Positions 1 to 46,312 of a DNA stretch of 46,312 nucleotides are shown here, piece by piece. The notes under the pieces were generated by a model. That model was not told the origin of the DNA. It did no database searches and worked only from the letters and a program-made list of their open reading frames with translations. The DNA is taken from IMG/VR virus record IMGVR_UViG_3300013016_000007, one strand, 5' to 3'. Both the position numbers and the translations under genes were made by a program. This DNA comes from a virus. Every line of letters begins with the position of its first letter. Positions within the stretch are counted from its first letter, which is position 1.

Positions 1-123
1 ACAATTTTATAGAAAATAAAAATGACCGCCCTTATTAAGAACGGTCATCATAGTTGATATAACAATGGTGCCGAAGGTGGGACTCGAACCCACACGGAGT
101 TGCCCCCAACGGATTTTGAATCC
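1..123. repeat. att direct repeat, left copy (attL side)
   Basis: nt 1-123 identical base-for-base to 46190-46312 by hand comparison. Contains the tRNA 3' part and its terminator. Identity may extend past both window edges. Confidence 0.9.
9..48 (-). terminator. Rho-independent terminator downstream of the tRNA-Leu fragment
   Basis: Minus strand: ATGACCG (48-42) pairs with CGGTCAT (28-22), with inner CTT/AAG pairs, followed by TTTTTATTTTCT. Confidence 0.7.
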
Positions 124-127
124 GTCT
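66..127 (-). pseudogene. Truncated 3' fragment of tRNA-Leu(CAA) at the prophage left junction
   Basis: Reverse complement reads anticodon arm ACGGA-TTCAAAA-TCCGT (anticodon CAA), a long variable arm, T arm GTGGG-TTCGAGT-CCCAC, and acceptor CTTCGGC-A-CCA. No D arm or 5' acceptor strand follows nt 127. Confidence 0.8.
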
Positions 128-269
128 TGTTTATATGTTTAGAATTGAATTGATTTGCACCAGTTTTGATATAACAGCCCTTAAGCCCTTTTTTTAAATT
201 TTATATTTGTTTGTATTTGTTCCAATTTGCATTGTTTTTAAGAAATTTGGGAACACAAATGGAACGTCT

Positions 270-1427
270 TCATTCAAAATTTATTGCTTTTTCCAAAGCA
301 TTAATTGCATCATTTTGTTGATCTAAATCTCCGTGATAATATAAATCAATAGTGGTTTTTATTGTAGAATGGCCAAGCATTTCCATCACGGTTTCTCTTT
401 TTACATCATCATTAACGTTAATTGTTGCGAAAGTATGTCTTAAAGTATGGATAGAATATTTTTTAGGAAGTTCAGCTTTCTCTAATATTTCATTAAAATG
501 ATCATTATAATAATCAGGACGAAAAGGTGTTTTATCCAGTCGGCAAAAAACAAAATCTTTTTCATAATCACTTTTTCTGATACCATGTTTTAATCTGGCT
601 TCCTTTCTTCCTAATCTATATTTTTTTAAGACCCCAACAAGAGTTGGAGATATTTTAATTTGTCTCCGACTAGATTTATTTTTCATTTTTTCTTTGTGTA
701 TATAGCCACCTCTGACATTAACCATTGATTTTTTTATGTCAATGATTTGCTTATCCAAATCTACCTCTGTCCACTCTAAACCTAAAAGCTCGGATCTTCT
801 CATTCCTGTCATTAATGCTGTAAATATAAAAGTAAACATTAACAGATCATCTTTTGCTGCTGTTAGTAGTTTTTGATATTCCTTTTTATTCATTACTGGA
901 GCTTCTTTTTTCTCTGGCCGCGGGGGATCTATTGCATCTAATGGATTGTATTTTTTTAAGCCCAACTTGATTGCCTTTTTTAATGCAGCATTTAAAAAAA
1001 CAAAGTGCTTGTGAAGGGTATTTTCTGAAAGACCTCCTTCACCTTTTTTTCTACCGTGATCTCTCATATTTTGAAAATAAACTTCTAAATGATAAGATTC
1101 AAGTTTTTGAACTTCAATATTGCCGAAATGAGGAATAAGATAACTCTCTAATATTCCTTTATATCCTTTGTAAGTAGATTCTTGAATGTTGGGTCGCTTA
1201 TGGTTTTCTAACCACCTATCCAAATAATCCGACATAGTTACTTTTACTGGATCTACATAAGTTCCAGTTTGTTGAGAAGATTTAATTTCAACTATCCACT
1301 CTTGAGCTTCTTTTTTCTTATCAAATATTTTAGTTCTTCTTTTTCTTTTTTCACCACTGTCAATTTCAACAAAAGCCCTGTATTTACCATTATCAGTTTT
1401 TTGAATGTGAGGCATTTTGTTTACCAC
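270..1427 (-). CDS. int: Tyrosine recombinase / phage integrase
   Basis: 385 aa. C-terminal catalytic signature (RRSELLGL, HTLRHTFAT, LGHSTIKTTIDLYYH). Lies next to the att repeat. Confidence 0.92.
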   Translation of the reverse strand: MVNKMPHIQKTDNGKYRAFVEIDSGEKRKRRTKIFDKKKEAQEWIVEIKSSQQTGTYVDPVKVTMSDYLDRWLENHKRPNIQESTYKGYKGILESYLIPHFGNIEVQKLESYHLEVYFQNMRDHGRKKGEGGLSENTLHKHFVFLNAALKKAIKLGLKKYNPLDAIDPPRPEKKEAPVMNKKEYQKLLTAAKDDLLMFTFIFTALMTGMRRSELLGLEWTEVDLDKQIIDIKKSMVNVRGGYIHKEKMKNKSSRRQIKISPTLVGVLKKYRLGRKEARLKHGIRKSDYEKDFVFCRLDKTPFRPDYYNDHFNEILEKAELPKKYSIHTLRHTFATINVNDDVKRETVMEMLGHSTIKTTIDLYYHGDLDQQNDAINALEKAINFE

Positions 1428-1439
1428 CTTTCTTGATTG

Positions 1440-2402
1440 CTACCTTTTGATTTTATAACCTCCCAATATTTTTGGAGTAGCTAGATCTTTGCTGTAAGTA
1501 TCAACTAAATAAACCATTACGCTTTCAGTTTCATCAACTTTTCCTGTATTCCAAATTATATTTTGTATAGTAGATCCTAATTGTTCAGCTAATCTTTCTT
1601 TTTCATGTTCGGGTGAATAATACCAATCATCACTTATAAAAACATTTACAAACTTCCAGCTGCCATCACCGTGCCTGGGGCTGACATCAACAATTACTCC
1701 ATTACTTTTGTCTATTAATTCATTAACAGCATTTTCAAAAGTATGATTTTGTTTTTGTTTTACTGCACTTTCAGTCGGATAATAAAAATCTATATCATTT
1801 ATTTGACCAAAATAAGATTTTCCGTCAGTTTTTTGAGCTTTTTGATCGCCTAACATTTTAGATCCATCTTTGCCGTATGTATTAATTATATTTTCCGGCT
1901 GATTATAATCTTCGGAATTAAAACTAAAAGATGCCATTCCTAAATATGTCCCGACAGGAGCATCCTCAGGCATAATAAATGTCTTTTTCGCTACTCCATC
2001 TTTAATAACAGTGGTATCGCTTTTCATATTATAATCACTATCTAATAAACTCAACTCAAATATTCCACCGTCCGGCACATTAGACTTAATTTTTAGAATA
2101 ACTTTATTATCTTTAACATTCGCAAATAAGTCAGCCCTAAACTCTCTATTAACCTTATTCTTAGTTTCTTCCACTTTTTTTGTTTCTACAGCAGTATTTG
2201 CGGAATTGCCATTTTCCTCTTCGGCACCTCCAAAAACAAGACCTATTAAAAATATACCTAACCAGGCACCAGATATTGTTTTACCCACTTTTGAAAACTT
2301 GTCTGACCTTAAAACTAATATTGGTCCAATAACAGGAATAAAGACAGCCGCTAAAATAAGTAACAATTTCTTTGAATCAAACCCTTTGTTATTTTCTTTC
2401 AA
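1440..2402 (-). CDS. Membrane-anchored protein of unknown function on the lysogeny strand
   Basis: 320 aa. Two N-terminal hydrophobic segments (LLLILAAVFIPVIGPILVL, AWLGIFLIGLVFGG), then a ~250-aa soluble domain. Sits between int and the repressor, same strand. Confidence 0.7.
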   Translation of the reverse strand: MKENNKGFDSKKLLLILAAVFIPVIGPILVLRSDKFSKVGKTISGAWLGIFLIGLVFGGAEEENGNSANTAVETKKVEETKNKVNREFRADLFANVKDNKVILKIKSNVPDGGIFELSLLDSDYNMKSDTTVIKDGVAKKTFIMPEDAPVGTYLGMASFSFNSEDYNQPENIINTYGKDGSKMLGDQKAQKTDGKSYFGQINDIDFYYPTESAVKQKQNHTFENAVNELIDKSNGVIVDVSPRHGDGSWKFVNVFISDDWYYSPEHEKERLAEQLGSTIQNIIWNTGKVDETESVMVYLVDTYSKDLATPKILGGYKIKR

Positions 2403-2420
2403 TTTTAACTCCTCCTTTTT

Positions 2421-3056
2421 TTAAAATGATCTAGTTAATCCAACAACTTTACCTACAATTCTTGCATCTTTACTTTTAATCATGATTGGATCATACTTTT
2501 TATTCTCAGGTTGCAAAATCACACTACCATTTTGTTTAAAAACTCTTTTTAAGGTAGCATCGTGAGCATTAACCATTACTACAGCAATATCTTTATGGTT
2601 AACATCACATTGCTTTCTTACTAAAACCAAATCACCTTCATAAATACCGGCGCCTATCATACTATCTCCAGAGACTTCTAAGTAAAAATATTGCCCATCC
2701 CTAACCTTTTCAGAAGGAACTTTTTCATAACCTTTTATGTTCTCCTGGGCTAATATAGGTTGTCCAGCTGCAATTGAACCAAGCACTGGTATTTCCTCAA
2801 ATCCCTGATACCCATCAACTTTTTTATGTTTTGGTTCATCATATCCTAGTAACCAAACTGGATTCACATTAAAATAATCAGCTATTACTTTCACTGTAGG
2901 TATCTTAGGTACCATTTTATTATTTTTATATCTTGAAATAGTTGCTGCAGATAAGTCTGTAATCTCAGCTATAACATCTAAATTAATACCTTTTTCTTCA
3001 ATCAATTGACTTAACCTTTTAGCAAAAACTTCACTTTTTAATTTATCTTCTTTCAT
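2421..3056 (-). CDS. CI/LexA-like repressor (XRE HTH + S24 peptidase domain)
   Basis: N-terminal HTH (INLDVIAEITDLSAATISRYKNNK). C-terminal S24 motifs (SGDSM serine, ATLKR lysine). Divergent from the cro-like gene. Confidence 0.9.
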   Translation of the reverse strand: MKEDKLKSEVFAKRLSQLIEEKGINLDVIAEITDLSAATISRYKNNKMVPKIPTVKVIADYFNVNPVWLLGYDEPKHKKVDGYQGFEEIPVLGSIAAGQPILAQENIKGYEKVPSEKVRDGQYFYLEVSGDSMIGAGIYEGDLVLVRKQCDVNHKDIAVVMVNAHDATLKRVFKQNGSVILQPENKKYDPIMIKSKDARIVGKVVGLTRSF

Positions 3057-3229
3057 TTTTGCACCTCCAATTACTAATAATGTAATTATATTATAATACT
3101 TTATATTGCATTTTGCAAGAATAAATTAATATTTATCAGAAAATATTGCGAAAAGTATTGACAAGTTTTTTTAGTTATGTTAGTATTTTAATTAAGAATT
3201 ACGAAACGCAATAAAAGGAGGTGGAACTT
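3057..3229. promoter_or_regulatory. Divergent lysis/lysogeny switch region with operator-like repeats
   Basis: Lies between the divergent repressor and cro-like genes. Palindrome TTGCA-TTT-TGCAA at 3106-3118. ATATTGC at 3103-3109 and 3143-3149. AATTACGAAACGCAAT at 3197-3212. Confidence 0.55.
3158..3186 (+). promoter_or_regulatory. Candidate early rightward promoter
   Basis: TTGACA (3158-3163), 17-nt spacer, TAGTAT (3181-3186), about 45 nt upstream of the cro-like start. Confidence 0.5.
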
Positions 3230-3445
3230 TTGGCTGACTACACAAAAATGTGGGAACTCAAAAGAAAGATCAAAGAAGAAGGCTATACTTACGCCGAGTT
3301 AGCTGTTGAAATAGGGATGGGCGCAAATACTCTTAGTGATAAATTGAACGGTAAATCTACTTTTACTATTGATGAAGTTCAATTAATAGTCGAAATTCTT
3401 GATATTGATCCTAGAGAAATTCCTAAATATTTTTTTAATTTATAA
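3230..3445 (+). CDS. Cro-like HTH regulator
   Basis: Small HTH protein (YAELAVEIGMGANTLSDKLNGK). TTG 3230 lies 8 nt after AAGGAGG; the track start GTG 3221 overlaps the RBS. Confidence 0.75.
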   Translation: MADYTKMWELKRKIKEEGYTYAELAVEIGMGANTLSDKLNGKSTFTIDEVQLIVEILDIDPREIPKYFFNL

Positions 3446-3470
3446 TTACGTAACGTAAGGATGATATAAA

Positions 3471-4205
3471 ATGAATGATATTAAGATTTTTGAAAATTAT
3501 CAGTTTGGAGAAATAAGAGTTAGAAAAGAAAATGATCAAATTTGGTTTGTTGCTAAAGATTTATGTAATGCATTAGATATTTCTCATTATAGAGATGCAG
3601 TTTATAGATTAGATGATGATGAAAGGGGGTCGCTAATAGTCGACACCCCTGGAGGAAGACAAGAAATGTCAGCAGTAAATGAACCAGGAATGTATTCTTT
3701 GGTTTTGAAAAGTAGAAAACCAGAAGCGAAAAAATTTAAGCGCTGGATAACTCACGATGTAATTCCTGAAATCAGAAAGACTGGACAGTATGCTGCTAAA
3801 CCTAGATCAGTTGAGGATCTTATTATTATGCAGGCTGAATCAGTTAAGGAATTGAAACAAAAGGTTGATCATCAGGAAAAGCAAATTAAGTCAATGAAAA
3901 ATTCGCTTATTCACACGGATCAAGATTGGCGTGACTGGGCTAATAAACAACTTAACACTATAGGCTACCAAATGGGAGAAAGATATAGAGAAGCTAGAAG
4001 AATGAGCTACACTATATTAGAAAACAGAGCGCGCTGCCGTTTAGATGTTAGATTATCAAACCTAAAAAACAGGCTAAGAGAAGCTGGAGCGACTGAAACA
4101 AGAATTAACGATGCAAATAAATTAGATGTTATTGGTGAAGATCCCAGGTTGAAAGAAATATACAAATCAGTTATAGAAAAACTTTCTATCAAGTATTCAG
4201 TCTAA
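3471..4205 (+). CDS. Phage antirepressor, Bro-N domain family
   Basis: N-terminus FENYQFGEIRVRKENDQIWFVAKDLCNALDI...RKPEAKKFKRWITHDVIPEIRKTG is typical of Bro-N/antirepressor proteins. Confidence 0.75.
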   Translation: MNDIKIFENYQFGEIRVRKENDQIWFVAKDLCNALDISHYRDAVYRLDDDERGSLIVDTPGGRQEMSAVNEPGMYSLVLKSRKPEAKKFKRWITHDVIPEIRKTGQYAAKPRSVEDLIIMQAESVKELKQKVDHQEKQIKSMKNSLIHTDQDWRDWANKQLNTIGYQMGERYREARRMSYTILENRARCRLDVRLSNLKNRLREAGATETRINDANKLDVIGEDPRLKEIYKSVIEKLSIKYSV

Positions 4206-4220
4206 GAGGAGGTGTTTGAA

Positions 4221-4466
4221 TTGAAGCCAGAAATTCAAGCTAAAGAGATCATAGAGAAAAGGGTTAGTGAAGAAGTTAAAAAATACCCGTTATTAATGAA
4301 AGTAGATGAAGTTAAGGAAGTGTTAGAAATTAGCGATGATGGCCAGATATATAAAATGCTTAATAAAGGCCAGGTACCCGGAGGAAAGAAAATACCTGGT
4401 TTAGGTTGGAGAATTAATAGAGATGTCTTTTTTACCTGGCTTTATTCTGGAGGTGATTCAAATTAA
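4221..4466 (+). CDS. Excisionase-like small HTH DNA-binding protein
   Basis: LMKVDEVKEVLEIS...IYKMLNKGQVPGGKKIPGLGWRINRDVFFTWL resembles the Xis/MerR-type HTH_17 fold. TTG 4221 lies 8 nt after AGAGGAGG. Confidence 0.6.
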   Translation: MKPEIQAKEIIEKRVSEEVKKYPLLMKVDEVKEVLEISDDGQIYKMLNKGQVPGGKKIPGLGWRINRDVFFTWLYSGGDSN

Positions 4467-4500
4467 AAAAATCATCTTTAAATTAAAAGGGGCCTTAGAA

Positions 4501-4752
4501 ATGCTCATCATCGCTTTAAAAGTTTCAGAAAGTGAAGAGGATAAAGAAATAGTTTTTAGAGCTCAACAGAAATTAGGAATGAAGAACGGCCTGAGGTATG
4601 CGAAAAGAGATTTTGTAGATGAAGTTGCTGACCAATTAGTATTATCAATTATTGAAACTTTAGAAAATCAAATCTCAGAAGTTAAAGAACACCTGGAAAA
4701 TAAATTAAAAAATAGAAACTCTGGAGAGGATGAACTAAATGAAATTAACTAA
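4501..4752 (+). CDS. Hypothetical early protein
   Basis: Co-directional ORF with ATG 4501 in frame within track ORF 4423..4752. No motif recognised. Confidence 0.5.
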   Translation: MLIIALKVSESEEDKEIVFRAQQKLGMKNGLRYAKRDFVDEVADQLVLSIIETLENQISEVKEHLENKLKNRNSGEDELNEIN

Positions 4753-4996
4753 AAAAGAAAAAACAGCCAGTTTGTTACTTGATTTATTTGTAGATTTCAA
4801 TGATAAAGCTGAGGTTATTTATTATGTTGATCCAGTAGATGAATTAGTAATGTGTTCGACGGGAAAAGAAACAAAACTCATTTGTCCTATAAATGAGGTA
4901 GAAAGCGCAACCAGTACTGAAGATGATGTTTTATTCATTGAAGCGGACAAAACCTTTAAATTGACTAAATCTGGACCTATGGAGGTGCAAAAATGA
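4739..4996 (+). CDS. Hypothetical early protein
   Basis: Co-directional ORF whose start overlaps the upstream stop. No motif recognised. Confidence 0.55.
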   Translation: MKLTKKEKTASLLLDLFVDFNDKAEVIYYVDPVDELVMCSTGKETKLICPINEVESATSTEDDVLFIEADKTFKLTKSGPMEVQK

Positions 4997-5187
4997 AGAT
5001 AGATATCAGTTTATCTGAGGAAATGACTATCAAAAGTGCTTTGCAGATGAGGTTGGCCAACCTGAAATCGATAAAATATAAAGATGAATATGTAAAAAAA
5101 GAAATTAAGAAAATTGAATTACTCTTGGAGAAACTAAATAAAGAAGATGAAAAAGAAGCTAAGAGAATAATGAGAGGTGAAGGTTAA
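4993..5187 (+). CDS. Hypothetical early protein
   Basis: ATGA start/stop overlap with the upstream ORF. Charged, helical-looking sequence. Confidence 0.55.
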   Translation: MKIDISLSEEMTIKSALQMRLANLKSIKYKDEYVKKEIKKIELLLEKLNKEDEKEAKRIMRGEG

Positions 5188-5188
5188 G

Positions 5189-5491
5189 ATGGGAACTATT
5201 AGAGAATGGCAACTTGTTATAATGGGTTTTCTTTGGGCCTTCCTTCTGTTCGTATTATTTCCACCAATGATCAAAGATATAATAGACACATTTAAAGAAT
5301 TGTTTATACTGCTGCTGGCCCGGATAATTATATTTTTTAAGCGAATCAGAAAATTTTGGGCTATCTGGCGAAAGACTAAAGAAATCCCAGCTGATGGCAC
5401 AGCTGAGATTCAAAAGAAAAAGCACTCTAAATACATTATAACAAATAGTTGCACTGATTTCCATAGGCAAAACTTAGAGAGGTGGAGATAA
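5189..5491 (+). CDS. Hypothetical membrane protein
   Basis: ATG 5189 after GAGGTGAAGG. Hydrophobic N-terminal segment (WQLVIMGFLWAFLLFVLF). Confidence 0.5.
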   Translation: MGTIREWQLVIMGFLWAFLLFVLFPPMIKDIIDTFKELFILLLARIIIFFKRIRKFWAIWRKTKEIPADGTAEIQKKKHSKYIITNSCTDFHRQNLERWR

Positions 5492-5748
5492 TGAAATTAT
5501 TTTTAAAATTTAAACTTTGGTTAATTGGAATACTGATCCCTTCAATTCATAAAGATTTAGATTTCTTAGAGCTGAACTATGACAGAAGCAAGAAAGGTCC
5601 TCTGATTATTTTATCAAATAAAGGAGCTGGCCAGATCAAGGACTGGGAAGGTAAATATTATCACTCTTATCAAAAAACTATAGGTAAAACAAAATTAACC
5701 CATTATGATACTACAGAAATTTACAGAGCAGAAGAAAATGAAGCATAA
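5491..5748 (+). CDS. Hypothetical early protein
   Basis: ATG 5491 overlaps the upstream TAA, preceded by AGAGGTGGAG. Confidence 0.5.
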   Translation: MKLFLKFKLWLIGILIPSIHKDLDFLELNYDRSKKGPLIILSNKGAGQIKDWEGKYYHSYQKTIGKTKLTHYDTTEIYRAEENEA

Positions 5749-5768
5749 AAATTTGGTGGTGATAAAGC

Positions 5769-6707
5769 GTGGCTGGATACTTCAAACTCTATCGAGATAT
5801 ATTTGAAAGCAGCATATGGATGCAGCCAGTTGATTTGCGATTGTTCATATACCTAATTGGACAGGCCCGCTATAAAGAAGAACCAAACACCAAATATAAG
5901 GCTTATGGAATCATTATTAAACGCGGGCAGTTCCTCAGGTCCTATAGAAAAATAAGAGATGATCTTGAGTATTTTGAGAACAATGCTCTTAAGCATTATA
6001 GTCTTTCAGTAATCAAACGTTCGGTGGATAGATTGGTAGAACAAGAAAGAATAGAAATTGAACAAACTAAGCTTGGAACACTCTTTACAGTCGTTAATTA
6101 CTGTCAGTATCAGGATTATCAAGAAAAATGCGACCAGCTTGGAACAGACTTGGAACAGGGTTGGAACGGCGCTGGAACGGACGCGGAACAATACAGTAAG
6201 AAGGGGAAAGAAGGGGAAAGAAAGGAGAAAGAAAAACGTTCGGACTCTGAAAGCCCGAACCCTCCTTCTAAAACTGAAGAAGATAACCCTAAATATGGAG
6301 AAGATTCTAGACCTTATAAAGCAGCAATGCATTTAAGAAAAAGAATTTTAGAAAATAATGAAAAGGCCCAGGTTCCTCAACCAGATCCAAAGTCAATGGA
6401 AAAATGGGCTTACGAGTTAGATAAGTTAAATAGACTGGGTCCGGTAGGTAGAAATGATGCCGGTTATGATTGGAAAGAGATCGGAATGATTATGGAATGG
6501 TGCCAGGATCATCACTTCTGGAACACTAATATTTTATCAGCCGGTACTTTTAGAGAACAAATAATCAAATTAGAAAATCAAATGAAAAGCGATATTAATA
6601 ATGGAGAATGGAAAGCATCTAAAAATTCAAAACAAAAAGGGAATAAGAGAAAAGAGTTGTTTTTAAAATATAAAAATGAGGAAAAGAATAATTCTGGGGG
6701 TGAATAG
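5769..6707 (+). CDS. Phage replisome organiser / replication initiation protein
   Basis: N-terminus YFKLYRDIFESSIWMQP... (winged-helix type). C-terminal conserved phage block (PYKAAMHLRKRILEN...WCQDHHFWNTNILSAGTFREQ). Confidence 0.6.
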   Translation: MAGYFKLYRDIFESSIWMQPVDLRLFIYLIGQARYKEEPNTKYKAYGIIIKRGQFLRSYRKIRDDLEYFENNALKHYSLSVIKRSVDRLVEQERIEIEQTKLGTLFTVVNYCQYQDYQEKCDQLGTDLEQGWNGAGTDAEQYSKKGKEGERKEKEKRSDSESPNPPSKTEEDNPKYGEDSRPYKAAMHLRKRILENNEKAQVPQPDPKSMEKWAYELDKLNRLGPVGRNDAGYDWKEIGMIMEWCQDHHFWNTNILSAGTFREQIIKLENQMKSDINNGEWKASKNSKQKGNKRKELFLKYKNEEKNNSGGE

Positions 6708-6708
6708 A

Positions 6709-7281
6709 TTGGAAAAATCAGAAGTAGTTCAGTTACTTAGCGCTTTAGATAGATATTATAATCATAAATTTAACTTTCCGGTTGAAGATGATAGCGAGAA
6801 TGAATTATTGATTGAGGTCTGGCATGACTATTTAGGAGATTATGATTACAAACCAGCTTCAGTAGTATTAAAAAAACTTATGATTGAAAAAGAATGGCCA
6901 CCAACACCAGGTGATTTAATTAGAGGAATTCAAAAAGCAATGACCAGAGATGAACCAGTAATGAAAATAAGCGGGCCAGAAGCCTGGAACATGGTTTTAA
7001 ATGCAATCAGCAAGCATAGTTGGGTATATAATCCTAAAGAAGTGAAAGAAGCACTCCCGGAACCAGTTCTAAAGGCTGCAGAAATAACTGGGTTCAGTTT
7101 GATTAATAATAATGCTGATGACAGTTTCATTATGAACAGATTTATTAAGACTTATGAACAGATTTCAGAACATGAAAAAGAAAGAATGCTGCTACCTGGA
7201 GGAATTAGAAAAGATATTGAGAGAATTGAAAGACCAGAAGTAAAACAACTTGCAGAGAGGATAAGTGATAATAATGAATAA
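6709..7281 (+). CDS. Putative helicase-loader-like protein (G39P-type)
   Basis: TTG 6709 after GGGGGTG. N-terminal EVVQLLSALDRYYNHKF...EVWHDYLGDYDY resembles G39P-type loaders. Lies directly after the replisome organiser. Confidence 0.45.
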   Translation: MEKSEVVQLLSALDRYYNHKFNFPVEDDSENELLIEVWHDYLGDYDYKPASVVLKKLMIEKEWPPTPGDLIRGIQKAMTRDEPVMKISGPEAWNMVLNAISKHSWVYNPKEVKEALPEPVLKAAEITGFSLINNNADDSFIMNRFIKTYEQISEHEKERMLLPGGIRKDIERIERPEVKQLAERISDNNE

Positions 7282-7717
7282 TGAAGTTTTCCCTAACTGG
7301 AAAAATGCTAATCAAGAATTAGAAAAATTAACAGAAGCAACATTTATTTATCCGGCCTTTTCCAAACCGTCTGGCCAGATAGCAATTAACTTATTTTTTG
7401 TAGATGAAAAAGCTCTTGATGTAAAGATACCTCAGGGGCATAAGAGAAAATTCGAGAACATACTTGTGGCATTGACTCAGGAAGTGATTCAAAAAGTCGG
7501 ACTTAATATAATTGGAATGGCCTATAGAAATCAGGAGTTAACAGGTGATGTCAGAGAAATGATGGCCCGGGATGCAATTAGTAGATTCAAAAAATATTCT
7601 GAAGATCATGATCTAAAAGATTTTCTTGCCAGGAGACTTAGAGAAAGATTAGGTTTACCGGTTGAAGATGATGCAGAATATACTATTAGATTAGCCTGGG
7701 AGGGTGAAGAAGAATGA
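7265..7717 (+). CDS. Hypothetical early protein
   Basis: 150-aa co-directional ORF. No motif recognised. Confidence 0.55.
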   Translation: MIIMNNEVFPNWKNANQELEKLTEATFIYPAFSKPSGQIAINLFFVDEKALDVKIPQGHKRKFENILVALTQEVIQKVGLNIIGMAYRNQELTGDVREMMARDAISRFKKYSEDHDLKDFLARRLRERLGLPVEDDAEYTIRLAWEGEEE

Positions 7718-7947
7718 AACCAATTATAGTAAATGGAAATGTTGATGCAGACACTAAAAACGATATGGCCGGACTGCTCAGAGACTTTAAGAATGACAAC
7801 AAAGGGAAAAGAATTAAAATTGCCGGACCATTTATCGAAACTGCATTAAGTACTGCAAATTATGAAAATGTTGAAATTGAATTAAGTGAAAATTATAAAG
7901 AAATCAGACTGAATATTACTGATAAAGACGCTGAGGTCTCAGCTTAA
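7714..7947 (+). CDS. Hypothetical early protein
   Basis: ATGA overlap with the upstream ORF. No motif recognised. Confidence 0.55.
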   Translation: MKPIIVNGNVDADTKNDMAGLLRDFKNDNKGKRIKIAGPFIETALSTANYENVEIELSENYKEIRLNITDKDAEVSA

Positions 7948-7960
7948 GGAGTTGGTTAAA

Positions 7961-8359
7961 GTGCCAGTTGTTAATACAAACGTAAAAGAAATAGGTTATG
8001 CTGCGTTAGCTCTGGCCATAATCGAAGGATATACACCGGAAGGAGCTTTGCAGGTAGTAGAAACAGGAGAAGAGCCAGTGACTAAGTTCAATGGAGATAA
8101 TGATATTTTAGACATGATCATTTTAAAGTTTACTGAAGATATGACCTATAAAGAAATTGGTGAAGTTTATAATATTAGTGCAGATAATGCTTATAACAAG
8201 TTCAGAAGACTGGCTGCTAAAAGAAAAACCGAAGACATGGTAAAACTTTATGATGCCGGACTTAATTTTAATCAGATAGCAAAAGTTTTTAGGATGTCCC
8301 GGCAGGGAATCTGCTACAGATATAACAAAGCCAGGGGTGGAGATAATGAAAAGTCATGA
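7961..8359 (+). CDS. DNA-binding protein with two sigma-region-4-like HTH units
   Basis: MTYKEIGEVYNISADNAYNKFRRL and LNFNQIAKVFRMSRQGICYRYNKA. GTG 7961 lies 9 nt after AAGGAG. Confidence 0.55.
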   Translation: MPVVNTNVKEIGYAALALAIIEGYTPEGALQVVETGEEPVTKFNGDNDILDMIILKFTEDMTYKEIGEVYNISADNAYNKFRRLAAKRKTEDMVKLYDAGLNFNQIAKVFRMSRQGICYRYNKARGGDNEKS

Positions 8360-8525
8360 GGTTATTTTCAAGAAAGACGGCCGGGCTAGAAAAGAGGTTA
8401 TTAAAGCAAGGAACCAGTCAGCTGCAGTCGAAAAAATAAAAAAGAAACACAGGACCACTCATATTATTAAAGTCAGAAAACCAAAAGTAACTTTTGATGA
8501 GATATTAAATAAGTTGTTAGGGTGA
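8346..8525 (+). CDS. Hypothetical small basic protein
   Basis: ATG 8346 after GGGGTGGAG. Lys/Arg-rich. Confidence 0.5.
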   Translation: MKSHEVIFKKDGRARKEVIKARNQSAAVEKIKKKHRTTHIIKVRKPKVTFDEILNKLLG

Positions 8526-8779
8526 TCAGGGTGAGTAAGAAAATTGAAGTAGGTGATACAGTTCAAAGAAAGTATACTTTCGGAACTGGAGATAAGACAA
8601 TCGAGGGAGTAGTGCTGGGGAAAGACATTAATAAGGTATCTGGAGAGTCCTGGCTAAGAATAGCAGTTAAAGGTAATTTGAATTATAAAATTCTTTCACC
8701 AGAGAAAAGATGCAAGAAAATAGATAAAAAATATAAGCTGCATGAGGGTGGACAAATGAGACTTTTTGAGGAGGTTTAA
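8522..8779 (+). CDS. Hypothetical early protein
   Basis: Start overlaps the upstream stop. No motif recognised. Confidence 0.55.
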   Translation: MIRVSKKIEVGDTVQRKYTFGTGDKTIEGVVLGKDINKVSGESWLRIAVKGNLNYKILSPEKRCKKIDKKYKLHEGGQMRLFEEV

Positions 8780-8781
8780 GG

Positions 8782-9024
8782 ATGGAAGATAAAATTTTAG
8801 TAGCCGAGGTTGATTATAAAGGGATAGGTAGTTATACATTACTACCCAGCCAATTTAAGAGTGTTGATATTGAAATGATGAAAGAAGAGGTAGTGGATGA
8901 ATGCTTAAACGGGATGGGGGCAATTGATGAAGAAATTTATAATTCCGAAATTGAAGTCACAGTTACTTTTAAGAATATGACTAAGAAAGAAGTAGAAAAT
9001 ATGGCAGAGTTTAATGGATTTTAA
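8782..9024 (+). CDS. Hypothetical early protein
   Basis: ATG preceded by GAGGAGG. No motif recognised. Confidence 0.55.
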   Translation: MEDKILVAEVDYKGIGSYTLLPSQFKSVDIEMMKEEVVDECLNGMGAIDEEIYNSEIEVTVTFKNMTKKEVENMAEFNGF

Positions 9025-9034
9025 GGAGGTTAGA

Positions 9035-9283
9035 ATGAAAAAGAAAAAGCAAAACAGATATATTTACAGAGTCTATTATCAGACCGGCGGAGGAATCAAA
9101 GGTTGGAAAAGGTTAATAACTAGAAAAAGAATGACAGTGGCCAGAAGAGATAAAATGGAAAGTGTTTTATTAGAATTAATAAATAAAGAACGGGCTATAA
9201 AAGGTAAACCAGAAATACCAATTTTAGTTGTTACAAATGTTGAATGGATTAATAAAATAGGCAGGGGGATATCATGGAAATAG
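9035..9283 (+). CDS. Hypothetical small basic protein
   Basis: ATG 9035 lies 5 nt after AAGGAGG (track start 9014 is less likely). Confidence 0.5.
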   Translation: MKKKKQNRYIYRVYYQTGGGIKGWKRLITRKRMTVARRDKMESVLLELINKERAIKGKPEIPILVVTNVEWINKIGRGISWK

Positions 9284-9399
9284 ATTATTTAAAACCAATC
9301 GAAGACAAGATAAAGAAAGAATACAGCCAGCTGTCTCCGGCAAAGATAGAAGAAATAATTGAGAAAGCAGATGAAGAGGTTAGAGAAAAAGAAGAATAG
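9274..9399 (+). CDS. Small ORF (41 aa) below the track cut-off
   Basis: ATG 9274 overlaps the upstream ORF end and fills an otherwise empty 130-nt gap. Charged, helical sequence. Confidence 0.4.
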   Translation: MEIDYLKPIEDKIKKEYSQLSPAKIEEIIEKADEEVREKEE

Positions 9400-9411
9400 T
9401 TAAAAGGTGGT

Positions 9412-9753
9412 ATGAAAATGGATTTAACAATATTTTACGAGCTGCTTAATGACATAGAACAGAATCCAGAAGCTAAAACAATAATAATGCCGTTAGATAT
9501 TTGGTTTAACTTTAAAGGTACAGAAATATTTATGAATTATGGCCGGTTCATATCCGCCGAAGACGGACATATAAAATATTATGAAGATGGCCCAAGAGAT
9601 AAAGTAGAGCTTTTTGACTTAGAAATAGTTAGAGTTTCACCGCATTTAATAGATAGCGATTATTTATTAATAGATAAAGTGATTACTAAAACTGGCATTG
9701 AGAAGATTATTGAGTTAGAAAAAATAATCTCAGCAGGCGAAGGAGGTAAATAA
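9412..9753 (+). CDS. Hypothetical early protein
   Basis: Preceded by AAGGTGG (ATG 9412 or 9418). No motif recognised. Confidence 0.55.
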   Translation: MKMDLTIFYELLNDIEQNPEAKTIIMPLDIWFNFKGTEIFMNYGRFISAEDGHIKYYEDGPRDKVELFDLEIVRVSPHLIDSDYLLIDKVITKTGIEKIIELEKIISAGEGGK

Positions 9754-10089
9754 GTGAAAGATCAACTTAAAGGACCCTGGGAGTTTATAGAGTATGAAAA
9801 TTCAATGTTTACAATTTTAGAAGTGAAAGATAAGAATTCTAATAAGATGATAGCAAATTTTGTTGCTAATGATGAAGATTATCCAAAGAAGAAACGGCTC
9901 GCCCTGGCAATATCAAAAATACCTAACTTATTAAAGTTATTTGAGACTATCAAAACAGAGGTTAAGCTCCAGGAGCAGAAAGAAGATAACTCTGATAATC
10001 AGAACATAATGATTAATTATTTAATTAAAGAGAACTCAGAGGAGCTGGCCCGGATTATTCAAGAAATAGAAGTGGATCTAAATGGATAG
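9754..10089 (+). CDS. Hypothetical early protein
   Basis: GTG directly after the upstream TAA, with GGAGGT upstream. Confidence 0.55.
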   Translation: MKDQLKGPWEFIEYENSMFTILEVKDKNSNKMIANFVANDEDYPKKKRLALAISKIPNLLKLFETIKTEVKLQEQKEDNSDNQNIMINYLIKENSEELARIIQEIEVDLNG

Positions 10090-10163
10090 CACATATTTGT
10101 TCTGGTTTATATTTATTTGGTGCTTAATAACAATGGCCAGAGCAAGAAAATAGGGAGGAATAG

Positions 10164-10604
10164 ATGAATTTAGGAAATATATTATTTGCAATTGGTGGAG
10201 TAGTTTTCGGAACAATAGTTACAGCTATAAAATTGCATAAAGAAAATTATGAGCAGCAGGAAATGATCAATAAATTAAACGGTAAATTAGTCCTTGAAAA
10301 AACTTCAAAAGAGCTTTATTTAAAAATGTTTGAAGAACAATTAAGAAAAAACGCAAATGATAAATATGCTAGAGCCTGCGACTCACCTGAGGAAGAGTTC
10401 AAAAAGATTGAGTATGAAAATGAGCCGATATTTCCGGGCTTGGGAAAAGAAGGATTTGTGTCTGGCGGACAAGATATAAATTATTATGGTATTAGAAGTC
10501 CTTTTAGCTGGGTGGAACCTTATTCTAGACCATATTATTTGCCTTATTCAGCCAGAAAAGAATTAGAAAATAATAAAGAGGTGAAAAAACATGATGAGAT
10601 ATAG
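10164..10604 (+). CDS. Hypothetical protein with N-terminal transmembrane segment
   Basis: ILFAIGGVVFGTIVTAI hydrophobic segment. RBS GGGAGG upstream. Confidence 0.55.
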   Translation: MNLGNILFAIGGVVFGTIVTAIKLHKENYEQQEMINKLNGKLVLEKTSKELYLKMFEEQLRKNANDKYARACDSPEEEFKKIEYENEPIFPGLGKEGFVSGGQDINYYGIRSPFSWVEPYSRPYYLPYSARKELENNKEVKKHDEI

Positions 10605-11094
10605 AACTGATTGCGGAATGGAATTTAACTCAACTGAGCATACATGCAAAAAGAATGTAAATCTAGAAAGAAAATTAATTGAAGGTAACCGGCCCAAAAA
10701 TATAAAAGTTGAATTTGGGATGAATGAAAAATGTAAAGAATGTGCAGCAGTGAAAGAAAAAATAGATAAACTGCTAAATACTGAAGATGGTACAACTTTC
10801 AAAATTAAAGTTAAGTACTGTGAAGCCAGATCAATAACACCTGAAGAAAGATACTGGCTGCTGTTGGATAGTTTGAGAGAAACCATCTCGGTATCAGTTA
10901 ATGATTATGAAACCAGAGAAGGTTCATTTGAAAGGTTGGATGAATTGCACAGAATTAACAACAAACTCTTGAAAGTGGTAAAAATGTCAAAGGATTTACT
11001 CTTAAATTTAGAAGCTAATCCGGATGCCTGCGGGATAATGGATACAGTCGAGTATTTAGAGGGAGCAATCAGAGACGCGGAAGGTGAAAAATAA
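10591..11094 (+). CDS. Hypothetical early protein
   Basis: 167-aa co-directional ORF. No motif recognised. Confidence 0.55.
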   Translation: MMRYRTDCGMEFNSTEHTCKKNVNLERKLIEGNRPKNIKVEFGMNEKCKECAAVKEKIDKLLNTEDGTTFKIKVKYCEARSITPEERYWLLLDSLRETISVSVNDYETREGSFERLDELHRINNKLLKVVKMSKDLLLNLEANPDACGIMDTVEYLEGAIRDAEGEK

Positions 11095-11189
11095 TGACTT
11101 GCTTAAAATGCGGAAAAGTAATTGTTACAGATACTGATCAACCAGAATTTGGAGTCTGCGATAATTGCATAAAAAAGAAAGGGAATTAG
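11094..11189 (+). CDS. Small zinc-ribbon ORF (31 aa) below the track cut-off
   Basis: MTCLKCGKVIVTDTDQPEFGVCDNCIKKKGN has CxxC...CxxC. Its ATG overlaps the upstream TAA and its stop abuts the next ATG. Confidence 0.5.
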   Translation: MTCLKCGKVIVTDTDQPEFGVCDNCIKKKGN

Positions 11190-11396
11190 ATGCTTTTAAC
11201 TGTTATAGTAACATATTTGGTGTTGGGTGCATTGATCACTATGACCCTGGGAGATGTTTTTAGTTCAGTTTATATAGATTGGAAAATGCTTTGGTTTGAT
11301 ATATTATTATTTGTCTTTGCAGTAATTACTTCTCCTGTATTAAGTTTAATATTTATTATCCAGGGAGTAGTTGAAAAAATTAGAGGGAGGTTCTAA
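11190..11396 (+). CDS. Small two-pass membrane protein
   Basis: 68 aa, almost entirely hydrophobic. Confidence 0.55.
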   Translation: MLLTVIVTYLVLGALITMTLGDVFSSVYIDWKMLWFDILLFVFAVITSPVLSLIFIIQGVVEKIRGRF

Positions 11397-11398
11397 AT

Positions 11399-11581
11399 TT
11401 GGCAAATTATATTTTAGATGAAATAAAAGGTCAATTGATTGATCAACAAAAACCAAAACATTTAAATTGCTGGAATTGTCCTAATCATAATAAATGTTCA
11501 AAGATTAAAAGGTATTGCCCTACATTTAATTTAAGCACAGAAGATTTTTCTAAAAAATATATCGAAGTAGAGGTTGGGTAA
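11399..11581 (+). CDS. Small Cys-rich protein
   Basis: CWNCPNHNKCSKIKRYCP motif. TTG start after GGGAGG. Confidence 0.5.
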   Translation: MANYILDEIKGQLIDQQKPKHLNCWNCPNHNKCSKIKRYCPTFNLSTEDFSKKYIEVEVG

Positions 11582-11583
11582 TT

Positions 11584-11796
11584 ATGATTAAAAATACTAT
11601 AGTTCAATGCAAAATATACGATGATCCAGAATTAGGACCAGAAACTATAAACATTTGGGAAGGAGTCAGGGAAAAAGAAGGTAAAGATGCTGATAAAAAG
11701 TTTAATATAACAGACTTTAATATTTTATCTTATACCGAACAAAAAAACAGAGTCTTAATACGTGTCACTTTAGAAGAAAAAGGAGCTGATGAATGA
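11584..11796 (+). CDS. Hypothetical early protein
   Basis: Co-directional ORF. No motif recognised. Confidence 0.55.
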   Translation: MIKNTIVQCKIYDDPELGPETINIWEGVREKEGKDADKKFNITDFNILSYTEQKNRVLIRVTLEEKGADE

Positions 11797-11954
11797 TGCC
11801 TAAATTTAAAAATCGAATTCATAATCACCCTATGATGGAAAAGAAATTAGGGTTAGATGATGATCATGTAATTATTGATAGAGAACTTTTTGAAGAATTA
11901 AAATATAAGCAGTATGGAAATTGTGACTATATAAATGTAAAGGAGAGTGAATAA
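11793..11954 (+). CDS. Small ORF (53 aa) below the track cut-off
   Basis: ATGA overlap with the upstream ORF. Ends TAATG, overlapping the next start. More plausible than the antisense track ORFs here. Confidence 0.45.
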   Translation: MMPKFKNRIHNHPMMEKKLGLDDDHVIIDRELFEELKYKQYGNCDYINVKESE

Positions 11955-12121
11955 TGAAGGAAATTAAATTTGGATATAGTGCAAGTGCAAAAGAAAAAGA
12001 GGAAATATTAGACCTCCCTGATGGTACAACTTCTGAAGAAATAGAAGAATTGTACATTGACTGGTTAAGCGAAAAAACAGGCGGCTATTGGGAGGAGGCT
12101 GAGGATGAAAATGAGAACTAA
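11954..12121 (+). CDS. Small acidic ORF (55 aa) below the track cut-off
   Basis: ATG 11954 after AAGGAGAG. Keeps the + strand gene train continuous. Confidence 0.45.
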   Translation: MKEIKFGYSASAKEKEEILDLPDGTTSEEIEELYIDWLSEKTGGYWEEAEDENEN

Positions 12122-12341
12122 AGTTGTGGATATAAAAACAATGGTTAGGCATTTAAACAGTGGATGGCTTAATGATACCGATCAAGAACTTTTTGATTTG
12201 CTAATAACCTGGGCTAGTAAAGGGTATAGAAAAGTAAATATAGATGAAATAGCAGACGTTCTAGGTTGGCGTAAAAACAAAGTAAAATATAGATTAAATA
12301 AATTAAGAGATAGAGGTGTATTAACATGCTCAACAGAATAG
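12105..12341 (+). CDS. Small winged-helix-like DNA-binding protein
   Basis: C-terminal IDEIADVLGWRKNKVKYRLNKLRDRGVL. Confidence 0.5.
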   Translation: MKMRTKVVDIKTMVRHLNSGWLNDTDQELFDLLITWASKGYRKVNIDEIADVLGWRKNKVKYRLNKLRDRGVLTCSTE

Positions 12342-12850
12342 TACTTATCGGCCGGTTGACACGAGATCCAGAACTTAGATACACCAGTAACGGAACACCG
12401 GTTTGTAACTTCACACTGGCCGTAGAAAGAAATTATACCAATCGAAATGGTGATCGTGATGTTGATTTTATCAGTATTGTCACCTGGAGGGGTTTGGCTG
12501 AAAACTGCGCCCGTCATCTTGGAAAAGGTAGACTTGTGGGAGTGGATGGCCAGCTGCATATTAGAAAAAGCGAAAATAACAATAGAACTTATATAAACCC
12601 TGAGGTCAATGCAGACAATGTCCGCTTTCTAGATTTCGCAAACAATAACAACCAGAGAAATAATTCACAAAATAATAATAACCGGCAGCAGAATTCTAAA
12701 AATAATAACCAGGGAAATAGAAAACAGCAGCCACAGAATAATCAAAACAGCCAGAGTCAGCAACAACCTCAAAACCGGCCACAAAACTATAACCAGAATC
12801 AAGGCGGTAACGGAAATTTTGACCCCGACGACTTCGATGTTCCCTTTTAG
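12326..12850 (+). CDS. ssb: Single-stranded DNA-binding protein
   Basis: OB-fold N-terminus MLNRIVLIGRLTRDPELRYTSNGTPVCNFTLAV...FISIVTWRGLAE. Q/N-rich linker. Acidic tip DDFDVPF. Confidence 0.92.
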   Translation: MLNRIVLIGRLTRDPELRYTSNGTPVCNFTLAVERNYTNRNGDRDVDFISIVTWRGLAENCARHLGKGRLVGVDGQLHIRKSENNNRTYINPEVNADNVRFLDFANNNNQRNNSQNNNNRQQNSKNNNQGNRKQQPQNNQNSQSQQQPQNRPQNYNQNQGGNGNFDPDDFDVPF

Positions 12851-12889
12851 GCGCAAAGTTAATTAGTCAAAAAATAGAGAGGAGATAAG

Positions 12890-13399
12890 ATGGGATATAT
12901 AAGCAGAGAAGATCAGAAAATAGCAGAAGTATTAAGTCACTTTCAATTATATTTAAATGACAAAATCGACAAGTATAAAGAAATTGATTCAGTTGAAAAG
13001 TCACCTAAGTTTATACGCTCTATCAAGATGGCCCGGACCTACACCGGCAAAGTAAAAGACATGCTAATGGAGGATGCAGCCAAAGAGCAGAAAGAAAATA
13101 TTATTAAAAAGGTGCGTGATACAAAACTTTCTTTAGATTATACCAGGGTGGCCAAAAAGAAAAAGAGAAAGATGAGGAAAGAGGACGATGTCACTGCAGT
13201 AGAGACTGATGATCTTTATGACATCATTGACAAAACTGTAAAAGTTCATTGTCTCGAATGCATTAAATCAAAAGATGAGATTGATAAATGCAAATTAAGA
13301 AAGCGTTTATTAAAATATGACATTCCAGTAATACATGATGATCCAGAGCATAGCAGTTGCCCTTATAAAGTACTGCCGGACATGGTGCAAAATGAATGA
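12890..13399 (+). CDS. Hypothetical protein
   Basis: 169 aa. C-terminal Cys cluster (CLECIKSKDEIDKC...SSCPY). Confidence 0.55.
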   Translation: MGYISREDQKIAEVLSHFQLYLNDKIDKYKEIDSVEKSPKFIRSIKMARTYTGKVKDMLMEDAAKEQKENIIKKVRDTKLSLDYTRVAKKKKRKMRKEDDVTAVETDDLYDIIDKTVKVHCLECIKSKDEIDKCKLRKRLLKYDIPVIHDDPEHSSCPYKVLPDMVQNE

Positions 13400-13658
13400 T
13401 TACTATATTTGCGATATTGAAGGCTGCGGGGAACAGATCAGGAATGGCCGGTTTTGTCACTATCATAGCTCAATAACCGACCGGCCATGCGCTTGGTATT
13501 ACCATAATGATTTGGGTACAGCTGCAGTGGAATGGTGCAGGAAGAAAAACAAAAGATTTATTGAAGTTAGCTGCAAAGGATGCGAGGATCACATAAAACC
13601 AGAGAACGGAATTGAAATCATTGAGAAGTTGACCGGACTTAATGGAGGTGGAAAATGA
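13392..13658 (+). CDS. Cys/His-rich putative zinc-binding protein
   Basis: MNDYYICDIEGCGEQIRNGRFCHYH...CKGCEDH. ATG 13392 is in frame within the track ORF. Confidence 0.5.
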   Translation: MNDYYICDIEGCGEQIRNGRFCHYHSSITDRPCAWYYHNDLGTAAVEWCRKKNKRFIEVSCKGCEDHIKPENGIEIIEKLTGLNGGGK

Positions 13659-14026
13659 ACATCAACAAAGAAATTGAAAAAATAATGAAAGATGATGATC
13701 AACCATTTATTCAAGTGAGAAAAAGATACACTGATGAGGGAAAATATAATCCTTGGTATCTAAACAATAATTTATCTTTGCCGGCTTACGGTTTGATGGC
13801 TTACTTATGGGATTTAGTCGGAAGAACTAATACATTAAAGCTAAAAGTTTTAACTATAAACATGGGATTTAAAGAAAAAGCGATAAACACAGCAATAGAC
13901 GAATTAATCAAAGAGGGTTATCTTCAAATCTCAAAAGTTCCAGTTCCAAAGAAAGTATATCGGTTTGATATATTCAGAAATAAGTACAGAACAAGCAGCA
14001 GATACACTTCAAAAGATTTACTTTAG
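13655..14026 (+). CDS. Hypothetical winged-helix-like protein
   Basis: ATGA overlap with the upstream ORF. EKAINTAIDELIKEGYLQISKV. Confidence 0.5.
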   Translation: MNINKEIEKIMKDDDQPFIQVRKRYTDEGKYNPWYLNNNLSLPAYGLMAYLWDLVGRTNTLKLKVLTINMGFKEKAINTAIDELIKEGYLQISKVPVPKKVYRFDIFRNKYRTSSRYTSKDLL

Positions 14027-14037
14027 GAGTGAGCCAA

Positions 14038-14406
14038 ATGGGAAATTTAAAATTAAAAAGAAATAGTGGGAAGATTACTTTTAAAAAATCAGAGGATAAT
14101 AAAAATAGTGCAATGATTGCCGGCTGGATATCAGCTAAAAGGACCGGAATCTGGCTTAATCATATTAGAGGATTAGAAAATAGGTTTTTCGATATTGAAG
14201 AAAGACCAGAAATCAATGAAAATCACATTACTCTTTATGAGTCTGGCCAGATAATTGGATGGATAGAAAAAGATTATAAAAAAGAAATTGAGGACATACT
14301 CTGGAAGCATCTAAAGCATTATACTCATAAACCGGCAGAAGAAAAAGAAGTTAAAAAAGAGATTAAAGAGGAGCCGGCAGAGTTTGGCCAACTGGCATTA
14401 TTTTAA
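14038..14406 (+). CDS. Hypothetical protein
   Basis: ATG 14038 lies 8 nt after AGGAG. Confidence 0.5.
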   Translation: MGNLKLKRNSGKITFKKSEDNKNSAMIAGWISAKRTGIWLNHIRGLENRFFDIEERPEINENHITLYESGQIIGWIEKDYKKEIEDILWKHLKHYTHKPAEEKEVKKEIKEEPAEFGQLALF

Positions 14407-14423
14407 TAGACAGGAGTGGGAAA

Positions 14424-15005
14424 ATGATTTTATCAGATCAAGAAATTATGAGAGCTCAGACAGAACACAATATAATAAGTGATTTTAATCCAGACCAGGT
14501 GGAGCCGGCATCATATGATCTAAGGTTAGCAGACAAGATTTTACTGGAAAGAAATTATTCAAGACCTATAGGAATGAATGAAGAGGTTGAATATATACCG
14601 ACATCAATCAATGACCGGCCACTCAATCCACAGGAATTTGTTTTAGGTAGCACAAAGGAGTACATTTCATTGCCAGACAATTTAGCAGCATTTGTTACCG
14701 GCAAGTCTACCATCGGTAGAAAAGCAATAGAAGTTCATCAGACAGCTGCATGGATAGATCCGGGGTTTCAGGGCAACATCACTTTAGAGATTATTAACAA
14801 TTCTTCAAACAAAAGAAAACTCAAGGCCGGGGAATTAATCGCTCAGATAGTCTTTTTTAAAGTGGCCGGCACAGTACTGGAACCTTACGATGGCAAATAT
14901 CAAAATTCAGATGGTGTAATTGGCAGCCTGATAAATAAAGAAACTGAAATTAAACCGCTCTTTATCGGTGGCCCGGGCCAGGAGGTAAATCAGAATGAAA
15001 TATAA
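14424..15005 (+). CDS. dCTP deaminase / dUTPase-superfamily enzyme
   Basis: MILSDQEI..., PASYDLRL, GKSTIGRKAIEVHQTAAWIDPGFQGNITLEIIN, IAQIVFF match the Dcd signature blocks. Confidence 0.8.
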   Translation: MILSDQEIMRAQTEHNIISDFNPDQVEPASYDLRLADKILLERNYSRPIGMNEEVEYIPTSINDRPLNPQEFVLGSTKEYISLPDNLAAFVTGKSTIGRKAIEVHQTAAWIDPGFQGNITLEIINNSSNKRKLKAGELIAQIVFFKVAGTVLEPYDGKYQNSDGVIGSLINKETEIKPLFIGGPGQEVNQNEI

Positions 15006-15138
15006 ATTATCAGTTTTAATTGTCACTTTAGCAATATTCCTGGGCTATTCAATATTATGGGAGACTCAGGAAGGTAGATTGTTTGCGGCTAAATGGTTAG
15101 TGGTTTCGGGAACATTTATCTTAACTTTTAAAGAGTAG
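14995..15138 (+). CDS. Small membrane ORF (47 aa) below the track cut-off
   Basis: ATG after GGAGGT. Two hydrophobic stretches. Paralogous to 15162..15302 (shared T-x-EG-[RK]-[LI]-[FY]-x-AK-[WF]). Confidence 0.45.
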   Translation: MKYKLSVLIVTLAIFLGYSILWETQEGRLFAAKWLVVSGTFILTFKE

Positions 15139-15161
15139 AGTATAGAAAGGGGTGTTATTAG

Positions 15162-15302
15162 ATGCCGGACTTTTTAAAACAGTTAATATTTTTAATCATA
15201 ATGAATATAGCAGCATACAGAATAGCGAAAACCGAAGAAGGAAAAATATATTTAGCCAAATTCACATTGATTATTGCGTTTATTTTACTTATATCAATTT
15301 AA
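15162..15302 (+). CDS. Small membrane ORF (46 aa), tandem paralogue of 14995..15138
   Basis: ATG after AAAGGGGTG. Same architecture and core motif as the preceding small ORF. Confidence 0.45.
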   Translation: MPDFLKQLIFLIIMNIAAYRIAKTEEGKIYLAKFTLIIAFILLISI

Positions 15303-15314
15303 GGAGGAATAAAG

Positions 15315-15647
15315 ATGAGTAAAAGAATTAATAAAAGAGACTTATTAAATAAAGCAAAAGAAATTAAGAGCGAAGGGCAGCATCTAGCATTAACAATAGT
15401 TACACCAGGCAACAGAGAAGTTATTATTGTGCCAAACGATGATATAGAAAATAAACTTCGCTATATTGATAACGCTTATGATTCTAATCTTGACCATAAA
15501 AGCTTGATAAGTGGAGGGGTGAAAATAACAGATGTTTGTAACCTTGAAAAATGGATTGAAGAAGTCCGAGAACATGGATTTTATGGTTTATCCGATACTT
15601 ATAGAGAACTCAAAGACAAAATAGAAGCAGAAAGTGAAAATCAATGA
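15315..15647 (+). CDS. Hypothetical protein
   Basis: RBS AAGGAGG upstream. No motif recognised. Confidence 0.55.
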   Translation: MSKRINKRDLLNKAKEIKSEGQHLALTIVTPGNREVIIVPNDDIENKLRYIDNAYDSNLDHKSLISGGVKITDVCNLEKWIEEVREHGFYGLSDTYRELKDKIEAESENQ

Positions 15648-16051
15648 CCGGGCCAGAAATTAAAATAAATAGAATTGTCGGACCTGAGGACGAGCCAGAA
15701 TGTGTAGTTTCACCTATAGATGATGATCAAATAACTTTGTATAAGGATTATGTAAAAGCGCCGTGGTCAGTCAGAGAGGTGCAGAAAAGAAATGAGATTC
15801 AGTTTAAGATTTTAGATAATGAAGAGAAAATAATCTGCCAGGTAACTACTAAGTTGAAAGACCAGAAATATGGCAAGGTTATAGCAAGATTAATTGCCGG
15901 AGCTCCCAGAATGGTAGATCAAGGGGCTAAGGTTGAAACAGCTTTGCTTTTTAGAAATGAAGTTGATCCCATGGAAGAAATTAAAAAGCTCATTCGGACA
16001 GCTAAAACAATTAAGCATGGTATTGTTGAGATGTGGGAGTGGAAAGAATGA
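15644..16051 (+). CDS. Hypothetical protein
   Basis: ATGA overlap with the upstream ORF. Confidence 0.55.
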   Translation: MTGPEIKINRIVGPEDEPECVVSPIDDDQITLYKDYVKAPWSVREVQKRNEIQFKILDNEEKIICQVTTKLKDQKYGKVIARLIAGAPRMVDQGAKVETALLFRNEVDPMEEIKKLIRTAKTIKHGIVEMWEWKE

Positions 16052-16587
16052 AATCAGTTAGAAAGCAAATAATGGACACTTTTAAAGTACCTGTTGAGTA
16101 TTTATATATACACGAGGAGGTGAAAGAATTGACCGGGCCAGCACTAAAGGACGAAAAGATAACTTACAAAGATCAAGAAATGAACTATTATCATTTTATA
16201 GAAATGCTGATATCTAAATCATATAAATTAAATGCAGCTATCTTTGTAGATAAAACTGGAATTGATCTAAGAGTAGTGGATTTAGAAATTTTAGGTCAGA
16301 TAATATTAGATACTAATCGTTCAAATGAATTACTTAAATTATCACATAAAAAGTTATATAATTTCATGGTTGAATTCTATTTTAAATTCAATTATTTTGA
16401 TGAATTAAAAAGATATCAAAATAGAGATATACATCTCGGTAGAATTGAGATAGAGAATGATTTTAAAAAAATGGTAAATAAATTTGAAGTTGATCATGGT
16501 TTGGATATGAAGAAAGTTTTAATGGGCGCACTGGGAGTGCCCTGGCATAAATATAAATATAAATTGTTCAAAAGAATAAAACCCTAG
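16048..16587 (+). CDS. Hypothetical protein
   Basis: ATG 16048 overlaps the upstream TGA, preceded by GGGAGTGG. Confidence 0.5.
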   Translation: MKSVRKQIMDTFKVPVEYLYIHEEVKELTGPALKDEKITYKDQEMNYYHFIEMLISKSYKLNAAIFVDKTGIDLRVVDLEILGQIILDTNRSNELLKLSHKKLYNFMVEFYFKFNYFDELKRYQNRDIHLGRIEIENDFKKMVNKFEVDHGLDMKKVLMGALGVPWHKYKYKLFKRIKP

Positions 16588-16645
16588 ATCAAGACCGGCC
16601 GGGGGAAGTTCAAGAGCGATGGCCCGGGCAATTAGGAGGTGAATA

Positions 16646-16999
16646 ATGAATAAAGTATATTTCTTTTACAATGAAGAAGGAGCAGGGAAATATGTGGCAC
16701 ACAAATCCTTTAAAGAAGCGAAAGAAATAGCATTGTTAAGCCCAGTTTTTGATATGCTTGAAAATCCATTTGTAGATATTAGAGGAAATTTAGTTAAAAG
16801 ATATGATTATAGAGATAAAAAAGAATATATAGTTAAAACAAATACAGAAGGAATGTTAAGTACTCAAGAAATTGTAGATTTAGGGATAGCCTGGTGGCAA
16901 TGTTCAAATTGTGGAACTGATGATATGGAAATAGTTGATAGTGGAGAAAATTACAACTGTTTATCTTGCGGGCACTCTGATGAAGTTCCGTATTATTAA
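16646..16999 (+). CDS. Hypothetical protein with C-terminal zinc ribbon
   Basis: CSNCGTDDMEIVDSGENYNCLSCGH. RBS AGGAGGTG upstream. Confidence 0.55.
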   Translation: MNKVYFFYNEEGAGKYVAHKSFKEAKEIALLSPVFDMLENPFVDIRGNLVKRYDYRDKKEYIVKTNTEGMLSTQEIVDLGIAWWQCSNCGTDDMEIVDSGENYNCLSCGHSDEVPYY

Positions 17000-17051
17000 T
17001 TATAAGCTGGCCCGGGTATTTATTAAAAAATGAAAATAGGAGGAAATTAAA

Positions 17052-17504
17052 ATGGCACAATATACTCAAGCCCCTGAGGTAGAAAATATTGCTAATAAGT
17101 TAATAGAAAAATATCATAATTACCTACAGGGTTTTAAGATTATTTACTTATTTAGAGACAAAGCGATGAAATCAAAAGGAAAAGAGGTTTATGGTAAAGC
17201 GTCAAAAGTACAATCTAAGTATCAAGCTATTACTGGAGCAACATTTGTCATCGAGATAGCTGAGCCGGCATTTTATTCAATGGAGCACAAACATCAGGTA
17301 GCTTTAATAGATCATGAACTGATGCATTGCTTTATTGATGAAAATGACCAACCAACAATACTTTCTCATGACTTTGAAGGATTTAACAAAGAACTTAAAA
17401 GACATGGCTTCTGGGCTTCTGATTTGCAGATCATGAAGAAGCAGCTGCAACAGATGGAACTGCCTTTTAATGAAAAACCAGAACTTAAGGTGGTGAGTGG
17501 GTAG
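17052..17504 (+). CDS. Putative phage metallopeptidase (HExxH)
   Basis: VALIDHELMHC zinc motif in a layout typical of the phage metallopeptidase family (KIIYLFRDKAMKSKGKEVYGKASKV...). Confidence 0.6.
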   Translation: MAQYTQAPEVENIANKLIEKYHNYLQGFKIIYLFRDKAMKSKGKEVYGKASKVQSKYQAITGATFVIEIAEPAFYSMEHKHQVALIDHELMHCFIDENDQPTILSHDFEGFNKELKRHGFWASDLQIMKKQLQQMELPFNEKPELKVVSG

Positions 17505-17719
17505 TGCCAATCAATCACAAAAATCTGGCCCGGGCCAGAGAAAAGAGCGGAAATACTAAAACATTTTTAGCAAAAAAATGCGGTGTAACAATAACTACCT
17601 ATAGCAAGTGGGAAGATGGAGACACTGTCCCGGGAGTCGATAAAGCTAAGATACTTGCGGATATATATGAAACAACAGTTGACGTATTATTTTTCAGCAG
17701 AGTATTTAGACTAATTTGA
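17504..17719 (+). CDS. XRE-family HTH protein
   Basis: KTFLAKKCGVTITTYSKWEDGDTVP. Confidence 0.65.
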   Translation: MPINHKNLARAREKSGNTKTFLAKKCGVTITTYSKWEDGDTVPGVDKAKILADIYETTVDVLFFSRVFRLI

Positions 17720-17729
17720 GGTGAGGTAA

Positions 17730-18569
17730 TTGGATTTTAAATGCAGCTTAAGCAAATGGAGAACTAACAAAAGGTCGGCCAGGTTAACATTACTGGTCGG
17801 CCCCAAAGATGCACCAATGGATTTATATAACTTTGAAGACAAACCGCTCGATATTATTTTAGACAGCAAAGTTAAGATAAAAGGAGAAATCAAAAATATT
17901 GAGCAGCTGGTAAAAGGAAAAATTAAAATTGTGATCGTTGCTGCTGAAGATTATAAAAAAGAAATTATTAGTGGTGGCCCGGGCCTTAAAAATTCAGAAG
18001 AAATAAAAGCTACTTTTTTGATTGATGCTGATGAACAGGTTAAGCGAATGAATATGATCAGTGGCCGGCAGAGAAGAAAAGCTTTTGCAACTATAAAAGA
18101 TATTGCGGAAGGCACTGGCCATGAGACTAATGAAATGTACAGAATCATAAAAGATAAATTTTCAGAAGTTACCGGTTATGGTGAGATTAGCCTTTCGGAT
18201 TGTACTAGAGAAACCGCTGCTCTTTTTATTGAGTATTGCATAAGGTTAGGGTATGAAAGTGGAGTTGAGTGGAAAGAACACCCCAGAGAGAGAATGGACA
18301 ATCTTTATAGATGGCTGCGGCTGTGTCTTGATCAGAAAATTTGTGCAGTGTCTGGCCTGCCGGGAAAAGAATATTTAATTGATAACTCTGGAGCTATAAT
18401 TCATGCTCATCACACTGATGCAATCGGGATGGGAAGAAACAGACAGAAATTTGATGACAGTAAACTCAAAAAGATATCTCTATCAGCTAAATATCATAAT
18501 GAAGCGCACAGTATGGGTTGGGAATCTTTTAAAGAAAAATATCATGTTGAGGGCATTATCTATCCGTAA
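17730..18569 (+). CDS. Hypothetical protein with C-terminal HNH-like His cluster
   Basis: IIHAHHTDAIGMGRNRQKF...KYHNEAHSMGW. TTG start after GAGGTGAGG. Function uncertain. Confidence 0.4.
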   Translation: MDFKCSLSKWRTNKRSARLTLLVGPKDAPMDLYNFEDKPLDIILDSKVKIKGEIKNIEQLVKGKIKIVIVAAEDYKKEIISGGPGLKNSEEIKATFLIDADEQVKRMNMISGRQRRKAFATIKDIAEGTGHETNEMYRIIKDKFSEVTGYGEISLSDCTRETAALFIEYCIRLGYESGVEWKEHPRERMDNLYRWLRLCLDQKICAVSGLPGKEYLIDNSGAIIHAHHTDAIGMGRNRQKFDDSKLKKISLSAKYHNEAHSMGWESFKEKYHVEGIIYP

Positions 18570-18599
18570 TGGATTAGGTGCTGGCCCGGTGATCGGAGG

Positions 18600-19022
18600 T
18601 TGATTTTGTTGGCCTGGAGAAATGTAAGCGAAAAACAAGCAAAAGATTTGATTAAGAAAAAGAGAAAAGGTGCCGGTGTTAATGTTTTAGAAGAGGAAGA
18701 ACAGAAAAAGCTAGCTCAATATCTTGATTATAAATATATGGAAGGCGATTGGTGCCATGTACCTAATGAAGGTGACCACAAAGTTCAGTATTATGTTAAA
18801 CAAAAAACTTTAGGTGTTAAATCAGGCGTGCCGGATGCATTAATTTTCAAGCCGGTTGCCGGCTATAATGGAATTGCTATTGAACTTAAGAGGTTGAAAG
18901 GTGGCCGGGTTAGCGAAAGCCAAAAGAGATGGCTTAAGAGGTTTAAAGAGAACGGTTGGGCTGTTAAGTTAGCAGAGGGAGCAGATGCAGCTATAGAATT
19001 TATTGAAGAACTGGAGGGGTAA
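18600..19022 (+). CDS. VRR-NUC domain nuclease
   Basis: GVPDALIFKP...GIAIELKRLKGGRVSESQKRWLKRFKENGW fits the PD-(D/E)xK VRR-NUC pattern. Start may be TTG 18606 or 18609. Confidence 0.7.
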   Translation: MILLAWRNVSEKQAKDLIKKKRKGAGVNVLEEEEQKKLAQYLDYKYMEGDWCHVPNEGDHKVQYYVKQKTLGVKSGVPDALIFKPVAGYNGIAIELKRLKGGRVSESQKRWLKRFKENGWAVKLAEGADAAIEFIEELEG

Positions 19023-19023
19023 A

Positions 19024-19350
19024 ATGATCTGGATAGATTTTTTTGATGATACAAAAAACAAAATTAAAAATATAAAAGATATTAATAATATTGAAGTAAT
19101 AAGATTTGATTTTATAGTGGATGGTCATGCAGACCAGATGTACATTTATTTAGAAGAAAAAAGATTATTATCATTAACAAAACCTTCTATAAAAATTAAT
19201 TATAAATATTTGAGAATCAATAATATAAGTGCCACTATGTTTATTGAAAAAGCAATAACAGAACTAGAATACCAACCAGATGGTTTTTTCTTAGATGATT
19301 CCATAACATTAAGAATTAACCAAGGTCATGATATCGAAATAAAAATTTGA
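19024..19350 (+). CDS. Hypothetical protein
   Basis: ATG 19024 after GGAGGGG. Confidence 0.5.
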   Translation: MIWIDFFDDTKNKIKNIKDINNIEVIRFDFIVDGHADQMYIYLEEKRLLSLTKPSIKINYKYLRINNISATMFIEKAITELEYQPDGFFLDDSITLRINQGHDIEIKI

Positions 19351-19362
19351 TGAGGTGAAGTC

Positions 19363-19644
19363 ATGAAAAATATAGTTGATATAATTGATAGCTTTCTAAA
19401 TGAAATACAAAAAGAAACTGAAAACAGACCTTATTTAGACATGATGTTTTTTGTAAGTGAAAAAGAATATAAAAAAATAAAAGATGTTTTTATGAGTTCA
19501 GCCAACAAAAAAGAATTAGTGATCAAAAGGAGCATGGCTCATAGTGACCCAGAAGCAAGATATGAAACTTATCGTTTTGAAAAACGGTGGATAAAGTTTA
19601 GTTTTAGAGTTGATACGAGTTCTGGTGAAGATAATGAAGATTAA
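19363..19644 (+). CDS. Hypothetical protein
   Basis: RBS GAGGTGAAG upstream. Confidence 0.55.
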   Translation: MKNIVDIIDSFLNEIQKETENRPYLDMMFFVSEKEYKKIKDVFMSSANKKELVIKRSMAHSDPEARYETYRFEKRWIKFSFRVDTSSGEDNED

Positions 19645-19801
19645 ACTTAGGTTTGAAAATCATGAAATAGGAACAATTATCAAAATAATGGCTGATAAAT
19701 ATAATGATGCCGGAGAATTATTAAGCTCAAAAAGTGTTGGCTATGTTAGCAGCAGATTAATCGCTAAAGGTGTAGAATTTAAAGACATAAATTTTGATTA
19801 A
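19634..19801 (+). CDS. Hypothetical small protein
   Basis: ATG 19634 is in frame within the track ORF and overlaps the upstream gene end. Confidence 0.45.
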   Translation: MKIKLRFENHEIGTIIKIMADKYNDAGELLSSKSVGYVSSRLIAKGVEFKDINFD

Positions 19802-20030
19802 AGGAGTGATCGCTATCGAACTAATAAAAAACGTTCCTTATTTTATTTATAAATTATTTTTAATTCTTATAATGTTTGAATATATACTTGTTAAAGTAAA
19901 ATTTATAAACCAAGTATTGAATATTCCTGGAATGATTGAAGAAAAAGTAGTAGAAAATTTAGTTAAAGAATATTTTATGAAGATAATTGGTGGGATATTA
20001 ATTTTAAGATTTTTGTTAATAAAACTTTAA
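19794..20030 (+). CDS. Hypothetical membrane protein
   Basis: Very hydrophobic, AT-rich ORF. Start uncertain. Confidence 0.4.
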   Translation: MIKGVIAIELIKNVPYFIYKLFLILIMFEYILVKVKFINQVLNIPGMIEEKVVENLVKEYFMKIIGGILILRFLLIKL

Positions 20031-20036
20031 AAAAGG

Positions 20037-20369
20037 ATGAGAAGAATGAAAACTGATTTAGAAAGACTTCACGATGTAGCTTTAAAAGAAAATCACGGTC
20101 CTAGAGAAGGTAAAACTTTTTATGATTGTCATTTAGTTGCCGGAGCCTTAGAATTAGAAAATGAAGAGGTTATAATCTGGCTCCCATCTTTACGCAGTGC
20201 GAAGCATATAAAACCAATGCTCAAAAAGGTATTACAAGATCATGATATTTCTATAGCAAGCAAACCAAATAGAAATTGTTGGATATTAGATAATAATTCT
20301 AGAATCATTTTTGCTTGGGGAAATATTAATGGTTACTCTCATGATTCGGCAGTAGTGACTTTTTGGTAG
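20037..20369 (+). CDS. Hypothetical protein
   Basis: 110-aa ORF (ATG 20037 or 20046). No motif recognised. Confidence 0.5.
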   Translation: MRRMKTDLERLHDVALKENHGPREGKTFYDCHLVAGALELENEEVIIWLPSLRSAKHIKPMLKKVLQDHDISIASKPNRNCWILDNNSRIIFAWGNINGYSHDSAVVTFW

Positions 20370-20378
20370 GAGGAATCT

Positions 20379-20627
20379 ATGATCACTTCCAATAAACGAT
20401 ATAATATAATTACAAGATGCATGAAAGTATTATTTATGATTGTAAATGAGAGTGGTTTAAATAGAAATTTGATTGCCGGCCGGTTGGGGGTGAGCTCTAA
20501 AACGGTCAGTAGATACATTAATATTTTAAGAGCAGCAGGGTTTGAAATAGTTTATAACTTTAAAAAGAAAGAATATGAAGTAATTAATTATCAAATGGTG
20601 GAGGGGTTGGGCGGAAATGCTAAATGA
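20379..20627 (+). CDS. HTH DNA-binding protein
   Basis: LIAGRLGVSSKTVSRYINILRAAGFEI. Confidence 0.6.
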   Translation: MITSNKRYNIITRCMKVLFMIVNESGLNRNLIAGRLGVSSKTVSRYINILRAAGFEIVYNFKKKEYEVINYQMVEGLGGNAK

Positions 20628-20871
20628 ATCTAAATTAATTTGTGAATACCAGGGTATTAAAAGACATATTCAAGTGCCAGTATTATGTCCTAGGTGCAAC
20701 AGAAGGACTTTCATTTTAGATAATAGAAAAGAAAAAGGTAAATGTATAAGGTGTGGCAAAGAAATGACCGCTGATGAATTATTGGAAGTTGCAAAGGCTG
20801 ATTACTTAGAAAAACACAGTGCTACTGATTATCAAATTAGAAATAACAGAGGTGACTGCGGCAATGCCTAA
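20617..20871 (+). CDS. Zinc-ribbon protein
   Basis: CPRCNRR...CIRCGKEM. Confidence 0.55.
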   Translation: MLNESKLICEYQGIKRHIQVPVLCPRCNRRTFILDNRKEKGKCIRCGKEMTADELLEVAKADYLEKHSATDYQIRNNRGDCGNA

Positions 20872-21316
20872 TAAAGAGAAAGAAATCATAGAAGAGTTGT
20901 TAAATAATTATAGAAGGATAAAAGCAAAAGTTGCAACAGAAGCTATAAAAGATGCTCCTGAATATGCACTGCAGGCTATTAATTATAGTAAGGTAGGGTC
21001 TGGCGAAACTAATAATACATATTCTGATGTTGAAGAGTTTGTTGCCAGAAAGTCTGAACATGATAGCAAATATAAGAATTTAGTTAAAGCAAGAAATATA
21101 ATCTATCACGCTTATATTAATTTACCTACTGAAATGAGAAGAATAGTCGAGTACTTTTATTTTAACGATATGTCAGTAAAAGATACAGCAAGTCGAGTTA
21201 ATTGCTCAGAAAACACAATAAGAAATAGAAAACAAGAAATATTTGCAGAATTAAAAGTTCACGGACTGATGTCTGCTTGGGAGTTCTGGGTTGAAAGTCG
21301 AGAATTATTGAGTTAA
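20864..21316 (+). CDS. Late-gene transcriptional regulator (ArpU / sigma-70 region 4-like)
   Basis: C-terminal RRIVEYFYFNDMSVKDTASRVNCSENTIRNRKQEIFAELK. It is the last gene before the terminator and the packaging module. ATG 20864 is in frame within the track ORF. Confidence 0.65.
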   Translation: MPNKEKEIIEELLNNYRRIKAKVATEAIKDAPEYALQAINYSKVGSGETNNTYSDVEEFVARKSEHDSKYKNLVKARNIIYHAYINLPTEMRRIVEYFYFNDMSVKDTASRVNCSENTIRNRKQEIFAELKVHGLMSAWEFWVESRELLS

Positions 21317-21464
21317 TTTTTAAAAAAACATTAGTTTGGTGTTATTTTGGTATGATTTTGAGCTGTTTTTGAGTGGATTTTCTATATATAAAGAATATAA
21401 TGATAGTATGAAGTAATTGTGAGTTTTTCCATTATTACTTATTTATTTCCTGTTTGGTTTTTTA

Positions 21465-21498
21465 CCGGCCTAATTCCACTATTTAGGCCGGGTTTTTT
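21465..21498 (+). terminator. Rho-independent terminator ending the early/middle operon
   Basis: Perfect 9-bp stem CCGGCCTAA (21465-21473) / TTAGGCCGG (21483-21491), 9-nt loop, then GTTTTTT. Confidence 0.8.
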
Positions 21499-21512
21499 CA
21501 TACTACCTCTAT

Positions 21513-21518
21513 TATAAT
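21513..21518 (+). promoter_or_regulatory. Candidate -10 box (TATAAT) of the late operon
   Basis: Consensus TATAAT lies 15 nt after the terminator T-run. No convincing -35, which fits an activator- or sigma-dependent late promoter. Confidence 0.35.
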
Positions 21519-21520
21519 AT

Positions 21521-21740
21521 GTGTGGCTCGGACTCAATGTCCGGGCCATTACTCGTTTATAGAGCTACGAATCAGCCAGAATGCAGCACAAACTACCAGC
21601 CGCAGCTACTGGATAGCAGAGGAAAAAGGTGTCAGCTCAGCACTCCTGCTGGCTCCACATGCCCCCAGAATCTGCGGGTCCCTCTGAGAATCTAGAGCCT
21701 TGCGGTGACGCTGAATCCCAAAAACTGGCTAGATTTCGGT
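21521..21740 (+). other. GC-rich non-coding island upstream of the terminase genes (cos site and/or structured RNA)
   Basis: 110 G+C in nt 21521-21720 by hand count (55%), against AT-rich flanks. No ORF of 60 aa or more on either strand. Imperfect palindrome GGCTCGGAC-TCAAT-GTCCGGGCC at 21525-21547. The AGAATCT heptamer occurs twice (21667-21673, 21687-21693), with a related CCAGAATGCAG at ~21576. Confidence 0.6.
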
Positions 21741-21922
21741 GAAAAAAGTTCAATTTCATACAGTCGAAAACTTTTATATTTTTTAAAATCTAATATCAAA
21801 CTTTTATAATAACTGTCATGACAGCGTTCGTGGCAGTTTTATTTTTACCATTAAAAAAACATTTATTTACAGCATTTTACTGAACTTAAGGTGATTTTAA
21901 TTTCAGTGAAAAGGAGGTCCTT

Positions 21923-22438
21923 ATGAAATTTGCAGTTTCAGCTGAAGAGCTAGCAGAATTTATAGATATTTCAGAGCGCAGAGTTTACCAGTTAGTCGAT
22001 GCAGAAATTATCGATAGAGTTGAAGAAGGAAAATATAATCTCAAAGAATGCGCTAAAAAATATTATGAATTTAAGTTTGGAAGCGGCAGCAGAGATTTAA
22101 ATGAAGTTCGAGCTGAGCACGAAGAAATTAAAAAGCGGATCAGTGAAATAAAACTTGCTAAGCAGCAAAATAAGGTTTTTGAAGCAGAAGCCATAAAATT
22201 TAGAATGACTGATATGATCACTACTTTTAGAAATAGAATTCTTGCAACTCCAACTAAATTAGCTCCTCAAATAACTGGAGTTAAAAATACTAATAAAATA
22301 AATGATTTAATGAATACAGAGCTAAGAGAAGCATTAGAAGAATTATCAGAATACGATCCTTCCTTATTTGTTAATGATGAAGATCTATATAAAGACAATT
22401 TAGCTAAAAAAAAAGTAGGAGATTATTCGAAAAAATAG
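21923..22438 (+). CDS. Terminase small subunit (Nu1-like, N-terminal HTH)
   Basis: AEELAEFIDISERRVYQLVDAEII HTH plus a coiled-coil region. Directly upstream of the GpA-type large subunit. RBS AAAGGAGG. Confidence 0.7.
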   Translation: MKFAVSAEELAEFIDISERRVYQLVDAEIIDRVEEGKYNLKECAKKYYEFKFGSGSRDLNEVRAEHEEIKKRISEIKLAKQQNKVFEAEAIKFRMTDMITTFRNRILATPTKLAPQITGVKNTNKINDLMNTELREALEELSEYDPSLFVNDEDLYKDNLAKKKVGDYSKK

Positions 22439-22443
22439 TCAGA

Positions 22444-24258
22444 ATGGTAGCACCTCCACCGGATCTAAAAATAAGTGACTGGGCTGATCAATATAGAAAA
22501 TTACCTAAGGAAACATCAGCTGAGCCTGGTCAATGGAGAACAGAGCGGGCACCTTACCAACGTAGAATAATGGATTCTATTAATGATCCAGAAGTAGAAA
22601 AAGTTGTTGTAATGAGTAGTTCTCAGGTTGGAAAGTCTGAAATAGTAATTAATGTCATGGGATATTATATTGATGTTGATCCTTGTCCTATGCTTATGAT
22701 CCAACCAACAATTGAAACTGCTCAGGATTTTTCAAAGAGAAGAATTGCTCCTTCTATCAAGGCAGCTGATTCTCTGAGAGAAAAAGTTGCAGACAGCAAA
22801 AGTAAAAGCGGGAATAATACTATTTTGATGAAGTCTTTCCCCGGTGGTTTTCTTGCCCTGGGAGGAGCTAATTCTCCAGCCGGTTTAGCAAGTAGACCAA
22901 TAAGGATATTACTTGCTGATGAAATAGACAGATATCCAGAGTCGGCCGGCAGTGAAGGCGATCCGTTAAAACTTGCTGAAAAAAGAACAACTACTTTTTG
23001 GAATAAGAAAAAAGTTTATGTGTCTACTCCAACAATTAAGGATGCTTCCAGAATTGAGGATGAATATAAAAAAGGTACTCAGGAAAAATGGAAGCTTAAA
23101 TGTCCTCATTGTGGAGATTATCAATATATACATCTGCAAAATGTTAAATTTGAATATGAGAAAGATAAAAAAGGCAATTATAAAGTTTGGGATCTCAAAT
23201 ATGAGTGCACTGAATGTCATAGCAAATTTGATGAGCACACCTGGAAGAATCAATCAGGTAAATGGGTTGCAGAAAATGATGATGTAATTAAGACAAGAAG
23301 TTTCCATCTTAATGCTTTTGTGAGTCCCTGGACTCCCTGGGAAGAAATTATAGAAGAATGGCTGACTGTGAAGAAAGATCCGGAGCAGTATAAGGTATTT
23401 AAAAATACAATGCTTGGTTTGCCCTGGGAGGAAAAAGGAGAAATTGAAGATGAAGAATTTCTTTTAAAACGCAGGGAAGAATATGAAGCAGATGTGCCAG
23501 ATGGAGTTCTACTTTTAACCGCTGGTGTCGATGTTCAGGATGACAGACTAGAATATGAGATAGCAGGCTGGGGAAAAGGGCAGGAGTCCTGGGGTATTGA
23601 GTATGGCATGATAATGGGTGCTCCTGATATGCCTTCAACCTGGCAGATGCTTTCCGATAAATTAGACCAGACTTTCAGGACAGAGTCAGGTAAAGGAATG
23701 AAAGTTACCTGTACCTGTGTTGACTCTGGAGGTCATTTCACTTCAGATGTTTATAAATTTTGCAAAAAGAACGAACATAGAAGAATATTTGCTATTAAAG
23801 GCCGCGGTGGCCCGGGTATTCCTTTGATAGATAAGATTTACCGCAGTAAAAAAGAAAATGCTGCGGTCTTTATTTTGGGTGTTGATTCTGGTAAATCAAC
23901 TATCATGTCAAGACTTAAGATAAAAGAAAGAGGCGATGGATATTGTCACTTCCCTGCTAATAAAGAAAGAAATTATGATCGCAGTTATTTTCAAGGACTC
24001 ATATCTGAGAAACTGGTCCGGAGAAAAAGGAGTGGCCAGTACAGAATGGTCTGGGAAAAAATCAGCCCTAATCAGAGAAATGAGCCTTTAGATTTAAGAA
24101 ATTATGCTTTAGCTGCACTTAATATACTTAATCCTAGCTTTGATGCACTTGAAAAAAGGCTAAAACAAAAAGGAAATGGCAGTGTTAGTACAAGCAATTC
24201 TAAATCTAGAAGAAAAAAGAAGCGCCGCGGTGTGGTTAATAAGGGTGTTTCAGTATAA
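22444..24258 (+). CDS. Terminase large subunit, lambda GpA family
   Basis: PDLKISDWADQYRKLPKETSAEPGQWRTERAPYQRRIMDS...SSSQVGKSE (Walker A-like), ILLADEIDRY (Walker B). 604 aa. Confidence 0.9.
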   Translation: MVAPPPDLKISDWADQYRKLPKETSAEPGQWRTERAPYQRRIMDSINDPEVEKVVVMSSSQVGKSEIVINVMGYYIDVDPCPMLMIQPTIETAQDFSKRRIAPSIKAADSLREKVADSKSKSGNNTILMKSFPGGFLALGGANSPAGLASRPIRILLADEIDRYPESAGSEGDPLKLAEKRTTTFWNKKKVYVSTPTIKDASRIEDEYKKGTQEKWKLKCPHCGDYQYIHLQNVKFEYEKDKKGNYKVWDLKYECTECHSKFDEHTWKNQSGKWVAENDDVIKTRSFHLNAFVSPWTPWEEIIEEWLTVKKDPEQYKVFKNTMLGLPWEEKGEIEDEEFLLKRREEYEADVPDGVLLLTAGVDVQDDRLEYEIAGWGKGQESWGIEYGMIMGAPDMPSTWQMLSDKLDQTFRTESGKGMKVTCTCVDSGGHFTSDVYKFCKKNEHRRIFAIKGRGGPGIPLIDKIYRSKKENAAVFILGVDSGKSTIMSRLKIKERGDGYCHFPANKERNYDRSYFQGLISEKLVRRKRSGQYRMVWEKISPNQRNEPLDLRNYALAALNILNPSFDALEKRLKQKGNGSVSTSNSKSRRKKKRRGVVNKGVSV

Positions 24259-24272
24259 GGAAGGTGGTTTGA

Positions 24273-24512
24273 ATGGCTTCAAAAGACAGGTTAGAAAAAG
24301 CAAAACAAAGATTAGAAGCTTATTATGAAGCAGAAATGGCTGTTCTTGCCGGCCAGGAGTACAAAATTGGAACTAGAAGTTTGACTCGAGCTAATTTAGA
24401 AGAAATAAGAGCAGCAATTGACAGTTTAGAAAAACAAGTTGATCAGTTAACTGCCGCAGTAGACGGAAAAGGCAGAAGAAAAGCTTATAGAATTACCGCC
24501 AGAGACCTATAG
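24273..24512 (+). CDS. Head-tail joining protein, lambda gpW-like
   Basis: 79 aa. RLEAYYEAEMAVLAGQEYKIGTRSLTRANLEEIRAAIDSLEKQV. Sits between terminase and portal, as in lambda. Confidence 0.7.
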   Translation: MASKDRLEKAKQRLEAYYEAEMAVLAGQEYKIGTRSLTRANLEEIRAAIDSLEKQVDQLTAAVDGKGRRKAYRITARDL

Positions 24513-24522
24513 GAGGTACAAA

Positions 24523-24639
24523 ATGAGTTACAAAAATAAAAAAAATAAGCCAAAAAAAGAAATTATCATTCCTAAGGACACCAAAATTAAATCAAAGGAA
24601 AAAAATAGACAAAATTTGATTAAAAGAAAAGTACGGTAG
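24523..24639 (+). CDS. Small very basic ORF (38 aa) below the track cut-off
   Basis: ATG lies 6 nt after AGGAGGT. MSYKNKKNKPKKEIIIPKDTKIKSKEKNRQNLIKRKVR. Confidence 0.45.
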   Translation: MSYKNKKNKPKKEIIIPKDTKIKSKEKNRQNLIKRKVR

Positions 24640-26328
24640 GTGACGAATATGAATTTAATCGACAAAGCTGTAAAATATCTTAGTCCTCAGACTGCACTAA
24701 AAAGAGAATATGCAAGAGAAAAACTTAATGCATGGGAGAAATTTAAAAACTCTGGGTACAGCGAAAGCGGAGCCAGCCATCAGAAAAAATCAATGAAAGG
24801 TTGGAATTCATTGAGTCGCAGCCCTAACGAAGATATTAATGACAATCTCGATACATTAAGACAGCGCTCAAGATCATTATTTATGGGGTCACCTTTAGCT
24901 GCTTCTGCAATCAAAACCAACAGGACCAATGTTGTAGGTGCCGGTTTAAAACTAAAATCAAAAGTAGATGCTGAAACTTTAGGAATAAGCGAAGAACAAG
25001 CTGATCAGTGGGAAAGAAAAGTCGAAAAAGAATTTAGTTTGTGGGCAGAATCAGTTTGGGCCGATAATTTAAGACTTAATAATTTTTATGAGCTGCAGGG
25101 TCTGGCACTAATGTCCTGGCTAATGAATGGAGATGTTTTTCCACTCATTAAAAGAGATGAAGCAAAAAGTTGGATGCCTTATACTTTAAGGCTGCACCTT
25201 GTAGAAGGTGATAGAATAGGCACTCCTAATGTAGGAAGTAATTTTAGTTATTCAAGTTTTTATAGTGCTCAGTATAATACTTCTGGTAAAAATAGTGAAA
25301 CTGGAAATCCTATCTATAATGGTGTTGAAGTTGATCAAGAAAGTGGGGCTGTGGTCGCTTATTGGGTAGCAAATAGACATCCGAAAAAGAAAATGGATGG
25401 CCACTTCACAAAATGGAAAAGAGTTAAAGCTTTTGGAGACAAAACTGGGGAACCTAATATCTTACATTTAATGGAGCCTGAAAGATGCGAACAGTACAGA
25501 GGTGTACCTTATCTTGCTCCGGTTATTGAATCCTTAAAACAAATAACTAGATATACAAAAGCAGAGTTGACTGCAGCAGTTGTGCAGTCATTTTTTACTG
25601 CATTTATTAAACAAGATGGCCCGGCCAATGAAATACCTTTTGGAGAAACCTTTATGGGTGAAGAACAGGTAGATGAAGAAGATCCAAATTCTTACGAAAT
25701 GGGCGCCGGGACAATCAATGTCTTAGGTGAAGGTGAAAGTGTTGAATTTGGAGATCCGACCAGACCGGGAAATAATTTCGAGCCATTCATAAATGCGATA
25801 GCCAAACAAATTGGTGCAGCTTTAGAAATACCATATGAGTTATTAAATAAAGCGTTTCTTTCTTCATATTCAGCGAGTAGAGCTGCATTGTTAGAAGCCT
25901 GGAAAGCATTTAAAATGCGGAGAACCTGGTTTGCTAATGATTTTTGCCAGCCAGTGTATGAATTATGGTTAACAGAAGCAGTTGCCCGGGGCAGAATTAA
26001 AGCACCTGGTTACTTCAATGATCCTGCCATTAAAAGAGCCTGGGCTTCTGCAGAATGGATAGGACCAGCTCCAGGACAGGTTGATCCAGTGAAAGAGGTC
26101 ACTGCTGCAATTATGAGAATAGAAAATGGTTTATCAACTAGAGAAAGAGAAACCACCGAGCTCAATGGAAGCAATTGGGACGATAATATAAAACAGCTAC
26201 TGAAGGAAAACAAAAAGGTCAGAGAAGCCTATGATGGGCTTGGGGAGGATGATCAAAATGCTGTTCAAAATCTAGTTAAGACTCTATATAACAAAGAGAT
26301 TGAAAAGGGGGCGACAGAAATTGACTAA
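24640..26328 (+). CDS. Portal protein, lambda family
   Basis: 562 aa at the lambda gpB position. Conserved-looking blocks (RGVPYLAPVIESLKQI, YELLNKAFLSSYSASRAALLEAW). Start may be ATG 24649. Confidence 0.85.
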   Translation: MTNMNLIDKAVKYLSPQTALKREYAREKLNAWEKFKNSGYSESGASHQKKSMKGWNSLSRSPNEDINDNLDTLRQRSRSLFMGSPLAASAIKTNRTNVVGAGLKLKSKVDAETLGISEEQADQWERKVEKEFSLWAESVWADNLRLNNFYELQGLALMSWLMNGDVFPLIKRDEAKSWMPYTLRLHLVEGDRIGTPNVGSNFSYSSFYSAQYNTSGKNSETGNPIYNGVEVDQESGAVVAYWVANRHPKKKMDGHFTKWKRVKAFGDKTGEPNILHLMEPERCEQYRGVPYLAPVIESLKQITRYTKAELTAAVVQSFFTAFIKQDGPANEIPFGETFMGEEQVDEEDPNSYEMGAGTINVLGEGESVEFGDPTRPGNNFEPFINAIAKQIGAALEIPYELLNKAFLSSYSASRAALLEAWKAFKMRRTWFANDFCQPVYELWLTEAVARGRIKAPGYFNDPAIKRAWASAEWIGPAPGQVDPVKEVTAAIMRIENGLSTRERETTELNGSNWDDNIKQLLKENKKVREAYDGLGEDDQNAVQNLVKTLYNKEIEKGATEID

Positions 26329-27460
26329 GTTTTGGTCTTTTAAAAATATTGAAAATGAAGATTCAGAAAGTCTTGAATTGAGAATCGAAGGCGAGATATT
26401 AGATAGTGAAAATTCTTGGTTATATGACTGGCTTGGCATACCTTATGCTAGCAAGAACCAACTTAAGGACACTTTAATAAAAAACAAAGAAAAAGACATA
26501 ACAGTTTGGATTGACAGTCCTGGAGGTTCAGTTTTTGCAGCTGCTGGTATATACACTCTGCTTAAAGAGCATAAAGGAAAAGTCACTGTAAAAATAGACA
26601 GTAAAGCAATTTCAGCAGCAAGTATGATTGCAATGGCAGCAGATGAAAGATATATTTCACCGGTTGGCCAAATTATGATTCATAATCCTATTCCGGCAAA
26701 CGGAGTTTTTGGTGACGCTGAGGAACTAAGAAAAGTTGCTGATGTGTTAGACGAAATTAAAGAAGCAATTGTTAACGCTTATATAGCTGGTACTGGTCGA
26801 CCAAAAGATGAAATCTGGGAAATGATGAATCAAGAAACCTGGATGAGTGCAAATACGGCTGTAAAAGAAAAATTTGCTGATAAAGTTCTCTATCAGGATG
26901 AAGATGAAGAATTTAACGTCAAAAATATTAAGGATTATGAATTTAAAAGGTTGCAAATAGTTAACAGTATGGAAACATCTATTAAAGAGATGATTTCTAT
27001 AAAATCAAATGAACAGGCTGTAGAAAACAAAAATAAGGAAGATAATTCTCAAAAGGAAGGTGATCGGGACGTGGAAATTAAAAACCTTGAAGATTTAATT
27101 AATGCTTACCCGGATTTAGTGAAGGAAGCTGAAAACAAAGCAGTTGAGTCAGAAAGAAAAAGAATTAAAAATATTGATGAGATTGCAGACAATATTGATC
27201 AGGACTTGGTTAATAAAGCTAAGTTCGATGAACCAATGGATGCAAAAGATTTAGCTTTTGAAGCAATGAAATCTGATAAGAAAAAAGCTGGTCAGTATCT
27301 TAACAATGTTAGAGAAGATACTGAAGAGTCAGGGGTAGAAGATGTAGAAGCTAACAATTCAGCCGAAGAAGATTCTGGCCCTAAAAATGTGGATGATAAA
27401 GCTAAAAGTATAGTCGCTAAATTTGACGCTAAAAGGAGAGGAGTGAAGATTGATGGCTAA
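26321..27460 (+). CDS. Head maturation protease (S49/ClpP-like) with C-terminal scaffold-like region
   Basis: WIDSPGGSVFAAAGIYTLL...ISAASMIAMAADERYISPVGQIMIHNP, followed by an acidic coiled-coil tail. TTG 26321 lies after AAGGGGG. Confidence 0.85.
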   Translation: MTKFWSFKNIENEDSESLELRIEGEILDSENSWLYDWLGIPYASKNQLKDTLIKNKEKDITVWIDSPGGSVFAAAGIYTLLKEHKGKVTVKIDSKAISAASMIAMAADERYISPVGQIMIHNPIPANGVFGDAEELRKVADVLDEIKEAIVNAYIAGTGRPKDEIWEMMNQETWMSANTAVKEKFADKVLYQDEDEEFNVKNIKDYEFKRLQIVNSMETSIKEMISIKSNEQAVENKNKEDNSQKEGDRDVEIKNLEDLINAYPDLVKEAENKAVESERKRIKNIDEIADNIDQDLVNKAKFDEPMDAKDLAFEAMKSDKKKAGQYLNNVREDTEESGVEDVEANNSAEEDSGPKNVDDKAKSIVAKFDAKRRGVKIDG

Positions 27461-27827
27461 TTATGAAGTTGTTGCTAACAATGAACCTGATAATTTAGTT
27501 GCTGGCCATGAAGTAGAATTGCTGACTGCTGCTTTAACAATTGCTCAAGGACAAAGCATTCTTGAAAGAGGTAGTGTTCTGGGTGTAGTTGAAGCTGACG
27601 GCAAAGGAAAACTTTGTGATAAAGCAAGCGCCGATGGCAGTCAAGTTGCTAAATATGTATTGCCAGAAGATGTTGATACTTCTGGAGGAGATGTAACTTT
27701 AGCAGTTTGGAAAACAGGTATTTTTAATAGAAATGCTGTAATTTTTGGTGGGGATAGCACCCCGACTGATCACGAAGATGAATTAAGAGATGTAAATATA
27801 CATCTTAGAGATTCTATTAATTATTAA
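27453..27827 (+). CDS. Head decoration protein (lambda gpD-like)
   Basis: About 124 aa at the gpD position. NEPDNLVAGHEVELLTAALTIAQGQSILERGSVLG pattern. Confidence 0.7.
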   Translation: MANYEVVANNEPDNLVAGHEVELLTAALTIAQGQSILERGSVLGVVEADGKGKLCDKASADGSQVAKYVLPEDVDTSGGDVTLAVWKTGIFNRNAVIFGGDSTPTDHEDELRDVNIHLRDSINY

Positions 27828-27846
27828 ATTCAAGGAGGAAATATAA

Positions 27847-28908
27847 ATGGCTAATGAAATTAATTTAAACAACCCTCGCACTATGAAACCTGCTAGATCA
27901 AAAAACATGCCAGTTACCACTTTTATTCGCGATACGTTTTTTGGTCAGGCAAATACTTTTTTAACAAAAACTGTTGATATCGATTTTAGAAAAGGAGGAC
28001 GTCAAATAGCTCCTTTTGTTGCAAAAAATGTTGGTGGTATCAACATGGAAAGAAAAGGCTTTGAAACTAAGAACTATGAGCCACCAAAGATCGCACCTCA
28101 AAGAGTTCTGAGACCTGAGGTATTAGAACCTAGACTTCCAGGGGAAACAGTACACACTTCTCAATCTCCTGAAGAAAGGCAGGATTATTTCTTAGAGCAG
28201 GACTCTCAAGAGATGGAAGATTCAATTTCTCGCAGAGAGGAACTAATGTGTTCTGAGCTTTTAACAGATGGAAAAGTAACTGTTAAAGGTTATATAGATA
28301 ATGATTTAACTAACTTCAGAACAGATGAGGTTAATTATCAGCTTAATAATAAGTTGACTCTTACAGGAACTGATGCTTGGAATGATTCAGCTCCATCTAG
28401 ATATAAAGATCTTGCAAATGGTGTAGAAACTGTCCTTAAGTCTGGTTATAACCCAGAAATGGCTATTATCGGACAGGATGCATGGTCTGATTTATTAAAT
28501 GATAGCGATTTTAAAGATAAATTAGATAATAGAAGAATGGAAATGGGTATGATCAATCCTGAATTTAGAACAGTTGATGGTCATGGAGTTAAATATCTTG
28601 GCTTTATCAGTGATCTAGGGCTTGATTTTTACACCTACTATTCCTGGTATATGGATTATGACGGTGTAGTTAAACCTTATTTTCCTTCTGATCATGTAGC
28701 AATCGCACCTCAGGGAATAGGAGAAATGTTGTATGCAGCTGTCACTCAGCTTGAAGATGATAAAAGATATCATACTTATGAAGGAACTAGAGTTCCTAAA
28801 ATCTTTGCTGACACAAGTAATGATGCTATGACATTTAGAATGACTTCAAAACCTTTACCAGCACCATTCGATATTGATAGCTGGTATGTAATTGACACTA
28901 GAGGTTAA
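27847..28908 (+). CDS. Major capsid protein, lambda gpE family
   Basis: 353 aa directly after the decoration protein. Strong RBS AAGGAGG. Confidence 0.8.
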   Translation: MANEINLNNPRTMKPARSKNMPVTTFIRDTFFGQANTFLTKTVDIDFRKGGRQIAPFVAKNVGGINMERKGFETKNYEPPKIAPQRVLRPEVLEPRLPGETVHTSQSPEERQDYFLEQDSQEMEDSISRREELMCSELLTDGKVTVKGYIDNDLTNFRTDEVNYQLNNKLTLTGTDAWNDSAPSRYKDLANGVETVLKSGYNPEMAIIGQDAWSDLLNDSDFKDKLDNRRMEMGMINPEFRTVDGHGVKYLGFISDLGLDFYTYYSWYMDYDGVVKPYFPSDHVAIAPQGIGEMLYAAVTQLEDDKRYHTYEGTRVPKIFADTSNDAMTFRMTSKPLPAPFDIDSWYVIDTRG

Positions 28909-28923
28909 TAAAGGAGGTAAATT

Positions 28924-29343
28924 ATGTTTAAAGTAACTCACGGCAAAGTTAGATTTGAAAAAACTGTATATGGAGAAAATGAAAAGGCCGGAGATATAAT
29001 TTCTGGCCTTTCTGCATCTCAAGAAAAAAGTTTAGCTGAAAAAGGCTATGGAGAAATCATAAAAGATGTCAAAAAGAAAGAAAGCTCTGAATCTGATGGC
29101 CCAGGCAAAGAAAAAGAGCCTGAAATTATTCCGGATAATCTCACTGTTGAAGAAGTTGAAAAATTAATTTCTGAAACTGATGATCTGGATGACCTTTATG
29201 ACATGTTAGATTTTGAAAGAGAAACTAAAAATAGAAAAGGGGTTGTAGCCCCACTTGAAGAGAAAATTGGTGAAATGGAAGAACCACCAGAAGAAGGGGA
29301 AGTGAATGTTGATTTAGATCCTGATCAAGTAATCACTGATTAA
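28924..29343 (+). CDS. Hypothetical acidic head-module protein
   Basis: 139 aa, Glu/Asp-rich. RBS AAGGAGGT. Confidence 0.55.
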   Translation: MFKVTHGKVRFEKTVYGENEKAGDIISGLSASQEKSLAEKGYGEIIKDVKKKESSESDGPGKEKEPEIIPDNLTVEEVEKLISETDDLDDLYDMLDFERETKNRKGVVAPLEEKIGEMEEPPEEGEVNVDLDPDQVITD

Positions 29344-29354
29344 GGAATGATATT

Positions 29355-29687
29355 ATGCCAAAACTAAAAGATTATTTACAATCTGACCTTGATGTGTTTA
29401 TGAATGTCGATGAGTTTGCAACTAACCACAGCATAAATGGAACTGAAATGGATGTAATCGTTGATAATGATTTAATTGAACAATGGGGCAAAAACAGGCA
29501 AACTGGGTTTAAAGATCCTACCGGAATATATAATGCAGATATGATGTTTATTGTAAAAGCTGCAGATTATGGGGATAAACCTTTACCTGGAGAGAATATC
29601 CGCTTCGACGGCGACTTATACCAGGTAGCGGACTCAAAAGAGGAAACAGGGTCATATCTGATCGGATTGGTGGCGAATTTCTCATGA
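29355..29687 (+). CDS. Putative head-tail joining/completion protein
   Basis: 110 aa between the capsid and tail modules. Assigned by position only. Confidence 0.4.
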   Translation: MPKLKDYLQSDLDVFMNVDEFATNHSINGTEMDVIVDNDLIEQWGKNRQTGFKDPTGIYNADMMFIVKAADYGDKPLPGENIRFDGDLYQVADSKEETGSYLIGLVANFS

Positions 29688-30235
29688 TAGAAATTTCAAC
29701 AAATATGGTTAAAGAGATTGAAAAAACTCTTGGTAGATATAAGAGTAAAACGCCAATTGTTTTATATCGTGCTCTTAATAGAGCTGCATCTACTATGAGA
29801 TCTAATGCTGCTAAGAAAACTCGCAAAGAATATCATATTAAATCAAGTGATGTTAAAAAAACAATAGAAACTATCAAAGCTCGCAGGTCAAGCCTGGGGG
29901 CTTTAGTAGTTTCAGAGGGTGAACATGTACCGCTTGATAAGTTCAGATATAAACCCAGAAAGCCAAAGCCATCTAATCCACCTCAGCTTAAAGTTGCTAT
30001 TAAAAGAGATGGTTATAAAGATTTGAAAGATGCATTTGTAACTGACATTAATGGCAACAAAATATTTAAAAGGGTTGGAGAAAAAAGGCTGCCTATTACC
30101 AGAATGGCTGGCCCGGCCGTACCTCAAATGATTGCAAACGATGAAATATCAGATTATGCACAGGACAGAGCAGAAGAGACATTTTATAAGCGGCTTGATC
30201 ATGAAGTTAAAAGAGTACTGGAGCGTGGTAGATAA
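29684..30235 (+). CDS. Putative minor tail/head-tail protein (gpZ-like)
   Basis: ATGA overlap with the upstream ORF. N-terminus IVLYRALNRAASTMRSNAAKKTRKEYHIKSSDVKK resembles the gpZ family. Confidence 0.4.
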   Translation: MIEISTNMVKEIEKTLGRYKSKTPIVLYRALNRAASTMRSNAAKKTRKEYHIKSSDVKKTIETIKARRSSLGALVVSEGEHVPLDKFRYKPRKPKPSNPPQLKVAIKRDGYKDLKDAFVTDINGNKIFKRVGEKRLPITRMAGPAVPQMIANDEISDYAQDRAEETFYKRLDHEVKRVLERGR

Positions 30236-30702
30236 TGGTTCCTATTTTATTACAAAAACATTTAGTTGATGAAGTCCTTCCAAAAATCTTTGAAGGTACT
30301 AAATTTTTAAATACAGATAATGAAAAAGTGAATATTAATTTTTATAAGCAGTATTTGCCGAAAAAGAAAAAAGATATCGATATTTTTCCTTTTGTAAATG
30401 TGATATTACTCGATGGAGAAGAACAAAGCAAAGATACCGCTAATACAGCCCATATTCTTTTCATGGTTGGCGTTTATGATGAAGACGAAAACAATCAAGG
30501 TTATCAAGACAGCATAATTATTTTAAACAAAATATATCAACATTTAAGAGAAAAAGAATTATTTGATAGCAAATATGTTATTGATTATCCAGTTAAATGG
30601 ATGACTAACGATGATGTAACTTACCCTTATTTTTATAGTGCCTTAGAAACTAACTGGGAAGTCGCAAAAGTATTACAAACAAATGAAAATCTATACTCAT
30701 AA
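30235..30702 (+). CDS. Putative tail completion/terminator protein
   Basis: TAATG overlap with the upstream ORF. Immediately precedes the sheath gene. Assigned by position. Confidence 0.35.
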   Translation: MVPILLQKHLVDEVLPKIFEGTKFLNTDNEKVNINFYKQYLPKKKKDIDIFPFVNVILLDGEEQSKDTANTAHILFMVGVYDEDENNQGYQDSIIILNKIYQHLREKELFDSKYVIDYPVKWMTNDDVTYPYFYSALETNWEVAKVLQTNENLYS

Positions 30703-30715
30703 AGGAGTGAAATAA

Positions 30716-32188
30716 ATGGCTTATCAACACGGTGTATATATTACAGAACAGGCAACTTCATTAACACCTCCTGTACAGGTTGACAGTGCTATACAGGTTG
30801 TTGTAGGTACAGCACCAGTAAACTTGGTTGAAGATCCACAGGGTGCTGTTAATAAACCACTTATTGCTTATAGCTTTGCTGAAGCAGTAAGTAAAGTTGG
30901 CTATTCTGATGACTTTGAAAATTACACTATATGCCAGTCTATTGATGCATCTTTTAGAGTCTTTAATGTTGCACCAATTGTACTGATTAATGTTCTAGAT
31001 CCCGCAGAACATAATATAGCTGTAACCGATGAAGTTTATGCAATTGTAAATAATGAAATTGAAATTGAAGAAGAAGGAATAATGTTAGATGAAAACTTTT
31101 CTGTCAGCAGTGAAGACGGAGTAACCGATTATGTAAAAGATAATGATTATAAATTATCTTTTAATGATGATGGGTTCGTTGTACTGGAAGTTGTTGAAGG
31201 TGGTCAAATAGAAACTGACGGAGAAACATCACTAACTTTAGGTTTTACAAAGCTAGATCCATCAGCAGTAACTAAAGATGATGTGATTGGTGGTTATGAT
31301 ATTGCTACTGGAAAATATAAAGGTTTAGAAAATGTTGAGCAGGTATTTCCTCAATTATCAGTAATACCTGGTACTATTCTGGCCCCTGGTTGGAGTCACA
31401 TGCCATCTGTAGGTATTGCAATGACTTCAAAAACAAAAGGAATTAACGGTTCATTTAGCTGTCAGTCGGTTCTTGATATTGATACAAATGATGTTGATGG
31501 AGCTGCAGCTTATAGTGATGCAGCTGGCTGGAAGAATGATAACAGCTACACTGATAAAAATAATATTGTCGCCTGGCCAAAAGCTATGGTTGGAGATAAA
31601 ACTTATTATTTTAGCGCTCTTATTGCACCGCTAATGGCTTTTATTGATGATCAAAACGAAGGCGTTCCTTTTGTTTCTCCATCTAACAAGCAGGCTAAAA
31701 TTACAGCCACTGTTTTAGAAAACGGAGAAGAAGTATATCTAGATCAGGTGCAGGCCAATCTTTTAAATAGCAATGGTATTATAACTGCTATTAATATGGA
31801 TGGTTGGAAAGCCTGGGGTAATAGAACTGGAGCTTATCCATCTACTACTGATCCTAAGGATGCATTCATATCTGTTAGAAGAATGTTTGACTGGTGGGGA
31901 AATACATTCATTCGGACATATTTCCAAAAAGTCGATGATCCCACTAACTTAAGATTAGTTGAAAATATTGTGGATAGCGAAAACATCAGAGCAAATGGTT
32001 ATAAAGCTAAACAGCAGCTGGCTGGAGCTAAGATTGAATTTAACCAGGATGAAAATCCATTGACTGATATTATCGATGGAAAAATTGTATTCCATCAGTA
32101 TTTGACACCATATCCACCAGCTAGATCTATCACAAACATTCTAGAGTTTGATCCTTATGCTCTGCAAGCAGCTCTTGGAGGTGAATAA
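30716..32188 (+). CDS. Contractile tail sheath protein
   Basis: 490 aa. N-terminus MAYQHGVYITEQATSLTPPVQVDSAIQVVVGTAPV is typical of sheath proteins. Followed by the tube gene. Confidence 0.88.
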   Translation: MAYQHGVYITEQATSLTPPVQVDSAIQVVVGTAPVNLVEDPQGAVNKPLIAYSFAEAVSKVGYSDDFENYTICQSIDASFRVFNVAPIVLINVLDPAEHNIAVTDEVYAIVNNEIEIEEEGIMLDENFSVSSEDGVTDYVKDNDYKLSFNDDGFVVLEVVEGGQIETDGETSLTLGFTKLDPSAVTKDDVIGGYDIATGKYKGLENVEQVFPQLSVIPGTILAPGWSHMPSVGIAMTSKTKGINGSFSCQSVLDIDTNDVDGAAAYSDAAGWKNDNSYTDKNNIVAWPKAMVGDKTYYFSALIAPLMAFIDDQNEGVPFVSPSNKQAKITATVLENGEEVYLDQVQANLLNSNGIITAINMDGWKAWGNRTGAYPSTTDPKDAFISVRRMFDWWGNTFIRTYFQKVDDPTNLRLVENIVDSENIRANGYKAKQQLAGAKIEFNQDENPLTDIIDGKIVFHQYLTPYPPARSITNILEFDPYALQAALGGE

Positions 32189-32190
32189 TA

Positions 32191-32709
32191 GTGGTAAATC
32201 CTATTCCAGAAAAAGTAGTTAACTTTAATCTTTATGATGAAGGCGAAAAAATGATTGGTATCACAGGCGAAGTAACGTTACCAAATTTTGAAGCAATGTC
32301 AGAAACAATTTCCGGAGCTGGTATAGCGGGAGAATATGAAAGTCCAACACCTGGACATTTTAGCAGCATGGAAATAGAAATCCCGTATAGAACTGTTAAC
32401 GGACGCTCAACAAAACTGATGACTCCTACTGCCAAAACTATAATCTTGCGTGGGTCTCAGCAGATTAATGACTCTTCTGCTGGAACTATTGAATATCAAC
32501 CAGTGAAAATAACTATGAAAGTAGTGCCTAAAAATCTTAATTTAGGTACTATGGGAGTTGGCCAGCCATCTGAGACTGCTAATACTCTTGAAATAATGTA
32601 TATCAAAATAGTTATTGATGGAGAAGAAGTTTTAGAATATGACAAATTAAACTTCATTTATGTTGTTGATGGTCAAGATATACTTAAAAAAGTAAGAGAT
32701 CAAATATAA
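32191..32709 (+). CDS. Tail tube protein (P2 FII-like)
   Basis: 172 aa. VVNFNLYDEGEKMIGITGEVTLPNFEAMSETISGAGIAGEYESP. Confidence 0.8.
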   Translation: MVNPIPEKVVNFNLYDEGEKMIGITGEVTLPNFEAMSETISGAGIAGEYESPTPGHFSSMEIEIPYRTVNGRSTKLMTPTAKTIILRGSQQINDSSAGTIEYQPVKITMKVVPKNLNLGTMGVGQPSETANTLEIMYIKIVIDGEEVLEYDKLNFIYVVDGQDILKKVRDQI

Positions 32710-32724
32710 TAGGAGGTAAATTAA

Positions 32725-33039
32725 ATGTCTAAAGAAGTGAAAAAAGATAATCCGTTGATCATTGAGTTAAGTAAGCCAATCAAATTTGAAGATAAAACTG
32801 TAGAAAAAATTGATTTAACTGGTTTGGAAAAGCTAAAAACCAGTGATCTAATTGAATTAGAAAAACAGTTTAATTTAGATGGTAACTTTTCTTCTCAACC
32901 AGAAGCCAGTGTTGCTTATGCAAGATTGGTATCTAACCGAGTTACAGATTTACCGCTGGAATTTTTTGATCAATTAGGTGCAAAAAATATTATTAAAGTA
33001 AAGACTGCGGTAATGAATTTTTTCTACGGAGAGGAATAA
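32725..33039 (+). CDS. Tail assembly chaperone (P2 gpE / lambda gpG analogue)
   Basis: 104-aa ORF between the tube and tape measure genes, ending just after a slippery T-run. Confidence 0.7.
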   Translation: MSKEVKKDNPLIIELSKPIKFEDKTVEKIDLTGLEKLKTSDLIELEKQFNLDGNFSSQPEASVAYARLVSNRVTDLPLEFFDQLGAKNIIKVKTAVMNFFYGEE

Positions 33040-33188
33040 AAGCCACTGACGGAAAAAAGTTAAGAAAAATTTCTGTCAGTTTAGGTTTGAGAACATCAAC
33101 CAGCGTTGATTTTTATTATTACTTAGAAATCGATGAACTTTTCAATATAGCTGATGATATAAAGGCGGTGACTAATAATGGCAAGTAG
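32725..33188 (+). CDS. Frameshift-extended tail assembly chaperone (E+E' / GT analogue)
   Basis: After a -1 shift at 33018-33024 the frame reads FFLRRGIKATDGKKLRKISVSLGLRTSTSVDFYYYLEIDELFNIADDIKAVTNNGK. This fills the otherwise ORF-free gap before the tape measure gene. Confidence 0.55.
33018..33024 (+). promoter_or_regulatory. Programmed -1 frameshift slippery heptamer T_TTT_TTC
   Basis: In-frame AAT TTT TTC. The -1 frame is open from here to TAG 33186-33188. Confidence 0.6.
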
Positions 33189-35388
33189 GACCACTTATCA
33201 AACTCATTTTCTTTTGGGTGCAAAAGTTCAATCCAGTATGCATAAATCTTTTTCTAAAGTCCAGAAGAATATGAAAAATATTAGAAAAAGTGCAGGTTAT
33301 ACAGAAAGTGCTTATTCTAAACTAGGTAGAACTATGAAAAGAGCTTTGGGTGCTGCCGGAATATATTTTAGTGCCAGAACAATAGTCACCGCTTTAAAAA
33401 GCTCTACTCAAGCAGCAATGGAATTTGAAGATCAAATGGCTGATGTTGGTACTCTCCTGGATGGCAATGTAAAAGAAAAGTTAGGTAATTATAGTGAGCA
33501 GGTTAAACAAACAGCAATTGCAACTGGTCTTTCTACAGAACAGTTAAACAGAGGTCTATATGAAACTATATCAGCATTAGGAGAAAGCGCTGATACTTAT
33601 GATATTTTTCAAAAGGCTGCAGAAAATGCTCGCGGTGGTAATGCGGATGTTCAAAATGTAGTTAAGTTTTTATCTGCCACAATGAAAGGTTACGGAGATG
33701 TAAGTGCAGAGACTGCTCAAAAAGTTTCTGATTTAGGTTTCCAGACTGTTAAATTAGGTCAGACAAGTTTCCCAGAATTAGCACAGAATATGGGTGATGT
33801 AGTACCTCTTGCTGGCGCGATGGGAGCCAATATGGAATCTGTTTTCGGGGCTATGTCCACTCTAACTGGTGTTACTGGTGATACTGCAAAAGTAAGTACT
33901 CAGTTAAGAGGGGTTTTCACAGCTTTAACAAAGCCAACATCAGCTATGAAAGAAGTTATGAATGGCTTAGGATATGAATCTGGTGCAGCAATGATCAAAG
34001 CAAAGGGTTTCCAGGGAACACTTGACCTTTTAAAGAAGGCTACTGGAGGATCTACTGAACAATTAAGTAAAATGTTTGGGCGAGTTGAAGCATTAAATGC
34101 AGTTATTGCTTTAACTGGAGCTCAGTCAGAAAACTTTACAACTAAAACAGAAGCTATGTATCAAGCAGTTGGAGCAAGCAACGAAGCTTTCAAAGATAAA
34201 GTTAAAACTTCTAAAGCATTAAGAGAACGTTTTGGACAGTTAATTAATGTATTGAAAATTAATTTTGGTAACAAAGTTTTACCCTATATTAATCAAGGGT
34301 TAGAATTTATTCTTGCTAATTATAAAGAAATGGGAGCTCAAGCAAAAGCGGCTATGGAGCCTGTCCGAGCAACTTATAATTTCATAAAAAATAATTGGAC
34401 TGCAATAGAGCCAATTGTCGTTGGAATAACTTCTGCAATGGTAGCATATAAAACTACTCAAATTGCTTTGACAGCTGCTCAAAAAGCCGGAATGATTGTT
34501 CAAGCAATCTCTAAAGCTTATAGTACTTTTCAAACAACTATGAATGCAGCTCGATATTCTACTTTGGCGGCAAGCAAAGCTCAGGTCGCGCTTAATCTTG
34601 CAATGTCAGCTAATCCAGCTGCAGTTGTAGCAATCGCGATAGGCGCTCTGGCTACTGCCGGATATTTGGTCTATAAAAACTGGGACAAAATATTACCTAA
34701 GTTAAGAGCTTTCTATAATTTAATTAAAAACTTGCCGGTAGTTGAAGCTTTTATAAGTGGAATCACTGACATTTATCAGTCAGGAAAAGACACTTTTAAC
34801 GGACTAGTTGATTTTGTAAGCGGAGTATTTACTGGCAACTGGTCAAAAGCCTGGGATGGAGTTGTTCAAGCAGTCGGAGGTTCATTCTCTTTAATTGGAG
34901 ATTTAGTTAAACTTCCAATTAATAATACTATAGGTTTGATTAATACAGCCCTTGCAGGCATTGGAAAGATTGATGTCTCTATACCCGACTGGGTACCAGG
35001 AGTTGGAGGTAAAAGTTTTGGCCCGGACATTCCAGAAATCCCATTGTTAGCAAAAGGAACGAATAATTTCGGCGGAGGTATGGCTATAGTTGGAGAGCAA
35101 GGACCTGAACTGGTTAATATGCCACAAGGAACTCAGGTTACAACTGCAACTAAAACCGAGACGCTTATACAAAAACTAAAAGAAACTCCTTCTAAGGCTA
35201 CTAAAATATTAAACAACTTAAAATCTGATAATTCGACTAAAAATACTAAAATTGAAATTAATATTGAAAATATTATTGAAGGAAATGCGGATAAAACAGA
35301 ATTGGAGCGTTCAAATAGAGAATTAAGAGATATGATCGAAGAAGTATTTCTTGATTTAGGAGGAAATCCAAGAACTGATTTCAGTTAA
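33178..35388 (+). CDS. Tail tape measure protein
   Basis: 736 aa, Ala/Gly-rich and helical, with internal hydrophobic segments. At the canonical position. Confidence 0.88.
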   Translation: MASRTTYQTHFLLGAKVQSSMHKSFSKVQKNMKNIRKSAGYTESAYSKLGRTMKRALGAAGIYFSARTIVTALKSSTQAAMEFEDQMADVGTLLDGNVKEKLGNYSEQVKQTAIATGLSTEQLNRGLYETISALGESADTYDIFQKAAENARGGNADVQNVVKFLSATMKGYGDVSAETAQKVSDLGFQTVKLGQTSFPELAQNMGDVVPLAGAMGANMESVFGAMSTLTGVTGDTAKVSTQLRGVFTALTKPTSAMKEVMNGLGYESGAAMIKAKGFQGTLDLLKKATGGSTEQLSKMFGRVEALNAVIALTGAQSENFTTKTEAMYQAVGASNEAFKDKVKTSKALRERFGQLINVLKINFGNKVLPYINQGLEFILANYKEMGAQAKAAMEPVRATYNFIKNNWTAIEPIVVGITSAMVAYKTTQIALTAAQKAGMIVQAISKAYSTFQTTMNAARYSTLAASKAQVALNLAMSANPAAVVAIAIGALATAGYLVYKNWDKILPKLRAFYNLIKNLPVVEAFISGITDIYQSGKDTFNGLVDFVSGVFTGNWSKAWDGVVQAVGGSFSLIGDLVKLPINNTIGLINTALAGIGKIDVSIPDWVPGVGGKSFGPDIPEIPLLAKGTNNFGGGMAIVGEQGPELVNMPQGTQVTTATKTETLIQKLKETPSKATKILNNLKSDNSTKNTKIEINIENIIEGNADKTELERSNRELRDMIEEVFLDLGGNPRTDFS

Positions 35389-35392
35389 AGAG

Positions 35393-35605
35393 GTGGTTGT
35401 TGTGAGGTATACTACAAAATCCGGTGATACATTTGATATTATCGCAAAAGAAAATTTAGGAAAAGAAAAATATGCAAAAGAATTAATGCAGGCGAATAAA
35501 GAATATATAGAATTTGTTATTTTCCCAGCCGGCATTGAACTGGAGTTGCCGGAAATAGATGAAGAAAGTTCTTCTGGGAAACAAGCACCTCCATGGAGGG
35601 ATTAA
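35393..35605 (+). CDS. LysM-like tail protein (P2 gpX / XkdP-like)
   Basis: YTTKSGDTFDIIAKENLG...ELMQANKEY is a LysM-type motif. 70 aa, directly after the tape measure gene. Confidence 0.7.
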   Translation: MVVVRYTTKSGDTFDIIAKENLGKEKYAKELMQANKEYIEFVIFPAGIELELPEIDEESSSGKQAPPWRD

Positions 35606-35608
35606 TAA

Positions 35609-36616
35609 ATGAAAACCAGAAGAGCTAATCCTATAATTTATTACCAGGGAACAAATATAACTAAAAACTTAGAAAAGGAAATTAAATCATTTTCTTTTAC
35701 CGATGTTGCTTCGGGATCGTCAGATACTATACAACTTAAAGTACATGATATAACAAAAAAATGGCTATCGAACTGGGCTCCTCAAACAGGCGATGTAATT
35801 GAAGCATCAATAAAAGTAGAAGATTGGAACAAAGAGGGAGATACAAGAGTTTTTAGCTGCGGGAAATTTATTGTTGATCGGCCACGGTACAGAGGGCGAC
35901 CAGTTGAATTAAGTTTAAATGCTGCAGCACTTCCTAATGATACAGACTTTACAACTACTAAAAAAAGCAGAACTTGGAATAAAGCCACTTTAGAGAAAAT
36001 AGCACAAAAAATTGCTAATGAGAACAATTTAAATCTAGTTTTTGATTCCAGTTTAAATCCCGATATAAAATTTGTTGAACAAAGTGAAGTTAGTGACAAA
36101 ACTTTTCTTAATGATCTCTGCACCAGGTACGGTGTAGTAATGAAAATTTATAAAGAAAAAATTGTACTTTATAACGAAAAAGATTATGAGAGCAAGGAGC
36201 CGGTAACTACTATTGACGAATCAGAATTAGAAGACTGGGACCTCGATCCTAATCTTACTGACAGCGGATATGATGGAGCTCATTTAAGTTACTTTGATCC
36301 AGAAACCGAAGAACACAAAGATTATACTTTTATAATACCAGGGGAACCAGGTAAAAAAATATTAGAGATTAATGATTTAGTATTTTCTCTTTCTGAAGCA
36401 GAAGCAAAAGCGAAAGGGGCTTTAAGAAAGAAAAATAAAAGCGAAATAAATTTGAAAGGTAAATTAAGTGGAGGAACTTTTTTAGTTGCCGGCAGCACTA
36501 TAGAAATCACTGGCTTAGGAATTTATTCTGGCAAGTATTATATTGATAAAATAATTCATAATGTAAAACCTTATAAAATGGGCCTTGAAATGCATAAAGT
36601 TCTGGAGGGTTATTAA
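35609..36616 (+). CDS. Baseplate hub / late control gpD-like protein
   Basis: 335 aa, between the LysM protein and the gpV-like spike, as in P2/PBSX-type tails. Confidence 0.6.
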   Translation: MKTRRANPIIYYQGTNITKNLEKEIKSFSFTDVASGSSDTIQLKVHDITKKWLSNWAPQTGDVIEASIKVEDWNKEGDTRVFSCGKFIVDRPRYRGRPVELSLNAAALPNDTDFTTTKKSRTWNKATLEKIAQKIANENNLNLVFDSSLNPDIKFVEQSEVSDKTFLNDLCTRYGVVMKIYKEKIVLYNEKDYESKEPVTTIDESELEDWDLDPNLTDSGYDGAHLSYFDPETEEHKDYTFIIPGEPGKKILEINDLVFSLSEAEAKAKGALRKKNKSEINLKGKLSGGTFLVAGSTIEITGLGIYSGKYYIDKIIHNVKPYKMGLEMHKVLEGY

Positions 36617-37170
36617 TGAGCTGGATTAAAGATAAAATTGTTCAGATATTAAAAAATATGATCAGAGTTGGTAATGTTTCAAGTATCGATTATGAACGCG
36701 GAGCTGTGAAAGTGACCTTTCCAGATAAAGATAATATTGTTACAGATCTTCTTCCTTATCTTTCTTTTGAATATAATATGCCAGAGGTAGGGGATACTGT
36801 TTTATGTGTTTTCTTACCTAATGGAATTTCAAAAGGTTTTTGTCTGGGCCAGCCTTATAGTCTCAAAAATATGCCAAAGCAGCCCGGGCCACAGTACTAT
36901 TATAAAAACATCTATGACGAAGCCTTTTACCAGTACGATAAAAACTCAAAAACTTTAACCATAGACGCTGATAATATTGTGCTTAATGCAGCAACATCGA
37001 TTGTTTTTAAAGCTCCTACAATTACTCTTGATGGAGAAACAACTATAACTAAAAACTTAACTATTAATCAAAATCTTAATGTTAGTGGCACTATTTCTGC
37101 AGGTGGAGATATAACCTCAGGAGGATCAATTATTGATACAGCAGGCAACACTAACCACCATACTCATTAG
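36616..37170 (+). CDS. Baseplate spike protein (gpV-like)
   Basis: MIRVGNVSSIDYERGAVKVTFPDKDNIVTDLLPYL OB-fold N-terminus. C-terminal beta-helix-like repeats ending NTNHHTH. Confidence 0.7.
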   Translation: MSWIKDKIVQILKNMIRVGNVSSIDYERGAVKVTFPDKDNIVTDLLPYLSFEYNMPEVGDTVLCVFLPNGISKGFCLGQPYSLKNMPKQPGPQYYYKNIYDEAFYQYDKNSKTLTIDADNIVLNAATSIVFKAPTITLDGETTITKNLTINQNLNVSGTISAGGDITSGGSIIDTAGNTNHHTH

Positions 37171-37185
37171 AAATAAGGTGATTAT

Positions 37186-37584
37186 ATGATTGGATATTTT
37201 GGTCCGGTTATCTTCGAAACATCAGATAGTCGGATTTTGAATTTTAATGACTTATCTCATACAGCTTCTGCCAGTTATGAAAAACATCAGATTATTGGCC
37301 AAAAACCTAGAAGTGAATTTAGCAATCCCGATCTTGAAACGATTAGCTTTACAATTAACCTCAATGGAAACCACGGCGTTAAACCCCGAGATGAGATAGA
37401 AAAGTGGGCCAGCATTGTAAATCAAGGAGAAGCATATTCGCTTGTTATAGGCAGCAAGATAGTTGGGGACGATCTCTGGGTGTGCCAAAGCATAAGTTCA
37501 GCCTGGAATACTGTATTTAACCAGGGAGAATTATTTTCAGCAAAAATAGATGTCTCTCTTGAAGAATACATTTCGGAGATGTGA
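37186..37584 (+). CDS. Tail protein, P2 GpU-like
   Basis: FGPVIFETSD...YEKHQIIGQKPRSEFSNPDLETISFTINLNG...LVIGSKIVGDDLWVCQSIS fits the GpU-family pattern. Confidence 0.5.
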   Translation: MIGYFGPVIFETSDSRILNFNDLSHTASASYEKHQIIGQKPRSEFSNPDLETISFTINLNGNHGVKPRDEIEKWASIVNQGEAYSLVIGSKIVGDDLWVCQSISSAWNTVFNQGELFSAKIDVSLEEYISEM

Positions 37585-37892
37585 TGCAAATGATTGATAC
37601 AACCAAAATTAATTTAAATTTAAATGATGATCTTGAAGAATATCAGGAAGTTATAAGAAATGTAAAAACTATACTTACCACTCCAAAAGGAACAGTTGCT
37701 TTTGATAGAGAATTCGGAATCGACTGGTCTATTCTTGACCAACCGATGGCCCGGGCCAAAGGGCTTTTGACTGCAGAGTATGTTAAACAGGTAAGAAAAT
37801 ATGAACCCAGAGTAAAAGTTACTGAAGTATTATTTGAAGAACCGGATCAAGATGGAGTGTTAATACCTAAGGTGGTGTTAGAAAGTGGCTAA
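37581..37892 (+). CDS. Baseplate wedge protein (gpW / gp25-like)
   Basis: VKTILTTPKGTVAFDREFGIDWSILDQPM. 103 aa. Confidence 0.75.
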   Translation: MMQMIDTTKINLNLNDDLEEYQEVIRNVKTILTTPKGTVAFDREFGIDWSILDQPMARAKGLLTAEYVKQVRKYEPRVKVTEVLFEEPDQDGVLIPKVVLESG

Positions 37893-39033
37893 AATTCAAG
37901 AATTGCAACACTTGCCGGAAATAAATTTTGTAGAAACAGATGTAGAAACTATGCTGGCCGATGCTATAGAAAGTTATGAAAAAGCTTTTTATGATCAAAC
38001 TGGGAAAAAGAAAACCCTTGCCCCAGGTGATCCTGTTCGAATTTGGATTTATTCTCAAGTTTTGAAACAATACCAAACTAATTTGTTAATAGATAAAGTC
38101 GCAAAACAGAATTTGCTTTATTATTCCACAGGCGAAAAGTTAGAACATTTAGCTGCATTGTTAAGTGTCGATAAAGACGGACCGCAAAAAGCGATAACAA
38201 CTATGGAAATTACTCTTTCTGCAGCACAAGATAATGCAGTTCCTATAAAAGCCGGAACCAGAGTTACTCCTGGTAATAATATATTTTTTGAAACTACTGA
38301 ATATCAAGAAGTGCCGGCCGGGTCAACAACCTATGAATTTCAAGTTACTTGTACTGAAGCAGGAACAATTGGCAATGGTTTCACAGCTGGACAGATAGAT
38401 ACTCTTGTTGATCCAATACCTTATACTGAATCAATAACAAATATAGATACAAGTCAGAATGGAGCTGAGGAAGAAAGCGATGAAAGTCTGACCAGAAAAA
38501 CATATTTGAAGCCAGAGTCGTTTTCAGTTGCTGGCCCGGAGGGAGCATATATCTTTTTTGTCAAAGAGTTTAGTCAGAGCATTATTGATGTTGTGCCAAC
38601 TTCTCCATCGCCAGGAGTTGTGGATATTAGATTTATTTTAGAAAATGGAGAATTACCTGACCAGGCAATAATAGATTCTTTAGAAGAATATTTGGATTTC
38701 AAAAAACGAAGGCCACTTACGGATAATGTACAGGTAGGAGCTCCGGTCCAAGTTATGTATGATATAGATTTGACTTATTACATATCTTCAAATGATGAAG
38801 ATATTGCTCAGAATATACAAGATGCAGTTGATCAAGCTATATCTGATTATCAAAAATGGCAAAAAACAAAAATTGGCCGGGATATAAACCCGGATGAACT
38901 TAAAAGTAGAATAAAAGAAGCTGGAGCTAAAAGGTCTGTTGTTGCAGCACCAGTATTTACTCAAGTTCAGAAAACAGAGGTGGCAGCTGCAGCCAATATA
39001 ACTATTAATTATGGAGGTTTAGAAGATGAATAA
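37885..39033 (+). CDS. Baseplate J-like protein
   Basis: 382 aa following the gp25-like gene, with overlapping starts and stops. Confidence 0.75.
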   Translation: MAKIQELQHLPEINFVETDVETMLADAIESYEKAFYDQTGKKKTLAPGDPVRIWIYSQVLKQYQTNLLIDKVAKQNLLYYSTGEKLEHLAALLSVDKDGPQKAITTMEITLSAAQDNAVPIKAGTRVTPGNNIFFETTEYQEVPAGSTTYEFQVTCTEAGTIGNGFTAGQIDTLVDPIPYTESITNIDTSQNGAEEESDESLTRKTYLKPESFSVAGPEGAYIFFVKEFSQSIIDVVPTSPSPGVVDIRFILENGELPDQAIIDSLEEYLDFKKRRPLTDNVQVGAPVQVMYDIDLTYYISSNDEDIAQNIQDAVDQAISDYQKWQKTKIGRDINPDELKSRIKEAGAKRSVVAAPVFTQVQKTEVAAAANITINYGGLEDE

Positions 39034-39766
39034 TAAAATAGATGAAGTTAAACTTATTGAAATCTTACCTCCGAATTTAAGAGAAGATCCGGATATCATA
39101 GCAGCAAGCGAAAGCATAGACGCTGAACATCAAAAAACAGTAAGCAAAATAAATAAAGTTTTAACTGTTGGAGATATTGACAATGCAGAAGAAAAAGTTG
39201 TCGATCATTTAGCGCTGTCAGCTCATGCTGATTATTATGAACTCAGTTTACCAATTGAGAAAAAAAGAAAAATAGCAAAAAAAGCTTATATTTTGCATTA
39301 TACAAAGGGAACTCCTTTTGCGGTCGAACAAATTGTCAGTGATGCATTTGACAACGCTATTGTGGAAGAATGGTTTGAATATGATGGAGACCCTTATTAT
39401 TTCAGAATCCAAGTTGAGGATAGAATAACTGATCAAGAAGTCTTAAGAAAACTACTGAAAGCTATTAACTCAGCAAAAAATAAACGGTCCTGGTTAGAAT
39501 CAGTTAACATTAAGCGCGAAAACATTGCTAATTTATATTTTGCATCTTTTATGCATACTAATCAAAATGTCACTTTAAAACAGATTCCGGTCCAAGATGT
39601 TTATGATCCAGTTAATAATCTTTATGTTGCCGCAGTTAATAGACAATCTAAGGAATTGATTTTAAAACAAATACCTTTGCCCGAGGTTATAGAAAGTTCG
39701 GGCGCATTAAAAGTTGGAGTTGCAAACAGACAAAGTACTTATTTGAAATTATACACGGAGGTGTAA
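39026..39766 (+). CDS. Tail protein I-like (baseplate)
   Basis: N-terminus LIEILPPNLREDPDIIAASESID is typical of the P2 gpI family. Confidence 0.65.
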   Translation: MNNKIDEVKLIEILPPNLREDPDIIAASESIDAEHQKTVSKINKVLTVGDIDNAEEKVVDHLALSAHADYYELSLPIEKKRKIAKKAYILHYTKGTPFAVEQIVSDAFDNAIVEEWFEYDGDPYYFRIQVEDRITDQEVLRKLLKAINSAKNKRSWLESVNIKRENIANLYFASFMHTNQNVTLKQIPVQDVYDPVNNLYVAAVNRQSKELILKQIPLPEVIESSGALKVGVANRQSTYLKLYTEV

Positions 39767-40327
39767 ATGATGGCCCAGTTTAATAGTTTAACGATTACTC
39801 AAGATGGTTTAGAGCTGCAGTCAAAAGCTCAGACTGGTACTACTCTAAATTTTACTAGAGCAGCAGTTGGAGATGGAGAACTGCCGGATGGTACAAATTT
39901 AATTGATTTAAGTTCTTTGATAAATGAAAAGGAGTCTCTTAACCTTACCGATTTATTTGTAGACGGCAGCGGTAATGCTAGAGCCAGAGCTACTGTTTCT
40001 AATCAAGGTTTAGCCACTGGTTTTTATATCAGAGAGATTGGTCTTTTCGCTAACGATCCAGACAAAGGCGAAATTTTATATTGCGTAGCAAACGCCGGGC
40101 AGTATGCTGACTTTTTGCCGGCTGGAACTGGATCAGATATTGTAGAATCTACTCTTGATCTGGTAACTATTGTAGGTAATGCAGAAAATGTTACCGCTCA
40201 AATAGACGAAAGTTTAACTTATGTTACTGTAAAAGATATTAATGACAAATTAGATCTAGAGACTGCTGATCATCAATATAAATTAGTAGTTATTGACGGA
40301 TCACTTGTTTTAGAGGAGGTATTATAA
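39767..40327 (+). CDS. Tail fiber / tail-collar fiber protein
   Basis: MAQFNSLTITQDGLELQSKAQTGTTLNFTRAAVGDGELPDG is a tail-collar fiber type N-terminus. Confidence 0.65.
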   Translation: MMAQFNSLTITQDGLELQSKAQTGTTLNFTRAAVGDGELPDGTNLIDLSSLINEKESLNLTDLFVDGSGNARARATVSNQGLATGFYIREIGLFANDPDKGEILYCVANAGQYADFLPAGTGSDIVESTLDLVTIVGNAENVTAQIDESLTYVTVKDINDKLDLETADHQYKLVVIDGSLVLEEVL

Positions 40328-40645
40328 ATGAAAGGATTTCCTAAAAAATTAAAGACAAAAAAAGATTATGAAAATATCGTCGATGATTTCGGCTACACTC
40401 AAAAAGTAAAAGAAGCTTATCAGGCATTGTTAGAAACTGATCAGCATTATGTATTTGATAAAGAACTGGCAACTGAGGATGAAAGGACTGGCCCGCTCCC
40501 TGATTATAAAATAATGAAAGAAGATGATCAGGAAACCGAGACGGTTAAAATTGTTCAGTATAAATTAGTAGATAACCCTGACTCAAAGCTCAAAGAGTTA
40601 GGATTTACAGAATCTGAAGTTCAAGAGGTGATTGACTTATGCTAA
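40328..40645 (+). CDS. Hypothetical fiber-module protein
   Basis: 105 aa, acidic. Overlaps the start of the DGR target gene. Confidence 0.5.
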   Translation: MKGFPKKLKTKKDYENIVDDFGYTQKVKEAYQALLETDQHYVFDKELATEDERTGPLPDYKIMKEDDQETETVKIVQYKLVDNPDSKLKELGFTESEVQEVIDLC

Positions 40646-41685
40646 GTGTAGTAGGAGTAGATAGTCCTGCTTTTTACAACGCTGAAGGAAACATAGAAAA
40701 GACAACCGGAGTCCAGGGAGTAGATATTCCGGCCCTGGCATTAAGAATTAATAGGCAGAACTTAAAAATTGAATCAGCATCAGCACTAACTGCCTCAGAC
40801 AATGATGGCAGTTTTTCTAGTTTTGCGATGGGTACAGATTATTATATCTATGCCTGTCAACCAGCTGATGGTATTGAGCCAGACTTTGTGCTTTCGGCTA
40901 ACTCTACTTATCCAGATACAATTCCTTCTGGAGTTACGCCCAGTGCTGATAACACTCGGAAGATTGGTGGCTTTCATTATGGCCGGGTAAGGAACAGTTC
41001 TACAGCTTCTGATGTATCAGAAAGCATTGTACCTAACTCAGTTTGGGACCTTGTTAATCGTCCTAAATGTTCCCCTGAGGGGATGGCTAAGGTAGGAAAC
41101 CTTTGGGTAGATATTTATCTGGCATCTGATGATGGTAACGGTGGTGTTGAATCAAAATATAATGCGACACCTATAACCGGAACTGAAGGCTTAAGCTGGT
41201 ACAGTTTCGCTGAAAGGTTTGCCAAAGTTGATAAGAGGATGGCATCAATGTCAGAGTGGACAGCATTAGCTCAGGGCAGTCCTCAGGGTAACGATGGTGA
41301 CAATGTCAATGCCTGGTCTGCTACCAGCAACAGCAGTAGAACTGCAACTGGTACTGTAACCAATGCTATCAGTAATTATAATATTGTCGATTGTGCTGGT
41401 AATGTGTATGAGTGGTTGGATGAACTTTCTATTAGACAGGATAGTTCAGTGACTACCGACTGGCGCTGGTATGATCCCGATACTGACTTTGATGAAAGCA
41501 TCGAAAGCAATTGGAATGAGTTAGGAGATTTATATCTACCTAATGATAATGGTCTTACTGCTTTCAGAGCAGGTGGCGGCTGGGACTATGGTGTCCGCTG
41601 CGGTGCTCGTTCGGTCGACGTGGGCTACCGACCGTGGGGCGTGTTCTCGCTCCGCGGGTCTCGTGGTGTCTGTGATCCTCTGTAA
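40639..41685 (+). CDS. DGR target protein: receptor-binding tail fiber with C-terminal variable (C-type-lectin-like) region
   Basis: 348 aa. The last ~38 codons (AGGGWDYGVRCGARSVDVGYRPWGVFSLRGSRGVCDPL) form the VR. It is the last gene of the fiber module. Confidence 0.88.
   Translation: MLSVVGVDSPAFYNAEGNIEKTTGVQGVDIPALALRINRQNLKIESASALTASDNDGSFSSFAMGTDYYIYACQPADGIEPDFVLSANSTYPDTIPSGVTPSADNTRKIGGFHYGRVRNSSTASDVSESIVPNSVWDLVNRPKCSPEGMAKVGNLWVDIYLASDDGNGGVESKYNATPITGTEGLSWYSFAERFAKVDKRMASMSEWTALAQGSPQGNDGDNVNAWSATSNSSRTATGTVTNAISNYNIVDCAGNVYEWLDELSIRQDSSVTTDWRWYDPDTDFDESIESNWNELGDLYLPNDNGLTAFRAGGGWDYGVRCGARSVDVGYRPWGVFSLRGSRGVCDPL
41569..41685 (+). repeat. DGR variable repeat (VR) with IMH at its 3' end
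   Basis: nt 41570-41674 align without gaps to 42087-42191 (offset 517). There are 18 mismatches, all at TR adenines. The A-free GC-rich block CGGGTCTCGTGGTGTCTGTG is identical in both copies. Confidence 0.93.
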
Positions 41686-41767
41686 TTCGTGATTTGATAA
41701 TCTGTCTTTTTATAAGGTGTGAATACTTATCAAAAATTTTACAATACATCAAAAAGTATATGATTTT

Positions 41768-42064
41768 ATGGTTTGGTTTTTCCCGATTGTAGATAACTTT
41801 CCGAAGTACGAAAAATTTGTACTTTGTACTCAAATTAAGAATTCAATACTTGATATCTCAAAAATTATTATTGAAGCAAATAAATCTAGAGGTAGCAAAG
41901 TTAGATTTCTGCACCGGGTAGATGTCAGACTTGAACAATTAAGAATGCTGATCAGATTTTCTCACAAAAGAAGATATTTAAATGATTCTAAATATGAAAA
42001 TGCATCTAAAAAAGTCAATGAAATAGGCCGCATGCTTGGAGGTTGGATCAAGTCGTGCGATTAA
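41768..42064 (+). CDS. avd: Accessory variability determinant (Avd), four-helix-bundle family
   Basis: ...VYDFMVWFFPIVDNFPKYEKFVLCTQIKNSILDISKIIIEANKSR... matches the Avd pattern. The frame is open from 41723 and the conserved helix 1 begins upstream of the first ATG (41768). Confidence 0.8.
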   Translation: MVWFFPIVDNFPKYEKFVLCTQIKNSILDISKIIIEANKSRGSKVRFLHRVDVRLEQLRMLIRFSHKRRYLNDSKYENASKKVNEIGRMLGGWIKSCD

Positions 42065-42085
42065 ATATTTGGGGTTAAGAGCGTT

Positions 42086-42200
42086 ACAGGTGGCAACTGG
42101 AACAATGGTGTCCACTGCGGTGCTCGTTCGGTCAACGTGAACAACCAACCGTGGAACGTGAACTCGAACAACGGGTCTCGTGGTGTCTGTGCTCTTCATG
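42086..42200 (+). repeat. DGR template repeat (TR) with IMH*-like 3' end
   Basis: Non-coding, starting 22 nt after the avd stop. Has 24 adenines in 42087-42191. In the VR frame it reads (ACA) GGT GGC AAC TGG AAC AAT ... with nine AAC codons. Confidence 0.93.
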
Positions 42201-42371
42201 CAAAAATCTTTCAGACAGTAGTGGTTACGGCCACTGCTGCAGTGTTTCTAGAAATGAGGAACAGGCTTTTAATCCCTGCTGAGATACTTTTTAAGTCAAT
42301 CCAGCAAAAAATTTAGATTGCTGGCCAGGCAGCAAGTATTGAAAAATAGAAAGTTGTCACAGTCAGCGACT

Positions 42372-42403
42372 GCCCGTTCTCATTTGAGCGGGCTTTTAAT
42401 TTT
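42372..42403 (+). terminator. Terminator-like hairpin between TR and the RT gene
   Basis: GCCCGTTC (42372-42379) pairs with GAGCGGGC (42386-42393): 8 bp including one G-U pair, 6-nt loop, then TTTTAATTTT. Confidence 0.5.
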
Positions 42404-42432
42404 CACCCACAAATAAAGAAAGTGGTGATAAT

Positions 42433-43545
42433 ATTCCAAAAAAATTTAAAAATTTATATCCTAAAATATATAACTTTTCAAACTTATTAGTTTCTTATGA
42501 AAATGCTAGAAAATCTAAACGATATACTAATCAAGTTCTTGAATTTACTAATCAGTTAGAAAGTAATTTAATCAACCTTCAAAACCAGCTTATCTGGAAA
42601 GAATATTTACCTGGTGAATATCATCAATTCTATGTTTATGAACCTAAGCAGAGGTTAGTTATGGCACTTCCTTTTGAAGATAGAGTGGTCCAGTGGGCTG
42701 TATATAGAAACCTAAACCCTATATTTGATAAAACTTTTTATGAACATAGTTGTGCCTGCCGGATTGGCAAAGGTACTCATTATGCAGCAGACCAGCTGCA
42801 GCACTGGATGAGAAAACTCGACAGGAGCCCAGGGAAAACTTATTATCTCAAAGCTGATGTTGCAAAATATTTCTACAGGATAGATCACAGAACTCTTTTC
42901 GAAATAATCAAAAGAAAGATTGGCTGCAGAGATACTTTAGAGCTGATCTGGAAAATTATCAAAAAAGATGATGGTGAATTTGGGATACATCTCGGTGATC
43001 ATTACTTTGAAAGGGATAAAATTAAAGGAATTGGAATCCCAATTGGTAACTTAACCAGTCAATTATTTGCTAATGTTTATCTAGATTTTATGGATAAATT
43101 CATTAAACATAATTTGAGAGTGAAGCACTATGTAAGATATATGGATGATTTCGTTATCCTGGGAAAATCAAAGAAAGAACTACATACAATTAGACAGGAG
43201 ATAGAAATATTTCTTGCTGATTATCTAAAATTAGAACTTAACAATAAAACTACCGTGGACAATATCTGGAATGGTATAGATTTCTGCGGATATGTTACTT
43301 ATCCACCATATAGAAAATTGAGAAAAAGTACAAAGAGAAAACTGAAAAGGCGGCTTAAATATCTTCAGAAAAAGTATTATAAAGAGGAGGTGGAGATCGA
43401 TGAAATAAATGCCAGTGTTCAAAGCTATTTAGGAATATTAAAACATTGTAATAGCCATAATCTGACAATGTCAGTTATTGGCCAGTTAGAAGATGAAATA
43501 CTTAATCAACTAGATTTAGATGACGTACGAGAACAAAGAAGTTGA
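42433..43545 (+). CDS. DGR reverse transcriptase
   Basis: EPKQRLVMALPFEDRVVQ, YYLKADVAKYFYRIDH, IGNLTSQLFANVYL ([LIV]GxxxSQ), RYMDDFVILG (YxDD). The frame is open from 42400. There is no in-frame ATG/GTG/TTG before 42661, so the start is shown at ATT 42433 (uncertain). Confidence 0.9.
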   Translation: MPKKFKNLYPKIYNFSNLLVSYENARKSKRYTNQVLEFTNQLESNLINLQNQLIWKEYLPGEYHQFYVYEPKQRLVMALPFEDRVVQWAVYRNLNPIFDKTFYEHSCACRIGKGTHYAADQLQHWMRKLDRSPGKTYYLKADVAKYFYRIDHRTLFEIIKRKIGCRDTLELIWKIIKKDDGEFGIHLGDHYFERDKIKGIGIPIGNLTSQLFANVYLDFMDKFIKHNLRVKHYVRYMDDFVILGKSKKELHTIRQEIEIFLADYLKLELNNKTTVDNIWNGIDFCGYVTYPPYRKLRKSTKRKLKRRLKYLQKKYYKEEVEIDEINASVQSYLGILKHCNSHNLTMSVIGQLEDEILNQLDLDDVREQRS

Positions 43546-43608
43546 TGCGATATACAGATAAGCAAATACTTTTGCCTTGTAGCGGGGCTTGGTTTGAGGT
43601 GAAAACAC

Positions 43609-44070
43609 GTGAATGCAAAATGGAGACCATTTTTAGACGAAATAATTTATTACTGGAACAAATTTTTTGAGCATACATTTATTAAAAGTTTTCTTGCGGT
43701 GGGGGGCACATTGCTGACTATGATGTTTGGAGATATGAATGCAGCTATGCAGGGTTTTTTAATTTTGTTGGCAGCAGATTATATGACAGGAATTATCAAA
43801 GCAAGCAAAAAAGGTCAGCTATCTAGCTGGATGTCCCGAAAAGGTTGGGGTAAAATAGCAACTTATGCTATTGTAATATCTCTTGGCCATCTGGTAACCC
43901 AAATAGGTATGAAAGGAATGAGAGATTTTGTTCTACTTTGGGCCGGGGCAACTGAAGCAATTTCTATTTTAGAAAACTGCGATGAACTCGGTGTTGCTAT
44001 TCCTGAATTTATGCGCGAAAAACTTTTAAGAACGAAAGAAAATAAATTTGGAGAGGAGATCAATCAATGA
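43609..44070 (+). CDS. Holin (phage_holin_4 / TcdE-like family)
   Basis: FLILLAADYMTGIIKASKKGQLSSWMSRKGWGKIATYAIV...ATEAISILENCDELG. Three hydrophobic segments. GTG start after GAGGTGA. Confidence 0.85.
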   Translation: MNAKWRPFLDEIIYYWNKFFEHTFIKSFLAVGGTLLTMMFGDMNAAMQGFLILLAADYMTGIIKASKKGQLSSWMSRKGWGKIATYAIVISLGHLVTQIGMKGMRDFVLLWAGATEAISILENCDELGVAIPEFMREKLLRTKENKFGEEINQ

Positions 44071-44549
44071 AAGTTGTAGATGTTAGAGATAAGTTACCAA
44101 CTCATAATTCCAAGAGATATCCAACCAGACCTCTTTCTGCTATATATTATATAGCGGTACATCACAGTCTTACAGATAACATACCAGGTGGTGAAGATGT
44201 CAAGGCTTTTGCAAGATATCATGTCAATAATTTAGACTGGCCGGGCATTGGATATCATTATGTGATTGACACTGACGGAACTGTATATAAGACTAACGCA
44301 GCCAAAACAAAAAGTTATCATGTAGGAAAACATAATCAATCAGCTTTAGGGGTTTGTTTAGTTGGTGATTTTAGAGATTATGACCCAACAGACAAACAGT
44401 ACCAGGCTCTTGTTGAGTTACTAAAAACTTTGCAAGATGCTTATGGCATAACTACCGAAAATATCAAAGGCCACAGCGAATTTGAAGGTTACAAATGGAA
44501 GAAATGTCCTGAGATAGATATGGATCAACTAAGAAAAGAGGTTGAATGA
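44067..44549 (+). CDS. Endolysin: N-acetylmuramoyl-L-alanine amidase (Amidase_2/PGRP), catalytic domain only
   Basis: YIAVHHS, WPGIGYHYVIDTDGTVYKT, HVGKHNQSALGVCLVGDF, KGHSEF...KCP. 160 aa, no wall-binding domain. Confidence 0.88.
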   Translation: MKVVDVRDKLPTHNSKRYPTRPLSAIYYIAVHHSLTDNIPGGEDVKAFARYHVNNLDWPGIGYHYVIDTDGTVYKTNAAKTKSYHVGKHNQSALGVCLVGDFRDYDPTDKQYQALVELLKTLQDAYGITTENIKGHSEFEGYKWKKCPEIDMDQLRKEVE

Positions 44550-44763
44550 TATGACTGAAGATGAAAAGAAAGAATTAAAAGGAAGATTACTTTCATTTGT
44601 CTCTAGAAAGTTTTTGATAGCTCTAGTTATTCTGATAGCTTCTACTGTAATGGTTATGAAAAATCAATTAGATGCGACCCAGTGGCTTGGTATAGTTACT
44701 GCAGATCTTTTAACTTATGATTTTTCAAATGCTTACTCAAAAAAAGCAAAAAAGGAGTGGTAA
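44542..44763 (+). CDS. Small membrane protein (lysis-associated?)
   Basis: 73 aa. Hydrophobic segment FLIALVILIASTVMVM. Overlaps the endolysin stop. Confidence 0.55.
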   Translation: MNDMTEDEKKELKGRLLSFVSRKFLIALVILIASTVMVMKNQLDATQWLGIVTADLLTYDFSNAYSKKAKKEW

Positions 44764-44764
44764 T

Positions 44765-45172
44765 TTGAAGAATAAAACTAAGATTATATTAATTGTAATT
44801 GCTGTAATTATTGCTCTATTACTTTTATTTTTTGTTGGAAAAGAAATTGCTGCAGGTTTTGCAGCCGTCTTAGGAATTTTTGGTTTTAGTAGCAATAAAG
44901 CCCTCAAGAAAAAATCAGAAGAGATTGAGAAAAAAGCTGATCAGGAAAAAGAAATCACTAAAAAAGTAGAAATTAATATTGATGATCGTCAGTCTAAAGA
45001 TGAGCAGCTTCAGCAAAATGATAAAGAAAGAGCTAGCACGGCTGAGGAACTAGAAAAGCAAAGCGAAGGCAGGGAAGAACGTTTAGAAGAGATTGAAAAT
45101 AACCAAAAAGCTCGTAAAGAAAAAGGTAAAGAGCTAAGTGCCAGGCTGGAAGAATTGAAGGAAGGTGATTAA
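44765..45172 (+). CDS. Membrane-anchored coiled-coil protein
   Basis: TTG 44765 lies 7 nt after AAGGAG. N-terminal hydrophobic segments, then a highly charged helical region. Confidence 0.55.
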   Translation: MKNKTKIILIVIAVIIALLLLFFVGKEIAAGFAAVLGIFGFSSNKALKKKSEEIEKKADQEKEITKKVEINIDDRQSKDEQLQQNDKERASTAEELEKQSEGREERLEEIENNQKARKEKGKELSARLEELKEGD

Positions 45173-45644
45173 GATTAAAAAATTACTGATTGTTATTATA
45201 GTTTTGGCTTTGTTATTTTTGCCAGGGCAAGTTAATGCTCAGGATCAGTCTGATATGAGCTATCAAAAACTCTTAGAACGAAATCGAGAGCTTACTGAAA
45301 TCGCTGAAGGGTTCAAACAAAACTGGCAGGAAGCAGAGAAAGATATCGATAAACTGCAGGAAGAAAATAAAGATTTGGTAGCTGAAAGAAATGAATTTAA
45401 ACGATTATATAAAGAAGAAAGAGAAGATAAAAAAGAACAAAGACAACTTTATCTAAGCACTGAAGAAGATTTGAAAAGAGTTTTAAACTCTAATGAAAGA
45501 TTACATCAATACATTGATAGTTTAAATAAAACCATTGACGAATATTTAGGAAGAAGTGATATATCTGTTTCAACCGGAGTCGGTTATAATTTAAAAAATC
45601 CAGAAGAGAGTTTATTTATTGTTCAGCTTGAATTTGGAATTTAA
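45165..45644 (+). CDS. Secreted/anchored coiled-coil protein (Rz-like architecture)
   Basis: N-terminus KKLLIVIIVLALLFLPGQVNA-QD (signal or anchor), then ~120 aa of coiled coil. 159 aa. Confidence 0.55.
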   Translation: MIKIKKLLIVIIVLALLFLPGQVNAQDQSDMSYQKLLERNRELTEIAEGFKQNWQEAEKDIDKLQEENKDLVAERNEFKRLYKEEREDKKEQRQLYLSTEEDLKRVLNSNERLHQYIDSLNKTIDEYLGRSDISVSTGVGYNLKNPEESLFIVQLEFGI

Positions 45645-45672
45645 ATAGATAATTTTTGTAGCGGAGGTAAAT

Positions 45673-45903
45673 ATGCGATACCTTATGTTTTTATTATTAA
45701 TTATTTTAGATTTGATTTTTAGTGCAGGAACATCATTCTTTATCTTGACTAGAAAAATGAAGAAAATTGATAAAAATTCAAGTTGCGGAACTGGAAGTAT
45801 TGGAGAAGCAATTGTCGCCTGGATAGTTGTTGCGGTTATTTTTATAATATTACTTGCTGTATATGGTTCATTATTGTATTGGATCATGTTTCTTTTACTT
45901 TAA
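45673..45903 (+). CDS. Small membrane protein
   Basis: 76 aa with two hydrophobic segments. RBS GGAGGT. Confidence 0.5.
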   Translation: MRYLMFLLLIILDLIFSAGTSFFILTRKMKKIDKNSSCGTGSIGEAIVAWIVVAVIFIILLAVYGSLLYWIMFLLL

Positions 45904-45914
45904 AGGAGGTCGCT

Positions 45915-46118
45915 GTGGCCATTCTAAAAGTCTTACTTATCATTGTAATTTCAATTATTATTTCTGGCCTGCAAAGTTATTCGGTTTATAAATGGTTATT
46001 GAGTGGAGATCATCAAAATCCATTTGCACCTTATGAAAACTCTTTAATAGGTGCTGCAGTTGCCGGGATTGTTTTTGCAACTGTAAACACAACCATATTA
46101 CATTGGATTATATTTTAA
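45915..46118 (+). CDS. Small membrane protein
   Basis: GTG 45915 lies 5 nt after AAGGAGG and is in frame within track ORF 45783..46118. Two hydrophobic segments. Confidence 0.5.
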   Translation: MAILKVLLIIVISIIISGLQSYSVYKWLLSGDHQNPFAPYENSLIGAAVAGIVFATVNTTILHWIIF

Positions 46119-46125
46119 CTATTAA

Positions 46126-46158
46126 CCTCTAGGGCGAAAGCCTTAGGGGTCTTTTTTT
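46126..46158 (+). terminator. Rho-independent terminator at the prophage right end
   Basis: CCTCTAGGGC-GAAA-GCCTTAGGGG (10-bp stem with two G-U pairs, GAAA loop), followed by TCTTTTTTT. Confidence 0.75.
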
Positions 46159-46197
46159 ATGTAAAAATATGGAATGGAACAATCCGGGAACAATTTT

Positions 46198-46237
46198 ATA
46201 GAAAATAAAAATGACCGCCCTTATTAAGAACGGTCAT
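46198..46237 (-). terminator. Rho-independent terminator of tRNA-Leu (right copy)
   Basis: Same hairpin and T-run as at 9-48, inside the att repeat. Confidence 0.7.
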
Positions 46238-46254
46238 CATAGTTGATATAACAA

Positions 46255-46312
46255 TGGTGCCGAAGGTGGGACTCGAACCCACACGGAGTTGCCCCCAACG
46301 GATTTTGAATCC
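46255..46312 (-). tRNA. tRNA-Leu(CAA), 3' portion; the gene continues beyond the window end
   Basis: Same sequence as 66-123: CCA end, acceptor strand, T arm, long variable arm, anticodon loop TTCAAAA. Probably the intact copy, because the left copy lacks a 5' half. Confidence 0.75.

Follow-up and report, generated by a model that had tools for sequence, protein, structure and literature searches.

A temperate Halanaerobium myovirus carries an active diversity-generating retroelement of BPP-1 type, with enzyme genes most likely weakly started at AUC and AUU

Described relatives and layout of the locus

The prototype of the diversity-generating retroelements (DGRs) is the mtd-avd-TR-brt element of Bordetella phage BPP-1, which is situated between the tail-fibre gene and the lysis genes, and which offers 23 adenines open to mutation and a repertoire of about 1e13 protein variants (PMC5758913). 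The closest deposited phage to the one described here is BalMu-1, a Bacillus phage (NC_030945, gp50-gp53) in which the order is target-avd-TR-RT-holin-endolysin, RT being the reverse transcriptase, and in which the target is annotated as SUMF1/FGE-type. On the RNA side, Weinberg and others tied only the RT-10 motif to a DGR, and the occurrence of other RT motifs in DGRs was speculation (Weinberg et al., 2017; PMC5737381). Another such motif, RT-14 (Rfam RF02921), has so far been an orphan "RT-associated" motif.

The DGR class is already well known, and the element found in the window (the whole 46,312-nt stretch of viral DNA that was analysed) is a further Mtd-type phage DGR. Taken as a whole, there is little doubt that it is an active BPP-1-type DGR of a temperate Halanaerobium myovirus, whose enzyme genes are most likely weakly started at AUC and AUU. 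The earlier note on this DNA had claimed a complete DGR at 40639-43545 on the + strand; all four parts were found and its coordinates are right (Table 1), including those of a 348-aa target ORF with VR in its last ~38 codons and of a TR that begins about 22 nt past the avd stop. The BPP-1-like order of parts was likewise correct, as the succession of fibre, mtd, avd, TR, rt and lysis genes matches both BPP-1 and BalMu-1, and the detection of an integrase, an S24 repressor, a sheath and baseplate J genes bears out a temperate phage with a contractile tail. Unlike BPP-1, this phage has a contractile tail and infects a Firmicute-like halophilic anaerobe.

Table 1. Features of the retroelement, in positions of the window
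Feature	Position	Strand	Remarks
Whole DGR (target-avd-TR-RT)	40639-43545	+	All four parts found
Target gene, Mtd-like receptor-binding tail protein	40639-41685	+	348 aa; closes the tail-fibre module
VR	41570-41674	+	Gap-free match to TR; about the last 38 target codons
IMH-like 3' end of VR (putative)	41655-41674	+	Adenine-free, G+C-rich; same in VR and TR
VR-specific 3' flank	41675-41713	+	One perfect ATCTG and degenerate 7-8-nt repeats
avd	41729-42064	+	111 aa; probable start codon ATC; stop 42062-42064
TR, non-coding	42087-42191	+	24 adenines
TR-RT spacer, structured RNA	42192-42432	+	RT-14 match 42192-42366 (sub-threshold); covariation
DGR reverse transcriptase	42433-43545	+	370 aa; probable start codon ATT; stop 43543-43545

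Each of the three proteins has a direct homologue in BPP-1, namely Mtd, Avd and Brt. The target matches the second domain of Mtd (Pfam PF21916, mtd_2nd, 5e-19) and a PHROG tail protein (1.6e-56), and BLASTP aligns it with BPP-1 Mtd over 335 aa (26% identity, E 1e-19), an alignment which takes in the C-terminal GSRGVCDPL / GARGVCDHL. The best PDB folds for its AF2 model (pLDDT 89.9) are those of Mtd (1yu0-1yu4, TM 0.69-0.74), followed by TaqVP, TvpA and FGE/EgtB. The target is a full-length Mtd homologue, and the model places VR at the C-terminus of a predicted C-type-lectin-fold ligand-binding protein. The ORF described earlier as Avd-like matches Pfam bAvd (1e-32) and passes the DGR Avd equivalog NCBIfam NF033474 (122.1 bits, cut-off 80, match from residue 5).

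The RT aligns with BPP-1 Brt from residue 1 to residue 1 (BLASTP, 34% identity, E 2e-63) and is 51% identical to the RT of BalMu-1; its best PDB sequence match is 8ub7_A (1.3e-53, in comparison with 1e-21 for group II RTs). The peptide motifs that had been quoted were all found, including IGNLTSQ, which has the form (I/V/L)GxxxSQ, and the YxDD motif YMDD. Conserved as well are the counterparts of Brt R74 and of the first Ile of IGxxxSQ (I181), two residues that promote adenine mutagenesis (PMC7826257).

Adenine-directed variation and its activity in nature

Shifted by 517 nt, the sequence matches itself at 96 of 140 positions, in comparison with 23-43 at neighbouring offsets; in a repeat search, no direct repeat of the region is longer than 41570-41680 / 42087-42197. 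The alignment of VR with TR, which the earlier note had proposed as a check, is gap-free over 105 nt and has 18 mismatches, all of them at TR adenines (18 of the 24 are changed) and all confined to the first two codon positions of the target. For this adenine-only pattern, the hypergeometric probability is 1.7e-15. Natural VRs vary at 23 of the 24 TR adenines (42095-42171), and these 23 randomised adenines fall in 12 codons (residues 314, 316, 317, 320, 327, 329, 330, 331, 334, 336, 338 and 339), which gives the receptor-binding face, as in BPP-1, room for about 1e13 protein variants. The VR/TR pair of every relative shows the adenine-directed pattern too, with 10 of 11 mismatches at TR adenines in BalMu-1. 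A scan of the whole window revealed no second, remote VR on either strand.

The protein cluster of the target led to variants of the element in the window. Three contigs from other samples are the same as the window over 7,047 nt save for 16, 19 and 16 bases, all of which lie within VR at TR-adenine positions, and TR is invariant across the four sampled genomes. Eight natural target-protein variants differ at exactly the 12 VR positions; in six of the other seven, residues 1-313 are unchanged and the differences are confined to the 12 A-coded VR codons. An exact scan with the window TR, carrying N at each adenine, gave no match in viral_contigs or metagenome_contigs. Among sister elements, 17 of the 18 differences between L007 and L017 lie in VR at TR-A positions, and L004 and L013 have the same TR and 15 VR differences, all at TR adenines, with 35 more elsewhere in the locus. 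Since VR differs at TR adenines between otherwise identical genomes from other samples, the element is currently active, and the earlier statement that VR has been active now has direct population variants behind it. It is conceivable in principle that a second DGR of the host diversifies VR in trans, a point on which the presence of two such loci in H. saccharolyticum (L002 and L004) bears.

Start codons of avd and RT and the competing readings

Initiation at AUU is used for attenuation in E. coli infC and pcnB. The expression of Enterococcus EbpA is also attenuated by an ATT start, and the downstream ATG annotated for E. faecalis ebpA was wrong (PMC4447247). In E. coli, AUU, AUC and AUA initiate at about 1-2% of AUG (bioRxiv 10.1101/063800).

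The avd and RT genes claimed earlier are real, but they have no canonical start codon where the quoted peptides begin: ATG, GTG and TTG are absent at both homologous N-termini. In avd, ATC 41729 stands behind the Shine-Dalgarno sequence AAGGTG (41714-41719), and beginning at the first canonical codon, ATG 41768, gives 98 aa with the loss of 13 conserved residues. In RT, ATT 42433 stands behind the extended Shine-Dalgarno sequence GAAAGTGGTGAT (42418-42429), and the first canonical codon, ATG 42661, gives 294 aa with the loss of 76 conserved residues. Public gene calls truncate both proteins in this way, avd from 111 to 98 aa and RT from 370 to 294 aa. Leaving aside overlap with the preceding gene, 87 sense codons in RT and 15 in avd stand ahead of the first canonical start, and no other + strand gene of the window has any. 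Differences in the upstream RT codons are biased towards third positions (from 8/2/17 up to 25/9/42 at positions 1/2/3), and substitutions in the first 13 avd codons have the same bias.

The homologous RT codon is ATT or ATC in all eight clusters (90% amino-acid identity) of a clade in which RT identity is 67% or more; the corresponding avd codons in relatives are ATC, ATT, ATA or TTG. In outgroups of the RT, ATG, TTG or GTG is found one codon downstream of the homologous codon; BPP-1, unlike the window, starts its RT with ATG, as BalMu-1 does both avd and RT. In the BLASTP alignment, Brt M1 pairs with I1 of the window RT (I1-P-K-K to M1-G-K-R). Between the TGAT of the Shine-Dalgarno sequence and the ATY codon lie 3-5 nt, irrespective of the frame in which the embedded (A/G)TG reads. 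L112 has TTG at the homologous RT codon and TGA directly before it. L110, L111, L113 and L114 have an in-frame GTG or ATG three codons further upstream, inside or abutting the Shine-Dalgarno sequence, and its use as the start is, strictly speaking, conceivable in these four. Judging from these comparisons, avd most likely starts at ATC 41729 and RT at ATT 42433, behind good Shine-Dalgarno sites.

These would be rare AUU/AUC starts behind a good Shine-Dalgarno site, as in infC, pcnB and ebpA, with an expected translation level of about 1-2% of AUG; the difference would be that two adjacent genes of one retroelement are concerned and that the trait appears to be kept clade-wide. Recoding of TGA, with a GTG-TGA start of avd at 41717, was dropped, as the ATT of relatives comes directly after TGA/TAA-type stops. 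In the literature searched, of which the coverage was incomplete, no earlier description was found of non-canonical starts in DGRs or of DGRs in Halanaerobium.

It is vanishingly improbable that VR and TR are an ordinary duplication, altered by point mutation or gene conversion, beside an unrelated retron, group II intron or Abi/Drt enzyme. Models of these kinds do appear as weak NCBIfam matches to the RT, and its BalMu-1 homologue is labelled "retron-type" in GenBank. However, the models score far under their curated cut-offs (132 against 300 for the group II intron model TIGR04416, 43 against 235 for retron St85 and 44 against 200 for the Abi-like Drt3a), the IGxxxSQ motif is present, the best match among characterised RTs is Brt, as expected from the earlier assignment to DGR-type RTs, and an Avd equivalog adjoins. 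A duplication also sits badly with all 18 mismatches lying at TR adenines (P about 1e-15), and it is already refuted by the recurrence of that pattern in every relative and in population variants. A relic, in which avd and RT would be pseudogenes or truncated to ATG 41768 and ATG 42661 and the VR/TR differences fossil, would agree with N-termini free of ATG, GTG and TTG and with the 98-aa and 294-aa products of public gene calls. We consider it very improbable, given that VR varies among otherwise identical genomes of separate samples and that the missing-start state is kept across lineages whose RT genes have only 66-92% nucleotide identity; moreover, coding constraint acts on the supposedly "untranslated" N-terminal stretch, and the next canonical codon, 17 to 76 codons downstream, is not conserved in place.

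The RT might also be translated from the out-of-frame GTG 42425, followed by a programmed -1 frameshift on the A7 run, with the reading GTG ATA ATA TTC CAA AAA AAT and the slippery A_AAA_AAT at 42437-42445. The GTG does lie 8 nt upstream of the ATT and is followed by a canonical slippery heptamer in the window, L007-L012 and L002, and some gene calls of relatives begin M-I-I-P-K-K. Yet this GTG belongs to the Shine-Dalgarno match itself (GAAAGTGGTGAT against GAAAGGAGGTGAT, which we take to be the anti-Shine-Dalgarno complement of the Firmicute 16S 3' end) and has no Shine-Dalgarno sequence of its own upstream. L003 lacks the A-run (ATC CCG AAG AAA), L014 and L020 have it interrupted, and lineages differ in the frame of the (A/G)TG with respect to RT, whereas the ATY distance stays at 3-5 nt. 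As neither the A-run nor the frame is conserved, the frameshift was rejected, and we regard it as quite improbable next to initiation at ATT 42433.

Flanking elements and meaning for the DGR family

The spacer between TR and RT forms a structured RNA. It gives a full-length match to RT-14 (model positions 1-144, E 1e-3) that begins at the first base past TR and has all three helices in common with the model, seen only in a permissive Rfam search, with a score of 37.4 bits under the gathering threshold of 48.1; at gathering thresholds, Rfam has no match in the window. Eight relatives pass the threshold at 55-71 bits, and the spacer of BalMu-1 reaches 70 bits. The spacer has a hairpin at 42216-42239 and the pairings 42277-42288/42294-42306 and 42319-42333/42353-42368. 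Over 26 pairs, 96.5% of cells are paired and nine pairs have compensatory changes; none of 500 shuffles was as good, and slid controls were 28-44% paired. In this respect the window differs from BPP-1, as its spacer is of the RT-14 type (at a sub-threshold score) and not RF03022 Phage_DGR. A long-range helix proposed by RNAalifold, from after the first hairpin to the Shine-Dalgarno sequence of RT, was dropped because it consists almost wholly of G-U pairs. A terminator scan found, upstream of RT, a terminator-like hairpin at 42372-42393 with a T-run behind it. Promoter sites between 40200 and 44200 numbered 13, in comparison with 13.4 in shuffled sequence; as they are no commoner than by shuffling, no promoter is claimed.

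VR and TR end in the same 20-nt adenine-free GC-rich block, CGGGTCTCGTGGTGTCTGTG, past which the flanks diverge (ATCCTCTGTAA after VR against CTCTTCATGC after TR). By its sequence the block is probably IMH-like, with an IMH on the VR side and a non-identical IMH* on the TR side, and it resembles the junction of BPP-1, where GTCTGTG is followed by A.. in VR and by C..CTTC..GCATG in TR. A GC-rich inverted repeat with a GRNA loop occurs 4-34 bp after VR in 34% of DGRs; such a hairpin is needed for efficient homing of BPP-1 but is not universal (PMC5758913). BPP-1 has CGGGGCC-GAAA-GGCCCCG after VR, whereas neither a stable hairpin nor a cruciform was found at 41660-41735 of the window (-3.1 kcal/mol, z -0.93, DNA fold). 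It is also absent in L007, L004 and L014, and present in L002 and in BalMu-1, where it has a GGTA loop. Being found in only 34% of DGRs, its absence is not unusual.

The VR flank of the window holds a perfect ATCTG at 41696-41700 and degenerate 7-8-nt repeats ending in CTG, TCG or TTG. In the wider family, tandem 7-8-nt ATCTG repeats occur on the VR flank and never on the TR flank; BalMu-1 has three clean copies, unlike the window, where the array is degenerate. Across the wider DGR family of Firmicute phages, these arrays may act in cis in target-site recognition, as a previously undescribed element. No earlier description of IMH or mutagenic homing with ATCTG or tandem repeats was found in the literature searched, which was covered incompletely.

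By homology with BPP-1, an Avd-RT complex would bind the transcript of TR and the structured spacer, and RT would copy TR into cDNA with misincorporation opposite adenines. The cDNA would then replace VR at the 3' end of the Mtd-like tail-protein gene, with integration anchored at the adenine-free GC-rich IMH. The weak AUC (avd) and AUU (RT) starts would keep this mutagenic machinery scarce. We lean slightly towards a joint reading in which AUU/AUC acts as a clade-wide, hard-wired translational throttle on RT and the VR-side ATCTG repeats are perhaps an undescribed element for target recognition in cis. The throttle would be set by AUU or AUC in RT across the Halanaerobium-type clade, and mostly by AUC, AUU or AUA in avd, the rest being UUG; this start-codon state would be kept down to 67% RT amino-acid identity while the elements stay active, and the throttle is possibly IF3-responsive.

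As a DGR of the prototype Mtd kind, the element adds little beyond unusually clean evidence of activity in nature. The spacer comparison ties RT-14 to the spacer position of DGRs, and the VR-side ATCTG arrays bear on how DGR cDNA finds and replaces VR; one member of the family in which they occur, BalMu-1 of Bacillus alcalophilus, can be cultured. Gene callers limited to ATG, GTG and TTG truncate avd and RT, and catalogues therefore mis-describe the clade; ATG-only DGR finders will likewise shorten both genes. If the throttle is real, a weak RT start together with the terminator-like hairpin before RT would give a low ratio of RT to template RNA. Confirmation of AUU/AUC initiation would make this a rare case of two adjacent genes with non-canonical starts and would suggest that the dosage of a mutagenic RT is controlled.

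An active retroelement of the BPP-1 type

The earlier note had read 40639-43545 as a complete diversity-generating retroelement (DGR), and this content was borne out by both the repeat pair and the protein homologies. The 3'-terminal part of the 348-aa ORF recurs 517 nt further on, 3' of avd, with 96 of 140 positions matching, against 23-43 matches at neighbouring offsets. The resulting variable repeat (VR) and template repeat (TR) form the longest direct repeat within 40000-44000 and align over 105 nt, with no gaps and 18 mismatches. All 18 lie at TR adenines and affect the first or second position of target-gene codons; given the TR composition, the probability of such an adenine-only pattern by chance is about 1e-15. 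In the VR reading frame the TR translates to GGNWNNGVHCGARSVNVNNQPWNVNSNNGSRGVC, the AAC-rich template usual for DGRs, and a scan of the whole window found no further TR-like copy.

The activity proposed from the diverged VR was confirmed in natural populations. The 90%-identity cluster of the target protein holds 18 sequences, and the eight 348-aa members were compared. Six of the seven others match the window target throughout residues 1-313 and depart from it only at 12 positions (314, 316, 317, 320, 327, 329, 330, 331, 334, 336, 338 and 339), which are exactly the codons with an adenine in the TR. At the DNA level, 37639-44685 (7,047 nt) was compared with three contigs that come from other samples, two in ENA assemblies and one in a JGI metagenome. 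These showed 16, 19 and 16 differences and were otherwise identical, with every difference in the VR at a TR-adenine position and the same TR in all. The VR thus varies between sampled genomes, where invariance had been named as evidence against the element. Taken together, the VRs of the four genomes vary at 23 of the 24 TR adenines, permitting 7e13 DNA variants and 1.15e13 protein variants, and sister elements show the same adenine-directed pattern. The element is a genuine, active BPP-1-type DGR, a class that is itself known and unsurprising.

The target matches the Pfam Mtd second domain (5e-19) and BPP-1 Mtd (26% identity over 335 residues, E 1e-19), with which it shares the C-terminus GSRGVCDPL / GARGVCDHL. 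Its AlphaFold2 model, built with 45 homologues as input, has a mean pLDDT of 89.9; the closest folds are the five Mtd crystal structures (TM 0.69-0.74), and next come other DGR variable proteins and FGE/EgtB folds. Avd scores 122 bits with the NCBI equivalog model for DGR Avd, above its cut-off of 80, and matches Pfam bAvd (1e-32). The reverse transcriptase (RT) carries the reported IGNLTSQ and YMDD motifs and aligns with BPP-1 Brt residue 1 to residue 1 (34% identity, E 2e-63). Its best solved-structure match is 8ub7_A (1.3e-53), compared with 1e-21 for group II RTs; as a Brt homologue scoring far under the curated group II, retron and Drt cut-offs, it is a DGR RT, as had been claimed. The equivalents of Brt R74 and I181, which promote adenine mutagenesis (PMC7826257), are kept in the alignment with Brt.

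Phage genome and host

The description of a temperate contractile-tail phage also held, with an integrase, an S24 repressor, a sheath and baseplate J being found, together with a gpA-type terminase and a lambda-type portal. A tail-collar fibre protein and a 105-aa ORF precede the DGR, and holin and amidase follow it; both BPP-1 and Bacillus phage BalMu-1 carry their DGRs at this genomic position, and among deposited phages BalMu-1 alone has DNA similarity to the window. The 105-aa ORF has no Pfam, NCBIfam or PHROG match; it could encode an adaptor for the fibre or an assembly factor. Related loci have an ORF of about this size called at the equivalent place (103 aa in L109).

The nearest genomic relatives lie in Halanaerobium saccharolyticum, H. 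salsuginis and one Halanaerobiales MAG, which makes Halanaerobium the very probable host. The exact terminal repeat marks the window as a circular assembly, the genome being about 46.19 kb long. Two sister contigs (46,288 and 46,330 nt) carry the DGR at different offsets, which fits circular permutation. Next to the integrase, the sequence at 69-178 resembles the 3' part of a long-arm tRNA, although ARAGORN calls no tRNA there, and it is probably the attP core; the BPP-1 attP is likewise a tRNA 3' end in sequence.

Features of the retroelement and of the phage genome around it
Feature	Position	Strand	Remark
Terminal direct repeat	1-123 and 46190-46312		exact, 123 nt
tRNA match	69-178	-	sub-threshold; Rfam 22.3 bits vs 29, E 0.02
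Integrase	270-1427	-	adjoins the tRNA match
Integrase and S24 repressor	left end of window		
105-aa ORF	40328-40645		between tail-collar fibre gene and Mtd-like gene; 7-nt overlap with mtd start
Mtd-like target gene	40639-41685	+	
VR	41570-41674	+	3' end of target gene
ATCTG flank	41675-41713		one perfect copy (41696-41700) and degenerate copies
TR	42087-42191	+	
RT-14-like spacer	42192-42366		begins at first base 3' of TR
Terminator-like hairpin and T-run	42372-42403		GCCCGTTC-TCATTT-GAGCGGGC; directly 5' of RT Shine-Dalgarno site

Sequences beside the VR and the TR

In BPP-1, homing efficiency requires a GC hairpin with a GRNA loop 3' of the VR (PMC3240598). Such a hairpin is present in BalMu-1 and the L002 group of related loci, with GGTA and GATA loops, while none was found in the window, L007, L004 or L014, and the window element is active despite this. 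The GC-hairpin repeat occurs in only 34% of DGRs (PMC5758913), and its absence here is therefore unremarkable. The VR is also followed by ATCTG, with 128 copies in the 80 nt after the VR and 0 in the 80 nt after the TR across 66 distinct loci of the RT family (VR flanks of the window, L001, L002, L014 and L034-L103). Its density after the VR is 22 per kb, compared with 1.3 per kb across the loci. The copies are spaced by 7, 8, 15-16 or 21-23 nt, and are therefore tandem 7-8-nt repeats, lying between the adenine-free G+C-rich VR 3' end (IMH) and the hairpin. A faint echo, CACCTGATTCTTGAG, is seen in BPP-1. No prior description of these VR-side repeats was found in the literature searched, coverage of which was incomplete; one could hypothesize that they act in target recognition.

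The spacer between TR and RT forms helices with compensatory changes (96.5% of cells paired, 9 pairs covarying); none of 500 shuffles was as good, and slid controls gave 28-44% pairing. In a permissive Rfam search 42192-42366 aligned with the RT-14 model (RF02921) over its full length at 37.4 bits, short of the 48.1-bit gathering score, whereas the spacers of eight relatives, BalMu-1 included, scored 55-71 bits, above threshold; the BPP-1 spacer differs in being RF03022, Phage_DGR. By Weinberg et al. only RT-10 was tied to a DGR, the other RT motifs being speculated on (PMC5737381). The matches put RT-14, so far an orphan motif, directly after DGR template repeats. The hairpin preceding the RT is kept in most of the clade and may end the TR-spacer RNA, limiting read-through into RT. 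In L015 (IMGVR_UViG_3300011189_000204), which is without avd, an adenine-mutated VR-like sequence occupies the TR site of L020, directly 5' of the spacer; the cause is either a deletion by VR/TR recombination or a repeat collapsed in assembly.

Start codons of avd and RT

By mechanical ORF calling, avd begins at ATG 41768 (98 aa) and RT at ATG 42661 (294 aa), and the public gene calls for this phage (L104-L106, with coordinates as for 41768-42064 and 42661-43545) give the same lengths. These public calls are truncated because callers accept only ATG/GTG/TTG. Pfam, NCBIfam, PDB and Brt alignments begin 13 codons upstream of the called ATG in avd and 76 in RT, the only + strand genes in the window whose sense codons before the first ATG/GTG/TTG cannot be put down to overlap with the gene before. 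The upstream codons evolve like coding sequence, with differences from relatives at positions 1/2/3 ranging from 8/2/17 to 25/9/42 in RT and from 2/0/1 to 3/1/8 in avd. In all loci that share 67% RT identity or more (eight clusters when grouped at 90% amino-acid identity, RT genes 66-92% identical in DNA), the codon aligned with Brt M1 is ATT or ATC (ATY), followed by CCN AAR and with a Shine-Dalgarno (SD) match just 5'; in more distant relatives it corresponds to ATG, TTG or GTG starts. The homologous avd codon is ATC in the window group, ATT in the L003 group, ATA in L014 and TTG in the L002 group. From this upstream homology and coding constraint, and for RT the conserved ATY with its SD, the starts are quite likely ATC 41729 for avd and ATT 42433 for RT.

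Two other readings of the RT start were considered. Some database calls begin M-I-I-P-K-K, taking as start a GTG, ATG or TTG that lies within or abutting the SD. Its frame relative to RT changes between lineages while its distance to ATY stays at 3-5 nt, so this codon appears to behave as the SD and not as a start; in L112 a TTG stands at exactly the homologous codon, with an in-frame TGA immediately before it. A -1 frameshift from GTG 42425 on an A7 run was rejected, since L003 lacks the run and it is broken in L014 and L020. Further possible non-canonical starts were noted in distant DGRs, for RT in L070, L090 and L054 and for avd in L071, L103, L084/L085 and L048, comprising ATC/ATT after AAGGAGG, ACG after AAGGAGG with a stop four codons 5', and GTA. 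Among outgroup RTs, TTG is the start in 14 of 49 clusters. No description of DGRs with non-canonical starts was found in the incompletely covered literature searched.

Initiation from AUU/AUC/AUA in E. coli reaches roughly 1-2% of AUG (bioRxiv 10.1101/063800), and Enterococcus EbpA is attenuated by an ATT start (PMC4447247). The ATC and ATT starts would probably keep Avd and RT levels low. For specialists, the interest lies in the probable weak start codons that both enzyme genes conserve, in RT-14 being placed as the spacer RNA of DGRs and in the ATCTG repeats beside the VR, which lift this DGR above routine annotation.

Follow-up and report, generated by a model that had tools for sequence, protein, structure and literature searches.

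Does the repeat pair at the 3′ end of a tail gene in a Halanaerobium phage form a DGR, and is this DGR active? We analyzed the whole 46,312 nt stretch of IMG/VR record IMGVR_UViG_3300013016_000007, hereafter the window. The phage is temperate, with a genome of 46 kb, an integrase and a 123-nt terminal repeat, and its host is Halanaerobium. By eye, the terminal repeat contains an apparent tRNA 3′ fragment; a tRNA scan detected no complete tRNA. The evidence set out below leads us, with high confidence, to regard the locus as a complete, active DGR of the BPP-1 type, which diversifies an Mtd-like protein in the tail-fibre module of the phage.

Adenine-specific differences between VR and TR

The repeats and the gene in which VR lies are as follows.

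40639..41685, + strand: target gene, 348 aa, Mtd-like, putative tail-fibre tip protein (Pfam, profile, fold, tblastn, gene context)
41570..41674, + strand: VR; diversified tract 41578-41654, with 18/18 TR-adenine mismatches and seven natural haplotypes
41656..41680, + strand: IMH-like VR 3′ end, from direct sequence reading; relatives have the same layout
42087..42191, + strand: TR, non-coding in situ and invariant; 24 adenines, 23 of them mutable

VR and TR align without gaps over 105 nt at an offset of 517 nt. The 18 mismatches, located at VR positions 41578, 41579, 41584, 41587, 41597, 41617, 41623, 41624, 41626, 41630, 41638, 41639, 41644, 41645, 41650, 41651, 41653 and 41654, all lie opposite TR adenines (10 to G, 5 to T and 3 to C), and there is neither a difference at a C, G or T position nor an indel. 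Programmatic realignment thus agreed at every position with the alignment that a sequence-only reading had made by hand. Adenines account for 24 of the 105 nt of TR, so the hypergeometric probability that all 18 mismatches fall on them is 1.7e-15. When the window was searched with the repeat as a pattern carrying N at every A (0 matches expected by chance), only two copies were found, one VR and one TR; the window contains neither a further VR nor a remote target.

A 105-nt direct repeat could also be an ordinary duplication, whose paralogous copies diverged by point mutation or gene conversion, the adenine bias being due to chance or composition. This account explains that the repeat exists and nothing more. 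The P value stands against it, as does a one-way asymmetry: the adenine is always in the RT-adjacent copy, and that copy is invariant across assemblies. Moreover, the adenine-specific pattern recurs in ~80 related loci, whose VR/TR pairs have offsets of 470-680 nt and which include prophages of Halanaerobium, Lachnospiraceae, Nitrospirota and others. The alignment, the invariant TR, the related loci and the P value refute ordinary duplication, to which we assign a probability close to nil.

In the frame of the target gene, the adenine-bearing codons of TR are nine AAC, one AAT, one CAC and one CAA, plus the boundary ACA, and adenine substitution can convert none of them into a stop codon; our recount reproduced this census. 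The number of possible protein variants is 15^10 x 4 x 5 = 1.15e13, in agreement with the earlier estimate of 1.2e13, which is only a ceiling because real sampling is biased. A-to-G changes make up half of all substitutions in the haplotypes of the window phage, and from an AAC codon the bRT of BPP-1 brings only ~8 amino acids to a frequency of 1% (PMC12875486).

Comparison with other copies of the same phage altered the earlier reading at two points. A possible nineteenth A-to-G change at the boundary (41569/42086) is a fixed flank difference and not a diversified site, as G is present in 7/7 haplotypes. The six TR adenines described as retained (42088, 42102, 42105, 42135, 42144 and 42148) are indeed kept by VR in the window, and 42088 is A in 7/7 haplotypes, but the other five vary in other copies. 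Because these five vary elsewhere and neither 42088 nor 42086 does, the diversified tract comprises the 23 adenines in 42095-42171, corresponding to VR 41578-41654. It covers 12 codons of the target gene (314, 316, 317, 320, 327, 329, 330, 331, 334, 336, 338 and 339), and VR ends 11 nt before the stop codon.

At the 3′ end of VR, the 19-nt sequence GGGTCTCGTGGTGTCTGTG (41656-41674) is G+C-rich, free of adenine and identical to TR 42173-42191. VR (ATCCTC...) and TR (CTCTTC...) part after this segment, with 4/6 bases alike beyond it. By analogy with BPP-1, this end may have an IMH-like function, the analogy to its IMH/IMH* being only partial. The GC-rich hairpin/cruciform that follows VR in BPP-1 was not found here: no stable structure was predicted when 41655-41770 was folded as DNA (-3.9 kcal/mol, z = +0.84). 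Such a hairpin enhances target recognition in BPP-1 but is neither universal nor defining among DGRs.

VR variation among assemblies of the same phage

With homologs collected by protein identity, separate assemblies of the same phage gave VRs of seven distinct haplotypes. In pairs with the window, there are 4-19 differences, all of which are at TR-adenine sites of VR, with 0 differences elsewhere in 2.0-7.0 kb. All 23 adenine sites vary across the haplotypes, in which 65% of cells are substituted, and the members of the protein cluster vary exactly at the predicted residues. TR is the same as in the window in all seven relative loci that cover it, six of which carry a VR different from that of the window. 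A sister lineage behaves alike: over 5,484 bp, two contigs (L109 and L110) differ at 2 A-sites and nowhere else. Exact-pattern scans for further VR haplotypes or TR copies gave 0 matches in viral_contigs and 0 in metagenome_contigs, from which the source metagenomes are apparently absent. From differences restricted to VR and to adenines among otherwise identical assemblies, together with an identical TR, we conclude that the DGR of the window phage is most probably active in nature.

As the haplotypes are metagenome assemblies, they might instead reflect assembly or sequencing artefacts, or recombination among standing variants rather than retrohoming; in particular, the mosaic that separates the window from the haplotype of L027 and L028 could arise by recombination or chimeric assembly. 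Neither errors nor recombination would track the A positions of a sequence 517 nt away, though, and L027 and L028, which both carry this haplotype, are separate records from JGI and ENA. The stretch that varies between it and the window spans 62 nt, which is probably below a typical short read or large assembly k-mer. Recombination shuffles variants and cannot create them. We consider artefact or recombination extremely unlikely, and retrohoming remains the preferred source of the haplotypes.

The VRs of the window and of L027/L028 have 14 substitutions in common and differ at four A-sites (41584, 41638, 41639 and 41645). The common substituted sites flank these four differences on both sides, which gives the pair a mosaic look; unrelated haplotype pairs have only 2-8 substitutions in common. 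A single 3′-anchored conversion tract cannot account for this pattern, which patchy repair of a cDNA:VR heteroduplex could produce. This one haplotype pair suggests that some retrohoming events in the phage family may rewrite only part of the adenine sites, in a non-contiguous pattern, a suggestion that we regard as rather doubtful. If true, patchy rewriting would let a working receptor-binding site be refined in steps rather than replaced wholesale.

Target protein, Avd and reverse transcriptase

The target gene is located 3′ of the baseplate J, P2-I and tail-fibre genes, and the cassette as a whole sits between tail-fibre and lysis genes, with baseplate and tail-fibre genes upstream and holin and amidase genes downstream. 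Its two other protein-coding genes are as follows.

41768..42064, + strand: avd, 98 aa, four-helix-bundle accessory variability determinant (Pfam bAvd PF22296, E 2e-29)
42433..43545, + strand: DGR RT, 370 aa (Pfam RVT_1), with an apparent ATT start and the IGNLTSQ and YMDD motifs

The target protein matched the Pfam domain mtd_2nd (PF21916; E 5e-19, 69 bits against a cut-off of 24.6). A single-sequence phmmer search against PDB sequences missed Mtd and returned only weak EgtB matches, so a family profile was needed; this profile matched the PDB Mtd chains over Mtd residues 67-378 with an E value of 2e-38. In tblastn against BPP-1 mtd, identity was 25.7% over 90% of the query. The AlphaFold2 model of the target (pLDDT 90.9) had the five Mtd crystal structures 1yu0-1yu4 as its top Foldseek matches (E 1e-20, TM 0.68-0.73), followed at ranks 6-9 by TaqVP of Thermus aquaticus and TvpA of Treponema denticola. 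These results bear out the earlier proposal of a variable protein with a C-type-lectin fold, as the C-terminal domain with this fold carries VR. TvpA and TaqVP, which are DGR variable proteins with a C-type-lectin or FGE-like fold, likewise carry VR in their C-terminal domain, but they match much more weakly (TM 0.29-0.39), are without the N-terminal and second domains of Mtd and are not phage tail proteins.

Residue by residue, all but one of the 12 variable codons (11/12) fall on the Mtd variable residues 344, 346, 347, 350, 357, 359, 360, 364, 366, 368 and 369. The variable residues of Mtd form the receptor-binding site in crystal structures (PMC2408619), and this correspondence suggests that the variable residues of the target are exposed and may form its receptor-binding face. 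From its gene context, 3′ of the baseplate J, P2-I and tail-fibre genes, the target would be, like Mtd, a trimeric protein of the tail-fibre tips that determines host tropism. The one exception is Q331 (CAA), which is variable here while its counterpart in BPP-1 Mtd, Gly 361, is invariant; conversely, an invariant Gly occupies the would-be place of the twelfth variable residue of Mtd, a Mtd position that the aligned variants do not show. The C-termini are conserved between the two proteins (GSRGVCDPL against GARGVCDHL), although their overall identity is only ~26%.

Avd scored 107.9 bits against NCBIfam NF033474 (DivGenRetAVD; curated cut-off 80) and counts as an equivalog. The best PDB match of the RT was the bRT of BPP-1 (8ub7, E 1.3e-53), with which it is collinear over residues 3-344, query residue 3 falling on bRT residue 3, whereas the group II intron model gave 132 bits, well under its cut-off of 300. 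The IGNLTSQ and YMDD motifs, which fit the [I/L]GxxxSQ and YxDD patterns of the DGR clade, can be seen in the alignment with bRT. The cassette proteins, the target homology and the variable positions thus all agree with the initial interpretation of the repeats as a DGR VR/TR pair with adenine-specific mutagenesis.

The start of the RT gene raises the question of whether the cassette is a relic, which recorded past activity and is now inactive, for example through loss of the RT start codon. The RT frame contains no ATG, GTG or TTG before 42661, so the conserved N-terminus is without any of these codons, and gene callers shorten the protein by 76 residues to 294 aa, which is a small lesson for annotation. 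In a related Mtd lineage (L112 and L007), avd, TR and RT are missing downstream of mtd in the locus, and VR is the same in both contigs. Against a relic, the RT ORF runs unbroken between ATT 42433 and YMDD and is collinear with bRT from residue 3; the ATT is preceded by a GGTGAT Shine-Dalgarno sequence (42424-42429), both of which are kept in relatives; and TR, Avd and the RNA helices described below are conserved. Above all, the seven haplotypes in otherwise identical genomes, differing only at VR A-sites, require recent and repeated mutagenesis. A relic is very unlikely on these grounds, and we retain the reading of an active DGR. Its RT appears, from the conserved sequence context, to initiate at ATT 42433, unlike that of BPP-1, and expression of the RT would depend on this putative start.

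The gene order of the cassette is that of the prototype DGR of BPP-1 (mtd-avd-TR-brt), itself a tailed temperate phage with its DGR in the corresponding tail-fibre position. In BPP-1, the mutable adenines number 23, most of which belong to AAC codons, and the potential variants ~1e13 (PMC12875486, PMC2408619), close to the 23 and 1.15e13 found here. The hosts differ, being a Betaproteobacterium for BPP-1 and the low-G+C halophilic anaerobe Halanaerobium for the window phage. More than 1,100 Mtd-like homologous proteins were identified, and Mtd-type DGR phages and prophages of Firmicutes, Nitrospirota and others have the adenine-specific VR/TR pairs and RNA elements in common with the window. 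Chromohalobacter phage YPCBV-1 provided a match that is 41% identical and annotated as a DGR protein. The sister lineage represented by L002 and L004 has an extra diversified CAC codon, which the window lineage is without because of an 8-nt gap at the TR 5′ end, where there is no VR/TR homology. Among 50,697 phage records, Megablast detected no near match to the cassette, the nearest species-level genomes (H. saccharolyticum and H. salsuginis) are only 47-54% identical, and a literature search for a described Halanaerobium DGR returned nothing specific.

RNA elements around TR and the proposed diversification cycle

Since the TR 5′ ends differ between subgroups, the alignment of the TR 5′ flank over all 30 relatives was inconsistent, and covariation was therefore counted on the 14 sequences with alignable flanks. 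The elements are as follows.

42071..42082, + strand: 5′ strand of the putative stop duplex, GGGGUUAAGAGC; pairs with 42265-42276
42190..42199, + strand: template strand of the predicted template:primer duplex; pairs with 42254-42263
42216..42239, + strand: Avd-binding-type stem-loop of 10 bp with a UACG tetraloop, 25 nt 3′ of TR
42254..42263, + strand: predicted primer strand in the spacer RNA, AUGAGGAACA; covaries with 42190-42199
42265..42276, + strand: 3′ strand of the putative stop duplex, GCUUUUAAUCCC; pairs with 42071-42082
42277..42311, + strand: stem-loop (UGCUG...CAGCA) followed by an A run, from the minimum-energy fold; directly 3′ of the stop duplex
42372..42393, + strand: terminator-like hairpin and then UUUUAAUUUU, 3′ of the spacer RNA and 5′ of the RT start; kept in L002 and L004

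The putative stop duplex encloses TR, and 9 of its 12 pairs change on both sides among the 14 relatives, with 93% of cells paired. Its counterpart in BPP-1 is the avd:Sp 'cPRT Stop' duplex (bioRxiv 10.1101/2023.10.23.563531). In the stem-loop at 42216-42239, which corresponds to the Avd-binding stem-loop of BPP-1, 9/10 pairs change on both sides; when this stem and the stop duplex are pooled, the count is 18/22. Tetraloop-capped stems (UNCG or GNRA) have been reported for 207 of 278 DGRs (bioRxiv 10.1101/2023.10.23.563531). The template:primer duplex has 7 of 10 pairs changing on both sides, and 85.6% of cells are paired, compared with at most 47% when the partner is slid. In both counts, the one for the stop duplex with the stem-loop and the one for the template:primer duplex, the covariation score was reached by 0 of 500 shuffles, and slid controls paired 36-52% of cells against the 86-89% observed. 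Judged from these alignments, three predicted RNA helices of the BPP-1 type are conserved with covariation in distant relatives.

By analogy with BPP-1, the first templated base is predicted to be G42189, directly 5′ of 42190-42199, and the priming adenosine A42263; they are likened to TR G117 and Sp A56, respectively. A42263 and its paired U are invariant in 14/14 relatives. The stem-loop and A run at 42277-42311 correspond to the stem-loop and A-minor adenosines of BPP-1, and the relatives have UGCC-GNRA-GGCA or UCCC...GGGA followed by AAA in this place, as read by eye with the 3′ arm misaligned between subgroups. RT, Avd, stop duplex, stem-loop, template:primer duplex, priming A and initiating G of BPP-1 thus all have known or predicted counterparts here. 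The spacer from TR to the RT start differs, as it is 241 nt long, ends in the terminator-like hairpin and exceeds the 140-nt spacer of BPP-1. This hairpin may mark where the DGR RNA terminates, or it may attenuate expression of the RT. A search of the whole window with Rfam at gathering thresholds matched no family; DGR RNAs appear to be without Rfam representation.

The anatomy, the homologies, the RNA covariation and the VR-only, adenine-only variation in natural populations are observed in this locus and its relatives; cDNA synthesis, its priming site and stop, retrohoming with its integration mechanism and the receptor-binding role are modeled on BPP-1. The invariant TR and its flanks would be transcribed into a structured RNA, which the RT-Avd complex would bind. 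The spacer adenosine, predicted to be A42263, would prime cDNA on template base G42189, and the RT would copy TR faithfully except at adenines, where any base may be inserted, until synthesis halts at the duplex 42071-42082 / 42265-42276. The mtd-like gene would then receive the cDNA at its 3′ end in place of the homologous VR, with the shared 19-nt G+C-rich end presumably as the anchor. As the outcome, 12 codons of the C-type-lectin ligand-binding face would be rewritten into up to 1.15e13 proteins with no stops, and the phage population may thereby explore new host receptors.

This DGR architecture has been on record since BPP-1, with thousands of catalogued examples, and the DGR of the window adds nothing categorically new. 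Its value is that of a very clean natural example in a complete 46-kb temperate Halanaerobium phage, whose diversification public metagenomes show directly, as several independent assemblies differ nowhere but at the 23 programmed adenine sites. The predicted priming site A42263 and first templated base G42189 are a result in testable coordinates. For the family, the alignments indicate that distant phages of the Mtd type, from Firmicutes and Nitrospirota, have kept the RNA elements seen in the cryo-EM structures of BPP-1, with covarying pairs.

Architecture of the cassette and its phage context

The DGR cassette of the window corresponds to the BPP-1 architecture feature for feature.

Genes and spacer of the cassette
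40639-41685: target ORF of 348 aa, with the VR as its 3′ end
41768-42064: Avd ORF of 98 aa, located between the target ORF and the TR
241 nt between the TR and the reverse-transcriptase (RT) ORF: non-coding spacer
3′ of the spacer, ending at 43545: RT ORF

The 98-aa protein is Avd according to both Pfam bAvd (E = 2e-29) and NCBIfam DivGenRetAVD (107.9 bits; cut-off, 80). The RT carries the IGNLTSQ and YMDD motifs, and its closest solved relative is BPP-1 bRT (8ub7, E = 1.3e-53). The target protein matches the Pfam 'Mtd second domain', and BPP-1 mtd, encoding the receptor-binding protein of the Bordetella phage, was matched directly by tblastn (25.7% identity, 90% of the protein covered). A family profile made from 66 homologues of the target matched the Mtd crystal sequences with an E-value of 2e-38, spanning Mtd residues 67-378. 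When the AlphaFold2 model of the target (pLDDT 90.9, pTM 0.89) was searched with Foldseek, the top matches were five Mtd structures (E about 1e-20, TM 0.68-0.73), followed by the DGR variable proteins TaqVP and TvpA. A 105-aa ORF at 40328-40645, which matches nothing in Pfam or NCBIfam, shares 7 nt with the start of mtd and is kept beside mtd in all close relatives, including L112, where mtd is not followed by avd, TR or RT within the locus.

The cassette is preceded by baseplate-J, P2-I and tail-fibre genes and followed by holin and amidase genes. The window begins and ends with an exact 123 nt direct repeat (1-123 and 46190-46312) and encodes an integrase on the minus strand at 270-1427; it probably represents either an entire temperate phage flanked by att repeats or a genome assembled as a circle. 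By eye, the terminal repeat resembles the 3′ part of a minus-strand tRNA gene; ARAGORN detected no complete tRNA. The host is Halanaerobium: the nearest genomes are those of Halanaerobium species, and the 90%-identity cluster of the window protein contains a protein of the Halanaerobium sp. T82-1 MAG. No close match was found among deposited phages, and our literature search for a Halanaerobium DGR returned no paper describing one.

Adenine-specific repeats and the variable residues of the target

The sequence-only reading had proposed that VR and TR differ solely at template adenines. In the recomputed alignment, VR 41570-41674 and TR 42087-42191 again aligned gap-free with an offset of 517 nt, and the 18 mismatches recurred position for position, all 18 opposite a TR adenine (A to G, 10; to T, 5; to C, 3). 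The TR contains 24 adenines in 105 nt, and the probability that 18 mismatches placed randomly over 105 positions would all hit them is 1.7e-15. A pattern scan allowing N at every A detected no copy in the window besides VR and TR and no match in shuffled sequences, and the pair was also recovered by a repeat finder.

Read in the target frame, the TR is TGGNWNNGVHCGARSVNVNNQPWNVNSNNGSRGVC. Its codons comprise nine AAC, one AAT, one CAC and one CAA in addition to the boundary ACA, none of which is converted to a stop by adenine substitution, and 15^10 × 4 × 5 gives 1.15e13 proteins. Both the VR/TR observation and the arithmetic were therefore correct as first made. Given the bias of substitution (haplotype counts below; PMC12875486), 1.15e13 represents an upper bound. 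The stop-proof AAC-codon design is already known as a published hallmark: in BPP-1, 20 of 23 mutable adenines lie within AAC codons, and AAC/AAU codons give rise to up to 15 amino acids and no stops (PMC12875486). The potential sequences of BPP-1 Mtd number about 1e13 (PMC2408619).

The variable codons specify residues 314, 316, 317, 320, 327, 329, 330, 331, 334, 336, 338 and 339 of the target, and five crystallised Mtd variants vary at residues 344, 346, 347, 350, 357, 359, 360, 364, 366, 368 and 369. When the proteins are aligned through the family profile, 11 of the 12 window positions pair one-to-one with Mtd variable residues, and the C-terminus is conserved (GSRGVCDPL in the window protein, GARGVCDHL in Mtd). 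The variable residues of Mtd make up its receptor-binding site, which lies at the trimer base (PMC2408619). Because they align with these residues, the variable residues of the window protein are expected to be solvent-exposed.

RNA elements and the start of the RT

The TR and spacer fold far more stably than shuffled sequence (z = -4.4). Alignment with relatives brings out the elements known from the BPP-1 ribonucleoprotein (bioRxiv 10.1101/2023.10.23.563531).

Predicted RNA elements around the TR and spacer
42071-42082 (GGGGUUAAGAGC) with 42265-42276 (GCUUUUAAUCCC): long-range duplex around the TR (helix 1)
42216-42239: stem-loop with a 10-bp stem and a UACG cap (helix 2)
42190-42199 with 42254-42263: template:primer duplex (helix 3)
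42277-42311: stem-loop followed by an A run (element 4), seen by eye only

Helix 1 is the counterpart of the BPP-1 'cPRT Stop' duplex, and helix 2 that of the Avd-binding stem-loop. Across 14 relatives, both sides have changed in 18 of the 22 pairs of these two helices, 89% of cells are paired compared with 36-52% in slid controls, and the covariation score was matched by none of 500 shuffles. In helix 3, 7 of 10 pairs are altered on both sides, with 85.6% of cells paired versus at most 47% for slid partners. Helix 3 ends in a pair between the invariant A 42263 and the invariant U 42190, and G42189 is therefore the predicted first templated base; A42263 and G42189 parallel Sp A56 and TR G117 of BPP-1. 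VR and TR have in common an adenine-free, G+C-rich segment of 19 nt (41656-41674 = 42173-42191) beyond which the sequences diverge, like IMH/IMH* of BPP-1. A search for a hairpin or cruciform 3′ of the VR found none. By analogy, priming, adenine infidelity and integration chemistry would proceed as in BPP-1.

Between the spacer RNA and the RT start lies a terminator-like hairpin (42372-42393; GCCCG...CGGGC) followed by a T-run to 42403 (TTTTAATTTT). This hairpin, also kept in the sister-lineage loci L002 and L004, may set the 3′ terminus of the TR RNA as well as restrict read-through into the RT.

Gene callers returned a truncated RT of 294 aa. The RT frame contains no ATG, GTG or TTG from the stop at 42397 to the ATG at 42661, and conserved RT sequence starts at 42433, where the codon is ATT with GGTGAT just 5′. 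Among the relatives considered at the RT 5′ end (L002, L004, L006, L029 and L030), ATT is likewise found in L002, L004 and L006, and it is kept across the Halanaerobium-phage clade. An in-frame TGA lies two codons 5′ of the ATT in L004, AGGAG precedes it in L006, and in alignments ATT 42433 falls opposite the ATG of distant relatives and Met1 of bRT. These features suggest that the RT starts at a non-canonical ATT, which possibly holds RT levels low.

Natural variation of the VR

The exact window protein and near variants are present in several public assemblies. Six loci, compared over 7,047 bp (two shorter loci over 4.6 and 6.0 kb), represent five distinct VR haplotypes with 4-19 differences each from the window, all at TR-adenine sites within the VR and none elsewhere. 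A seventh locus, L023, does not differ from the window over the whole comparison, and the TR is the same as that of the window in all seven. A further haplotype on L111, a 2,015-bp contig from the separate JGI sample 3300013019, likewise differs only at TR-adenine sites of the VR. Among the seven distinct haplotypes, all 23 A sites within 42095-42171 vary and no non-A site does; substitutions occupy 65% of A cells (53 G, 33 T and 19 C).

The haplotypes also bear on two finer points of the sequence-only reading. Its possible 19th change at the boundary (41569/42086) did not hold up, as 41569 is G in 7/7 haplotypes; with 42088 being A in 7/7 as well, the boundary codon is not diversified. The six adenines described as retained (42088, 42102, 42105, 42135, 42144 and 42148) are indeed A in the window, but all except 42088 are mutable and A merely in this copy.

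The adenine-specific VR/TR pattern occurs in about 80 related loci, including Halanaerobium, Lachnospiraceae and Nitrospirota prophages. Relative to the sister lineage, the window TR shows an alignment gap of 8 nt at the 5′ end, where VR/TR homology is absent (42083-42095 vs L002:4412-4432); in the sister lineage this homology reaches about 13 nt further 5′ and includes an extra diversified CAC codon, at which the FxAGG motif of cluster members has H, R, P or L. The shorter TR of the window thus has one diversified CAC codon fewer. L109 and L110, contigs of the sister lineage that come from separate JGI samples, are equal over 5,484 bp save two A-sites (positions 4003 and 4006), which fall in the 3′-most variable codons of the VR; this pattern fits a short conversion tract anchored 3′. 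Their VR has one fixed non-adenine mismatch to its own TR (VR G, TR T).

The window and L027/L028 VRs have 14 substitutions in common, compared with 2-8 for unrelated haplotype pairs, and differ at four interspersed A-sites (41584, 41638, 41639 and 41645; 3946-4007 in the L027/L028 locus). Neither fresh full-length retrohoming nor one 3′-anchored tract predicts such a mosaic pair, which could stem from patchy repair of a heteroduplex, from recombination between variants or from a chimeric assembly.

Two other loci encode Mtd homologues (L112:2386-3432 and L007:3001-4035) with avd, TR and RT absent downstream of mtd in the locus; in L112, a 123-aa ORF comes next, along with a GH108 lysin. The two homologues have the same C-terminal half, VR included, whereas the N-terminal domains differ, one being window-like and the other divergent. 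This arrangement looks like a 'frozen' VR after cassette loss, together with a modular swap of the tail-fibre N-terminus. In the window lineage, the VR-only variation at adenine sites among assemblies indicates that the cassette is active.
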